Shown: positions 1-64,000 of the stretch, piece after piece
Position numbering within the stretch: the stretch's first letter is position 1
Layout: each line of letters opens with the position of its first letter
Assembly: GCA_965644295.1 (NCBI GenBank)
Contig: CBFFRP010000025.1
Span: 62,001 to 126,000 of the forward strand
Source of the DNA: Paraphysomonas bandaiensis
Lineage: Eukaryota; Protista; Chrysophyceae
DNA: 64,000 nt
Direction of reading: 5' to 3'
Notes under the pieces: model-generated
Seen by the model: only the letters and a program-made list of their open reading frames with translations
Databases searched by the model: none
Told to the model about the DNA's origin: nothing
Position numbers and translations under genes: made by a program

Positions 1-430
1 GACACTCTCAGGTCGCTGCTGACATCTGCTGAGAACAACACTTCGACTTCTGTTCCTGTCACTGCTGTATATAAAACCCACACAATGAAAAGCCGATTTT
101 TTAGAATATCACCTTTAAAAAACCCCTTCAAAAACTTGATTTTCTAGGATTCTATTGAATTTTTAGGACTCTGTACATTTTGGACATACATTTTTTGGAA
201 AAATTTCGCATGATTCTAAAAAGTGGGTGATGTATGCTCATATATGGTACATGTATGTATGTAGCATACTCTGCTGTGCTGGGTGTCCACCACATTGTTG
301 CTATCCTCCCATTGCTACAGAAGAACTTGAGGATTTGTTGTGTATGAAACGTGATGCATAAGGACTAGTGCAGCAAGATTCCACCACTGCTTCTCACACT
401 TAGTCTGTTGCTATCTATATCGATATCAGT

Positions 431-2496
431 ATGAATAAGTTCCTTACAGTTATTTTAGCCATCGGGGTGGGAAATGCGCTGGAGTGGTTTGACTTTGCTA
501 TATTCGGTGCCTTGGCTGATATAATCGGCTATCACTTCTTTCCTGCAAAGCATAGTAGTGCCGCACTGATGGCATCTTTCACATTGTATTGCACGGCTTT
601 CTTCATGCGACCACTGGGCGGGATACTGATGGGGTATATAGGAGATACGTATGGGAGAAAATCTGCATTAGAAATATCCGTATGTTTGATGCTAATTCCA
701 TCTTTTCTTATGGGCAGCCTTCCCACATTTCAGCATATTGGTTTCGTAGCTACCGGTGCTCTGGTGGTGTTGCGAATGCTGCAGGGTCTTGCAGTGGGAG
801 GTGAGATGATTGGTGCTTATATATACACCATAGAGGCCTGTGAAGGAAAGCGCCGGGGATTGTGGGGTGGAGTTTGCAAGGCCACGGCATTGACCGGCAC
901 TGTATTGGGCATGGGTGTCGTTACCCTCTTACGAGAGGTTTTATCAGAGGAAGACATGTACCAATGGGGTTGGAGAATACCTTTCTTATCTTCCATCTTG
1001 CTCGGAATAGTTGGTATATATCTCCGCTCATTCTTACACGAGAGCGAAGAGTATCTCAAAATAAAGGCCAGCACTGAACAAGTTAAAGAAAAGGGCTTCA
1101 CTACCGTGCAAGCAGTACGGGCGCACTGGCCAGAGGTGATACTGGGATCGCTTATCACCGCCTTTTGGTGCACGGGATACTACACATGCTTTATATGGAT
1201 GGGTATGATAATAACTGTAGATATATGTGACGTAGAAGGGAGGTTGTGTGTTGCTGTGGGTGAGGGTATGTAGTTGATGTAGAATTGTTGAAGTGTGCCA
1301 TGCATCTACAACCACTACCATATAGTGTATTGCCTATATACGTGCATAGCATCTCAAAATAACTTCAGGTTACTATACGTCTGATCTGATTCGCGGAGAT
1401 CCAGTGTCACACCCGTGGGCTATAAATATCCTTATGATCAGCGCTTTAGTTTTGCTGATGCCACTGGGTGGAATCATCGGAGACTCTCTCTGCCAGTATT
1501 CTGGGTAAACTTTTGTTTTTAATTGAATAGCGTAACCGTACTAAACATGCGGTTGCCACACATATCGTAACAGTACTACACATGCGGTTGCCACACATAT
1601 TATTGTTGGATGAGAGTGTGTGGTGATAGTATGCTCGATATTTCAGGAAGTTTCTAATGTAATAACATGATGAACCGCAGAAATGAAGCTGGATTTAAAC
1701 GCACTCTTATGCTCGGATGTGTATTGGCTTGCTTCTTAGGTGGGTTTCATATTTCTACTGTTGTAATTAGGGCTGATAATAATTGTTGCACACTGTAAAA
1801 TTTAGGAATTCCGGCATTTCTTCTGATTAACATGAAATCCATGTGGTCTGTCTGTCTTGGGCAGTTGCTATTCGCATTCAGTTTATCATTGTATGGTAGC
1901 TGCATGCCTGTCGTGCTTGTTACATTGGTACGCTCACTGCATATTTCACACCTTTACTAAATGAACTGGTACTTCTTTACAGTTTGTGACACAATATAGA
2001 TACTCTGCAATGGGAATAGGTATGCTCTTGTTTACTGAGGAAGACCGTTTACAGGATATGTTGCAGCTTATAATGCAGCGAACGCCGTTTTCGCTGGGAC
2101 GGCTCCGCTAATTCAAACTGCACTCGTCGTGCACGTGAACAAGAAATATGTAATGATGCCTAATTGGTGCTTATACTTTAATCTTATCGCTTGATTTTAT
2201 ATATTAGACTGGCTTTCTAGCGTCAGCTCTGCCAGCGACATACATTATGGCGGTTGCACTTTTGTCATTCATTGCCTTAAGTGTGGGCCCTGGTATAGCT
2301 GCAACGATGCGAAAAAGTGGGTCGAATTGCCTTTATAAGTGTGATCTATTTGACTCAGTTTGTGATAGGATTCAACCTGGATTCACTTGTAGTTATCAGC
2401 GGAAAGTCATCTATTGAGGTTACCGCTAGTATGGATAACAGTAATTCATCTGCCTGGCATCTCGATACATCAATTAGTCCAATGATTAAATCGTAG
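431..2496 (+). CDS. MFS metabolite:H+ symporter (ProP/MHS family), multi-exon
   Basis: Motifs GNALEWFDFAIFG, FMRPLGG..G..GDTYGRK, RMLQGLAVGGE and WGWRIPFL. Later exons (~1369-2496) encode further TM helices and YSAMGIAYNAANAVFAGTAPLI. Stop TAG at 2494-2496 after an inferred gtgggt..tag intron. Confidence 0.9.
1531..1600. repeat. 35-bp tandem duplication in an MFS intron
   Basis: cgtaac(c/a)gtacta(a/c)acatgcggttgccacacatat occurs twice (1531, 1566). Confidence 0.9.
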
Positions 2497-2915
2497 AGTT
2501 TTTATCCTCTTTGACATGAGTGAGTTATGTGAGTGTTGTGCACTGAAAGTTGTCGTTTGATAAACATGTAACATATAGTCGCTTTATATTGACGAGAGAC
2601 AGTATTTGTTAATTAAATGCATTGTAGCGTGATTTTTTCACTGTTGTGCGGTGCCATTGTTCCTGTACGCTGATTAAAGCACGTCAATCCAATTACTCTT
2701 GAAAATACAGTGTTAGGTACTGTTTCATTGAACATTTACGTCACCCAATAACACGCACTTTCTATGGTATGTGGTAACTAGGTATATAATGCCCATTTCG
2801 ATTTATTATTTATCTAAAATAATACACAGTAGCATGTAGCATAGTAGTGTAAGCAGATTTCACTATGTCAATGCACGGTATAAAATACACGATACACCTT
2901 AATTGAGATGACATG

Positions 2916-3439
2916 TAATGAAAGTCTTATTATTAGCAATAGACGTTAAAAACCTGCACCAACTTAGTAGCTAGATGAATCCTAGACAAACTAGTTAGAC
3001 CTCTACTCGTAACTAGTAACTAGACAAACTAGTTAGACCTCTACTCGTAACTAGTAACTAATCAGTACACACTTTTTTTATCCTACTATTTAACGCTACG
3101 AAAGCTGCTTGTGCGTCGCGGCAAGCACCAAGGTGCAACCACTTCCGTTCTGAGTCCTTAAGGTGAACATCCAGGATGCTTGGCTTCAGCAGGCAGCCCA
3201 ATACCCCGGTTACCCTTGAGGTGGGCCCATTCCCGGATGCCTGTTTATTCGTCTGGGCCCAAAAACGTCTACACAAGTGACACTTATTGGTGTCCCTCGT
3301 ACCACACAAGCATTCGGCTATGAGTGAGCAGAAGAATATCTGCTGACTATGTTTGCGGCTCACGTTAGTTTCCCAGAGAGAGAATATCTTTTATCTTATC
3401 CCCCAGAACACCACGAAAAGGGTCCGACTTTGTTGATGG
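2916..3439 (-). mobile_element. CCCTCAAC retroposon-like element, copy A (near full length, small deletion in 5' motif)
   Basis: Aligns with the copies at 31614 and 36465. Imperfect TSD AGATGACAT (2906-2914) / AGATGGCAT (3440-3448). Internal 38-bp tandem duplication at 2982-3057. Confidence 0.85.
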
Positions 3440-4819
3440 AGATGGCATAAATTGTAATATATAATGCTACAAGAGTTAGAATTTTATTGGAAGTAATTTC
3501 GACTAGTGGAAATGGTGTTTACTGGAAGTAAATTCTCAACGAAAGAACTTTCATGTGTGATCGGCAAGTGGTGCGTGTTGCATGGTGAGGTGCTCCATTG
3601 GTAACAAATGAGATATATCGCACATCCAATCTCTACAGTTTCTGGCCTGTTGAGTTTGTAAGGTATACTGTGAAATCTAGTGTCGGTCGTGGTGCAGCGT
3701 AGGTACTATTAGACACTACCAACTTTAATACACTACCAACAGCGACGAAACAGGGTACTGTAATTCTCTACAATGTCACACGGCTGCACAGTTGGATCGG
3801 TCTATTGCGGAGGAAGTCACAGCTTTTATGTAGAATAGCAACTGCGGAGCTGCCGATACGAATGTTTTTGCTCCTGACTGTACACACATACAGAAGCCGT
3901 AGACCATGCAGAAGTCATTATGGTATCGGCAGAGCCCAGAGTGAGTGGGGTCATCTGAAACTCCTCTAGTGCTATTGCTCGCTTGCAATAAGAGTGTGTT
4001 TGAGTATATTAGTACAATTGAAAAGTAGTAGTTGGATTTGAAGAGAAAATCAAATATTATCAATAGCTTTGTTAGATAACATGGATGGAATTTCGCAGTA
4101 AAAAGATAGTCACCAGTATACTGCTGCACAATGGCAACCCTTCGATATCAGACCCAACTGCAGAGAAATCGTCGCCAATAACGTGGGTAACGTTCAACAC
4201 AGGGCCAAGGCAGTCTATGTAGTATCGATTTCAGCGAGTTCTTCGCTCCCCCTTTTACTATAATGAACCATTTTCCTTGCAATGTCAATATTACCTTGAA
4301 CCTGCTCTATAATCTGAAGAGTTGCAGAAGAGAGGAGAATAGGAACCCTTTACTGGCGTTATTCATGGGGCTTCATTATTAACTGAGTATGTCAATGAAA
4401 TTAACTCGTGATACCAAACCATTATCAATATCTTATTACGGAGTTCTGAATCATGCTCAGTCACATCCATTACACCACCAGAGGGGATTGCATGCAATGC
4501 ATGTTACCACTTAGGATGCAAACATATTCAACAAAACTAGAAATTGATTTTCAATGACGTGTAGTAGTCTATGGTCGAATATATATGTGGAAAGCAATCA
4601 GCTGAGCATCTTATCTGAGTTAAGTAGTAGTCTAACACAATGCATCAGTGTGCATTGGAGTCAATCTGCACCAGATTAAGCAACAGGAGGATCTTCATCC
4701 AATCATATCGCCGATTCCAGAATCTGTTGGCTAATATTACCTATCATGTATTTTAGTATGTATTGTGGCGGTATTCTGTGTATGAATGAGAGTAACGGTT
4801 TCATGTGTGTTGCAACCAA

Positions 4820-4915
4820 CAGATACATACATACATACACGTACATACACATACACATACACACACAATGCCATATACACACATACACACACACGTACAT
4901 ACATACACATACATC
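4820..4915. repeat. degenerate (CA/TA)-rich microsatellite
   Basis: catacatacacgtacatacacatacac... upstream of CFAP77; source of spurious ORFs. Confidence 0.85.
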
Positions 4916-5002
4916 GACATGTGCATCTATACTTGCAGAGAGGAGTGACTAGTCGTGTATATAAGACACATTGTATTGCTGCTAATTGATAAATTGAAGA
5001 CA

Positions 5003-5838
5003 ATGACTGAGCATGAGAGAAAGGCACCAAAGAGAAGGACTATGGTAAAGGACAGAGTTGGTTGTGTGAAAGCAACCACTCGCAATCTACCTGAAGGGCC
5101 ATTTGTATACGGGATGAAGAGCCCTCCTGATCCTGAGGGAGCTGGAGAAGGTTTACATGTTCATTTCATAGTAGAATTCATATAAACAACATGTTTAGTA
5201 ATATCGAATTGGATAACGGCTGATCCATCTGCCTCAAAGGCTTCAGTTCGCAGTCACATACACTCCAATATTTTAGCAATCAAACATGGGTATGACTGTT
5301 CTTTATATATGACGTGTCTGACTAGTATGCAGTGCTGTTACTGCAAAAGCTGCGAGAAAGTTTGCAGAAGACCACACGCATATCAGAATGAAAGAAATAT
5401 TGAATGCAGAGACGAATACTCATGCAACCTCTGCATTTGAAGGTCCATTCGGACAAAAAACAGTTTAGTAAGTTCAATGTATCGTATCGGTTTCAGTGTT
5501 TTACAATGTCACTAGCGCGGACGAATCTATGGAGGCGCTTATACAGGCAAAGTACACCAATTTTTCCAACTATGATGCAGACTACCCTTCACTCGACGGC
5601 CTTGTTGATAAGAGTGCCCTTCCTCTTCCTCGATCAACGAGAGCATCAACCATGGTAGAGTCTAAAACAAAAAGTGCTAACAAGGAGGTAATATGTATTT
5701 ACTACGCTCAGCAAGTATTTATAACTCTTATATATAAAGGAGCCAAAGAAGCCTTTCACAATGAAAAAGTTCCAAAATATTCCTGGAAAGCTAAATTTGC
5801 CGAAGTCATCTGCGAAAACGCCTACTTCCAGAGCGTAG
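5003..5838 (+). CDS. CFAP77: cilia- and flagella-associated protein 77-like (DUF4483), about 5 exons
   Basis: Spliced product MTEHERKAPK..VGCVKATTRNLPEGPFVYGMKSPPDPEGAGEVISNW..NILAIKHGAVTAK..HIRMK..FG..MEALIQAKY..TRAS..KPFTMKKFQNIPGKL follows the CFAP77 pattern as recalled. Confidence 0.75.
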
Positions 5839-6234
5839 CAAATTGAACTATATTAGCTCTGTCTGTTTCGAGTTTCCAGGAAGAGTAGTTCTGATGTATT
5901 AGCGAAGAGTGTGTGTAGTGATTAATTTTCCACGTGAAGTGTGAATTGTGAGTCTTAGAGAACGTATGTATACATTTCCACAACTTAGCGATAGGAGTAG
6001 TGATTACTTTAAATTAAAATAACTATTTCATCATATGTGACTATATCTTTCATTTTAATTGTTTCAATGGATAATTAGAGCTTGATCAAGATCTAGTACA
6101 GTCTTATGACTGAATGGACGACTTACTGTATATTGTAGAGATAGCGCTTTCTAAAAGTGTGGTATTCTACATCCTAAAGTATCGTAGTATATAGCCGGTT
6201 CATTAAATTAGTGCATATTCTAGTATGTTGTGCA

Positions 6235-6505
6235 TTCTGTCCACTCATAGCCAAATGCTTGTGCGGTAGCCATTCAAAGACACGCCTGAGCCCCTATCTA
6301 CCCCCTTGTCCATGTATCTCATGTGAGGAACACTTGACTCACTGATACAGAATCCTCCTCCACAAAGTCCAAGGACTCACGTCCATAGAGAGCTTCTCCC
6401 GCACATACAAGAACGGAAATGGTCGCACCATGGTGCTTGCGGCGGTTGCGGCGACGCAGCAGCTTCTGTAGCGTTACATATATAGTAGGATATGAGAATA
6501 TGTGC
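6235..6505 (+). mobile_element. rearranged fragments of the CCCTCAAC element (copy B) separated by ~140 bp of other sequence
   Basis: 6235-6268 ttctgtccactcatagccaaatgcttgtgcggta and 6410-6505 gaacggaaatggtcgcacc..ggtgcttgcggcg..gtagcgtta both match the element. Confidence 0.75.
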
Positions 6506-6835
6506 TAGATACTTTGTGAAGTCTACTTATCTGGTGTTGGGTCTTGACACCTACTTCTAATAATAAGACTTGCAATATAGTTGATGTTTATCGGTAGTAG
6601 GTAGCCTAGCCAGTGTTCTCTGTTGCAATTAAATACATAACCGTAATAACACATTGAAAACTGCAACAATAGAAATGGGAATAAACATACAAAGAATTTT
6701 AGAAAGTAGTATCTGTTGAATATGTAATTTCTAGAGAGAAACATCATAATATTGGTGATGGTGATTGCTGCTCTGTTACATCTGTTTATCATATTCTCAA
6801 TGAGAAAAAGAATAGAGAAGGGTAAAAAACGCTTG

Positions 6836-7210
6836 CCTCTAATCACTCAAAGCAAACGCAATTGTGAGTGAGCAGATTGCTTTGGTAACTCATATCTGCT
6901 CACTTCAGGATTTTGAATTCTGAAGAGGTGAACAACCCGGATGCTTGACTTCAGCAGGCAGCGCAATACTCCGGTTACCCTTGAGGTGGGCCCATTCCCG
7001 GATGCCTGTTTATTCGTCAGGGCCCGACGTGACACTTATATTGGTGTCCCTTGTACCACACAAGCATTGGGCTATGAGTGGGCAGAATATTATCTGCTGA
7101 CTATATATTATATATGCGGCTCGCGTTAGTTTCCTGGACTAATACCTTCGGTACTTATCCACTAGAATTTAGAACACCACGAAAAGGTACGAGTCCGACT
7201 GTGTTGAAGG
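6836..7210 (-). mobile_element. CCCTCAAC element copy C (long variant, 3' part missing)
   Basis: Matches the family through agaacaccacgaaaaggtacgagtccgactgtgttgaagg and carries the extra ~75-bp segment. Confidence 0.85.
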
Positions 7211-7763
7211 AAATTACTTCCTTTATTCACCTTTTCCTTTCTAATATTGACTTAACTTACGAACTCACTTCAATAGTACAATTTATAATTTATAACACTA
7301 TTATAACAGTATAATATAGTATAGTATATATATATATCGTGTCATACACCAGCACTGTGCTCTCGAAAATTCAATAACTTAAACAATCAGTTAATAATTA
7401 ATAATATATCACTTCAGTAAAATACATCATATAGATGGTATATATAAGTGAGCAAAGATTCTATAAAAAGAATTTCTGTTTCTGTCATCATGAAATCGAA
7501 AGATTATTAGAACTTATTTATTTCTTAAATGTAGCCTGCATTCGTTATCTGGAATGGGTATATGTCTGTACCGTAGTGTTGGCACGACTGCTTACACTAA
7601 CAAGTCACAAAAAATATTTATCACTACGCTTAAGCTTTATACATCGCTGCGATGAAACTACAAAACAATGTAATAACTCTATGAACACATCTGCACACGC
7701 ACAACACCTATTTCTTAGATAACAAATTACCGCAATGAATTTCAAATGTGATTGATAAAAGTA

Positions 7764-10490
7764 TCATTGATTTTTCTTTTTCGCAGCAGATTCTGCTAAC
7801 TTTATTTCTTGATACTTCTCGTCGTACACTGTAAATATCACTGCCAGAACCATATTCAGTAGTATAAAGGAAATAATAACAACGAACGACCAAAAGAATA
7901 TTGCCGTCTCCACAGGACTCACTTCACGAACTACAAAATATAGGAAACGTATTAACTCGTCAGAAATAAATATATCAAACTTACGTCTATAGTACTCTCC
8001 ATACTCCCCAAGCATCATAATAAAGAGCGATGCCAAAGAATATCCCAAGTTCGACCACTCTGACAACTCGGAGCCGTAGATTTCAGTCCCGAGTACTCCA
8101 TAAGCCACAGCAATCACAACAAATATGAGTAGCACCGGTAACAAGTCACTAGCTGACCCTGTTATGGTAGCAGTCACAATACCAAGTTTCCTGTCAAATG
8201 ATAAATATCGAAAGAATTGTATCATGCCAGCAAACATCGCAGCAATAGCAATCAGATGAAGAGTCTCACCGATGCTGCTAATATGTCTAAAATCCTCCAG
8301 AATACTCTCCAAATGATCATCCAGATCTGACGAACCTTCCAATTTCAAGAAAGTATTGTGCAACGCGGCACCTGAAGTGATGTAGCGTACACGATAAACA
8401 ATTCCCACTGATATAACAACAATTGTAACCCAGTCCAGTATATCGTGCATGCCGGCTTGGTCAGGCAAAATATCATCAAATATATCCTCTATGGCTTCTC
8501 CGATGTCATCTACAAGATCATCCAGTTTATCGGCAATGTCGGTGTTAGATTTAGTTCGCTCAGGTTTTGTGGTATTGTGTGGCATATTATTCAAATCCCC
8601 ACCCAAAAGACCCGTTTCTATTCCTCCTGGTACACTACGCGCTACATTATGATCTACACTTCTAATCTCTTCGTCATTTATCGGAGGCTGAGTTACGTCA
8701 CAACACTTAGCCGACTTGACGTTATCACAAGGATCAGTGGGATGCACTGAACCTTTACAAGCTCTCTTTACACACGGAATAACACGAATCAGTCGTCTGG
8801 TAATGAGCTGGTATATCTCTCTCAGTGTGAACAAAGTGAAAACAATAAGCAGCATAACTTCCAGAACAAACACTTCTGTTGTGCGCCACTCGTATCCATC
8901 GTAGCCGTAAAAGAACTGAATCATTGGGACGAATGTTGTATCCACAGTTGCTGAGATGGCACCGTCTGTTCGGATGTTAAACTGAACTCTTATCATTGTG
9001 TAAAACAAATCTTCATTGCCCAAGTTGCGCGTTACTATATACACTCTAAATATCCTCGTGTTTTTATCAATAAAATTGTGCTCCCGAAGTAGTAGAGTGC
9101 CCTGTGCAGAGTCTTCAATCCATTCCTCTTGATTAGTGGTAGAGAAAAATAAGCCATAAGATTGCTCCCCTACCAGGTAAGAGTCCAACGTCTTTCGAGC
9201 CTCCACAAATGTTGTATCCATAGCATTCACTGGGAAGGACGTCAACTTCACACACCCGAAGTATACGTTATATAATTCCGCCACATCATTGAAACCAGCG
9301 ATTCGTGCTAAATAGCCAAAAATTGCACTTGGTTGTATATCTGCGAGATTAAGACAAGCTACTCGTATGTCGTACGACGAAGACACCCATCGATAAGAGC
9401 AATCTGTAAGCTCTATATCGTCAACATTCCCAGTGTATGAACTATTTCCCGGAAGAAGTACTAGAGACTCCTGCTCAGACACTCGGTCAGATAACGTCCT
9501 TGATAAAGTTGCCAGAGAGGACCTGGATCCTGGTGGACCGGGAGGTGTTCCTGAAGGTGTGGGCGACGGTGTCGGTGCCACAGTCATATCAGGCGGCTTT
9601 TTCTCATCCTCCGTTGATGAGTCCGTGTAGGCATAGCAAGGTTTTACTTCTTGCGGTCCATTCGCGTTGGAAAAAAGTACAACGGAAGAGTCAAGCCGAT
9701 AGGCGTATGTACCATCTATTACCTGTCCATCCCAGCCAAACGTCGACCCCGCTTCTCCTCTGAATCCATCCTTGTGAAGGCAATATGATCCCCAAGGTGG
9801 AGTGCATGTCTCAATTATTTTATCGTCCTTGGTGGGATTCAGGGGCTCAATAGTGCTACTTCTCACCTTGATATCATTTTCGCTTTTCACCGACTTTTTA
9901 ACAGGGAACTTAGGCACAGATCTTTCCGTGAATATCCCAAAAGATAAAATCATATGATTTCCAGTTAGAAAGACTGCCTCATGATCTCCTTTAATATAGC
10001 CAATGCTACCATCAGAGCATGCATTGGTATTGACACTGGGGTTTAGCAACGAATATCGCACACCGTCTATTTCCACCTCCTGATAATTAGGCGAAGGATA
10101 TCTGCAGTTCGCATTAATATGATCGACAGTTTTGCCACCTATTCCGGTGGTGACGTCATTGACCCACTGCCATATGTCGTCTACAGTGGTAGCTGCTTTA
10201 GCTTGATCACTTCTTACAGCATGCAACAACGATGTACGACTGCTAGTATAGCGATACGGTTGTTGCTGTGTATATATTGTAGCCATCAACACACAAAAAC
10301 AAAACATCATCATTACAGCGTGTATATAACCATAGTATAACTTTCTCTTCTCGACTGATGCATTGTCAACAGCTGATATTTTTGTATGAGGATGTAATAT
10401 AGTTTGTAGACCACGTGCTATACCGTATAGAGTGTGAGTACGGTCATTCTCTTTGCTGATACCGTTCATACCGTTCATAGGTATTGACAT
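7764..10490 (-). CDS. polycystin-2-like (TRPP/PKD channel) cation channel
   Basis: One N-terminal TM, a very large loop, then S2-S6 with DILDW, QFFRYLSFDRKLGIVTATI, AYGVLGTEIYGSELSEWSNLGYSLASLFIMMLGE and FILLNMVLAVI. First ATG at 10490. Probable in-frame intron at 7931-7984. Confidence 0.85.
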   Translation of the reverse strand: MSIPMNGMNGISKENDRTHTLYGIARGLQTILHPHTKISAVDNASVEKRKLYYGYIHAVMMMFCFCVLMATIYTQQQPYRYTSSRTSLLHAVRSDQAKAATTVDDIWQWVNDVTTGIGGKTVDHINANCRYPSPNYQEVEIDGVRYSLLNPSVNTNACSDGSIGYIKGDHEAVFLTGNHMILSFGIFTERSVPKFPVKKSVKSENDIKVRSSTIEPLNPTKDDKIIETCTPPWGSYCLHKDGFRGEAGSTFGWDGQVIDGTYAYRLDSSVVLFSNANGPQEVKPCYAYTDSSTEDEKKPPDMTVAPTPSPTPSGTPPGPPGSRSSLATLSRTLSDRVSEQESLVLLPGNSSYTGNVDDIELTDCSYRWVSSSYDIRVACLNLADIQPSAIFGYLARIAGFNDVAELYNVYFGCVKLTSFPVNAMDTTFVEARKTLDSYLVGEQSYGLFFSTTNQEEWIEDSAQGTLLLREHNFIDKNTRIFRVYIVTRNLGNEDLFYTMIRVQFNIRTDGAISATVDTTFVPMIQFFYGYDGYEWRTTEVFVLEVMLLIVFTLFTLREIYQLITRRLIRVIPCVKRACKGSVHPTDPCDNVKSAKCCDVTQPPINDEEIRSVDHNVARSVPGGIETGLLGGDLNNMPHNTTKPERTKSNTDIADKLDDLVDDIGEAIEDIFDDILPDQAGMHDILDWVTIVVISVGIVYRVRYITSGAALHNTFLKLEGSSDLDDHLESILEDFRHISSIGETLHLIAIAAMFAGMIQFFRYLSFDRKLGIVTATITGSASDLLPVLLIFVVIAVAYGVLGTEIYGSELSEWSNLGYSLASLFIMMLGEYGEYYRRKFDIFISDELIRFLYFVVREVSPVETAIFFWSFVVIISFILLNMVLAVIFTVYDEKYQEIKLAESAAKKKNQ

Positions 10491-10745
10491 CACGTGTTTC
10501 AATGATTTCCTGGGAGGATATGATCTATTACTGTATGAGATTACGCAGGGTACTCATGTTCTTCCTCTACTTCACCCCCCAGACCTGAAAGTAACAGGGA
10601 TTTCACCCTGGTTATGTACTGTATGTCTCATATTTACTTTAAGACTGAGTGAGTTGTGGTGAAGGTCTGTGTATGTATCTATAGGCAGACACAGCTGCTC
10701 CCTACCTGCTGCTACTGCTGTCTGATATTCTGAAAGTGGACTTCG

Positions 10746-10787
10746 TCCTCTGTATTCCTCTGTATTCCGCTGTATTCCTCTCTGTAT
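10746..10787. repeat. 10-bp tandem repeat (TCCTCTGTAT)~4 in a divergent intergenic region
   Basis: tcctctgtat tcctctgtat tccgctgtat tcctctctgtat. Confidence 0.8.
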
Positions 10788-11295
10788 TTGTAGCTCTTGA
10801 TCTCAACGGAATCGACTGTATTCCAATCAACGACTACACTGCGGTTGACGGGATACCAGGGATATGATTGGTCGGATCTATGGATTTAAAGGGAACGGAG
10901 GGCGATCATCGTCCGGTCTACCGTCGTCAGCAGTTACAATTGGGGGACTTATGGATACCCCATTCAAAAAATCGCAAATATTCTGACGTCTAAATTCTAC
11001 TTGAAATCTACGTATATACCCTCCTAGAATACGATAGTTATGACGTCGTGATTATATAGGCATTCTATCGTAGTCTCATCACACTGATAAGACTTTGAAA
11101 TTAAAACCATTAAATTAACGTGACCACGTCATAAACTTACTGTGAGTTGTGTTGATCTGATACACTATCCCATAATGAACAACGTTACATCCTCTCAGGT
11201 TATGTCCTGAGGCAGCAGTGGTTACATCCCGCCTGTGTTTGATACACCGGAACTGAGCTGTATCTAGTATCCATTATCGATATCTTTCCCTGAAT

Positions 11296-14258
11296 ATGAA
11301 CACAGTATTCCTGCTTATATATTTTATTATTACAATTCCGTTGTATGGATGTGTTCCTCCTTCTGATGTCAATATCGGTGTGGTGTTTAATTTACAGAAT
11401 AGCTCAGGCGGAGTCAACTATTTGGGTGTGCAGTGTAAGGAGGCCATTTTAATGGCATTAAGAGAAGTGAACAATAAATCAGATGGTCTTTATGACGATA
11501 TTTTACCATTGACTGAATTAAAAATTGCTTTTGCACCACATGGTTATTCGTATGCTAGTGCCGCTACAGCCACCAGCAACCTTGCTAAATCGTTTAGCAA
11601 TATGGGAGTCCGCGCTACTGTTGGGCCTGACACTAATATTGGAATTGAAGGTTTTAATCAATTCATGTCTTCTTGTTTTTCTTAACTCTGTTACAGGTTC
11701 GGCAAAGATTTTGGCGGAACAAGGAGCTCTGCTTGTCGCCTACCAAGGTGATAGTGACGATCTTGCTCTTCCGGAGCCATATCCCAATTTTGTTCGGACG
11801 AATCCTGCAGCTGGTCTGCAGGCAACTACTTTAGCTTCTTTCGTATACAACACCTATGGCTGGGAGCGGGTTGCAATTATTCACTCGTATTCTGTCTGGG
11901 GTTACCATATGCAGATTAGATTTGTAGATGAATTTCAAAATATCGGTGCCAGTGGCTTCTGGACCAAAACAGACTTTGCCTCAGGAGATTATGAAACTCT
12001 TGTGAAATCAGTTCGGGCTACAGGGGCCAATATATTTGCTGTTTTTATCGATGACCCGGCTGATATGGCTGCTCTTCTGAAAGCTGGTTGGAAATATGGA
12101 TTGTTTGGCGAAGGTACTCACATTGTGGCCACAGAAGCTGCTACCACTCCTGAGGTATGGCAGCTGCTTGATGATGGAGAGATGACAATAGAGGATATCG
12201 CGAAGGTTATGAAGGGATTCTCCGCGATTCGAGATATGGTGCGTAAATCAGATCCTGTGGCATCAGAATTCGTATCACGATGGAGACAGCAAGCTTCCAC
12301 ATGTGGTTTGGATGGGGCATGTGACTCTACTACTGATGATGATGGCAATTTCTTACATCAATATACTATTGACAACGTTACTACTTGCGCTGGGCTCAAT
12401 TTCACTGAATTTTCTCCTGATGGCTCAGATATTGATGCAGCAGCAATGTATGCGTACGATGCTATGATTCTATTAGCTAAAGGATTTAATTCTCTGCTTC
12501 ATGGTGCATATTCATCTCTTGGCATATCGCATCAGCTGCAAATCAATTTCTATTACCTTCAATTGGCTCTGGATTACGTAGTTAACGATGGTGTAACGGG
12601 AACTTTCCAGCGTCCCAGCTTTCTTACTCGTGGTACCAATGATCGAATGTCCAACATTGCGTATGCACTCTTTACATTCGATCCTGATCTATTTCTACGT
12701 GTGTCTCGGGAAACCATGTCCGCTGCTGATGTAGGCCTGGTATACACGGGTACACTAGACTCCTCTTCTTCTGTGTTCGAACCCTGTACAGGTGACTCTG
12801 TAGTGGCGGCAATGTGCGAGACTCAGTTGTACCCCAGTCATATTACATGTGCATGTTCGGACATTATATATGACACTTCAAACAATTTACCTCCCATGGA
12901 TCGCCCACATGTATCAACAGTCAGTTTACATATCGGCATGGCTGCGTTTCTGTGGGTTGTTTCAGCATTGTGCTTGATAGCCGTATTAGTTTCGTTTTCA
13001 TTCATGGTTTATTACAGCAAAACTAGGCTGGTGCGGATATTGCAGCCAGAGTTAGTGTATATCATTCTCCTGGGTGGTGTATGCTCTTCGATTACAGGAG
13101 TGCTAGCTTCACTGGAAGCTAGTACAGGACTATGTATTGCTCTCAATGTCATGTGTCACTTGTCGTTCATCCTTATATTTAGTCCTCTTCTGGTGAAAAC
13201 ACTTCGAATATATGTGGTTCTTAATTCAGGTTTTCAACGAAAGAAAATATCCCTGCTGCAAACATTATTATGTGTGGTTATAATACTTGCTATTACTGTG
13301 ATCCTCCTATCGTTGAGTGTGTCGTATGTCTGGTCTGAAGATTACGATTATACTATGATTGAGGACAACCAGTTCGAGAGGACGCGGGCAAAGACATGCC
13401 CATATATGATGCACGACCCAGCGATTGCGTTATTGGCATTCGAGACACTTGTTTTGCTTGGAGGTGTATATATGTGCTACATAACACGCGATATGCCCGC
13501 TGGTATCAGTGATGCCAAGCAAGTGGCAAACGGTATGATATATTTGCGCATTGTTGTGTGCCTAATATTAGCTGCAGCGATATTCGGAATTATCTTGTGT
13601 TGTATGGTGGGCGTTCCCCTATACTTACTTGTCAATATGACACCCTACGAGTCAAGGTTTCTTCTAGGACTTTTGCTCGTTTTGGGCGCGACAAGATCTA
13701 TAGTAGTATTGTATTTTCCGGTTTTGTGGAAGCTTCTACAGGTCAGTTGACGATTTCTAGTGAATACTTGTTAATTCTACATCGTAGGGATATGATTTGG
13801 ATAAATCGTTTAAATTGGTAGAAGTTAGGCCGCCCGCTTCGTAAGTAGTATGTTCGTATTGTCTTATCTTGTAGTAACCCAGTTTCAGATTTTCGTGTGC
13901 GAAATTGAGTATATATCCCGGTTCGACGAGCAGCCGCAGTACCACAGATGAAAGTGGGAAATCCCAACCTGAGCCCAATGCAAGTCTGACCAGGACAATG
14001 ACTGCTGTCGCAGAAATGGCGAGAATCGAAGCTGAAATTGACACTTTAAAGCAGCGCCTGGAGCTTCTGGCTAATCGGGCGCTTCACCATGAAGCTATAT
14101 CAACACGTCTTCATGAAGTTTCTGAGGTTCATGTTACCAGTGGCCACAGATCAATGAAAAGATCTTTAGATCGTCCATTTGAAGATTGTGACAAGGAGGT
14201 AGAACAGCTAGAAGATATTGATGAAGATGAAACTCTTTCCAGCCCAGATCACGTATAG
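11296..14258 (+). CDS. class C (GABA-B-like) GPCR-like protein: signal peptide, Venus-flytrap/ANF domain, 7TM, C-terminal coiled coil
   Basis: Motifs AILMALREVNNK..ILP, YPNFVRTNP, YGWERVAIIHS and YAYDAMILLAKG. TM region has LVRILQPELVYIILLG and FSPLLVKTLRIYVVL; tail EMARIEAEIDTLKQRL. Introns inferred at 11651-11696, 13533-13577, ~13742-13787 and ~13841-13888. Confidence 0.85.
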
Positions 14259-14689
14259 AAATATACCTCACATAAATGTCATGTTGAGTGGGATTAGCTT
14301 CATTGAGCTGGATAGTAAAATGTTGAAAGATACGCTATATATAAACTTTACATGACCCTCTGTATTCTCTTAGCTGTGTGATGTTAACGATACGTGTCTA
14401 TATCCACATAATATTGTGACTTAAAAAGTAGCCTACATAGTTCGCCTCCAATTCTATTTGCCTCTGTATTGTGGTTTTATTGCTTTGAAATATATAAATG
14501 TTATATAATAATGGTGTGACAAGTCATTGACAGTGCATGTTATTCGAGTAAGTAGAAAACTGGAGCAGGCTGATCATTGTTGTACATAATAGTTCTAGGA
14601 TATGATCGACAAGAGGTACTTGTGTATTTTTCATTGGGTAGTACATTATGCGAGTTCAGTTACATTATTTCGCGCTGTATACTATATGG

Positions 14690-14794
14690 CAGGGCCTGGT
14701 AGACGTTAGTGGTAATGGCCATTAATGGTAATTCCATTATAATTGCCGGGAACTGGATTACCATTAATTAGCCATTAATGGTTACCAGGCCCTG
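14690..14794. mobile_element. hAT-type MITE family 2 (CAGGGCCTGGTA TIR)
   Basis: TIR cagggcctggta / taccaggccctg, CCATTAATGG internal repeats, degenerate 8-bp flanks ctatatgg / ttatattg. Homologous to 41397-41518. Confidence 0.8.
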
Positions 14795-15492
14795 TTATAT
14801 TGATAGTAGGGTGTGGGTAACCCTTTTGACCTTATCTTTGTTCCTAGTAGCCCTCAGTACTCAATATACGCTCTGAAATAGGATTTATATAAAGCTCTAG
14901 ACCAATCACCAGGGCTGGGTAACATGATCACTTATGTTGGTCATGATGAACAATGGGTTGAAAGTGGTAGTATAAGCAAGGGCAGATAACGGGGTTGCTG
15001 ATAAGCGAAAACGTGCTTCTGCTACATCCTACAGTAGTATAAAACTTAATATTATGTTAATAAATTAATATTTTTTGTTGTCCTTTGTTGCTTAATACCA
15101 CAAAAAGAGAATGTCTTCTTAAACATTTCTATGTAAATACTGTAAAATTTAATACTCCTAAAGTTTTACAAAATATCGTAAAATTTCCATGAAGATTACT
15201 TACAACATATATATGAACATATATATCGTTTGCATGAATATATATTCACTTAACACCTGATGAACATATTATATATGTTCTTCTCAGAAACATCTGTTTA
15301 TCATCTATCATATTATTATGTTCACCAGTCAGTCATTCCTATATCTTACATCTTATATATTATTATCATCACTAATTGAAATTACTTCCGTTTTTTGTAG
15401 CTATATTCCCCCAAAAATTATGAGTTGATTTCACGTATAGTGGTACTATTAATTCACTTCAATTGCACAGTATAGTATTATATCGATATATC

Positions 15493-15579
15493 CCCTCAAC
15501 AAAGTCGGACTCGCACCTTTTCGTGGTGTTCTGGGGGATAAGTACCGGAGATATTTCTCCGGGAAACTAACGTGAGCCG
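15493..15579 (+). ncRNA. candidate HDV-like self-cleaving ribozyme (Pr77-like hallmark) at the element 5' end
   Basis: P1 CCCTCAAC/GTTCTGGG (2 mismatches); P2 CGG(A)CTCGC/GTGAGCCG; P3 ACC/GGT; L3 TTTTCGT; P4 CCGGAGA/TCTCCGG; J4/2 GAAACTAA with candidate catalytic C at 15567. Confidence 0.6.
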
Positions 15580-15887
15580 CATATATAGTCAGCAGATATA
15601 TTGTTCTGCCCACTCATAGCCAAATGCTTGTGTGGTACAAGGGACACTAATAAGTGTCACTTGTGTAGACGTCTTTGGGCCCTGACGAATAAACAGGCAT
15701 CCGGGAATGGGCCCACCTCAAGGGCATCCGGGACAGGGCCCACCAGAAGGGTAATCGGGGTATTGGGCTGCCTGCTGAAGTTAAGCATCCGGGATGTTCA
15801 CCTTAAGAACTCAAAACACCTGAAGTCAGCAGATGTCAGGTATATATCAACATTCTGCTTGCTCCCTGCGTTTGCTTTGAGTGATTG
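15493..15887 (+). mobile_element. CCCTCAAC element copy D (long variant, intact 5' end)
   Basis: Starts ccctcaacaaagtcggactcgcaccttttcgtggtgttctggggg. Contains a 27-bp tandem duplication (15696-15749) and the extra segment (~15814-15886). Confidence 0.9.
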
Positions 15888-17369
15888 ATGCTGAGTATGA
15901 GTTCACATTATTCGGTATCTGTGTGGCCGGCCAATGACCGAGGTAATGCGTCAAACTCTCCTCATGGATGCATGGCAATGGCAATGATGTGATTAGACCT
16001 GTCATGTCTTCTCACACGTCTACTGCCTAGTCTTGGTTTCTCCTGACCCAGGTCATTGAGATTATATCAAGGCTCTGGCACTGTTCTCCAAGCAGTGTCA
16101 GGTACATTTGTGGTGCTTTTATGTTATTCTTGCTTAGTAGGTTTTCATCCGAGCGGGGAAGGTGCACGGTTTCCTACTAGTGTAAGTCACTCGGGAGAAG
16201 AGTGCAAGGTGGATGCATGTGCTGGATGAGTGCACACAATGGAGGGAAGACATTGGAGTCAGCTTGAATTTGTAACAGATTTTGGTAGATGTCTGTTTCA
16301 TGCGTCAGTGTGCAAAATTGCACCAGTGAGACCGCTTCGTGACCGTGGGAGGACCCGGCGCTAGAGCTACTTTATTCTCCCTTCCAGACTACCTGCTGCT
16401 GTGAACACCACCTTGAAGAGGGCCCTAAAGATCTGCCGCATATACAGGAGACATATGCCGAAGACACCGACCGCAAGTTGTTGTGTTAGGACAAGTAGAT
16501 TGGGCAGGAGCGTATGATCCGGCTTAAACACGCAACTCGTCGTATGCCCATGTAGCTAACTAAATCGTGTTGTATAGTTGAGCACTTGTCGGTGCATGCA
16601 ATAGTAACTAGATGAGAGTCATGTTATGCATAGTGTCGCGCGAGTTGTTAGGTTGGTCGCGGCAACGCACAAGCTTGCGCTTCTTAATAATCAGATTTTC
16701 AATTATATCGATATATCGTATCATGAAGCAAAAAGTCATTAAAGATTCACTTAATATTACGAAGTTTTCCATTTTGAATTGTAATAAATTCGTCCTGCGT
16801 ATCGCTCTCTAACCCATCTTGGTATTGATTCATGTCTTACTTCTTATTCCTACCCTGTTGCAGATCCAACTATAAAACACTACTCCCAGCTGGTTATCCA
16901 CCCATTTGACATCATACATCCCCGATTATGTGTCCCATCGGTAACGGTTCCAATATTATTCTTGTTAGGGAGAAACATTGCAGAGTCTCATGATTAGTGA
17001 CACTGATTTATCTGTCATGATTGGTTTTAGGAGAAATTTTGATGCTAATTATTTCTATTACACAGAAAACTTGAGATATAGCTAACTACTATTATTATAG
17101 TGTACCCTAAAAGTATAGCTCATTGTTTTAAGAATACATAAGACGCTCCCTGTCTTATATCATTGATGACTGTTAAGATTCAGCAAAAGACGAACGTGTA
17201 CCACGCTACAGTAGCTTTTTACGACAACAAGGACCAGGGCATAAAATCTAAAGTAGCGTCTTTGATTTCCATGTGTTGAGCCCTACGGAATAGAATATGT
17301 TAACTAACCCGGTGGACTAAAGCTATGTATATATAATTTATCTTTGGAACTGATATATTATATAGTTAC

Positions 17370-17539
17370 CAGGGCTGCGTAACAATTAATTGCAATTAAA
17401 TTGCAAATGTTTTTTTGCAATTAAATTGCAATTATTAGCTATAGCTTGCGCAATTATAATTGCAATTATTATGTATGTTCCATGTAATTTAATTGCAACT
17501 ACAATTAATTGCAATTCAATTAATTGTTACGCAGCCCTG
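17370..17539. mobile_element. hAT-type MITE family 1 (CAGGGCTGCGTAAC TIR, AATTGC-rich)
   Basis: Perfect 23-bp TIR cagggctgcgtaacaattaattg / caattaattgttacgcagccctg; interior of AATTGCAATT repeats; no clear TSD. Confidence 0.85.
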
Positions 17540-18115
17540 ATATACAGCTAGAATACGCAAGAATGCATTGTATGTTCTTAATACACTTCACACCTCAAAC
17601 TTTCACTCGTTATACATTTGATTTCTACATCAAAAGGAAGTGTTGGAGTACATGATGTAGTGTATAACTTTCAATGCTCTCTTGAGTTATATTTAATGTA
17701 GCACATAGCACCATAGCACATACAGATAAAAAACTAGTGAGTGATATATCATGTGGAATGTGGATTATCTGCTTGGTGGATATATAAGTAAGGGCATAAG
17801 AAACTCAACAATAAACTCACTCAACAATCAATAATTTAAAACTGTGATCAACATCTCTTACCATTCATGCTATTCACTAAATTATTATCGTCACTAGTAC
17901 TAATCAATAATATAAAAAGTATGATAAAACTGGTGAAAGAGTCTGTGAGTTAGTTATCAAGTATCAAGCTCATAGTGGACTAAATATCATAAAGTAACCA
18001 TTTTTAGTTCCAAAAGTATATCACGAGTAGATACAACTCCTATTTGCGGAGCACTCTTTGTAAATAGTGCTCAGGGTTTTAATTTACTAGATAAGATAAT
18101 TACGCATGGCATAAA

Positions 18116-18867
18116 TTAGCCAGGTAGAGTAAAGTGCTGTATTCTAAACTGTCCTGAAGTTAAATTCAATGGTATAACCTCGTCGACGTGAAACTTCAAT
18201 GCCTTGCACGTCAAGCTCACTTCATCTTCAACATCCTGCACATAGCACTATAAGAGCGAGGTGAGTTTATTTTTGTCTCACAGACCTTGCCTATGTCAAA
18301 GCTGCTTGCCAGGACGAAAACGCCTCCAGAGTGCAGCAGCTTTGCAACACTAACAAAGAGTGGGCGTACAACAGAACTACAGTAGAGCAAATCTGAACCG
18401 ATAATTAGACATGCATCCACTTGCACACTTCTGAGTATTTCGGTTGGGAGATCTTCACCCCATTCATAACATCGTGCTTCACAATTTCCACTCGATCCAT
18501 TTAATTCAATATTTTCCAATAATATATCAACACAACCAGGGTCATAATCTGTCATCACAATACGTTGACTTCGATCCCCTAAAACACTCACAAGCAAGCC
18601 ACATAGTCCGGCACCTGCCCCAAGCTCAACGACTAACCCACACTTCAAACTCTCCCAATTCTTTAATAAATAATGAGCTAAATAGTGTGCTGCAGGCCAG
18701 AGATATTGACCTGATTGTACATGACCTGGATCCTCACTGATGATCCGGACTGAGAGTGAAACATCGCCAACAGTAACAGTCTTCGTTATCTTTGAGTGCT
18801 GGGAATCAAACATGAATCCAATGGAGTCTATACAGTCATCCTCATCATCTGATACACTTCTTTCCAT
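18116..18867 (-). CDS. protein-lysine methyltransferase, Methyltransf_16 (METTL21/23/EFM-like) family
   Basis: SGQYLWPAAHYLAHYL, VVELGAGAGLCG, VMTDYD, YEWG and IIGSDLLY. One intron (~18236-18285), then DVEDEVSLTC..FRIQHFTLPG*. Confidence 0.9.
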
Positions 18868-18988
18868 TACAGTAGTTGAGATATGAGGAGTGTCTATCTG
18901 CTGTGTACTATATGACTATATGCGGTATGGACCCTCCCGTCCACCTGAATGATGAGCTCACTCTACCCCCCTATACACTATACACCAT

Positions 18989-19200
18989 CATACATACATA
19001 CATACATACATACATACATACATACATACATACATACATACATACATACATACATACATACATACATACATACATACATACATACATACATACATACATA
19101 CATACATACATACATACATACATACATACATACATACATACATACATACATACATACATACATACATACATACATACATACATACATACATACATACATA
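18989..19200. repeat. perfect (CATA)53 microsatellite
   Basis: Uninterrupted CATA run between two divergent genes. Confidence 0.97.
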
Positions 19201-19505
19201 CAGAGGTATACCATACCTGGCTGGTATATGTACACTATGCATACGGTACACGGTACGTAGGTACGTACACAGCAGTGCATGCAGTGGTGTGGCAGAGTAG
19301 CTAACTACACACACCTGCTCTGGCCAATCATGTATCGTTTTTTGGCATTCATTCGCAGATACTTACACACCATGTGAACGGCTTGGAGTGCCTACTCACC
19401 TTAACGTCTCGCGCTAGCTCATGTATCCTCATTTCATGCAAACTTCTATTTACATCATACTGCATAGGCAGTATACTCTCACCTAGAAGTTAACTCTGCT
19501 TTAGC

Positions 19506-21233
19506 ATGCTGCCCACTACAAGCCGAAGTTTAGAGTCGATTTTTATCAGCTTCCCTGAACGATTTAGTCATTGTGGCTTTTTTCGAGACCGAAATTGGGC
19601 TGCAGTTGATAATTTTTGGTGCTCTATAGTAAAATCAAAAACACTCCCACATTGGATAACTAGTGATTACAATACTGAAGAAGACGAAGGCTATGGGCTG
19701 ACGGATCTCAAGGCAATCAAGGAGTGTGCGCATGCCGAATTAAGCGGTGAATACAAGAGAGGTTCGCGAAAAACTTTTGCTTTACGGATTGGCTATGCTG
19801 GTACCATGTACCAGGTTTGGGTGTGTTTCGGACGAAGTTTCATAGTTCATCAATATTTTCATAGGGGTATCAGTCCCAAGGTGGGAAGGAATCTGGAGTA
19901 AAGACCGTTGAAGACGATGTGCGAGATGCACTCGGCAGGTCGAGTGTTTGCGCTGGTCGTACTGACAAGGTGGTGCTTCTTTGCTTTCTTAAACGTTAAT
20001 TCTCAATAGATTACGTTATACCGTTTAGGGCGTATCAGCTGTTTCTCAAGTGATATCATTTCACTCAACAAGTGAGTCAATAACTGAGGAGTCTATCTTA
20101 GAGACCGTCCACCAACATGAGGCGGTACAGTCTGGCCGCCTAGCAGTATTTTCTTGTCATCAAATGCCAAGAAAAATGCATGCGCTTTTTAGCGCGACGT
20201 GGAGACGATACATGTACGTGTTTCCTTTAAATAGCCCAACAGACACGGAACGGTGGCGAGGATCTTTTCCAGATGATCCAGAACCTGACTATGGCGAAGT
20301 GCGCTACTTTCCTGTACCTTCTGATGCACCTGCTGCTAGTGCAGGGGCAACGGAACAGGATGAGACGAAAAAATGTGCCATATATGACGTCGACATTGGC
20401 TTTGTGAATGATATGCTGAAAAGGTACTACCACCTTATGCTGCTTATGACTAACTTTGAATGAATAAAGATGCATGTTCTTGCTCGTTGTTCATAGAAAT
20501 TAGGGATAGTCTTATGTAATAACTTATTATGCTTTATAGGATTGAAAACCGAGAACTTCACTATGATGGGTTTGCTTTCCGAGACACGAGGCCTACTGAA
20601 GGATCTCGAAGTGACTTATGCACCCTTCAACGAGCGAGAGCTTTTTATGCTGACCTTTCTCAAACGAATGATAACAACTCAGGTACACAGTTCGGGAAGA
20701 AATTTATGTGTCGTGCGTGCTAATTCGCTCTTTTTCTACTGTATACATTTTATGTCTAATACAGGCGACTCAATACCAGCAATAGTAATAGAACTTGTTG
20801 GGACTAGGTTCCTTCGAAGAATGGTTAGAAATATAGTGGTATGTAATTATTTTTGCGTCATTTTGTAGTGTAACTTGTGTGTTCCCATGATTAGGGTACA
20901 GTGATAAGGGAGAGCCAACTGCCTTTGGAGCAAAGGGACAACCGCGTACTTGAGAAAATTACGGAAACGAGACAACGGTGAACCACCATAACGATATATG
21001 CGTACTGCTTTAATGTGCATAGCAGGGATAGAGCATCATCCAGTGTACCGGCATCCGGTCTCTGTATGTGTGGTGTTGGCTATGATTTGAAAGATTTGTC
21101 AGTGTCTAAGTTTGCTCCTACAAATCCGAAAACAATTGCAAGGAATAAGAGAAAGTTGGCGGAGGCAGCAGCCGCTGCAGCAGCTATTTCACAGAATACT
21201 GATAATGGAAAGGATGAAAATTCTTCCAGTTAA
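19506..21233 (+). CDS. tRNA pseudouridine synthase, TruA/Pus1-Pus3 family, multi-exon
   Basis: FALRIGYAGTMYQGYQ, catalytic AGRTDKGVSA (spliced), HALFSATWRRYMY, GTRFLRRMVRNIVG and PASGLCMCGVGY. Confidence 0.9.
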
Positions 21234-22551
21234 TTAATCAAAATAGTAGGTTAATTTGAAGTTTTAATACTCAGCTGTGTCCCGTCAACTGCTGAAATGT
21301 CTGATGTACAATGGTTAATTAATTATAACTTTTCTTCACGAAGCGTACTCCAGTCTTAATGTTATGCTGAGTACTTTGGTTTTCTCTGGCATTTTAAGAT
21401 TATTATTTCTGAGTTAGAATATAAAACTGTATATACGACTTCCGATATAATAGAAATATTTTTAAATAGGAGTGCAACGTGTCCTAGTAGTACTCTAATT
21501 CTGAAAACCATAATTATATAGTATAAAGGACCATGATTAGATGCCAATTACCAATGAAATTACTCTTTACCGGAGATAACGTGCTAATATTTCACTTCTA
21601 CAGTATGTATTGATTTGTTTTATTCGAAGATACACATGAAATATTGATATAATTTTGACTATCAGTAAACTGTAATCATCAGTTTCTATATATACTTTAC
21701 GGTTACTACTGAGACATTCACAATGGATTACTTATTCATATCAATGGAATACTCAACGAATTTGACTAACCATGAACCAGTACAACGGGGAAACATATCA
21801 AATTGTGAAGTCGATGCTGTTGATGCATTACTTTCTTTCTAACTTTGAAATTTTAGTGCAGAAATTTTAACACTAACGGAACGCCAATGCTGACGATCTA
21901 CATTTCCTCCTATGCATTGAAGAGGGTACCTACAACTGACAAAATAAGGTGAAGATTGAACAGAATATAATGGTCTGATCGCTTTTTATTTCCCTGTGTG
22001 TATCTGATGTACAGTCCAACTAATGACAGAAGAGGAAGTGTTGTATTTAGGTCAAGCTAAACCAGCCATTAATGTGAATGTATGCCATACAGTTACAAGA
22101 ATAGTAAAAGAAATTATTTTCTTCAACTTTTCCTTGCAGAAATGCATTCTGCTGGTGGATTGTGCTGCATATAACATACATACTCTGTGACTATAGACCA
22201 ATAATATCTATTATAAATCAACTGATTGGTTATAAGTACTGGAGTAGTGGAGTCCAAAAAAAAAACAACGGTTATGGCTGTGTGTTTTATATGCGTGTCT
22301 CTCCTCTTCAAATTTATACTGCAATGAACAGCACATACACATAGTGGTTGGAACTATATAAACAACCCTCTAAATTGTCAACCATTGACACGAGCTCTTC
22401 TTTATATTCTATTCTTCATTTACGACTGGAAAAGATTCTCGAACGCTGTTATCGCTGATTATCAATACACATAACACCTTAATATTCTCACATTTCTAGA
22501 GAGGTTTCTACTTTAGTATTACGGACTGAATCGATATCGTATCTTAAAGCT

Positions 22552-24699
22552 ATGCCTGCTCTCCCACCAATAGAACGCCCAGATAATGCATCCAAAGCTA
22601 AAAAGAAAGGCAGGAAGAAGCTTGCCGAGAAAAGACGAAGTATGCATGCACTGAAACTTCAAAGTTGCTGGAGAGGTCACCGTACTCGTAAGAGTATTGC
22701 TGACCAGATAGCTACTTCACAAGTCAAATCTGCAGCTCCTGACCCGGACAACGCCGAAGAAGAGATGCTAGAGAAATTCCAAAAAATTTCTTTTTCTGAC
22801 TTGGGTAGAGTTCAGTTTTATGTTGATAGAGGCGTTGGATTGCCTGTTAGTTGCACTGCAACTAGAGTGTCCGTATCATTGTTAACAGGGGACAGAGTTC
22901 CCGTCACAGGAACAGGTGGAACTCAATCTTATTCGGACCCCAGGTCCCTTTCATCCTCTCCTGACTTTGATCTATTTCTCACTTGGAAGGGTAAGTTTTT
23001 GTTTTCTGTCTAAGTACATTGCCTAAATTAGCTTTAGTACAAGATTTGGATCCCAGGTTAACGATATTGTGTCGAATTGATACACTAGAGAGAACTTCCT
23101 TGGAGCCGGTCACCGTGGGCTACGCAGCGCTGAAGTTATGTGTCGATAGTAAAGACGAGCAGCCCAGTTCTTCCAACTCTACAGATGTTTACCTCAATGC
23201 TGGGAGGTTCAAGCTTCCTTTAGTATTAGGTAGTATACCCGACTGGTGTGTCTTGACCGAGGAACGGATAGAGGATCTACCTCTAATGCCGGGAGCGTTT
23301 CTGGAGGTCCGATTATTTGATGCTGCAGTAGAAACCCCTTCAAAACCGTGCTTCAGTCAGAAGCTGGACCGGAATAGCGACACCTCTGTAGCGGGACTGC
23401 TGTACTCCACGTATGATAGTCATGCGGTGGTTGCTGCGGTAGCGGAAAGAGGATGGCCTGAACTTCCTATGTGGGATACTATAGGAGCTGATGTAGAAAT
23501 GGGGCGACAAGTTGAGGAGGAAGACTGGCGTATGTTGTGTCCTAAAGTAAGAGACTGGATGACTTCTGTATTTCCTGAAGTCAACAGCATGTACCATACC
23601 CTTGATCCGAAATATGCGGTGAGATATTGTGATGAACCGGGTGGTGGTGTGATGCTCGGGCTAGATCTACTATATAATATGCCTTTCTCTCGACTTGGAT
23701 CAAAGTCGAATAGAGTAGTGGGGTATAAGACGTCCTTTAGGTATCTACGTGCAAATCGTGAGCCTTTCGCGGGTGACACTAGTAACGATCCGAAGTATGT
23801 GTTCGATGACGTATCCCGGTTTTGGGACTTGGCGGCCTCGACTACTCGATGCCCAGTGTACGTAGACGACTTCAAAGATACGAGGTAAGCATGCCATTGA
23901 TAATAGGTATTATGCACCATATTCAGCTCTTGTGGTTTTCAATATTATTATATATATTCAATTGTGACGTAATATAACTTTATTTACATTCAGTGGAATG
24001 GACCTTGGACCTGAAGCATGCGTTCTTCTAATTGTGACACAAGTAGATATCATTTTCGAGTCAAGCACGTCGTTTGACCTCCACATGCCATTTTTAGATC
24101 CGAAACGGACGTGGTGGGGTATACTACCGCTAAGGCTAGATTCTCCTTTTTATGCTCCTGAAGGTTCTTTGTTGGAAGACAAAGAGTTCGATGGGGCATT
24201 TGCGAACAGTGGTACTCACCAAGTGCCTCTTTTTGAAGGTGTACCTCCTGCTACAATTATAGAATCGACCGATCCGCTATCATCTTTGTTAGATATATTG
24301 AAGGAGTTAGAGCCTGAGGATTCTGTTGGTTGTGTTTGCTGCGTATCGTCAGTCGACACAGCAGTTAAACCTGCGGAAGATATCGTATTATCGAAGAGTG
24401 GGGCAAGCGCCATTGTTAGAGTAGTTGATGCAAAGATGCTTCGGTTTTGCAACCTGCATATAAAGGTTGATGGCTCAATCACACCAGAGACGTCCACATT
24501 GAATAAGATACTTACTGCTCAGTCTGGATCAAAATCACGGAAGAAGTTGTTTCAGTACGACGCAATGAAGTATGAAGCAGAACCATCAATGGAATCCTTG
24601 ATATCCAGTGTATTCACTAATGATATGAATGTATTGACCGATTCAATAAATTCCAGGGCAGAAACGGATGCTCAAACTTATGTTAATAGTCTTCCATAG
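22552..24699 (+). CDS. uncharacterised protein with an N-terminal IQ motif and a probable C2-like beta domain, 3 exons
   Basis: IQ-like ALKLQSCWRGHRTRK. Three long ORFs (22552-, 23019-, 23998-) joined by GT-AG introns. Confidence 0.75.
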
Positions 24700-25014
24700 G
24701 TGTTTTGTTGTATGTACGTATTGCGAAGGTATCACTGTCGGTGACATATCTCGTTTTGCTATCTTTTACGCAATTAATGTATCCTGACGTATTGGGATAC
24801 GCATTGTTGTAATTAAGCGCACATTGAAGTCGTGCACACTTGATTTAGCGTTCGTTTCTTAAAAAGCTAAATACTTAAAGAGGACGTAAACTTCTTTCTT
24901 TTGAAGCTAAGTATAACATGTATCATGCTGTCCTGTATAATTCCGGCAATGAATTACACTATAAATAATTTCATACTATAGTTAAGGTATTTCCTACTAT
25001 TAGTTTTGACTGGT

Positions 25015-25577
25015 TAGCAGCAATTAATCAAAAAGGCAGTTAGCAATTACATTGCAAATAACTTACATGGAATATAAATTATAATTGCAATCATTTTATT
25101 GTTGCTGGAAGGTTGCAATTAATTGGAAATTACTTAGTATTTAGTCTAGGTACACAATATTAGAATTAGAATTTGGAAACCATTAAGGAGATGGCCATTT
25201 ATTACCCCTAATGGCTATTACAATAGTGGGAAGGCTGGCCTCCCATTATAAATTTACCTCTTCTTGAAGCATACATAATACATACTCCACTACTAATTGT
25301 GTAGAAAGGCTTTTCAGTAGAGCAAAAATCACAATAAGTAATCTGCGGATTTCCATGACACCTCATCGATCGGAGGCCCTTGTGTTCTAGGGCTTTCGTA
25401 GAGTTCTGTGAAATGCAAGTACAGAAGAAGATGCTATACGTGTTTGTTATGAGTAGCTATTTAAATAGACAATAATTGATAATTAAATTGCAATTATAAA
25501 TTCGCGAGCTATAACTAATAATTGCTAATGAGATAATTATTTGCAATTTAATTGCAATTAATTGTTACGTAGCCCTG
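25015..25577 (+). mobile_element. internally deleted hAT element with a transposase dimerisation-domain remnant and the family-1 right TIR
   Basis: 25282-25450 translates TNCVERLFSRAKITISNLRISMTPHRSEALVF* (disrupted), followed by AATTGC repeats and caattaattgttacgtagccctg. Confidence 0.8.
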
Positions 25578-25807
25578 GTTAGGAGATATATCGGTTTTAG
25601 ATCTTCTCTTCTTAATAATTCGAGCGTAATTAAAGTCCGATGACTACTCTTTGAAGCAATGAACGTCTTTTCACTTCTGCAAGTGTGGAAAAAGTTACTT
25701 CATTTAATTTATGAGTGCGAGACTTCAGAGAACCATCAATGCTTCGAGAGTAGCAGTTATATTAATACTATTAATTCAGGCATTTTTCCTGGCATTACTC
25801 GACGACA

Positions 25808-26617
25808 TCAGCCGTTGCCCAAGCTCGCATTACAAACAGCACAGTATGAATATATATGGTGTGTTTGCAGCTCAGAAGAATTCGTTTGACACGCACAGGC
25901 GCCGGGACTGGTCTCCAATGCTTTTCCCTGTGTACTGCGGCACCAAATAACGAGATTAACCCGTCTACCCGACTCAATTCGCCGAGCACCGTGACGATTC
26001 TTCCCGGCGTGAAGTATCGCCAAGCCAGCTTTGTTACAGTGCTCGTATAACTCTTGAGACTTGGCCGCCGTGTTCACGTGTGCGGGACATCGCTCGCCTT
26101 TGAAGTAAACATTCGCTCCTTCAAATTGATATCCTAAACAAAGGTTTAATGTAACGTGACTATCATCGACATGGAAACCAAGGTTGCGATCTCCATTTTG
26201 CTGATATTCAACAGTGAATGTGTGTTGGCTATCCAGTGTATCACCGAAATGATGAGGAAAAAGAACAGAAGTAATGGGTCGTAATTTAATCACAACATCA
26301 TCAAAAAAGTTTCCTAATCCCATTTCTTGAATAATGACGCCATAGTTATTCATACTATTCGGTCTGTTAAGGTGCAATTGACCCTCATTGGCCCATTTCT
26401 GAAACTGATCCAACTCTACTAAGAATCTTTCACACCATGATAATGAAAAAACTTTCAGTTCGAATACTCCAAGACCGACCTGGTTATTCTGCATTACAGT
26501 CTTTATAGTTTCATGATCTGAGCCTGAGAGTGTTATGAAGGACTCATCGAATGTCTCGGGATGGTGTGGGTCAGACAAGTTCGGATCATTCAGATTATAG
26601 AGAGTATGAGAGCACAT
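25808..26617 (-). CDS. OGFOD2: 2-oxoglutarate/Fe(II) dioxygenase, OGFOD2-like
   Basis: RPNSMNNYGV, LGFHVDDSHVTLNLCLG (HxD), HAGKNRHGA and RVNLVIWCRS. Single exon. Confidence 0.85.
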   Translation of the reverse strand: MCSHTLYNLNDPNLSDPHHPETFDESFITLSGSDHETIKTVMQNNQVGLGVFELKVFSLSWCERFLVELDQFQKWANEGQLHLNRPNSMNNYGVIIQEMGLGNFFDDVVIKLRPITSVLFPHHFGDTLDSQHTFTVEYQQNGDRNLGFHVDDSHVTLNLCLGYQFEGANVYFKGERCPAHVNTAAKSQELYEHCNKAGLAILHAGKNRHGARRIESGRRVNLVIWCRSTQGKALETSPGACACQTNSSELQTHHIYSYCAVCNASLGNG

Positions 26618-26882
26618 TAATAACGATATGAGTATAGTGCTCTGCTACTAGTTAGTCATGTGAGTGTAATGAGCGACAGTATGAGCATAGCAGACCAACC
26701 GAGGCAGACAGACACTGAGGACGGTTCCAAGAACAATCACTCCTTTTAACGGGGAAGTGTAGCCCGTACACTTCACGGCCTGTTTTTTTGTTCATGTTGA
26801 TATGGATATTCGACAGAATACAGCACTGTACTTCATACCGTATATGTCTCGAATACTGTCTCTGTAGTTCACGTCACCGTAC

Positions 26883-27021
26883 CGTATCGGCAGTCAGCAT
26901 CATATTTTTCGGAAATAAATTGAAGCAAAAATTCTCTATATTACTGTGATACAACTACGGCTGGAATACACATAATTGTTGTCTCAATATTAGAGGCATC
27001 TTGGAACAAAAATATACAAAG
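26883..27021. repeat. ~138-bp dispersed repeat (also 56884-57022 and partial 56713-56799)
   Basis: cgtatcggcagtc..ttttcggaaataaattgaagcaaa..caactacggctggaatac..aattgttgtctcaatattagaggcatcttggaacaaaaatatacaaag. Confidence 0.85.
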
Positions 27022-27162
27022 GATGCACGACAGTGCAGTGCAGTGCTTCATGGAGTAACAGTGCAGAGGCATTATACCATACACTGCAAACAAAACACAA
27101 CTTGGAATTGTACACTATACATCCACTTTGTTTCCTTGTAAAGTGACGTGCAATTTCAAGCA

Positions 27163-30100
27163 ATGGACGATACATCAAAGAGACAACTAGCTGACAATAG
27201 TGAGAGCGACAGCGATGATGACTATGGACCTGCACAGGTCCCACTCGGGGATGATGCTCAGCAGAAACAGGATGCACCTGTTAACAAGAAACGACGCAAA
27301 TTAATGCATCAAAAGGTCATCTAGTTCTTACTTTGCTTGAAATTGCATCACTGTAGTTTATGTGCAGCTGTTCATTGACAACTTGCCGTCTGCCACTCAA
27401 TATGAGAAGTCGTATATGCATAGAGACTTTGTTACTCATGTTGCAGCTGCTAGAGCAACTGATTTTTTGATTACTGGATCGTGTGATGGACATGTAAAGT
27501 TTTGGAAGAAGATGCTCGATGGTGTGGAATTTGTAAAGCACTTTGTGGTAATAACCCTTTGGATATAAACGTTATACAGGTTAACTTAATACGATACTAG
27601 GCACATCTTGGCCCTATCCACGCTTTGGTTGTGTCCCCTGATGGTCAAAAATTAGTGACAACCTCTGAAGACAGGTATATTATGGTCGTATAACAAGCTT
27701 TTGCTTTCATAAACTATATAGTACTAACAATCCCTGTGCTTGTAGGATGGTTAAATTCTTCGAGGTGACCTGCTTTGACATGTCCAACATGATATCACTA
27801 CCGTATGTACCTGATGCCGCATGCTGGTTGAGTAGTCACTACCGCTCCTCGCATGGTGGTTCTGCAGTGGCGGGTGGAATATATACTCGAGTTGCTATAG
27901 CGGACAAAGGTGGATGTCTAATAAGGATATATAAGACTGATGGCGGAGATTCCGAGCCCATTCAGGAGGTTACACTGCACTCTGCACCAGTCAAGTGAGT
28001 ATTCATCTTTTGTAAAAACATGGATTCCGTTATGTGAATGTATAGCTTCATCTCTTAACTCTAATGTGTGTTTGATATTCATAAAGGTGTATGGATTTGA
28101 ATGTTCCGATGGGTGTTGTGGTGAGTGCTGATGCCAGAGGCATGCTGGAGTACTGGTCGTGCGACTCTCTTACTTTTCCTGACCCCTTGACCACTCCGGA
28201 CATTCGTTTCAGATACAAGACAGAAACCGACCTTTATGACTTAGCGAAGGTGTGCAGTATGACAGAAGCATATCGGTTTGCTTTTACAATTTTAGAGCTT
28301 GTATATATCTTGTGCGTGTTAGTAAATGTCGTTCGTGGAGATGAACGTGGGGTGGAAATTGACTTTTAAAATTATCGAAATCTGTGCAACACTCGTGCCT
28401 GATACTAGTATGTCGCAGGTTAAGGTTGTTCCGTCCTCCGTGTGCGTGGCTGCCACCGGTTCTCTATTCTGTGTAACCGGAATGGATAAAAAGATCCGGG
28501 TATTTGATTTTCTTACTGGTAAACTGAAGCGGACCTACAACGAGTCCTCAAAAGTATATGATGGCAAAGGAAATATCGCTCTAGCTCAACTGTCTGAGCA
28601 TGATCTCGGCCGTAGACTTGCCACAGAGAGGGAATTAGAAGGCGACCTTGCTGCATTGGAAAGATGCAACGCTGTCTTCGATGAAAGTGGAAATTTCCTG
28701 GTACGTTATTGTAGCATTGCACTAATCCTGTCCGATGCAGCAGCAATCTTTGCAATGTGTTTAATGTGAATAATGCATACCATATATTTCTGCTGTTTTT
28801 TGACTAGTAAACGCACAGATCTATAGTTCTTTAGTGGGCGTCAAAGTTCTGAATATTGTAACAAATAGCGTCGCATGTGTACTGGCATCAGCAGAGCATG
28901 GCGAGAGGTTTTTGTCTGTGTCCCTTTACCAGGTGTGTACATTGTCAGGATCAAGCGTCGTCACAGTAGCTAATACTAATAACTCTATTGCTTCAAGCAA
29001 TAGATGTAGTGCAATAACAGCTAATTCGTGGTCAAATATAGCACTTACAAGTAATTTGCTTTGTCACTAATCTACAATGCATGTACATGCAGGGCACACC
29101 GAAAGTTGACATGCAAATGCTCTTGGCTCGTCAATCAGGAGCTGCAAAAAGCCAGACATCCGATGAGCTTTTAAGTCAAGTAAAGCCCGACCCAACTGCT
29201 TACTGTACGGCTTATAAACGTCGCCGTTTTTACTCTATATCTCAAAGGCAACCCGACGAGAGTCAAGAAGCACGGTTCGATTGTAGCTATATTGGAATAG
29301 AATATTGTGTTCATTGCTTTTTCTTCAGGGATGTTTTGAATGAAAAGCCTACTGAGGAAGAACGTGTATCCGTGTCTGTTGCAACGAGCAGGTAACCCAA
29401 CTATATATGTGTATTGTGTATTATATGCCGTTTGTTTGTATGAAATTGCCACTGCATTATGCTGGCCTAAACTACATTGGAATGTGTTACTTAAATATAT
29501 CATACTGTTGCTCAAGTGCTTGATACTTCTGCTATGATAGTGCTCTTGGAAGTGAGGCGATTATTCACACCACAATGGGGGACATCCACATAAAGTTGTT
29601 TGCGAATGAGTGCCCTAAGACGGTCGAAAACTTTTGTGTAAGCGAATAGGCTGTTGCGTATGAGATATTAGTTTTTCATATTGAATTCACAGACACATTC
29701 CAGAAATGGCTATTACGATAACATTAAGTTTCACCGAGTTATTAAGGGTTTCATGATACAGGTGAAGCCTAGTCAATCGTTATTGCGCTATAATATTTAA
29801 CTGGTCCCTTAGACTGGCGATCCACTGGGAGATGGGACTGGCGGGGAGTCGATTTGGGGTGGAGAGTTCCAAGATGAGTTTGTGCGGAATCTGAGGTACG
29901 CAGATGCTTTGAAGTATATCTCGATGATTGATGTTGACAGACATGATCGACCGTTCACTGTATCTATGGCTAATGCGGGGCCTAACACCAACGGGTCGCA
30001 GGTGAATGACATATATTTGTGATGCAACTATAAGGATTGTGTCTGTTACCATGTTGTTTTAGTTCTTCATTACAACCGCTCCTACACCCTGGCTAGACAA

Positions 30101-30287
30101 TAAACACACCGTATTTGGTAGAGTGACGAAGGGATTGGAGGTGTGCCTATATTATATACGACTCGATACGACTAACATTATATATACGGATCAGGTTGTG
30201 ACTGCCATAGAAAACCTGAAAGTTGATAAATACGACCGCCCCTGTGAAGTTGAAGTAAAGATGCTTAACGTTGACATCAAACGATAG
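27163..30287 (+). CDS. PPWD1: peptidylprolyl isomerase domain and WD repeat-containing protein 1 (spliceosomal cyclophilin), many exons
   Basis: [41 protein letters not shown] and RDVLNEKP. Cyclophilin domain: [51 protein letters not shown] and [12 protein letters not shown]. Confidence 0.95.
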
Positions 30288-30692
30288 GAAAACGGGGTGC
30301 GCAGTATTTAGTTTACCTCCCTCATTGCTCAATTATCGAGACTGCCCAATTCATACTGTTTTTATACCAGCCAAACTCTGGCTAGAGTGAGTTTAGGTTA
30401 GGATTTTTGCGTTATGTTGCTATCTGACAAAAGCAAAAGCTGCTCCAAAATCAGTATAATTAATTCATCATTTAAGTAGTTTTTATTACTTTATAATCAA
30501 ATTATTTCGTGTAAAATATGTTCTGCTCGTTGTCCAGAGCTGCCTGAAGACTATGTACGCCTTCATATACTTCAAGGAAAAAATTTCATCCATTTCGAAA
30601 TTTGCTTGCCAGTAGCTAATAACTCGTGGTGTGTTTTGTCTATTGTCTAATAGCTCGTCAAAATATTTATTGTACCTATAAAATACCAGTAG

Positions 30693-31118
30693 TGAATGTC
30701 TTATTCTTAGCAATAGGCGTTTAAGAGTCAGTGCTCAACTTTGATATCCTACTAGCAATTTAGTGCTACGAAAGCTGCTTGGACCAAGCATCAAGGACCA
30801 AGGTGCAACCATTTTCGCTCTATCACGCAAAGCAAACGCAGTGAGCAAGCAAAAAGTGTTGATATACCTGACACCTGTTGACTTCAGGATTTTTGAGTCC
30901 CTAAGGTGAGCCTATTCCTGGATGCTTGATTTTAGCAGGCAGCTTAATACCCCGGATGCCCTTGACGTGGGCACATTTCCGGATGCTTGTTTATTCGTTA
31001 GGAGCCAAAGACGTCTACTAAGTGTCCCTTGTAGCATATAAGCATTAGGCTATGAGTGGGCAGAACAATATCTGTTGACTGTATGTGCGTCTCGAGTTAG
31101 TTTCCGGAGGAATATCTC
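30693..31118 (-). mobile_element. CCCTCAAC element copy E (older, long variant, 5'-truncated)
   Basis: Diverged match from tgaatgtcttattcttagcaataggcg to gagttagtttccggagg; includes the extra segment. Confidence 0.8.
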
Positions 31119-31214
31119 GTATGAAAGAATTTCAAGTCGTCCCTTAATTGTAACTACCGTTCTTAATGATTTCCAACTTCTAATTCTAATATTCTGTCCT
31201 TGTACTATATAGTT

Positions 31215-31327
31215 AATAATTGCCAATTTTTAATTGCAACCTTCCAGAGAGCAATTAGAATTGCAATTATTACGTACGTATATTCCATGCGATTTAATTG
31301 CAATTCAATTAACTGTTACGCAGCCCT
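31215..31327. mobile_element. hAT MITE family 1 fragment (right end)
   Basis: AATTGC repeats ending caattaactgttacgcagccct. Confidence 0.7.
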
Positions 31328-31613
31328 TATAATTCTGCCAGCTTGGCATGCTCCATTTCAATTAGAATTAGACTTATTACATCACGTTGTCAGAAGCAAG
31401 CCTACATGATCAAAGTTGTCAAACGAAAGCAAATAGCGTTCAAGAAAATGTGGAGTCCCGCCTATATAATTCAATAGAAGAATGTAAGCTTTAGCCTTTT
31501 TGATAATGTGATATGTGATGTTTCTACTATTTGCACTCCAATTGTAACTTCCCGCGTATAAATAATGAAGAAAATTTTGATCAAATATAATTGCAATTAC
31601 TATATAATAGTCT

Positions 31614-32056
31614 CCCTCAACAAAGTCGGACTCGCACCTTTTCGTGGTGTTCTGGGGAATAACTACCGGAGAGATTATCTCTGGGAAACTAACGTGAGCC
31701 GCAAACATAGTCAGCAGATAATGGACATCTATAAGTGTCACTTGTGTAGACGTCTTTGGGTTCTGACGAATAAACAGGCATCTGAAACAGGGCCTACCTG
31801 AAGGGTAACCGGGGTATTGGGCTGCCTGCTGAAGTCAAGCATCCGGGATGTTCACCTTAAGAAATCAGAACGGAAGTGGTTGCACTTTGGTGCTTGCGGC
31901 GACGCACAAGCAGCTTTCGTAGCGTTAAATAGTAGGATAATAGAGTATGTACTGATTAGCTACAGGTAGAGGTTTAACTAGGTTGACTAGCATTTATCTA
32001 GCTACTAAATCGGTGCAGGCTTTTAACGCCTATTGCTAAATAAAAGACTCTCAATA
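31614..32056 (+). mobile_element. CCCTCAAC element copy F (both ends intact, short variant) with 13-bp TSD
   Basis: Starts ccctcaac and ends gactctcaata. Flanks TATATAATAGTCT (31601-31613) / TATATAGTAGTCT (32057-32069). Confidence 0.92.
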
Positions 32057-32670
32057 TATATAGTAGTCTATTAATTGCTACGCATCCTTGGTAAACACTC
32101 ACTCTATCAAAATTTTGATAAATATTTCTCATAATATCATGCAACTTGCTACATTGATTGGCCTCACTAGTCACTACTGTAGCCAATCAATAATTTACAA
32201 CGATCACGATAGTATACTCTCATTAGACTTCATCAATCCCATATAATGCTGTCTTTAGCTACCGTGTTCACAAACGGCAGTAATATGAAAACCACAGACT
32301 ACAGCAATCAACTTTAAGCACAACTACGCGTAGAAAGTGAACGTCTGTAAGCGCTGGCTATTCTGAAAATTAATGTAGAATATTTATATTCCGAAAAATA
32401 TATTAGGCACATTGACCAAGTCATTGCTATATATGTGGTTCATGCGCTATAGTAGTCATCATCGTGAAGATTAGATCAGCGAATGCATCGCCTAGTTTGC
32501 AACTTCTATTTCATTCACAACATGTTTGACTTAATAATTATAATAATGGCATGCCTTACAGGAAAACCCAGATGAAAATGAAATTGAGAATAGGCACATT
32601 CTAATAAAACGATAGTCGCTTATTGACATCGTGTTGAAGAAGGGAATTCCGGATCCAGATGCGAAAAAAC

Positions 32671-32948
32671 TTAGCGACGTGAACCTGACTTACCAGAATT
32701 ACTTGGAGGAGTATACTTAACACTCCCAACACCACTTGTTCCCGGATTGTAGTATGTAGATCCATTATCATTCGCATAGTAATACGAACCATTTGCATTC
32801 GAGTAATGATAACTCGATCCACCAGATGAGTTTGTTCCACCGGGTGTGTTGTAAGTGTTACCTTGACTGTTTGTTCCGTGACCTGCAATGCATGATCATA
32901 CTATACAGTTACAGATGTGTAATACTCAGAGCTCTAACCTCTTGGCAT
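32671..32948 (-). CDS. small (~74 aa) G/S/N/Y-rich protein, not in the ORF track
   Basis: ATG at 32948 and a gttaga..ttgcag intron give MPRGHGTNSQGNTYNTPGGTNSSGGSSYHYSNANGSYYYANDNGSTYYNPGTSGVGSVKYTPPSNSGKSGSRR*. Resembles a small uncharacterised fungal/protist family as recalled. Confidence 0.75.
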
Positions 32949-33644
32949 GGTGTACAAGTCAACAGAGTAGTGAGTGATATACGATTATTAACTATTATAG
33001 AATCTTGACAGCAATGCTCCTTGATGGTGCTGCTCCATGCATATACACAAGCATTTGGTGTCACTGCTGCTCGTTGTCCCAACTCACCACAACTTAACTT
33101 ACATCTAGACTTAATGGAAACTACCCGGACAAAATTAAGATTTCTTGTAATTTTTGAAAGGTGTATGGTAAAAAGCTCCATTTTTTCGACTGAAAAATGA
33201 TTTTATGAAAATTTTTGATGCGAAAGTACCGATTTTTACATGACAAAATTCTGTATACAATATACACAACTTCACACCTACAGCAGATCTAAAAAAAAGA
33301 TATGATCTGTATGTGTGTTATTGCGGGCAGAGATCCGTCAATACGGAGTGCAGCGTGTGTGTTATGATATGGAGTATGAGCTGAGGATGCGGGCGGGACG
33401 TAGTATATTTTTGTTCAAAGATGCCTCTAATATTGAGTCAACAATTATCTGTATTCTAGTCGTAGTTGTATTGCAGTAGTATAGATTAATTTTGCTTCAA
33501 TATATTCCCGAAAACGATTCTGACTGCCGATACGGATGTAAAGGATGATTTAGAGCATATGATACGAGCATTAGTTCACTTCACAGAGACTGAAGATCAC
33601 CATATATACACACCACCACCACCACCACCGCCACTACTAATAGA

Positions 33645-36124
33645 ATGATACGAATGATTTTAAGATCCAAATCTGTGTTTCAGTTTCCTTTTAGATGTTT
33701 ACAAACATCAGTGCATGGGAATGTATTGGATGGTAGTGTCCCATCCAGTCCAGAGTTCCTTGCCAACCAAAAGAATATGGATCAGCTTGTTTCAGCTCAT
33801 CGTCAAATGGCACAGAAGCTTTCTGAAGGTGGGGGAATACGAGCACAAGAGAAGTTGAAAGCTAGAAATAAACTACCTGTCAGAGAGCGTGTTCAGTCCC
33901 TCCTGGATTCAGGATCGCCTTTCTTGGAGCTCGGCATGTTTGCCGGGCTAGATATGTAAGTTTCTATCTATTTCGTTGATTTGCTTATGATAGTAATGCA
34001 TATGATGTGTCAGGTATGATGACTATGTTCCTTGTGGAGGAATAATTACAGGGATTGGATCAATTCATGGGTAGGTATTCTTTCATTATATTCCATCGCC
34101 AACTCTAAATGTGTTTTTACTATACTTAGAATTCAGTGCATGATAATTGCTAGTGACCCTACTGTTAAAGGTGGAACATTTTATCCCATAACCTTCAAAA
34201 AGAATCTGAGAGCTCAAGAGATAGCCATGCAGAGTAGACTCCCCTGTGTCTATCTCGTCGATTCCGGCGGAGCATATCTTCCTCTTCAGGTAAGGAGCTA
34301 TTATCGTTATAGATAGAGCCAATGTTAATGGAACTGGTGGTTATTTAAGCTGCCCTGTTTTTACTGCACTAAACGCTTTGTTTTTGCCATTGTAACGGAG
34401 ATATTATAGTCCGAGGTGTTTGCGGACCGGGATCATGGCGGGCGTGGGTTTTATAATCAAGCAGTCATGTCAAGCATGGGTATTCCACAGGTTAGCGTCG
34501 TAATGGGATCATGTACTGCCGGCGGAGCCTACGTACCTGCAATGTCTGAAGAGAATGTAATTGTAAAAGGTTTTGAATCCCATCAGCACTATTTGTTTCA
34601 TTAGCTCACTAAGAAATTAATAGGAAACGGCACTATATTTCTTGGTGGACCTCCTCTTGTGAAAGCAGCTACCGGAGAGATAGTCAATGCCGAGGAACTT
34701 GGCGGTGCAGATGTTCATTGCAAGTATGGTTCATACAGCTGTCATGTAACTGCTTGTGAATTTCAGTCGGTGTATGTTTTTGTAATGTGTAGCGTTTAAT
34801 GTTTATATCCAGTAGAAAATTATGTTCTATTTTTCATGATTACATTGATACGTTGGAACTTATTCATATCTGTTCTGCATATGAATAATACTTGGATGTG
34901 ATAATCGTTATTCTGAATCAGGATATCAGGAGTATGTGACCATTATGCAGTTGATGATAGACATGGTACTCAGATTGCGAGGAATATAATTGGAAATATT
35001 AACTTTAGAACGCGATCCTTGCCGGTATGTACATGTAGTATGTATATCACGGCACAAACGGGATATTAGTAACGTTTTTGTCTGTGGTCGTTAATATTTT
35101 AGATGGATGGATTTGAAGAACCCCTCTATCCCTCTTCCGATATCGGCGGTATCATTCCATCTGACCCAAAAAAACCGTTTGATATGCGCAAGGTATTTTG
35201 CAAGTAAAATATGCTACTGTTCTTTTCTACTCTACAAGTATAATGGTCGCTGCTACGATTACTGTGTTCCATTGTAGATAATTGCTCGTCTCGTTGATGG
35301 AAGTAAACTGCATGAGTTCAAGGCGGACTATGGAAAAACAATAATTACAGGATTCAGTAAACTTTATGGAATGGAGATAGGAATTGTCGCTAACAATGGT
35401 ATTCTTTTTTCAGACTCTGCACTTAAGGTGATACGTTTTGAAATGGTAATGGACTGTAATATTTCTTTAGGCTGCACATTTCATTGAGCTATGCTGTCAA
35501 AGGAATATTCCTTTGCTGTTTTTGCAGAATATCAACGGGTTTATGGTGGGAAAATCGTACGAAAATGATGGAATTGCAAAGAATGGTGCGAAGATGGTTA
35601 CAGCTGTTGCTTGTGCTAAGGTTCCTAAGATAACTGTCATTGTTGGGGCGTCTTATGGAGCTGGAAACTACGGCATGTGTGGGAGGGCTTTTTCACCGAA
35701 TTTTTTGTTTACATGGCCTAATTCCCGTACTGCAGTTATGGGAGGCGATCAAGCCGCTAACGTATTAGCAACTGTTCAGAAAGAAAACATGGCTGCCCGG
35801 GGAGAAGCGCCATGGACACTTGAGGAAGAGCAAAAATTTAAGGTAATCATTGCAGGAACGATGGGTACAATATTAGCTAATTAGCATCTTTGTGATGTAC
35901 TCAGCAACCTATATTAGACAAGTATGAAAAAGAGAGTAATTGTTATTACGCTTCCGCCCGCTTGTGGGACGATGGCGTTATTGAACCAGAACAAACGAGA
36001 GAGGTATCAAATCCCTTTTGAGTATGTGTTTCTAATATTGATCTAGATACTCGGGCTGTCTTTTGTTGCTGCTACGGGAAGTATGGAATCGGAAAGTACT
36101 AATTTTGGCGTATTTCGAATGTAG
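33645..36124 (+). CDS. MCCC2: methylcrotonoyl-CoA carboxylase beta chain, mitochondrial
   Basis: [86 protein letters not shown] and C-terminal FGVFRM*. N-terminus is presequence-like. Confidence 0.95.
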
Positions 36125-36464
36125 AGAGGGGATCTTTTGTTTGATGACTGAAGATTTCTTTCCCTTTGTATGTTCATATCGACAATCTTTCACTCGTATG
36201 TCAAGTATATATATCATACGTTGTCAGTGGTCCTGTGTATGTTTGCTGCAACAATAACAGCTGTTATCGGTGTAAGTCTGCCAGTGGCTGTCATTAACCA
36301 ACCACTTTGGGATATATAACACATTCTTAATAGCACATTTTATCATATATATAAATATCACCTCGCGAATATCTTATTGTTAGCAACAACTAATCGCAAT
36401 TTTCTACGAATTTCCCCTCTGATCTATCTTCGGTATCGCCGTCATCATCATATATTATATCGTA

Positions 36465-36918
36465 TATTGAAAGTCTTATTATTAGCAATAACTCCAACTT
36501 AGTAGCTAGATGAATGCCAGACAAACTAGTTAGACCTCTACCCGTAACTAATCAGTACACACTCTATTATCCTACTATTTAACGCTACGAAAGCTGCTTG
36601 TGCGTCGCCGCAAGCACCAAGGTGCGACCACTTCCGCTCTGAGTTCTTAAGGTGAACATCCAGGGTGCTTGGCTTCAGCAGGCAGCCCAATACCCCGGTT
36701 ACCCTTCAGGTGGGTCCTGTCCCGGATGCCTGTTTATTCGTCAGGACCCAAAGACGTCTACACAAGTGACACTTATTGGTGTCCCTTGTACCATACAAGC
36801 ATTCGGCTATGAATGGGCAGAAGAATATCTGCTGACTATGTTCGCGGCTCATGAGAATCTCTCCGGTACTTATCCCCCATAACACTACGAAAAGGTGCAA
36901 GTCCGACTTTGTTGAGGG
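36465..36918 (-). mobile_element. CCCTCAAC element copy G (both ends intact, short variant) with perfect 14-bp TSD
   Basis: TATATTATATCGTA at 36451-36464 and 36919-36932 exactly brackets tattgaaagtc...tttgttgaggg. Confidence 0.95.
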
Positions 36919-37359
36919 TATATTATATCGTACTCACCACCCATTGCAAAAATATAGACAGTGATTATGTATTCCAGCTCAATGTATAAGTGCTACCTTC
37001 CAGACAGTATTATAAAATAAGTTTTCGAATTGATGGAACAGTATACCAATATATATTGCCATATTTACACAATACTATCAATCTTCGACAATAAAAGATG
37101 ATGCAACCGTCATTAACTAAGCGTTTGACTCACTCAAAACTCAATCAGTAAAATTATAAACACTTCTCTCATCATTCATCATTCATCATTCATTGATATT
37201 CGCTACCGTTATATCCTCTCCACTATCCACTACCCTAGATAGATTGATATTACACAGTTAAATTATTACAGTTTCTAAAACATAATTTCTATCATATCTT
37301 TAATTTTTAATTCATGTACTATTGTTAACTACTACTTACACATTTATTGATATTCCGAG

Positions 37360-37420
37360 AATGGTCGCAACTTGGTGCTCGCGATAACGCACAAGCAGTT
37401 CTCGTAGCTTAAATAATAGT
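37360..37420 (+). mobile_element. old fragment of the CCCTCAAC element 3' region
   Basis: atggtcgcaacttggtgctcgcgataacgcacaagcagttctcgtagcttaaata. Confidence 0.6.
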
Positions 37421-38020
37421 GTTGAGTTCTGCAGTAAGATGTGCAATAAAGGTGATATCAACTCATAGATGTAACGGGTGATTAGTTACAAAGAAATTAA
37501 ATCAGTCACTGATGCGTGACTATATACGATTATTGAGGAGTGACTGGTTAACATATGATAAACAGATGTTGCTGAGAACAGATGTTGCATGAATATGTAA
37601 TGAAATCTTTAGAATTTTTATAATAGCTATCATAAAAACTAGTTAAAAAATGGTGTATACTTATCTAGCTATTAGACTAGTTTGTTCATTTATCTACCAA
37701 TCTGGTTCTGACCCTTGAATGCCATTGCTAATTAACATACATTCTCTTTATTTAGCACTCCTGTAACTTTTAAATTAACGTTCATAAATCGAGTACCTTT
37801 CCTTTAATGGGAAATACAGACGATACTAACTGTACTAGATGAAGGGCGTAACGAGGGTTACGCCAGCATGTTTGATATCTCAATATCTGCTTTTCAATTA
37901 ATATATATATATCAAGTCCATAGAAAAAATTACCTAATACGTACTGAAATAAAATAAATAAACATAACTATGTTAACGATGGTGGTGAATTGAGAATGCT
38001 ACGGTAATAATACCCACTCT

Positions 38021-39011
38021 TCAAGAATCTTGAGAGGAATGTAGAGCTGCCCTCCCACTAGCAGTATTGACAAGAGTAAATGGTACCACCCCTTTAGACT
38101 CACCACGTTTAAGTTTTAAGAACCTTGTTTTGCCGTCGTCAAAAGAGACTTGGAATCTTGTAGAGCGGAATTTCTTTCTGAGACATCCCAAGACAACTCC
38201 TGAACCGTAGCGGGGCACTACAATACGCCACCCAGTTAGCACGTGTGGATCCGAAAAAGACTGTGTCAAAATGCTTTCAGCTGCCACATGTGAAGAGTGT
38301 TCGCGTGAAAAGGTTCGGCTTGATGAACTTTCAGTAGTTATACCACTGTTGGGACAATATTACTCACAAATAGTGTTCAATATGTTATATCAATATATAA
38401 GCTCTACAAATGATATGGCAATATACCTGTAGGAACTTGATGAATCAAAATCAAAATCTGTGATCACGGAGGCTGTATGGTTGAAACTGCTCCCAGAGAG
38501 GACGGAAAGCGGGGAGCCGCTATTGCACGCTTTGATAGTCGCCTCATTCGAAAGCTTATTTCGATACGCTGATTGTTTGGACGGGATCCTAGTGCTGACA
38601 CCAGTCATAGCTGACGAATCGAGTATATGTTGTGCCTATTGATAATGCATGACTCATAAGGGAGTTGAAAAGAAATCAGGAAAGTTTCACCTTCACAGCT
38701 GCGAAGTTGCAAATACGTGTCTGACCGGCGGAAGACTTAGCCATCCTCATAACTTCACTCTTCGACACTAATTTACACTTATTAGAACTATAATCATGTC
38801 TGATGTCCACACTATTAGTGCTATCAGCTCCACGCCACGTCGTATACACAGCAATGCACACAAGAAGAAAGAGCAAAGCTGTGCCCCAAGCCACTCCAGT
38901 CTGTAAGCTCTCACCCGAGTGAGCATCCCGTAATATCAAGAACTGATAGTTTATATTTTCTATGGTTGGATTCTGAATGACTTGAGTGAGAAAACTAACA
39001 CAGTCCTCCAT
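38021..39011 (-). CDS. hypothetical single-pass membrane protein with a small C-terminal SH3/KOW-like beta domain, about 3 exons
   Basis: TM GVAWGTALLFLLVCIAVY, Ser-rich linker, C-terminus LTGWRIVVPRYGSGVVLG..FQVSFDDGKTRFLKLKR. Start uncertain (39011 or 39053). Confidence 0.6.
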
Positions 39012-39543
39012 AGCTCTGTGCAAAGATACAGACACTGAACTGAACCCACTCATAGTGCTGTATGAGTGAACATATGAGGGGGGTGGATTCAGTGGTGTTT
39101 CAACACACTTACAGGGAGATTCTGGATGTGGACTTGTGCATGGGTTGATTGTGTATAAGTGTGAGCAGATCATCTCGCGAAAGTTAGGCGTGTATGGTAT
39201 ACGCCATATGATACTTTCTTGTTGTTGAAACAAGAGATTTGATTGGATAGACTGCTAGAAGAAGTCACCGTGACACATATGATTATACTGACCGGACCGG
39301 ACCGGACCGTGTTCCGGTAGATATCCCGTATACACATACACGGGAGAAAAACATCCGGTTCCTCCGAACCAATCATCTCCTGCATCTGTACTTTTATTGG
39401 ATACTCTCTGATGGAGTGGACCGACAAAAACACAGACGGTTAATGCCGCATAGCATGCATGTACATATATATGCATATGCATATCAGCCCTGCTTTGAAG
39501 GTGCACGTAAATTATTTACAAGGTCTTATTAAACCTGGTTAGA

Positions 39544-41196
39544 ATGAAGAGATTGGGCTCTCCAGGTCGATACAGAACTCTACCGGAGACTGTATACCAT
39601 TTCATCGTTAGTAGGAAGCTCTGCATCGGAGTTACAGAGAAGGTTACATTGAAACGTGGAAAGGAGAAGTACTGCATTCAAGGGAATCCGTAAGTTGGGT
39701 ACACAAAATTCATTGGGTTTTAAAGGATTAGTAGGCTGGTATATGATGGAGCTATAAACCACTGCACCTCAAGCATCAAAGACGGCGACGACTGTTATGT
39801 TACTGATATCACTGGAAAGGTGATTGCACGTGGAATATATAACTCAAATTCACTGTATCGAGTCCGCACGTTAGCTCGAAGTTTTGAAGGGGAGATTCAT
39901 AACCTTCCAATCAATGAGGTGATCGAGTCTCGCATTAGAGATGCGGTGGAGCTGAGACACCTCCTCCATCTTCCTGGAGAGCAAAACACAGCTTACCGCC
40001 TCGTTAACGGAGAGGGTGATGGGCTTAGTGGACTTGTAGTGGATGTATTTCACGATGTGGTAGTCGTGCAGAGCTCAGCGTTGTGGGTGGAGAAACATAG
40101 GAAGGCGATTGAGAAAGCCCTGACAAGAGCAGTTCGCTTGCCAGAGAGCAGCTTGTCCCCATTTGTTCGAGTTGTTTGGACGCGTATGCATACGCGCCTA
40201 GCTTCTGATGGATGGGTAGCGCAGGATGTGAAAGAGAATGGCCCGGTAGAAGACTTTGGGACAAGCGCAGTGACTATCGTGGAAGAAGGAATTCGATACA
40301 GAGTCTGTCCTGGCGGAGGTCAAAAGACTGGATTTTACTGTGACCAAAGAGACAATCGGACTATTATTAAAAAGTTGAGTGCCGGAAAGCATGTATTAGA
40401 TCTTTATGCTTCTTCTGGAGGTTTCAGTCTCAATGCTATTGCAGGCGGGGCCAAGAGGTGGGTCTCTTGAACTAACTCTACATCTATACAATTACTGACG
40501 GTGAATATACAATTTAAAATTCAGTGTGATAGCTGTTGACTCCTCTGCGGATGCTCTTAATGACATGGCTCACAACCTGAGTTTAAATGCGTTTCCTGAC
40601 CTCATCATTACCTCTGAAGGATTAGGACGCCCTTTAGAATCACCCCCCCGTATTTCAACCGGGCCCATGGTGAATCTCGTGCGGGCAGACGTTGAAAAGT
40701 ACCTACAGTCACAAACTCGCCAGTTTGACGTGGTTATATGTGATCCACCCAAATTTGCAGTTTCTCGACAGTCACTCCTAAAAGCTCGCGAAAAGTGCGT
40801 TGTGTGTACAGATAGTATTGTATCCGCCCCTTTCATATAGTGGAGCAAAGTATATATGGACTGTATGGAGTAATATTTGTGGTTTTACTTCAATAATGTA
40901 GAATTACCTCGAATATTTTGTATGGAGAGTTGTATAACCTATATTTCAGGTATATCAAGGTGAATAGCCTAGTTATTGGCGCTGTCCGACCTGGAGGACT
41001 TCTATTGACCTGTACCTGTAGTACTCTCGTCAGCTCTGATGCTGGTCGGTTTTCCACGTTACTGAAAGAAGCTGCACTGAGAGCTCAACGGAATGTAACA
41101 GTTGTCAGCGAACACTCTGCTGGGGGTGATCATCCTTTGCATGTGGCATATCCGGAGGGTAAACATCTGACAGTGCTGCTAGTTCGAGTAAGTTAG
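39544..41196 (+). CDS. RlmI-like PUA-domain SAM-dependent rRNA (m5C) methyltransferase
   Basis: GNPLVYDGAI (spliced), AYRLVNGEGDGLSGLVVD, GQKTGFYCDQRDNR, VLDLYASSGGFSL, FDVVICDPPKFA and GGLLLTCTCS..DHP..YPEG. Start approximate. Confidence 0.9.
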
Positions 41197-41396
41197 TTTG
41201 CTATTCGCCAGTTATAGAATTGTTAGAGGATGTTAAGTTGACGGAGTTCGCTTCGCTATTTAACATATTATGGCCAGAAGTTATTGTGTTAAGACTTTTG
41301 ATACCATCTGGCACCTCACATTCTTTCTCTTGTACATACCACCAATTATGCTAAACACAGTTTAACCCAGGCTTCCAGGAGCAAGGGGGTTAAGGC

Positions 41397-41518
41397 CAGG
41401 GCCTGGTAACCGTTAATGGCCCATTAATGGTAGTCTAGTTCCCGGCAATTATAATGCCATTAATGAAAAATGTCCCGGCAATTATAATGGCATTACCATT
41501 AACGGTTACCAGACCCTA
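41397..41518. mobile_element. hAT-type MITE family 2 with perfect 8-bp TSD
   Basis: TIR cagggcctggtaaccgttaatgg / ccattaacggttaccagaccct(a). GTTAAGGC duplicated at 41389-41396 and 41519-41526. Confidence 0.92.
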
Positions 41519-42154
41519 GTTAAGGCTTGTATATTGATTTCGGTTATTTATATATGTCTAGTGCTCTAGTGATATATAATGAATAATAAATTTTAGAAAT
41601 AATATCCGGTAGTAGTAACCATACGGTTTAAATATCACAGTGATAATTACACTTTCGTTAGAGTATGTGCTGTTGTACATTGCTGTCAACGATTTCATTG
41701 AGTAACAGGTGTATCCACATTCGTCTTTGAGTGATTTATAGCGAGAATATATAAGATGAGCATTGGAGATTGTAGTATCATATTTTGATCGAAACTACTG
41801 CTGCTGTGGGTAATGAAGAGTAGCTCATGGACACATCATTGAAGTCACCTTTTTCCATGTACATACTTCTAGCTTTCCATATGGTGCTTCTTGCTTGCTT
41901 CCAGATACCAGATATTACACTGTGAAAGGTTTTACAATGATATACATCATATATATGCCATGTGAAATTATCATTTATTATATGTCACTTAAAGGATACG
42001 AAATTATGTCATGGTCAGGTACTACACACTGTTAGCACAAGCAACATACAGAAATATCTTGAACATGTGAAACTAGCGCCATCCTTGTCATAAAAACTAT
42101 GGAACATAACGTCCGATAGAAATGATGGAAATATCGAGACCTGATTGAGTACAA

Positions 42155-43625
42155 TTACGCATCCCAGTCCAATCTAATTGGTCTACAAAATAATAATATA
42201 TTAGACATATCACAACAAAAAATTTACACACAAACCTTCCCAAAAGATTATTTCCATTGAGAGTAATAGCTAGATCAGCTTCTTCAGTGCTCCCAAACTC
42301 CACAAATGCACACCCCTGTGTGAGTAACGCGTCAAAATACCGAGTAATTTCATTCCATCATCTTACCCTAAATTCTCCTGTTTCTTTGCGGGTTAGCCAG
42401 CGCAGTCCTGTCAACTGTCCACACTCTTTGAAAAAGTTGCAAATAGTGTCATCATCTATTTCATAAGCTAGGTTACCACAGAATAATTTTCGGCATCCTG
42501 GAGGTTTGGGCCTGATATCCTTCGTCGCACGAGGTGCAGATGTACCACCGGGCATACCCCGCCCAGAGGAAACTGGAGGCCAAATATCACCAGGTCGCGG
42601 TGGACAGTAATATATTTTCATTGGTCTGAACAAGATTGGAAAGAGAGCATGAGCGTAAGAAAATTAACATTACGACGACAGCGGGTAATATCCACAGAAA
42701 TTAAATAAATATGAGAAATAACTTCAACCTGCCAAGAAGTTTAGTTTTGTCTAACATTACAGCTGCTGCTGCTGCCCTGGGGTCCCTCATTTCAATGAAC
42801 GTCGAACCATAGAATTCCCTCGTCACCTTGTCTGTCATCCATTTAATATGGGTGATTCCTTCTATTGCGTTATGGAGCTGCTCCTCTGTAATATCTTTCT
42901 TCAAGTTGCCACAGAAAAGTCGGGTTATTCCATCCGGGTTGTGCGCCAGATAATCTTGGTCTAGTGTACCATCTTGCCATGCCTGAAAATGTGTTTCCTT
43001 GTCAGAACGCAATACCGGAAATATATCGTTGTCGTACCTGCTCACCGTATTTCCATAGCTCTTTTCGAGCAACATCTCCCTCGACTTTTTCGAGAACACG
43101 GGGAGGATGTGCGAATTGCTTCCGCTCGCCAACACGTGTCACGATTCCATTCTCTAACTTAGCATATTCATTATTACATACAAATTCCAGTGCATCCGCA
43201 AATTCTTGTTTCATCGAGTCATCATCTGCACTTCCACCACACTTTTCTAAAACAGATTTGCGAAACTTTTTCAGTCTAATTCCATCGTCAGTGATATCAT
43301 TCAATGCTTGAAGGATGGTAGATTGCATTGGAGTGTAGCTGTTATCAGCATCTCCTTCAACACCATCCCCTTTGCTCTTCTTTTGTTTAGTGTCGCTATC
43401 AGATTCATTCTTTCTTTTCTTATCACCAAAACTTTTTATTTTTGTAACAATTCCACTATCTTCACTGACATGTCCACTCTCACAATATTTTCCAAGTAAC
43501 TCTGCAAATTGTTCCTTTATAGTTTTCTCTGATCCAAATTGATCCAATATGGGCTGTCGAAACTTTTTTAATCGCATACCATTTGCTGGTAATTTATTTA
43601 CTGAATCAATAAAAGCGGCCTCCAT
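42155..43625 (-). CDS. RNA-binding protein with two RRMs and a duplicated N-terminal basic domain (nucleolar-type)
   Basis: RRM1 RLFCGNL..FYGSTFIEM; RRM2 KLFCGNLAYE..FRGCAFVEF..RPIRLDW. N-terminal repeats of G(M/I)RLKKFR. Confidence 0.85.
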
Positions 43626-44211
43626 GTTAGGCTATGTGAATAATGATTGTATTAGTATGATTGTGTTACTAGCTGGATGGTCTCGAGTATATAGAGGGAT
43701 GTACACAGCATGCATATGTACATGGAGATGATGATGTTGGCCATTGATTCTGAGGAGGAACTTCTATATCCAATAGATTTCTCTGAAATCAAGTTGATTG
43801 GAATATGATGATACTCCAATCAAAAGTTAGCGACATAAAAAATGATCGTTAGTTTTACCATAATCTGATCGGATACAGCAGTGTACAGTATACCATATCA
43901 GTACGTGTATAGTGTATACCAGTACGTGTATATGTATAGCAGTATCAGTATAGTGTAGGTATATGTACGTATAGGTATACTGCTCTGTAGTGCTAGAAGT
44001 AGCATGACATACACATACATATCAGGAATAACAACCATATGAGCTCATGAGGCCTTCAACGATACAACTGAGGCGACAATGATGATATCATCCGCTTGAT
44101 GCGTATGTCATGTACTGAATTCAACCATTCCTTTTTGATTTCGCTCAGTCACGTGGCTGTATAAGACCAACACGACATCATAGAGACAATTAGCTCTGGA
44201 TATTCATACAC

Positions 44212-46191
44212 ATGAATAGCTTACAATTCTCACATAGTCCACCTGATGGTAGGAGAACTATCTCTCTCAGCTTACAAGATTTACGAACAGATGGTGAAAA
44301 TATTAATACATCAAACAGACAGCAGACTGTAACGAGCAGTAAAGATCTCATGGATTCATACTCAAGTTTAAATGAGAGTTTAACAGAAATTTCACAACAA
44401 GAGTCTTATTATCGTGAGAATTTTTATCTGTTATTACAGAAATCTCATGGAACGAAATACGAACATGCTCTACGTCGGTTATATGAGTCGGATCTGGAGA
44501 ATGACTCTAATCTGGCCACCTATGTTCAAGAACAATCTCATGCCCAGACTACACAATCAAACGACTCAGTCGCTCTTTCTCGTTCAAGATCTTTTGCGGA
44601 GCAATCTAGAATCGATTCTAACCTTGCGAAGCCATTGGAACGGAGAATATGGAAGGTAAGAAGTAAGTACCGAGGTTGTTGTAGTCATTGTGTGTGGTAT
44701 CAAGGGTTCGCCTTCGAAACATGCAGTCACGACAAACGGAAGAGGAAGGCAAAGGCCACCTCCAAAAAACGACTGTAAGTTAGATCTAGCTGAGGACTGG
44801 AACACATCGAGAGTGCAACATAAAGTATCGACGAAAGATTTCAAAAAGTGGTTAGCTTTCAACAATAATTGGAAGGCTTACCAAAAAGAAAAGGTGTTGA
44901 TAGATACTATAACATATATGATGGTATCATGCCTATATTTCTAAAATAACTTATTGTGCATATATTCTTTCAGATTAAAGCACTTGAAAAGGCCGCTGAT
45001 GCGAAAATTCAAGCTGAACTAACAACTCCAAAGTATGGTGATATCGTCTTAAACTATTATGTAATGGTTTTGCGTTAGACTGAACACCAGAAGTGTTAAA
45101 TTAGCGGACATTGCCAGGAGGAAATATGAAAGTAGTTTTGAAGAAAATTCTGTTGACAGCTCAGCGACTACCTCGGTGCATGGCGCAGAGGAGGAACATG
45201 TGCAATTAGCTGAAAAGAGAAGAGGGCGGAGTCGAAGCATGACACCTCGTCGTTCCGTATCATCCTCACCTAGAGGTAGAGATCAAGTTTTCGACCGATT
45301 ATACCGTGATTATAACCGATATGATCATAAGCAACTGAAATGGGTAGCTCCTGATCTTCCGGTAACCCATCACCTAGAAATACGCATTCTATGTATGACG
45401 TGACTCTCATTTACAGTTTAGTTTCTCTCCTCAAATCTGCAAGAAATCAAAAGAGCTTATTGCGAAGAGAAAGGAATATGTTTCCATGGCCATGGGTAGT
45501 CGGTTCTCATCACCAGTTTCTAGGACTCGATCTCTTAGTCCTGCGGCTCGTCAGGAACACGCGGAAAAGCTTCACAGAGATCGTATGCAGGCTTCGAAAT
45601 ATACAACAGGCCACTCCAGAGGTGGTAAAGTATATCCCACGCCGTCACGTGATCAGTCTCCGACAAGAGTGCAGGATTTGCTATCAGAAACACGTAGCAG
45701 AAGCAGGCAACGAGCAGAACAGATAAACATGGAGCGTACGGCCACTTCAAGTGCTTTAATTCAAACACTCCCAAGTGGAGAAAAGTAACTCACTCACATA
45801 TTCAAATTATCTCCCTCACATTTTATTTTAGAATGTTTCAGCCAAAGCTTACGAATAGAGAGACAAAGAAGATAATGGAACGAAATAACGAGTCTTTTGA
45901 GGATCGGTGAGTGAATGCGACGTTGTGTTCTATAGTTTCATACGGATTTCTTGCAGAATGTGGAAATCTATTGACAATTATGTCGTTAAACAACGGTTGC
46001 ATAAAGAGGGAGTTCCCTCTCCCGCACCAGGACAGTATAACAATGTTCTACGAAGCAATCAGTATACCCCTTTAAGAACTGCTCTGTCGCCGTCATACAG
46101 GAAACACGCACCCAGCCCCGGTAGAGGCGGTTTTTCATTTGGTAAGCAACCTCGCGGAATTATATCTTCCCCTAGGAATAGCTTATTGTGA
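44212..46191 (+). CDS. hypothetical R/S-rich low-complexity protein, multi-exon, with FQPKL and PAPGQY motifs (possibly ciliary/cytoskeletal)
   Basis: Chain of open frames with GT-AG junctions: VFDRLY, FSPQI, MFQPKLT and PSPAPGQY (STPGR/SHIPPO-like). Confidence 0.6.
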
Positions 46192-46257
46192 AATGTGGTA
46201 ATATTTAAGAGGACTACTTTGATTATAATGGCATATGTTTACAACGTGACTAGTATA

Positions 46258-46335
46258 CAGGCTTGAGTAACAATTAATTGAATTGCAAGTTAAATTAATT
46301 GGTTTAAAAAAATGATAATTGCAATTTATTAGCTG
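46258..46335. mobile_element. hAT MITE family 1-related left end (matching right end at ~47386-47408)
   Basis: caggcttgagtaacaattaattg vs caattaattgttacccaagcct. Confidence 0.6.
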
Positions 46336-46445
46336 GCATAGTTTTATAGCAATAGCATAATATATAGCTGTATAGCTATATCTGATAGTCGCCTTCAATT
46401 CTATTGCTGTATTTTAGAAAAACTTTCTGAACTATTATCTCATCC

Positions 46446-46870
46446 CAATAGGCGTCTAAGAGTCTGAACTAGTGTAGCGAAACAATTTAACTAACAATTT
46501 ACTATTTAGCGTTACGAAAGCTGCTTGTGCGTCACCGCAAGCACCAAGAGGTGCAACCACTTTCGCTCTCTCTGGCCTTCAGGCGAACTAGCCCGAATGC
46601 TTGAATTCAGCAGGCAGTCCACTACCCCTGATGCCCTTGAGGTGGGCCTATTCCCGAATCCTGTTTATTCGTCAAGGCCTAAAGGCATCTACACAAGCGA
46701 CACTTATATTTGTGTATCTGTTTGTGTGCTACACAAGCATTTGGCTATGAGTGGACACAATACTATCTGCTGACTATATATGCGGCTCAAGTTTGTTTCC
46801 CGGATAAATATCTCCTGTACTCTTATCCCCCAGAACACCACGAAAAGTGCGAGACTGACTTTGTTGAGGG
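46446..46870 (-). mobile_element. CCCTCAAC element copy H (diverged)
   Basis: caataggcg...gttacgaaagctgcttgtgcgtcaccgcaagcacc...cagaacaccacgaaaagtgcgagactgactttgttgaggg. Confidence 0.85.
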
Positions 46871-47049
46871 GAAGATAAAGCGAACAATTGGGAAGATGGC
46901 ATCCGTAGTGAATGTCTGATTATTAGCAATATGAAGTGAGTACGAGTCAGAAAACTAATGTAGCAAAACAGTATAACTACCTACTGCTTCACTCTGTTAT
47001 CCTACAATTTAGCGCTACGAAAACTGCTTGTGCGTCGCCGCAAGCACCA

Positions 47050-47184
47050 TATTGAAAGTCTTTTATTTAGCAATAGGCGTTAAAACCCTGCAACGATTTA
47101 GTAGCGAATCGTTTCCCAGGGAATCTCTCCGGTAGTTATCTCCCAGAACACCACGAAAGGGTGCGAGTCCGACTTTGTTGAGGG
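47050..47184 (-). mobile_element. 135-bp mini-element (5' end plus 3' end only) nested in an older copy, 12-bp TSD
   Basis: CCGCAAGCACCA at 47038-47049 and 47187-47198. Host fragment 46990-47049 belongs to the same family. Confidence 0.85.
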
Positions 47185-47751
47185 TTCCGCAAGCACCAAG
47201 AGGTGAAATTATTCATCATCACATTTATATATAATATATAACACGCTTTTCTCTGCAAGTGCACTTGATTTGAATGAAATGAGGTAGGAGGCACACAATA
47301 TTAACCTGATGAGCACGACATGACCCGAAACAATTAATTGGTTTTAAAAGTAATAATTTCAATTATTATTATTGATAAATGTTGCCAATTAATTGTTACC
47401 CAAGCCTTCCTCTCACCTATATATTGTTACGCAAGCCTGCTAATATACAATATACCATGCTAATATTGTTGGAGTATCTGTAATATATAAGGTATAAATA
47501 CGTTTACTAGCTGCCCATCGAATATTCAATCACTGAAATTTAAATCGTGAAATAGATTAATTAAAATAAGTGATATATTCATATATTCCTCCTAATATAT
47601 ATGCCCGTAGAGATTTAAAGTGAATATTACAAGAGGTACATTCATAGCATATCATATATCTGGAGAATGCTACTTCACGCAACTGATACAGTGGGACCGA
47701 GATAAACCTGATCTTATCCGCTTCCCAAGTAAACAATTCTACAGCGATACA

Positions 47752-48843
47752 CTATGGACTAGTCGACACGGCTTCGTCACTGACAGCAGTGATAGTTACA
47801 TTAGCTTTTATTTTCGGTTTGGCAGCAAGGATTCCCATTAGCCTTCCCGGATTATACACCTCAAAAACTGTTTCACGGGGAAGATTATTGGGAAAACATG
47901 GGGGCGTCCACTACAACTCCATGATAAGTAGATGACGAGAAGGAAATACAAGTATGTACCTGCGGTACGACGGCCTTCGCCACAACATGATCCTGGGATT
48001 TCACCAGCCACACCAAAACCACCTCATCTTCTGTAGTCGGATCGCGATCAAAAATCATGACCACCCCGCCCGCTTTGACATACACGGGCCACCCATTACT
48101 TGTTTCTCCGTTTGGGTCGTAGCGTCCATTTACCGTCTCTGCTGCCCGGCCGTCCATCCCTGCAATCTCGAAGGGCAGCGCGTTCTCCACACGCCACTTG
48201 ATCTCCTCTTCCCAACGGTTCGTCGCACGGTTTCTCTTCCGCCTATTCTATAATATAACTATTGTGTAACCTCACAGCTTATTCCGAATTCATACGCACC
48301 ACCGCCTCTTCGATAATACAATGGACATCGGAATCACAAGCCACTTCCAAGGGGTTCATCCCGTCCTAAATGTAATGTGACATGATTAATGGATATGTAT
48401 ACTGAATTACATTGTTCTTGGCAGTGGCATCAGCTCCCCGCTCAATAAGTGCAAGTGCTACCACAGTATTGCCCATTTTGCAAGCGATATGCAGAGCTGA
48501 GCATCCATCCTACATCGATTCACTCTTAGCTTCAAATCTTTATATTGCAAAAAGGGTATGCACACTTTATCTTTAGATGTTAGTTCAGCGCCTGCGTCAA
48601 TAAGCTGAAGAACCATTTCTTTCATACCAGCAATAGTAGCTTTGTGAATTGGGCGATTTCCATCCTAACTGACAGTCACAAACATGAAATACATAAACGG
48701 ATAACAAATAATACCGCTGCCAACTCATTCACATCTGATCCATTCTGCAGCGCATTCAAGAATGCCTCCATTGCTCCCTCTTCACATGCTTTATGAAGTG
48801 GAGGTATTTCACCAAGGCTTGCAGTGCGATCATATGACGCCAT
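47752..48843 (-). CDS. ankyrin-repeat protein with an uncharacterised C-terminal domain, about 6 exons
   Basis: PPLHKACEEG, RPIHKATIAG..LIDAGA, SALHIACKMG..LIERGAD and NPLEVAC. C-terminus VNGRYDPNGETSNGWPVYVK; last exon WTPPCFP..VSTSP*. Confidence 0.8.
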
Positions 48844-49524
48844 TTCACTGAATAGAGCACTCAATAACTATGAATAACTTCGGTTGATTCTGAATACGGT
48901 GAAGATAGAGGTAAGATAGAGTAACAGAATCAGATCCAATTGTTTATCAGTATATTGTAGAGTGGTATATATATAGCAGTGATATCTTTGACGGCATATC
49001 CATCATACCATACCACACATACGTAGCTACAAGCAACACAATGCGATGATAACGTTAACCGTTTTTGTGACATCCGTATGTGGTACACAGCAGTATGCGT
49101 ACGGTATACTCCCTCTGTACACGCTCCACACGCATCTCAACACCTTTTTTTATTATGATTCTAATCGCGTTATATCGCGAGTGGTCACACTACGTACTCC
49201 TGCTGGTACTGCTGTACCTACAACTCAAGTGACTCCCATATACAAAGGTGTGTATTCAAAAAAATCACATCAAAATATCGCCAAAAAACAATATTTTATT
49301 TCTAGACGACAATCTACTGGGTTTTGTCCTATAGAAATAGAAATAAATGTACTATAATTGTAATTTTGTTCAATCTACCAAAAAAACATGGATATATACA
49401 GCAGTAGTGCAGTGGTTGGCTGCAAGAGGGTTATGTGTGGCTCCAAGTCCTCATCTCGACTGGCCTTAGGAGACCCATATATACACCATATTAACTGGTT
49501 ATTCACGTCTATAATTAAGGTAAT

Positions 49525-51339
49525 ATGTTGTTGCCAATTACAAGTAGTCTCCTTGCAGCTGATGCAGCATTCATTTATCTAAATAAGCTCCCTATTCCTC
49601 AGAGTATGGATGCTCTGATGAAATCCGATAAAGACTCGAAATTAGCATATGGAGGAGCCATTGCTCTTGGAAGCATCACTGGTATCCTTCTTGTTAACAA
49701 AATGTTTGGAACGGATCCTATTGGCCGTACATGGGAAATGTTTAAGGTCTATATATAGTGAACTGGATCTTATGAGTGTAGTGATGTATGTATGTATATG
49801 TGCTGTAGGTGTTTCTTCGTCAGGAGAAAACAAGAAATATTAAAGTAGACGAGTGGATAGATAAATACAACGATCTTCATGATGATAACAAAGAGGGTGT
49901 TGATGCCCGTAATTCCTCGTACACAACACTGGTCAACTCTTACTATGAGTTGGCTACTCTGTTTTACGAGTGGGGATGGGGCCAGTGCTTCCACTTCGCC
50001 TATAAACTCAAAGGCGAGTCCTTCAAAGAGGCTGTTGCACGCCATGAGTACTATCTTGCCGGCAGACTGGGTGTCCGTGAGGGAGATAAAATTCTAGATG
50101 TAGGTTGCGGCATCGGTGGTCCAATGAGGAATATCGCAAGGTTCACACGTGCCGAAGTCACCGGCATTACCTTGAATGAATACCAGGTCCTCCGCGGTAA
50201 TGAGCTCAACAAAGCTGCTGGCCTCACGGGACGAGCCCTCTCTGTGCAAGGGGATTTTATGAAGCTCCCTTTTGATGCCGAATCCTTCGATGGCGTGTAT
50301 GCTATTGAGGCCACATGCCACGCTCCTAGGAGACAGGAAGTATACGGCGAGATCTTCCGTGTTCTTAAGCCTGGACAGGTTTTTGCTACCTACGAGTGGT
50401 GTCTAACCCCTCACTATGATGGAAATAATGAGACCCACCGATTGATTAAGAAGAAGATCGAGGAAGGTGACGGGCTTCCGGACATGGCCACACAAGAGGA
50501 ATGCGTACAGGCCCTTCGTGACGTTGGATTCGAGGTCAGATACCTTCTATTTTTTTGCATGTTATGTTTTCTGTTCATGTATGAGTCCTGTGAAGATATG
50601 ATATTCTGTGTTATCGTCCTGATAGAATTATCTTGTGACGACACCATATATCTGACGGACAGTGATGTGATGCACTTACTATATGAATATGAATTCAATT
50701 TATCTAATGCGTTTCGTGTCCAATGAAGATATGATATTCTGTGTTATCGTCCTGATAGAATTATCTTGTGACGACACCATATATCTGACGGACAGTGATG
50801 TGATGTACTTACTATATGAATATGAATTCAATTTATCGAATGCGTTTCGTGTCCAATGAAGATATGATATTCTGTGTTATCGTCCTGATAGAATTATCTT
50901 GTGACGACACCATATATCTGACGGACAGTGATGTGATGTAATGTGCTATCTACATGTACGATCAAACGAAAAATAAATTATGATCGAACTGTTATGTAGA
51001 TTGTTGAGGCCCGCGATGCTGCTCTTGATCAAACCTTTGGTGGCGAGCCCTGGTGGATGCCCCTACACCCTTCTCCTAATCCCTTTTCTTTCCGCTTCCA
51101 GATGCACCCTGTTGGGAAGTTCTTTATGCGCAATATTCTGTGGACTTTGGAGTGCATATGGTAATGCGTCCTATTTGTATCGAGAAGAAAAGATAACTTT
51201 TGTGTATAGGCTTGTTCCTTCTGGCACATACAAGGTCGAGGAAATGCTTCAACAGGGTGGCTGGGGATGTGAGCGTGGCGGCTATACCGGTATCTTTACC
51301 CCAATGTACCTTATGGTAGCACGCAAGCCTCTAAAATAA
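49525..51339 (+). CDS. SMT1: sterol C24-methyltransferase (SMT1/ERG6 family)
   Basis: LVNSYYELATLFYEWGWGQCFHFA, RHEYYLA, LDVGCGIGGP, YAIEATCHAP, YEWCLT, IEEGDGLP and GIFTPMYLMVARKP*. Confidence 0.95.
50591..50940. repeat. 133-bp tandem repeat (~2.6 units) inside an SMT1 intron
   Basis: Units start at 50591, 50724 and 50857 (tgaagatatgatattctgtg...) and are nearly identical. Confidence 0.95.
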
Positions 51340-52187
51340 ACCAATTCACTGTGTCATTGTTGGTATGCACCACCCACACTTGAGTTCATCACGTTGTGAG
51401 ATCGAGAAAGCTTGCGATGGAGACACAGAGTGTATGGAATCGGGGCGAGTTTTTTTAGCTGGGATAGGTGGCTGTTAAGATAATTGTAATAAACTTTGGT
51501 GTGTCCAAATATTTTTACTTTTTGCGTTGTGTTCCAGCGATTAAATGGTAAGAGTGAAACTTAAAGTAAGTAGTGCAACTTTCCATCGATAGACATCTGA
51601 TTGCAAGGAAGCATATGTTATTTATCCATTTGACCACAAAAGAAACGTATTTTCGACCTGAGTTGGGTTCAACAACGCTCACATTAGCACCGAGAACTTT
51701 AATATTCGGTTCAAATAGGGACTATCTTCCATCTCATTTGAAAGCGATTTCATTGTAGTACAAAACTTTAAGGAGAAAACAAAGATACCAATAAAGAATT
51801 GATCTTTATAATAGTTAAACAATGTTGTGATTATTAGAGTGTAAGTAATGAACACGATAGAGCGAAAATTATTTATGCTATCATGCAGAACGGAATAGTT
51901 AGAAGTGTAACTGATAATGACGACGTTATGATGACGATCATGTATCTTCGACAGATACTCTCTCTAAGTCAGTTCATGATATATTTCATTGAACATTATA
52001 ACTCACAGATACAATCATGTATTTAGTATTTAGCTGAATCCTAATAATACCATTGATTAGAAAGAAAACTTTGAGTTTTTCCTTTATTTCTTCATGTTAA
52101 TCAGTGAATACCTCTTTTCTCTAGCAACAAGCATGCTACTAATACCTTAGCAATCATTATTTTTTTAACATCATTATTATTATTGGT

Positions 52188-52325
52188 GAATGTATATTTA
52201 TTAGCAATACATGTGTAAGAGTCAGAATTAGTGTGGCATTTCAATTTATCTAACTGATATCGTCCTATTTAACGCTACCAAAGCTGCTATTTACTATTTA
52301 CCTACCGCAAGAACAAAGGTGCAAC
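52188..52325 (-). mobile_element. old 3' fragment of the CCCTCAAC element
   Basis: ttattagcaata..aagagtcaga..ctatttaacgctaccaaagctgc..ccgcaagaacaaaggtgcaac. Confidence 0.6.
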
Positions 52326-52659
52326 GACGAGGATAAGTTATAACTTAACCCAGAGCTACCATCATCATTTGTCCAAATTTCGAAACTCCGGCTTTTCGTG
52401 CGTTTGAGGAGATAACCTCCTGATAACCCGTCGTTAAATAATACCCTATTATACTGGCTGCTTCTAATGCGAAAAACCTTCTCTATAATAAGGAAGTACA
52501 TGTACTTGACACAAGGTATGAATAGTTTAGGAATATTAATAGAAATTGTTATATATTATATCATAACCCAATCTATGTTCAACTATACAATACGTAAGAT
52601 AAGGAAATCTAATTTCCTTTCATGAAGTGTATATAATACAAATAGGATGCCCATAAATT

Positions 52660-54438
52660 CTAACTAACAAATTCTTTCTTCAAACCACTCTCAGAAAGAT
52701 GCCACATCTGTGTCGCCTTAAATCTACCACAAAAGTTCACATCATGTGACACTAGTATTACAGCGCCTTCAAAGCCACTCAGCACTTCCGACAACGACTG
52801 CTGAGTTTCTACATCTAAATTCTCAGATATTTCATCCATCACTAGCAGAGTCGGCTGTGGATTATGCAGAAGTTGTTTGGCAAGATGAAGTCTCACTCTC
52901 TGTCCCGCTGACAGACACTGAATAGGCCGCAGCGCCACATCGCCCTTCAGACCAAAGTTTCCAAGGTGTTGCCTTGCGGCTGTGTTGGTCATGGATGCGT
53001 CCCCGATGAGATAAGCAGCAGCACATATCTCGCTGTGATAGGTCGAAAGGTCACTTAGAGCACTTTGGGGGAAGTACAACGCCTGTCCCCTCCGCACGAT
53101 ATTTCCCTCAGACGGCTGTAGTTCTCCTAATATTAAACGAAGAAGGGTGCTTTTACCACATCCATTTGGACCGCAAAGCAATATACGGTCTTGGGGACCT
53201 ACACATTCATTCAACGGACCGAATAGAAACTTCTTGGCGCTGCTTTCTGCTTTACTAGGATCACCATTCACGTGGTCAGAGTCATAGGTAAAGGACACAT
53301 CAATAAGCTGTATCGCTGGTCCATCTGCAACTACTCCAGATATGCAGAGAGGTTTCACCTGCTCACACAGAGCCTGTTTCCGCCACTCTTCTACAGTCTC
53401 CGCCTGCCGTTTGAGCTGCTTCAACTTTGCAGCAGCAGAACGGTCTGCTTTTTGTTTGGACTCTTTGTTTTTTCCCTTGATAAACCTTTGGTCGGCATTC
53501 TTCGCAGTGGTTTTCTTAAAACTTTGCTCTCTCTTCTGAAGTTGGGATTGAACGTGTTTCAGAGTTTTCGTTGCGCCTTGTACCTGCTGTTCGTAGGCGA
53601 CACAACTCTTCTCAGCGCGATGCACGTCATTCATATGGGATGCTCGGAAAGTTTGGTAACTACCGCTGAAGCAAGAGAGTGTCAAATTGGCGGAGTTGAT
53701 ATACCAAATACGGTCACAGAGTGAATCTAGTAAAGATTCCTTATGAGAAATAAGGAGCACCATCGAATTATTCACATGTGCCGCATAAGATATTTTCTGT
53801 ATGAGCCACTTTGTGGATGCTGCGTCCAGAAACGAGGGCTCGTCAATAATGAGCACGTCGGGATGCGCCATGAAGGCCGTGGCAAGACGACACTTGTATC
53901 GCCATCCACTTGACAGCTGTCCAATTGGCTTCGACAGATGCGGACGGAAGCCCAGATCATCCAGTGTTTGGTTGATTTCCTCCACTGATGAAAGACGCAT
54001 CTCGTCCAACAATTCATATTTTTCACCTAACAAATTATACTGTTCCTCAATCGAATCTGTATTTTCATTAAGAGAATCTTCGAGTTGTTCAATTTCTTGT
54101 CGTAGTGAAGATATATTAGTTTCAACTGCATTGTTAAGATAAGTCTCAGCTGTCATGCTCTCTTCTTCATCTTGAGTAAACACATAAGTTTCATGAGATG
54201 AGAGATATTGTACAGTAAGATCATTAGGAAACTCTGGTAATTCTTTTGAAGCAATTGTTTTTGCTAAAGATGTTTTACCAGACCCATTAGTGCCTATCAG
54301 ACCTGTCACAACACCACGCACTAGAGAAAACTCCGATGGTTCAAATAAAACATTGTTATCATGCGATAATCCTAATCGAAAATTAAGAGATGTACCATGA
54401 TAACTGCAGAAAGAATCAGTGGTCCAGGTAGCTAGCAT
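52660..54438 (-). CDS. ABC-F family ATPase (two NBDs, no TM), intronless
   Basis: Walker A GTNGSGKT and GPNGCGKST; signatures LSSGW and LSAGQ; Walker B IIDEP and VMDE; H-loops ISH and VSHD. First ATG at 54438. Confidence 0.9.
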   Translation of the reverse strand: MLATWTTDSFCSYHGTSLNFRLGLSHDNNVLFEPSEFSLVRGVVTGLIGTNGSGKTSLAKTIASKELPEFPNDLTVQYLSSHETYVFTQDEEESMTAETYLNNAVETNISSLRQEIEQLEDSLNENTDSIEEQYNLLGEKYELLDEMRLSSVEEINQTLDDLGFRPHLSKPIGQLSSGWRYKCRLATAFMAHPDVLIIDEPSFLDAASTKWLIQKISYAAHVNNSMVLLISHKESLLDSLCDRIWYINSANLTLSCFSGSYQTFRASHMNDVHRAEKSCVAYEQQVQGATKTLKHVQSQLQKREQSFKKTTAKNADQRFIKGKNKESKQKADRSAAAKLKQLKRQAETVEEWRKQALCEQVKPLCISGVVADGPAIQLIDVSFTYDSDHVNGDPSKAESSAKKFLFGPLNECVGPQDRILLCGPNGCGKSTLLRLILGELQPSEGNIVRRGQALYFPQSALSDLSTYHSEICAAAYLIGDASMTNTAARQHLGNFGLKGDVALRPIQCLSAGQRVRLHLAKQLLHNPQPTLLVMDEISENLDVETQQSLSEVLSGFEGAVILVSHDVNFCGRFKATQMWHLSESGLKKEFVS

Positions 54439-55976
54439 ATAATAGTTCGAATTAAGTGTCAATCCCCCTTGAAAGTATGGCACTGTTGCTGTTGCTTCTA
54501 AGTATGTGGATTGCTATGTACTTGCTGTATGTACAGCAGCAGTGTACCTGCATATATGAGGGTTTTGACGATCCATGAACAAAAATTCTATGAACTTTTC
54601 TCATGGAAAAATGACAGAACAAGAATACATAGTACTGTACTGTACGTAGGAATTCCGAGTATATAGAAAATCTACGATGATCGTTATTCCTTCCTACTCG
54701 TGCAGCATGTACGACGCAGTGAAGCTATAAAACTGGGGTTTTGACTATATAGTGTTATGTTTTCAGCGAAAATGTACAGTATGTAACAAAATCATTGCCT
54801 TAACAATGTCAGTCATACTTCTTGTAGCCAGGCAGTTTATCATTGCATGACATATCAACTCCGACAAGTTATTCTTGCGTCAGACGACCACAGACAACAG
54901 TGGCACGTTAATTCCAGTAGTTGACAGCTCTAGCAGTGTGGATACGAATCATATGAGTGAGGAAAGGTTTGCAGGTCTTTGAGAGGACGGCTCGTAATGT
55001 TCATGAGTTACTTTCGATATGAGATACCAATTTTTACTATCCATTTATTATACGAAGTGATACTCTGATCATTTGCCGGAGAATTTTGATGTATCTTGCG
55101 CTGTGTTGGCTAAACAGTTGCATGTGCTGACTTATATCAGTGTATATACACTGCATAGCTTTGATTCGTATAAGCCGCAGTCCTGATGTTAGTGTAGTGT
55201 ATATGAAACTTGATAGAATAGGCCGCTGGGTATATAAGCTTTGATTTAGATCTCCAACTGTTTGTCATATATGCTTTGAGCTTTACGGTGTCATACACAA
55301 GTCGACTCCTGTGAGTAATATTGTAACTCACTGGAGTTGAATTTTACACTCATTTAGCTAAATTGGAGTGCATGCCAAGTACAGTGAGCGTCAAGTGGGC
55401 GAGAGAGGAAGACGTAGTCCGTTTACCTTTTACATTTTGCAAAATACAACATACCTTGATGTGCCGATGTGATGGAGGGAGATCCGCATGTACCAGCTTT
55501 GAGTTTTGGGAGGATGAGAAATCTCATTGTGATTAGTGATAGAGGTAATGATGAGAACACTCACTCTTGTGTCAACTCTCATTACCCGAAATATCCTTTA
55601 TGTAGTTGTGTTTTCCTATAGGGTATACCGGCTTAATGTGATGGTTCTACTAAGCACATCAGTGGATTACATGAGAAATTACTAAATAATTACATAATTA
55701 CTAGTGAAAATATATAGGCATGTTGTGTATAGGTCTCGCTCTAAACTAAATAAAACTACTGAACCGAAAATGGTTCAAGTACTACATAAACATTCGTAGA
55801 CGTTTATTCGGAAAGCATTGCTAGTACATTGGCCGACATAGCATACTTTCACACTTCAATAACTCTAATGTCACACATAAAGAAATTCGGTAGTTTATTC
55901 TTATACATGAGCCAATAAGTATGAATATTTCTGTATTTGATCTATATCTATAATCTATACTGATAATAAGGTTCTT

Positions 55977-56572
55977 TTATTTGCTGAGCGTTTGAATCCC
56001 ACTTCTACTAATATAGTCTTCCCAGTGCTGTCCATCGAAACCTTTCATTTCATGCGTAGTTCCATCCTAAAAACAAATGAATTTCTGGTTCATAATTTCA
56101 AATTTCATACCTGAGCCTGGAGACAAGCGAAAGTCACAGCGTAGCCATCAGGATTGGACCGGGGTATCTGCGGATCAATTAGATAAAGTTACTCAGTCGA
56201 TAAAAAATAATTGCTCACATAAAACGACTGAACACCACAGTGTTTGCAAAAGTAATGTTTTGCAACATGTGTGTTGAACGTGTATAACTGAAGGTCATCA
56301 CTTCCTGTTAATAGTTTGAATTTGCTGTTGGGGACAACCACATGCCAGTTTTTCTTCATATCACAAACAGAACAATTGCAATTCCACACTAATAAATGCC
56401 TTGGAGCAAATATTTCAAATGTAACAGCTTTACAATGACAGTTACCATTATACAGAATATCTTCACATGTGTTGGTAGAGGAGGACTCATGAGCTCTCTT
56501 ACTGTGCAAATAAAACATATTCGCAACAATAGATCCAATAAACAAACTTCCAGCTATAGGTAATGAATCCAT
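55977..56572 (-). CDS. CENPV: CENP-V / GFA family Zn-binding protein
   Basis: GNCHCKAVTF, WNCNCSVC, YTFNTHVAKHYFCKHCGVQSFY, then IPRSNPDGYAVTFACL and FDGQHWE in later exons. Confidence 0.85.
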
Positions 56573-56712
56573 TTACTTGAATATCTCACTCACAGAGGGT
56601 TAGGGAATGATACATATGGCTATACGGAGTACCATAACAGAGCCTCAGCTTAATAGTCACACCACTGGATCTCTCTATAGAGAGCGAGTGCTACTGTTCC
56701 TAGCTACGATTC

Positions 56713-57022
56713 TTTTTTCGGAAATATATTGAAGCAAAATTCCACTATATTACAGTAATGCAACTACGGCTGGAATACAGAGAATTGTTGTCTCAATATT
56801 TCCTCAAGTCGATGTTGTTTTTTATCAATATAAAATGGATATAGTTCCTAAAAAGGTTGATTTATTAGTCTGATCGACAATTTCGTATCGGCAGTCTGCA
56901 TCTTAGTTTTCGGAAATAAATTGAAGCAAATATACTCTATATAACTGCAATACAACTACGACTGAAATACAGAAAATTGTTGTCTCAATATTAGAGGCAT
57001 CTTGGAACAAAAATATACAAAG
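56713..57022. repeat. one partial and one full copy of the ~138-bp dispersed repeat
   Basis: 56713-56799 and 56884-57022 match 26883-27021. Confidence 0.85.
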
Positions 57023-58381
57023 AATGCCGATACGTTCCACATCATATCAACACATAAAAGTGGTGTTTTTTGAGTGATACAAACATCCGCCCTAACAAAA
57101 ACACACACTGCTCTTCTCAGCTCAACCAACCCGCCCAAAGATTCGAAAGATGATGATATCCATATAAAGATAGCAGTAACATCTGAAGGTAGATAGTAAT
57201 GGTTGAACACTGAAGATAGGGAGGGGGGAGGGAGGAGAGCCCCTCCCCTCACTCCATCTGTATATATACATATGACTATGCAGATATATACTCCTCATTA
57301 AGCGATAAATGAGATCAGATATGAGGGCTGTGGGTAGTAATACATCATTAGACAGTAAAGTTCTGTAGAATGTGATCCGTATGTGAGGTTGCACAGATGT
57401 CATAAGACAGTCCTGTCACTGTACAATGGGTCGTAAACTGTGTAACTCCTCAGAGTATGTATGTTCTCTACATGAGCAGATACAGTGAAGGAGAAGACTG
57501 ACTATGCGTGTGAATAGCCTGTCAAAATGAAGGAGTTAGTTGTAGTCTGCTCTAACATGTAATGGTACCTCTCTAGATCATGTACATTGTCGACTACTTT
57601 TAGAAGAGAAAGTACAATAAATGTTTATATAAAGTAAGATATTCTGTACTATTTTGAATTAATCTATTGAAAATCAACTGAAATCATTGTTCTATGTCCA
57701 GTACTAGTTCAAAATGATGCCATTGCAAGTGATCTATCTTCATAACTAGGACTTCGAAGCAATACTCCAAGAATTCTATAATCTTTCACTTGCTCTCCTA
57801 ATGTCAATCCGGAAAACCAATTTCTCAAGCAATATTCATATCTATACATTCATGCATTATAATATTAGTTTTTAACATCAAGAGAATAAGGACTATCGCT
57901 GCTCATCCTTTTATCAAATTTGAACCGTGGGCTTTCATTACAAGGGACGAAGTACATTACATAAACTGCTCTTTGGATTCATTACGTATGCATGTTGTGG
58001 TAGTATTGAAGAGATATGTTATGAAACCGATGTGTCAATTTAATAATGTAGGATGTGGATCTAGTAGGGAGTTCTATACGTTTTGGAGAAGAACATGATC
58101 ATATCAGTGATAAACAGCATATTACTCTTAGCAGCCAATTGAACTTGATTCATGTCATCACTGTATTACTAAATCACTACATATCTCACTTTGAACCACA
58201 AATTCTACGCTACAATGTCCAATCACTACACAGTAACTACAGGCAACTACAGATGCTTCTACACTAGCAAAGGAGAATATCCACCCGACGATACAATCGC
58301 GAGCATGGACGTTATTCTACGCTGTGGTGCAGCATCAGTACGTTGTTATATATACAAAAGAATTGACGGATGGAAATTACA

Positions 58382-61224
58382 CTACACATCAGAGGGCCAC
58401 TGAACAGGATACATATCATACACTGTCGACACCCCAGAATTCGTGGACCCACTACGATCCGACAGGGGGGGGCTGTTAATAGCTACGAGGCATTTTTCAT
58501 GTGTGGCGCATAGCTGCAGTGACGTAACGTGTGGAGAAATCGTACACCCTTGCTGCTCGAGGAGGTGATTATTGATCACATCCGCTACCATATCCACAAA
58601 TTCTGCACTGGAAAAGTAATTGAACAGATTATCCAACCTGGCACGCATGTTTCTGTTACGTTCAGTTTCATCAGATGAGTGTGGCGGCAAGGAGAGCAGC
58701 ACTACAGCATCCGAGACAAGACGGTGTAGAACCTCAAATTTCCGAGGATCAATGGAGCACATCATATCCAACGCTGACGAAGAACCATCAGTTAGTGCTT
58801 GGGCAAGATGAGATGACGAACATGAGCTGTTGCCATTGGATGAGGACGTAGGCACGCTTTCACGGGCGCGCTTCTTCGCAGCTGAGGTGCCAACTGTAAT
58901 ACAACTACCGTCGGGATCAATCTCCATTTTCTCAGAAGTTTGGTTCCAATCACTACAGTCATCCATGTCCGCAAAGTTTACGTGGTCGACCAAGGATATT
59001 TCTTTTTTAAAGTGGTTGGACCCGTTGGCCGAGATTGAACTCTCCAATTCAGCGGGCGTCGTTACGTCATTTTTTTTCTGAGAATGGGTCTGCCGACGGT
59101 CGTCGATCTGCAGTAGGATGGGCAATAATTCACGAGAAGCAATCCGGAGAGCACCAAAGTCGTCTAACTCCCTTACTTTCTGTACAAGTTACAGGTTATT
59201 GGTATGATTCAGGCGATGGTGATAGAATACCTGCGTGAAAAGCAGGCACTGCATATAGACCCACGCAGGGGACGTTTCCAACGCAGTTGACCCACCGCCC
59301 ACATCTTCATTAGACTGCTGTTCTCTAACTACTTTAACAACCTCCATGTATCGCCCCTGAAGTGAAAAGCACTAATAAGTCCAGTGGACAGGTGACAGGC
59401 CAAGATAAATAATACATATAGTACGTATGTAGATGCGGCAGCAGAAATTAATTATTAGAATTAACATTACTTTAATACCTCTTTCATGAGTGCCCGTACG
59501 AGAGACCTCAACTCAAGAGACTTCCTCATTTTCTGCTCGTGGCACTCGCCCTCCTTTAATACGCTGCCTCCAATATTTCCCAAACTCTTACCCAGAAGTG
59601 TGCCCATGCTAACGTCACGAAAAGCGTAAGCTTGTTCCGTCGGATTCTCCCCATCCGATATATGTGGAGGGTCTGTTGATAAAACGTAAACATCATCTTG
59701 GGGCGTGGTGCTATGCTGTCTCTCATGGTGCCGCACCCCTCTCCGCTGCACCACAACATAAATTACAAATACAATACTTATCGGCCACAATATACATATT
59801 CAGTACTAATATAGGAGAGATACAAGCGATACTTAATAACTTGCTATTGTGACATACCTGCATTTGAAGCAGAATACGTTGTCTTGCAGCCGATGCACGC
59901 CTGAAACCAGACACCAAATTTGATAAAGATGTACTGATAGCTCGTTGACCGTGAGTGTGTGTTTCGTGCAAATTTCTCGCAGGGGGTTCATACTGCTCTT
60001 CCTCTTCCTTAACTTCATCACCATCTTCCTCGCTATCTTCAAGTTCCATGTCGCTTTCGCCATCACTATGACTATCCTGACTGCAATTTGAATAACCATT
60101 GTTGCCATCTGATTGGGAATCCGACATCTTTCTACGTTGTGGCACCTACATTATATTACATCAAATATATATAATTTATAAAACAAATCATTTTGTTAAA
60201 CTTTTAAACGGCAATTGTATAGTACAAAGAGAGAAAAGCGACATAAACAAAGTCTTTACTCAGTATAGTGGCACGATCGAATACTAGTTCGTACCTCACA
60301 GGGCTCCGTAGCGGCGTTGCTATCCACAGACTTGCAATTGTTGTCGCCTTCATGATCCTCCTCACTAGCGGACGGCGGGGCACCAGCTGGTAGGTTGCAA
60401 GCTGCGTCAAATGCCTGAAGGGTTCGTCCATATCCATGAACAAGCAGGTACTCCCGCACCATTAGCTGTACCATTGACGAAGACACAGGGATCTACACAA
60501 CATCAAAATCACTTATGAATGAATGGTTCATTCAAATAAACCTTTTCTATTGCTGTCTGTTTCTCGACAGCGCGTTTCTGAAGCAATTCTACAATATCAA
60601 ACACGAATGCCTCTTTGCCGAAGTTCGCCTTCACTTCTCTGTTGCATCCGATTGTAATACATGGGAGAAGGTCGCGGTCCTAATAATGGCCTTAACACAC
60701 AGTAATTTGAATGCTACAAAATCTCACACCTTCCGTTGAGTACGAAACGCCACGCCGCAGTATTTATCTCTATTAGTAAAGAATATTTCACCTGTGTCTG
60801 CGAATAAACCACACCCGACTACATCCCCGACATCACCCCAACTACGCGCAAAGGACCATTCCACACCAGAGGGATTCATAGAACTCAACAGCTTGCCATC
60901 ACTCCTCAAACCATATCCATCCTTCTTACCCAACGGTCCACCTCTATACCGTCTCTCTGGAATCAATCCTATCGTTACCGATCCACGATCTGATTTCTGC
61001 TATAAGTTAAACACTACTACAACACATATACACTTCTCTTCCCGTACCGTCACTGTAATCTCATAGTAAAAACATTTACAACTTGAAGGTATTGGACAAT
61101 CTGCCACTACAGTCCCTTGATGAGTTGAATGATTAGTTATAATATTGTTTTTCACAGTAAGAAACTGCGATATGTTAGATGTTCGTATCATTCCCGGGAA
61201 ACGGGTTGAATCTATTAAATCCAT
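58382..61224 (-). CDS. SPRY (B30.2)-LisH-CTLH protein, RanBP9/10-like
   Basis: CPIPSSCKCFYYEITV, YGLRSDG, GDVGDVVGCG..IFFTN and LisH MVQLMVREYLLVHGYGRTLQAF. Also LELRSLVRAL and, near the C-terminus, DAVVLLSL..VADVINNHLL. Exon structure approximate. Confidence 0.8.
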
Positions 61225-62175
61225 TGTGTTCTATGTCTGTTTCACCCCTATTTGTCAAGGTATTAATTCATTCGGATTGGGGTGAATTATATGTTCCTTT
61301 ACGTGTAGGTGTGTATGTCTATTAATTGATCCAGCTGGTCATATATATGCAGAGGTGGCAGTATCATACTATGTACACTACTGCTGTATGTGTACTGCAC
61401 ATATGGTATGCTTATGTATGTAGATCCCCAGCTAGATGTGATACGTGATTAGGAATTATCTCCAGATGACTCATCAAGATACACAGCAGGAGTGGGGGGA
61501 TGTTTTTTCCACTGGAAATTCGTGGAAAGAGTTGCTTTTTGTTAGAAATTTCGGTAAAGTATGCCGTTTCATCAATATGAAAGTCATGTATTTCTATGAA
61601 AATACTGTGTTTTTATGCCTAAAAATACCTCTAAAATTTTCAGGTACGTCGTATGTATAGTGTATATCTATATTCTTGTGCTGCATGTCCCATCTAGAGA
61701 ATCACACCCCACCAAATAGATCTTCGAACAAATCAGAGTAGAAGAGTGACGTATGTGATGCAGCTTGATACTGATGCGCCTTGATATTAAGTAGAGCACT
61801 TCAATCACAACAAAGAGGCCCATAGAGGGGAGGCGTATCCAATAAAAAACACTAACCAACAAAATCGAAAGACACCATTTCCTGGCAGAAGTACTGCCAC
61901 GACACACCTACCATGTGGAGCGTTTTAGAAATATCAGTTCCGTACTGCTAGTGCTCTTTTATAGAGCGATTACACCCATCAAAAGTAGCAATAGACACTA
62001 CAAAATAACCGCTAATCTCGTATTTACGCTAGTATTTTATATTTTATATACTCGAATGTCAAAGATCATTGATTTACCGTACGTAAGTATATTCACTTAT
62101 ATCGAAAAGCCATAAGTATAAATGGAGTAAGAACGGCACGATCAAACAAACTGAGAACCGCTTCTTAAAGCATAA

Positions 62176-62372
62176 ATACTCCATTACTAATTGTGTAGAG
62201 TGTAGAACGGCTTTTGAGTAGAGCTAAAATCACCACGAGTGACCTGCGCAAATCCATGGCACCTCTTGTTCATGCGCTTCAATAGACTTCTGTGGAATGC
62301 AAGTATAGTTGAAGATGGTATTCGTGCTTATAATGAGTAGCTAATCAATTCAATAATTGCAATTTAATAACT
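62176..62372 (+). pseudogene. second hAT transposase C-terminal remnant
   Basis: VERLLSRAKITTSDLRKSMAP..LLWNASIVED followed by AATTGC repeats. Homologous to 25282-25470. Confidence 0.75.
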
Positions 62373-62508
62373 GATATCTAGTCACAAGTATATGAGCAGT
62401 ACAATATTCTTGTTTGTTCTACAATCCAAAAAAGAAATCATTTTACTTTAGCACGATAACTAAATATATATGATAAACAATCAACACAACCAGCTGACAA
62501 AATATAGA

Positions 62509-64000
62509 CTAACGGCTCATTTCTCTTTGAGAACGTAACGTTTCTAATGCCTCAACTTGTTCCCAATGGTGTAACGTTATCGTACTGGATCCATATCCAA
62601 CAGCTTCTAACCTAGCCATTGCAAGAAGCTGATGTAGCGCTTCTGCACTCATGTTCGAATTCTCACGGTGCCGGACAAAGAAATCCTCCACTGTACTAAT
62701 GACACTCTCTTCCATGGTTACTACAGACACATCCATACACGACATCCACCAAATCCTCCTGTCGCCGTCCGCTAGATTAATATCTGAGATATGTCCATCC
62801 TCAGACACATCGGTTGAATTATTTCCAGGGGAGAGCCCTATTTTTACTGTATTGCTGGTAGCGATAATAGAAGGCTTGTCCGAAAGTATAATCACAGATA
62901 TTTCTGTAGGAATATCTAGAGCGCAGTATGGAAAAGAGACAGGCATCTTTTGATTGAGTATAATGCGCTGGAGTGACTCAACACCCTTAACACCTGTGGC
63001 ATTCAGTTCACCACACTGAAGATTGCATTCGTTGAGCACTAAAACCGTCCCTACACCAACCTGTAGTGGAGAGGGATTGATCCTGTTAGAGGCCTCATTT
63101 TTGTGTACATTGAACACGCCACTATTTAGGGTATCCACAGTTACCTCCACTTCCACTAGCCGAGGCACAAAAGACCGCATTGCTTCAATTACTCGGCGCA
63201 AAGCAGGCTCTGATGCACTGAAATTGTATATATTGATGGGGAGTGTGCCTACTGCGACTGATGATGGGTTAGATTGTCGGTTGTGCACACGCGATAGCAA
63301 TGCAAGGACAATGAAGCGTGCAGCTAGGGAATCCCCATCCAATGCGGAAGTGAGCAAGTTGACAACACTTAACCTAGATGCAGCAGTGGCTTGAGATGAT
63401 AAAGAGGCCGGGAGTGCGAGGTTTGTGTAACTTGAGTCTGGAAATAGGGTAGAAGGAGTGGAAAGTAGAGGAAATGACGGACCCAAGACGCGATAGGCAA
63501 TGCAGTGAATGACAGCACCAGTACACCCACCAGCACTCGAATCCAAAGGAGTATCCCATAACTCCAGTATGTCCATGACTTCTCCTTCAGTACTTGTAAT
63601 CGGAGGACCAGTTTTTTGTCTCTTACCACGAAGTGTGCCGCGTTGGGATTCACTAAGTGCCTCACACACATGGCACCCAGTGCAGTCTTCACTAACCACT
63701 GGGGGAGTAGTGTACACACCCAAAAGCTCAACCATGTCGTGCAGACGAACCCCTCGACCATTTTCCGTGGTATCTTGATCATAAAACTTAACCACACAGC
63801 AGACATCACACCCTACTCAGTAACAAAAACGCAGTTACAACGAAGAAGCTTTAGAAATGCTGCGCTCTTACCAACACTGCCTTTCGATTCTTCGGCCGCA
63901 TTACCAGAGTTCGTAGAGCTAAATACTCTCTTCTTTTCGAAGCTATCACACTCACCCCCAAAACACACCAAACCTGGAGATGATAACCCTGGATTTATGT
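62509..64000 (-). CDS. MCMBP: mini-chromosome maintenance complex-binding protein (5' end outside the window)
   Basis: CVVKFYD..LHDMVELLGVY, GDSLAARFIVLALLSRV, PSPLQVGVGTVLVLNECNL..GELNATGV, QKMPVSFPY and ALHQLLAMARL..HWEQVEALETLR. Confidence 0.88.

Follow-up and report, generated by a model that had tools for sequence, protein, structure and literature searches.

Features of the window

The window, meaning the whole 64-kb stretch of DNA that was analysed, contains host ORFs for an MFS sugar-transporter fragment (431–1273), a polycystin-type cation channel (7764–10502) and a family-3 GPCR with an ANF-receptor domain (11525–13750). Long arrays of an 8-bp tandem repeat are located at 4794–4945 and 18933–19240, and three tandem copies of a 133-bp unit (50585–50983) lie inside or beside the ORF at 49809–50726. 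A dispersed repeat of ∼110–145 bp is present in direct and inverted orientation (26883–27026, 33403–33515 and 56692–57027) and is unrelated to the retroposon described here, of which the following copies were identified.

15493–16704, + strand: complete 1.2-kb non-coding retroposon, with the 13-bp duplication ATATCGATATATC at 15480–15492 and 16705–16717
36451–36918, − strand: short form, ∼0.47 kb, with the same head; a deletion removes the 3′ strand of P4, and the 3′ half is LINE-derived
31614–31701, + strand: head of another short-form copy, matched by covariance model R1 (26.8 bits, E 2e-4)
46783–46870, − strand: decayed head copy (copy alignment, R1 search)
7117–7210, − strand: decayed head copy with an insertion within the 3′ strand of P1
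3352–3439, − strand: decayed copy of the head that has lost 5 nt of P2
47049–47184, − strand: mini-element of 136 bp, internally deleted, single copy, with its own duplication GGTGCTTGCGG

Copies, forms and boundaries of the retroposon

The 8-mer CCCTCAAC was found exactly at 15493 (+), 31614 (+), 36918 (−), 46870 (−) and 47184 (−), that is, five times against 1.25 expected in the window; the copies at 7210 (−) and 3439 (−) are headed by CCTTCAAC and CCATCAAC, respectively, each a one-mismatch variant. When the seven window copies were aligned, this motif marked the exact start of similarity; upstream of it the flanks were unrelated. The same switch of flank directly before the first C was seen in 30 of 30 further copies fetched from the genome, and the observation in an earlier note on this DNA, that copies retaining their 5′ end begin abruptly at the 8-mer or a one-mismatch variant of it, was thereby confirmed for 7/7 window and 30/30 genomic copies. 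A perfect target-site duplication of 11–15 bp abuts the first C in 14 of 16 full-length 1.2-kb copies; at the other end of such copies the duplication resumes 0–4 nt past ...CAGATTTTCAAT.

The genome examined comprises 669 contigs with a total of 62.5 Mb. A search with the 87-nt head yielded 1,933 first-look candidates, at least 35 copies being 100 % identical, and a loose pattern drawn through the head core matched 693 times, compared with 65 matches for the reversed control; the family numbers at least about 700 genomic copies. It occurs in two forms of 1.2 kb and roughly 0.5 kb, and all of 40 heads sampled genome-wide belonged to one or the other. For the body of the 1.2-kb form, ∼238 first-look candidates were obtained, at least 40 of which are 99–100 % identical and therefore point to a recent burst of this form. 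The first ∼279–320 nt are common to both forms. Beyond that point the short form continues with ∼190 nt that match the 3′ end of a LINE at roughly 90 % identity, and the tail of the 1.2-kb form resembles the LINE tail only over the last ∼20 nt. A genome-wide search for a second family with the core at canonical spacing yielded none; all that it returned were six deletion variants of the present one. At 2959–3069 a short-element tail contains a ∼38-bp unit (TAGTTAC..GGTCTAACTAGTTTGTCT), the copy number of which varies among copies.

In the mini-element at 47049–47184 the head up to about J4/2 is fused to the terminal ∼50 nt of the tail, and the whole is inserted inside an older copy of the same family. 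That it represents a family spreading without P2 was considered and rejected because it is a single copy in the genome; it is best explained as a template jump in reverse transcription.

Partner LINE and chimeric build

A LINE of ∼9.4 kb is located just upstream of the window (G000:C25:47930–57340) and encodes SET, Exo_endo_phos and RVT_1 domains. The copy lies nested in a 1.2-kb element. At least 40 genomic 5′ ends of the LINE, varying by a few bases, are 99–100 % identical, which marks the LINE as young. It starts with ..AATTCTCTGCCCTACGATGG in 12 of 12 copies, each with unrelated flanks, and in none of these twelve was a ribozyme-type head found at the 5′ end. Among the 40 heads sampled from the genome, none was carried by a LINE. 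The expectation that the head forms part of an ingi/L1Tc-like LINE and of its truncated derivatives was contradicted by these twelve headless copies. A pol III SINE with a tRNA-, 7SL- or 5S-derived head was also considered and rejected: ARAGORN detected no tRNA-like gene in the window, and there was no Rfam match.

The family has SINE-like traits, namely a LINE-derived tail and target duplications. Given this tail, a partner LINE devoid of the head and a head that is not tRNA-like, the family is a LINE-dependent, SINE-like, non-coding non-LTR retroposon, the head of which did not come from the partner. The retroposon is a chimera of a ribozyme-type head and a foreign LINE tail.

Predicted structure of the head

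The segments of the head in the copy at 15493–16704 are listed below; all are on the + strand.

15493–15579: HDV-like ribozyme-type head, predicted to be cut 5′ of C15493 (R1 model positions 1–76; Pr77-derived descriptor)
15493–15500: P1 5′ strand (CCCUCAAC); 15493–15498 pair with 15537–15532, and 15499–15500 with 15529–15528
15506–15513: P2 5′ strand CGG[A]CUCG, A15509 bulged; pairs with 15573–15579
15514–15528: core CACC-UUUUCGU-GGUG; P3 15515–15517/15525–15527, L3 15518–15524; CGTG at +30..+33
15528–15537: P1 3′ strand GU[UC]UGGGGG; 15530–15531 bulged (Infernal: 15530–15532 unpaired)
15538–15544: J1/4 AUA, then AGUA; three bases before AGUAC, as in six metagenome families and L1Tco
15545–15562: P4 hairpin of 7 bp with loop UAUU (−13.1 kcal/mol)
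15563–15572: J4/2 GAAACUAACG with candidate catalytic C15567; GAARCUAA is common to L1Tc/L1Tco and all relatives
15573–15579: P2 3′ strand UGAGCCG, aligned with P2 of the relatives and beginning 2 nt after CUAA

Helices P1, P2, P3, P4 and P1.1 can all be drawn in the canonical HDV order. The fold departs from the canonical one in that P1 has a bulge of 2–3 nt, P2 a bulge of 1 nt, and P1.1 just one pair, for which U15520 (L3 position 3) can pair with A15538. C15567 lies within GAAACUAA, which is present in all relatives and in L1Tc/L1Tco; the letter was fixed by the search pattern, and a catalytic role is suggested by position only. Most segments drawn in the earlier note were recovered where it had placed them (P2 at 15506–15514/15572–15579, P3 as ACC/GGT, L3 as TTTTCGT, P4 at 15545–15562 and J4/2 as GAAACTAA), P1 being the exception. 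That helix had been drawn as 15493–15500/15528–15535 with two central mismatches; the mismatches (T.T and C.C) are indeed there in this register, but a shift by two bases gives better pairing. In the shifted register the pairs are C1-G45, C2-G44, C3-G43, U4.G42, C5-G41 and A6-U40, followed, after the bulge at 15530–15531, by A7-U37 and C8-G36. The two J1/4 purines that had been described as opposite the T residues of L3 both become P1 bases in this register.

The spacing from GGU to AGUAC is 13 nt in this head compared with exactly 10 nt (7 of P1 and 3 of J1/4) in the relatives and in L1Tc/L1Tco. Both MAFFT and Infernal placed the three extra bases inside the 3′ strand of P1, aligning, for example, UGGGGG-AUA-AGUAC of the head with CUAGGG-ACA-AGUAC of a relative. 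The minimum free energy (MFE) structure and the centroid from ViennaRNA both adopt the shifted register, with an energy of the nested part of −20.7 kcal/mol versus −18.7 kcal/mol for the register drawn before. A subfamily with UUCUCGU as L3 would form a C-G pair as P1.1 in the latter and a C.A mismatch in the shifted one, a point that speaks for the register drawn before. P1 probably takes the shifted register, with eight pairs and a 2-nt bulge, and the two registers may exchange because of the run of five G residues. P1 is irregular in both registers, and doubt about activity stems chiefly from this. The top covariance-model matches in the genome were searched for a subfamily with a better P1 and proved to be single mutated copies only. 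Plain MFE folding of the nested part was no more stable than that of shuffled sequences (z=−0.76), as is expected for a pseudoknot.

Comparison with Pr77

The head was compared with L1Tc and L1Tco by a short IUPAC descriptor and by eye. L1Tc +27..+77 was taken from primers in PMC3185411, L1Tc +1..+15 from PMC4748587, and the whole L1Tco head from the supplement of PMC4035085. The descriptor, which has 25 fixed letters and was written only from these trypanosome sequences, matched once in the window against none in 100 shuffles, and 362 times in the genome against none for the reversed control. Its single window match lies at the head, and all 25 letters match in order; the Pr77 layout given in the earlier note was correct. 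The unpaired core is identical to L1Tc/L1Tco letter for letter, comprising CACC-U...CGU-GGUG with a 7-nt L3, AGUAC opening P4, and GGAA(G/A)CUAA after P4; P1, P2 and P4 differ in sequence.

Metagenome relatives and covariation

When the Pr77-derived descriptor was applied to public metagenomes, 15 loci (L074–L088) in six unrelated families were retrieved, and the six have the core of CACCUnnnCGUGGUG, AGUAC and GGAARCUAA in common. A stretch of 7 nt upstream is complementary to the 7 nt after GGU and forms P1 with them, perfectly in five families and with one mismatch in the sixth. P2 is formed by 6–9 nt before CACC with a stretch that starts 2 nt after CUAA, and P4 closes on the C of AGUAC. 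P1 of the relatives is thus a perfect or near-perfect helix of 7 bp, contiguous with P3. In multi-copy metagenome families the flanks diverge exactly at the first base of P1. Loci L084, L085 and L078 have CCCCATC in common and their flanks part directly before it; several relatives head dispersed repeats. The ORFs downstream of the metagenome heads, on contigs that are short, showed neither endonuclease nor RT domains.

The core letters common to the relatives, including those flanking L3 that are invariant in all of them, were imposed by the search pattern. Segments were anchored only on this invariant core, and pairing partners were permuted among families as a control. Pairing in P1 amounted to 47/48 against a permuted mean of 27.7, the 5′ strands of the metagenome P1 having been located by complementarity, and that of this genome having been fixed independently by the insertion boundary. 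For P2 the result was 47/48 against 26.0. P1.1, taken as L3 position 3 with the first base of J1/4, was paired in 8/8 cases as U-A, C-G or G-C, to which L1Tco adds A-U (by eye). Among the relatives only, 97.3 % of cells were paired compared with 70.4 % in shuffles (0/500 reached the observed value), 15 of 21 pairs were changed on both sides, and slid partners were 36–55 % paired. With five heads of this genome added, 96.5 % of cells were paired compared with 68.5 % in shuffles, and the sole systematic failure in the rows from this genome was the column of the bulged A15509. The relatives show strong covariation for the same predicted fold in P1, P2, P4 and P1.1.

Covariance model and Rfam searches

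Covariance model R1 was built from seven metagenome sequences only. It recovered a family left out of training at 55–56 bits, and in the window it matched 15493–15579 over model positions 1–76 with 37 bits and E 8e-7, the first base of the match being the first base of the element. The relatives themselves score 55–89 bits. No Rfam family reached the gathering threshold anywhere in the 64-kb window, and a search of 15440–15640 (201 nt) at E 10 returned unrelated families at chance level and none of the HDV-like ones. Agreement of the head with an HDV-like model was obtained end to end with the relatives-only model and not with Rfam.

A metagenome relative, L084:127–202, aligned with the RF02682 model over its full length and exactly where the ribozyme had been predicted; with 22.9 bits (E 0.013, 151 nt searched) the match stays below the gathering score of 44 bits. 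The consensus of RF02682, the HDV-like family of F. prausnitzii, includes CACaCCUCUaCGUGGuG ... GCUAAGA; the part of the head's core found in it is CACCUCUaCGUGGuG and GCUAAGA. In view of this consensus and of the L084 match, the core words are taken, from sequence comparison, as the sign of a broad HDV-like subclass that spans bacteria, trypanosomatids and environmental eukaryotes, and not of descent from ingi/L1Tc. The core had been put forward as a hallmark of the Pr77/ingi clade, which does not hold, since it also occurs in several unrelated environmental families and in part in RF02682. Likeness in the core therefore does not discriminate membership of Pr77, and kinship with the trypanosomatid elements does not follow from it.

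Constraint and transcription

All heads in this genome belong to one sequence family, and covariation among them is weak. In an older subfamily G15513 is replaced by A, by which a G.U pair of P2 becomes A-U; the subfamilies differ in P4 by two G-C to G.U changes and one added pair. At the subfamily level all differences in the head keep pairing, and within the genome they are one-sided only. The covariation that had been asked of the genomic copies was seen for P1, P2, P4 and P1.1 across the metagenome families and only weakly inside this genome. Between old and young 1.2-kb subfamilies the head is 91–95 % identical and the body 55–87 %; between the two forms the values are 97–98 % and 92–94 %. 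Old or young, every subfamily retains the irregular head without change.

Contigs from poly(A) metatranscriptomes (two studies) and from runs of two labelled organisms gave depth that spans 15493–16704 and is zero in the flanks; no variants at 10 % or above were listed for 15493–15551, and some RNA contigs run over the 5′ junction into other flanks. As the data are contigs, from which RNA ends cannot be read, and as carry-over of repeat DNA would look the same, they are weak evidence that the element is transcribed.

Proposed function of the head and alternative explanations

On its sequence the head is assigned to the HDV-like class, L1Tc type, with an irregular P1. It is proposed, with a probability of about 0.68, that it is a self-cleaving ribozyme that sets the 5′ end of the element. 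The cut is predicted at the 5′ base of P1, exactly where the target duplications set the element boundary. Copies would be transcribed, most likely within longer host or read-through transcripts; the head would fold into the nested double pseudoknot P1/P1.1/P2/P3/P4 and cut just 5′ of C15493, C15567 in J4/2 being the candidate general acid/base by its position. The cut would give the element RNA a defined 5′ end, and the 3′ tail would recruit the reverse transcriptase of the active SET/endonuclease/RT LINE. Target-primed reverse transcription to the last RNA base would then yield full-length insertions; the duplications of 11–15 bp that abut the first C are observed.

The explanation that survives best beside it, although it is clearly less probable, is that the head is a decayed or crippled HDV-like relic that cleaves inefficiently and is kept for another purpose, such as stabilising the RNA, assembling the RNP or recognising the template as reverse transcription ends. 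It would account for a P1 that, with its 2–3 nt bulge or two mismatches, is unlike that of every relative, for the bulged P2, for a covariance-model score of 37 bits where relatives reach 55–89, and for the lack of an Rfam match to the head; some trypanosomatid Pr77 copies are moreover reported to have lost activity (PMC4035085). The same irregular head is, however, kept in all subfamilies and stands at the front of a burst of 99–100 % identical copies with exact 5′ ends, which is hard to reconcile with a relic if nothing sets that end.

Somewhat less probable again is that the head acts mainly as a Pr77-like internal promoter for RNA polymerase II, with transcription starting at C1 and the conserved letters serving as DNA sites that bind proteins, the CGTG downstream element among them, or as promoter and ribozyme at once, as has been proposed for L1Tc. 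Pr77 of L1Tc reportedly combines both activities and contains an essential CGTG at +25..+28 (PMC4748587); this head has CGTG at +30..+33, and a promoter would account for the sharp 5′ boundary as well as for the conserved head. The conserved letters nevertheless lie in the unpaired core while P1, P2, P4 and P1.1 covary, a signature of RNA structure and not of a DNA site, and a promoter alone leaves the complementarity of the first six bases to 15532–15537 unexplained. That the fold is drawn by chance onto the 5′ end of an ordinary repeat, with a coincidental likeness to Pr77, can be set aside as very improbable: the nested MFE is no better than that of shuffles and Rfam gives no match, but 25 core letters are found in the right order (362 matches in the genome versus none for the control, and 0/100 window shuffles) and an independent model with E of about 1e-6 starts exactly at the element boundary.

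Significance

That the 5′ ends of retroposons are set by HDV-like ribozymes is already known from L1Tc/NARTc/SIDER and R2/SIDE. What is new here is that the host belongs to another lineage, that the element is a chimera whose partner LINE has no ribozyme, and that P1 is bulged; we know of no described HDV-like ribozyme with a P1 bulged like that of this head. The L1Tc-type core is extended to a stramenopile, and the metagenome relatives make the ‘Pr77 words’ the mark of a widespread ribozyme subclass instead of a hallmark of trypanosomatids. The element is a clean natural case of a non-autonomous retroposon built from a ribozyme-type head and a foreign LINE tail, and its irregular P1 is useful for gauging the distortion tolerated by the HDV fold. 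More tentatively, and with the odds somewhat against it, ribozymes with CACCUnnnCGUGGUG, AGUAC and GGAARCUAA may be a widespread portable 5′ module of retroposons in unrelated eukaryotes, captured here by a promoter-less SINE-like parasite of a ribozyme-less LINE and working with a bulged P1.

Comparison with known systems

In Schistosoma, Sm-alpha is a non-autonomous retroposon that bears a hammerhead. The element described here resembles the Schistosoma retroposons in being short and non-coding, with a small self-cleaving ribozyme, of which the cleavage is here predicted, in place of a pol III promoter; the ribozymes of the Schistosoma retroposons belong to other classes, twister and hammerhead. 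Twister-variant non-autonomous retroposons occur there with Perere-3/SR3 (PMC8501958).

In R2 and R2 SIDE of insects, an HDV-like ribozyme sets the 5′ end of the LINE RNA, which is cut from a co-transcript (PMC3414825). R2 SIDE is similar to the present family in that short non-autonomous derivatives keep the ribozyme (PMC3414825). In contrast, the ribozyme of R2 sits in the autonomous element, the insertion of R2 is specific for the 28S gene, and its ribozyme core differs in sequence (PMC4035085).

RF02682 (drz-Fpra-1 of Faecalibacterium prausnitzii) has the same core words in its consensus, and a metagenome relative of the head matches its full model. It is, however, bacterial and located away from retroposon 5′ ends, and the head in the window lies above E 10 against it.

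The closest likeness is to the L1TcRz/Pr77 hallmark of the L1Tc, NARTc, L1Tco and SIDER elements of Trypanosoma (PMC3185411, PMC4035085). In both systems the motif occupies the first ∼77–87 nt of a non-LTR retroposon, non-autonomous derivatives included, starts with C-rich CCCU and contains the core CACC-U...CGU-GGUG, AGUAC and GGAARCUAA; both have a 7-nt L3, a 3-bp P3 and a P1.1 that can be drawn as a single pair, as the L1Tc paper describes. The host here is, in contrast, a stramenopile, the helices are of other sequence, and P1 is irregular, with three additional bases separating P3 from AGUAC. NARTc and RIME are truncated forms of L1Tc and ingi, whereas the autonomous partner LINE of the present family is without the head.
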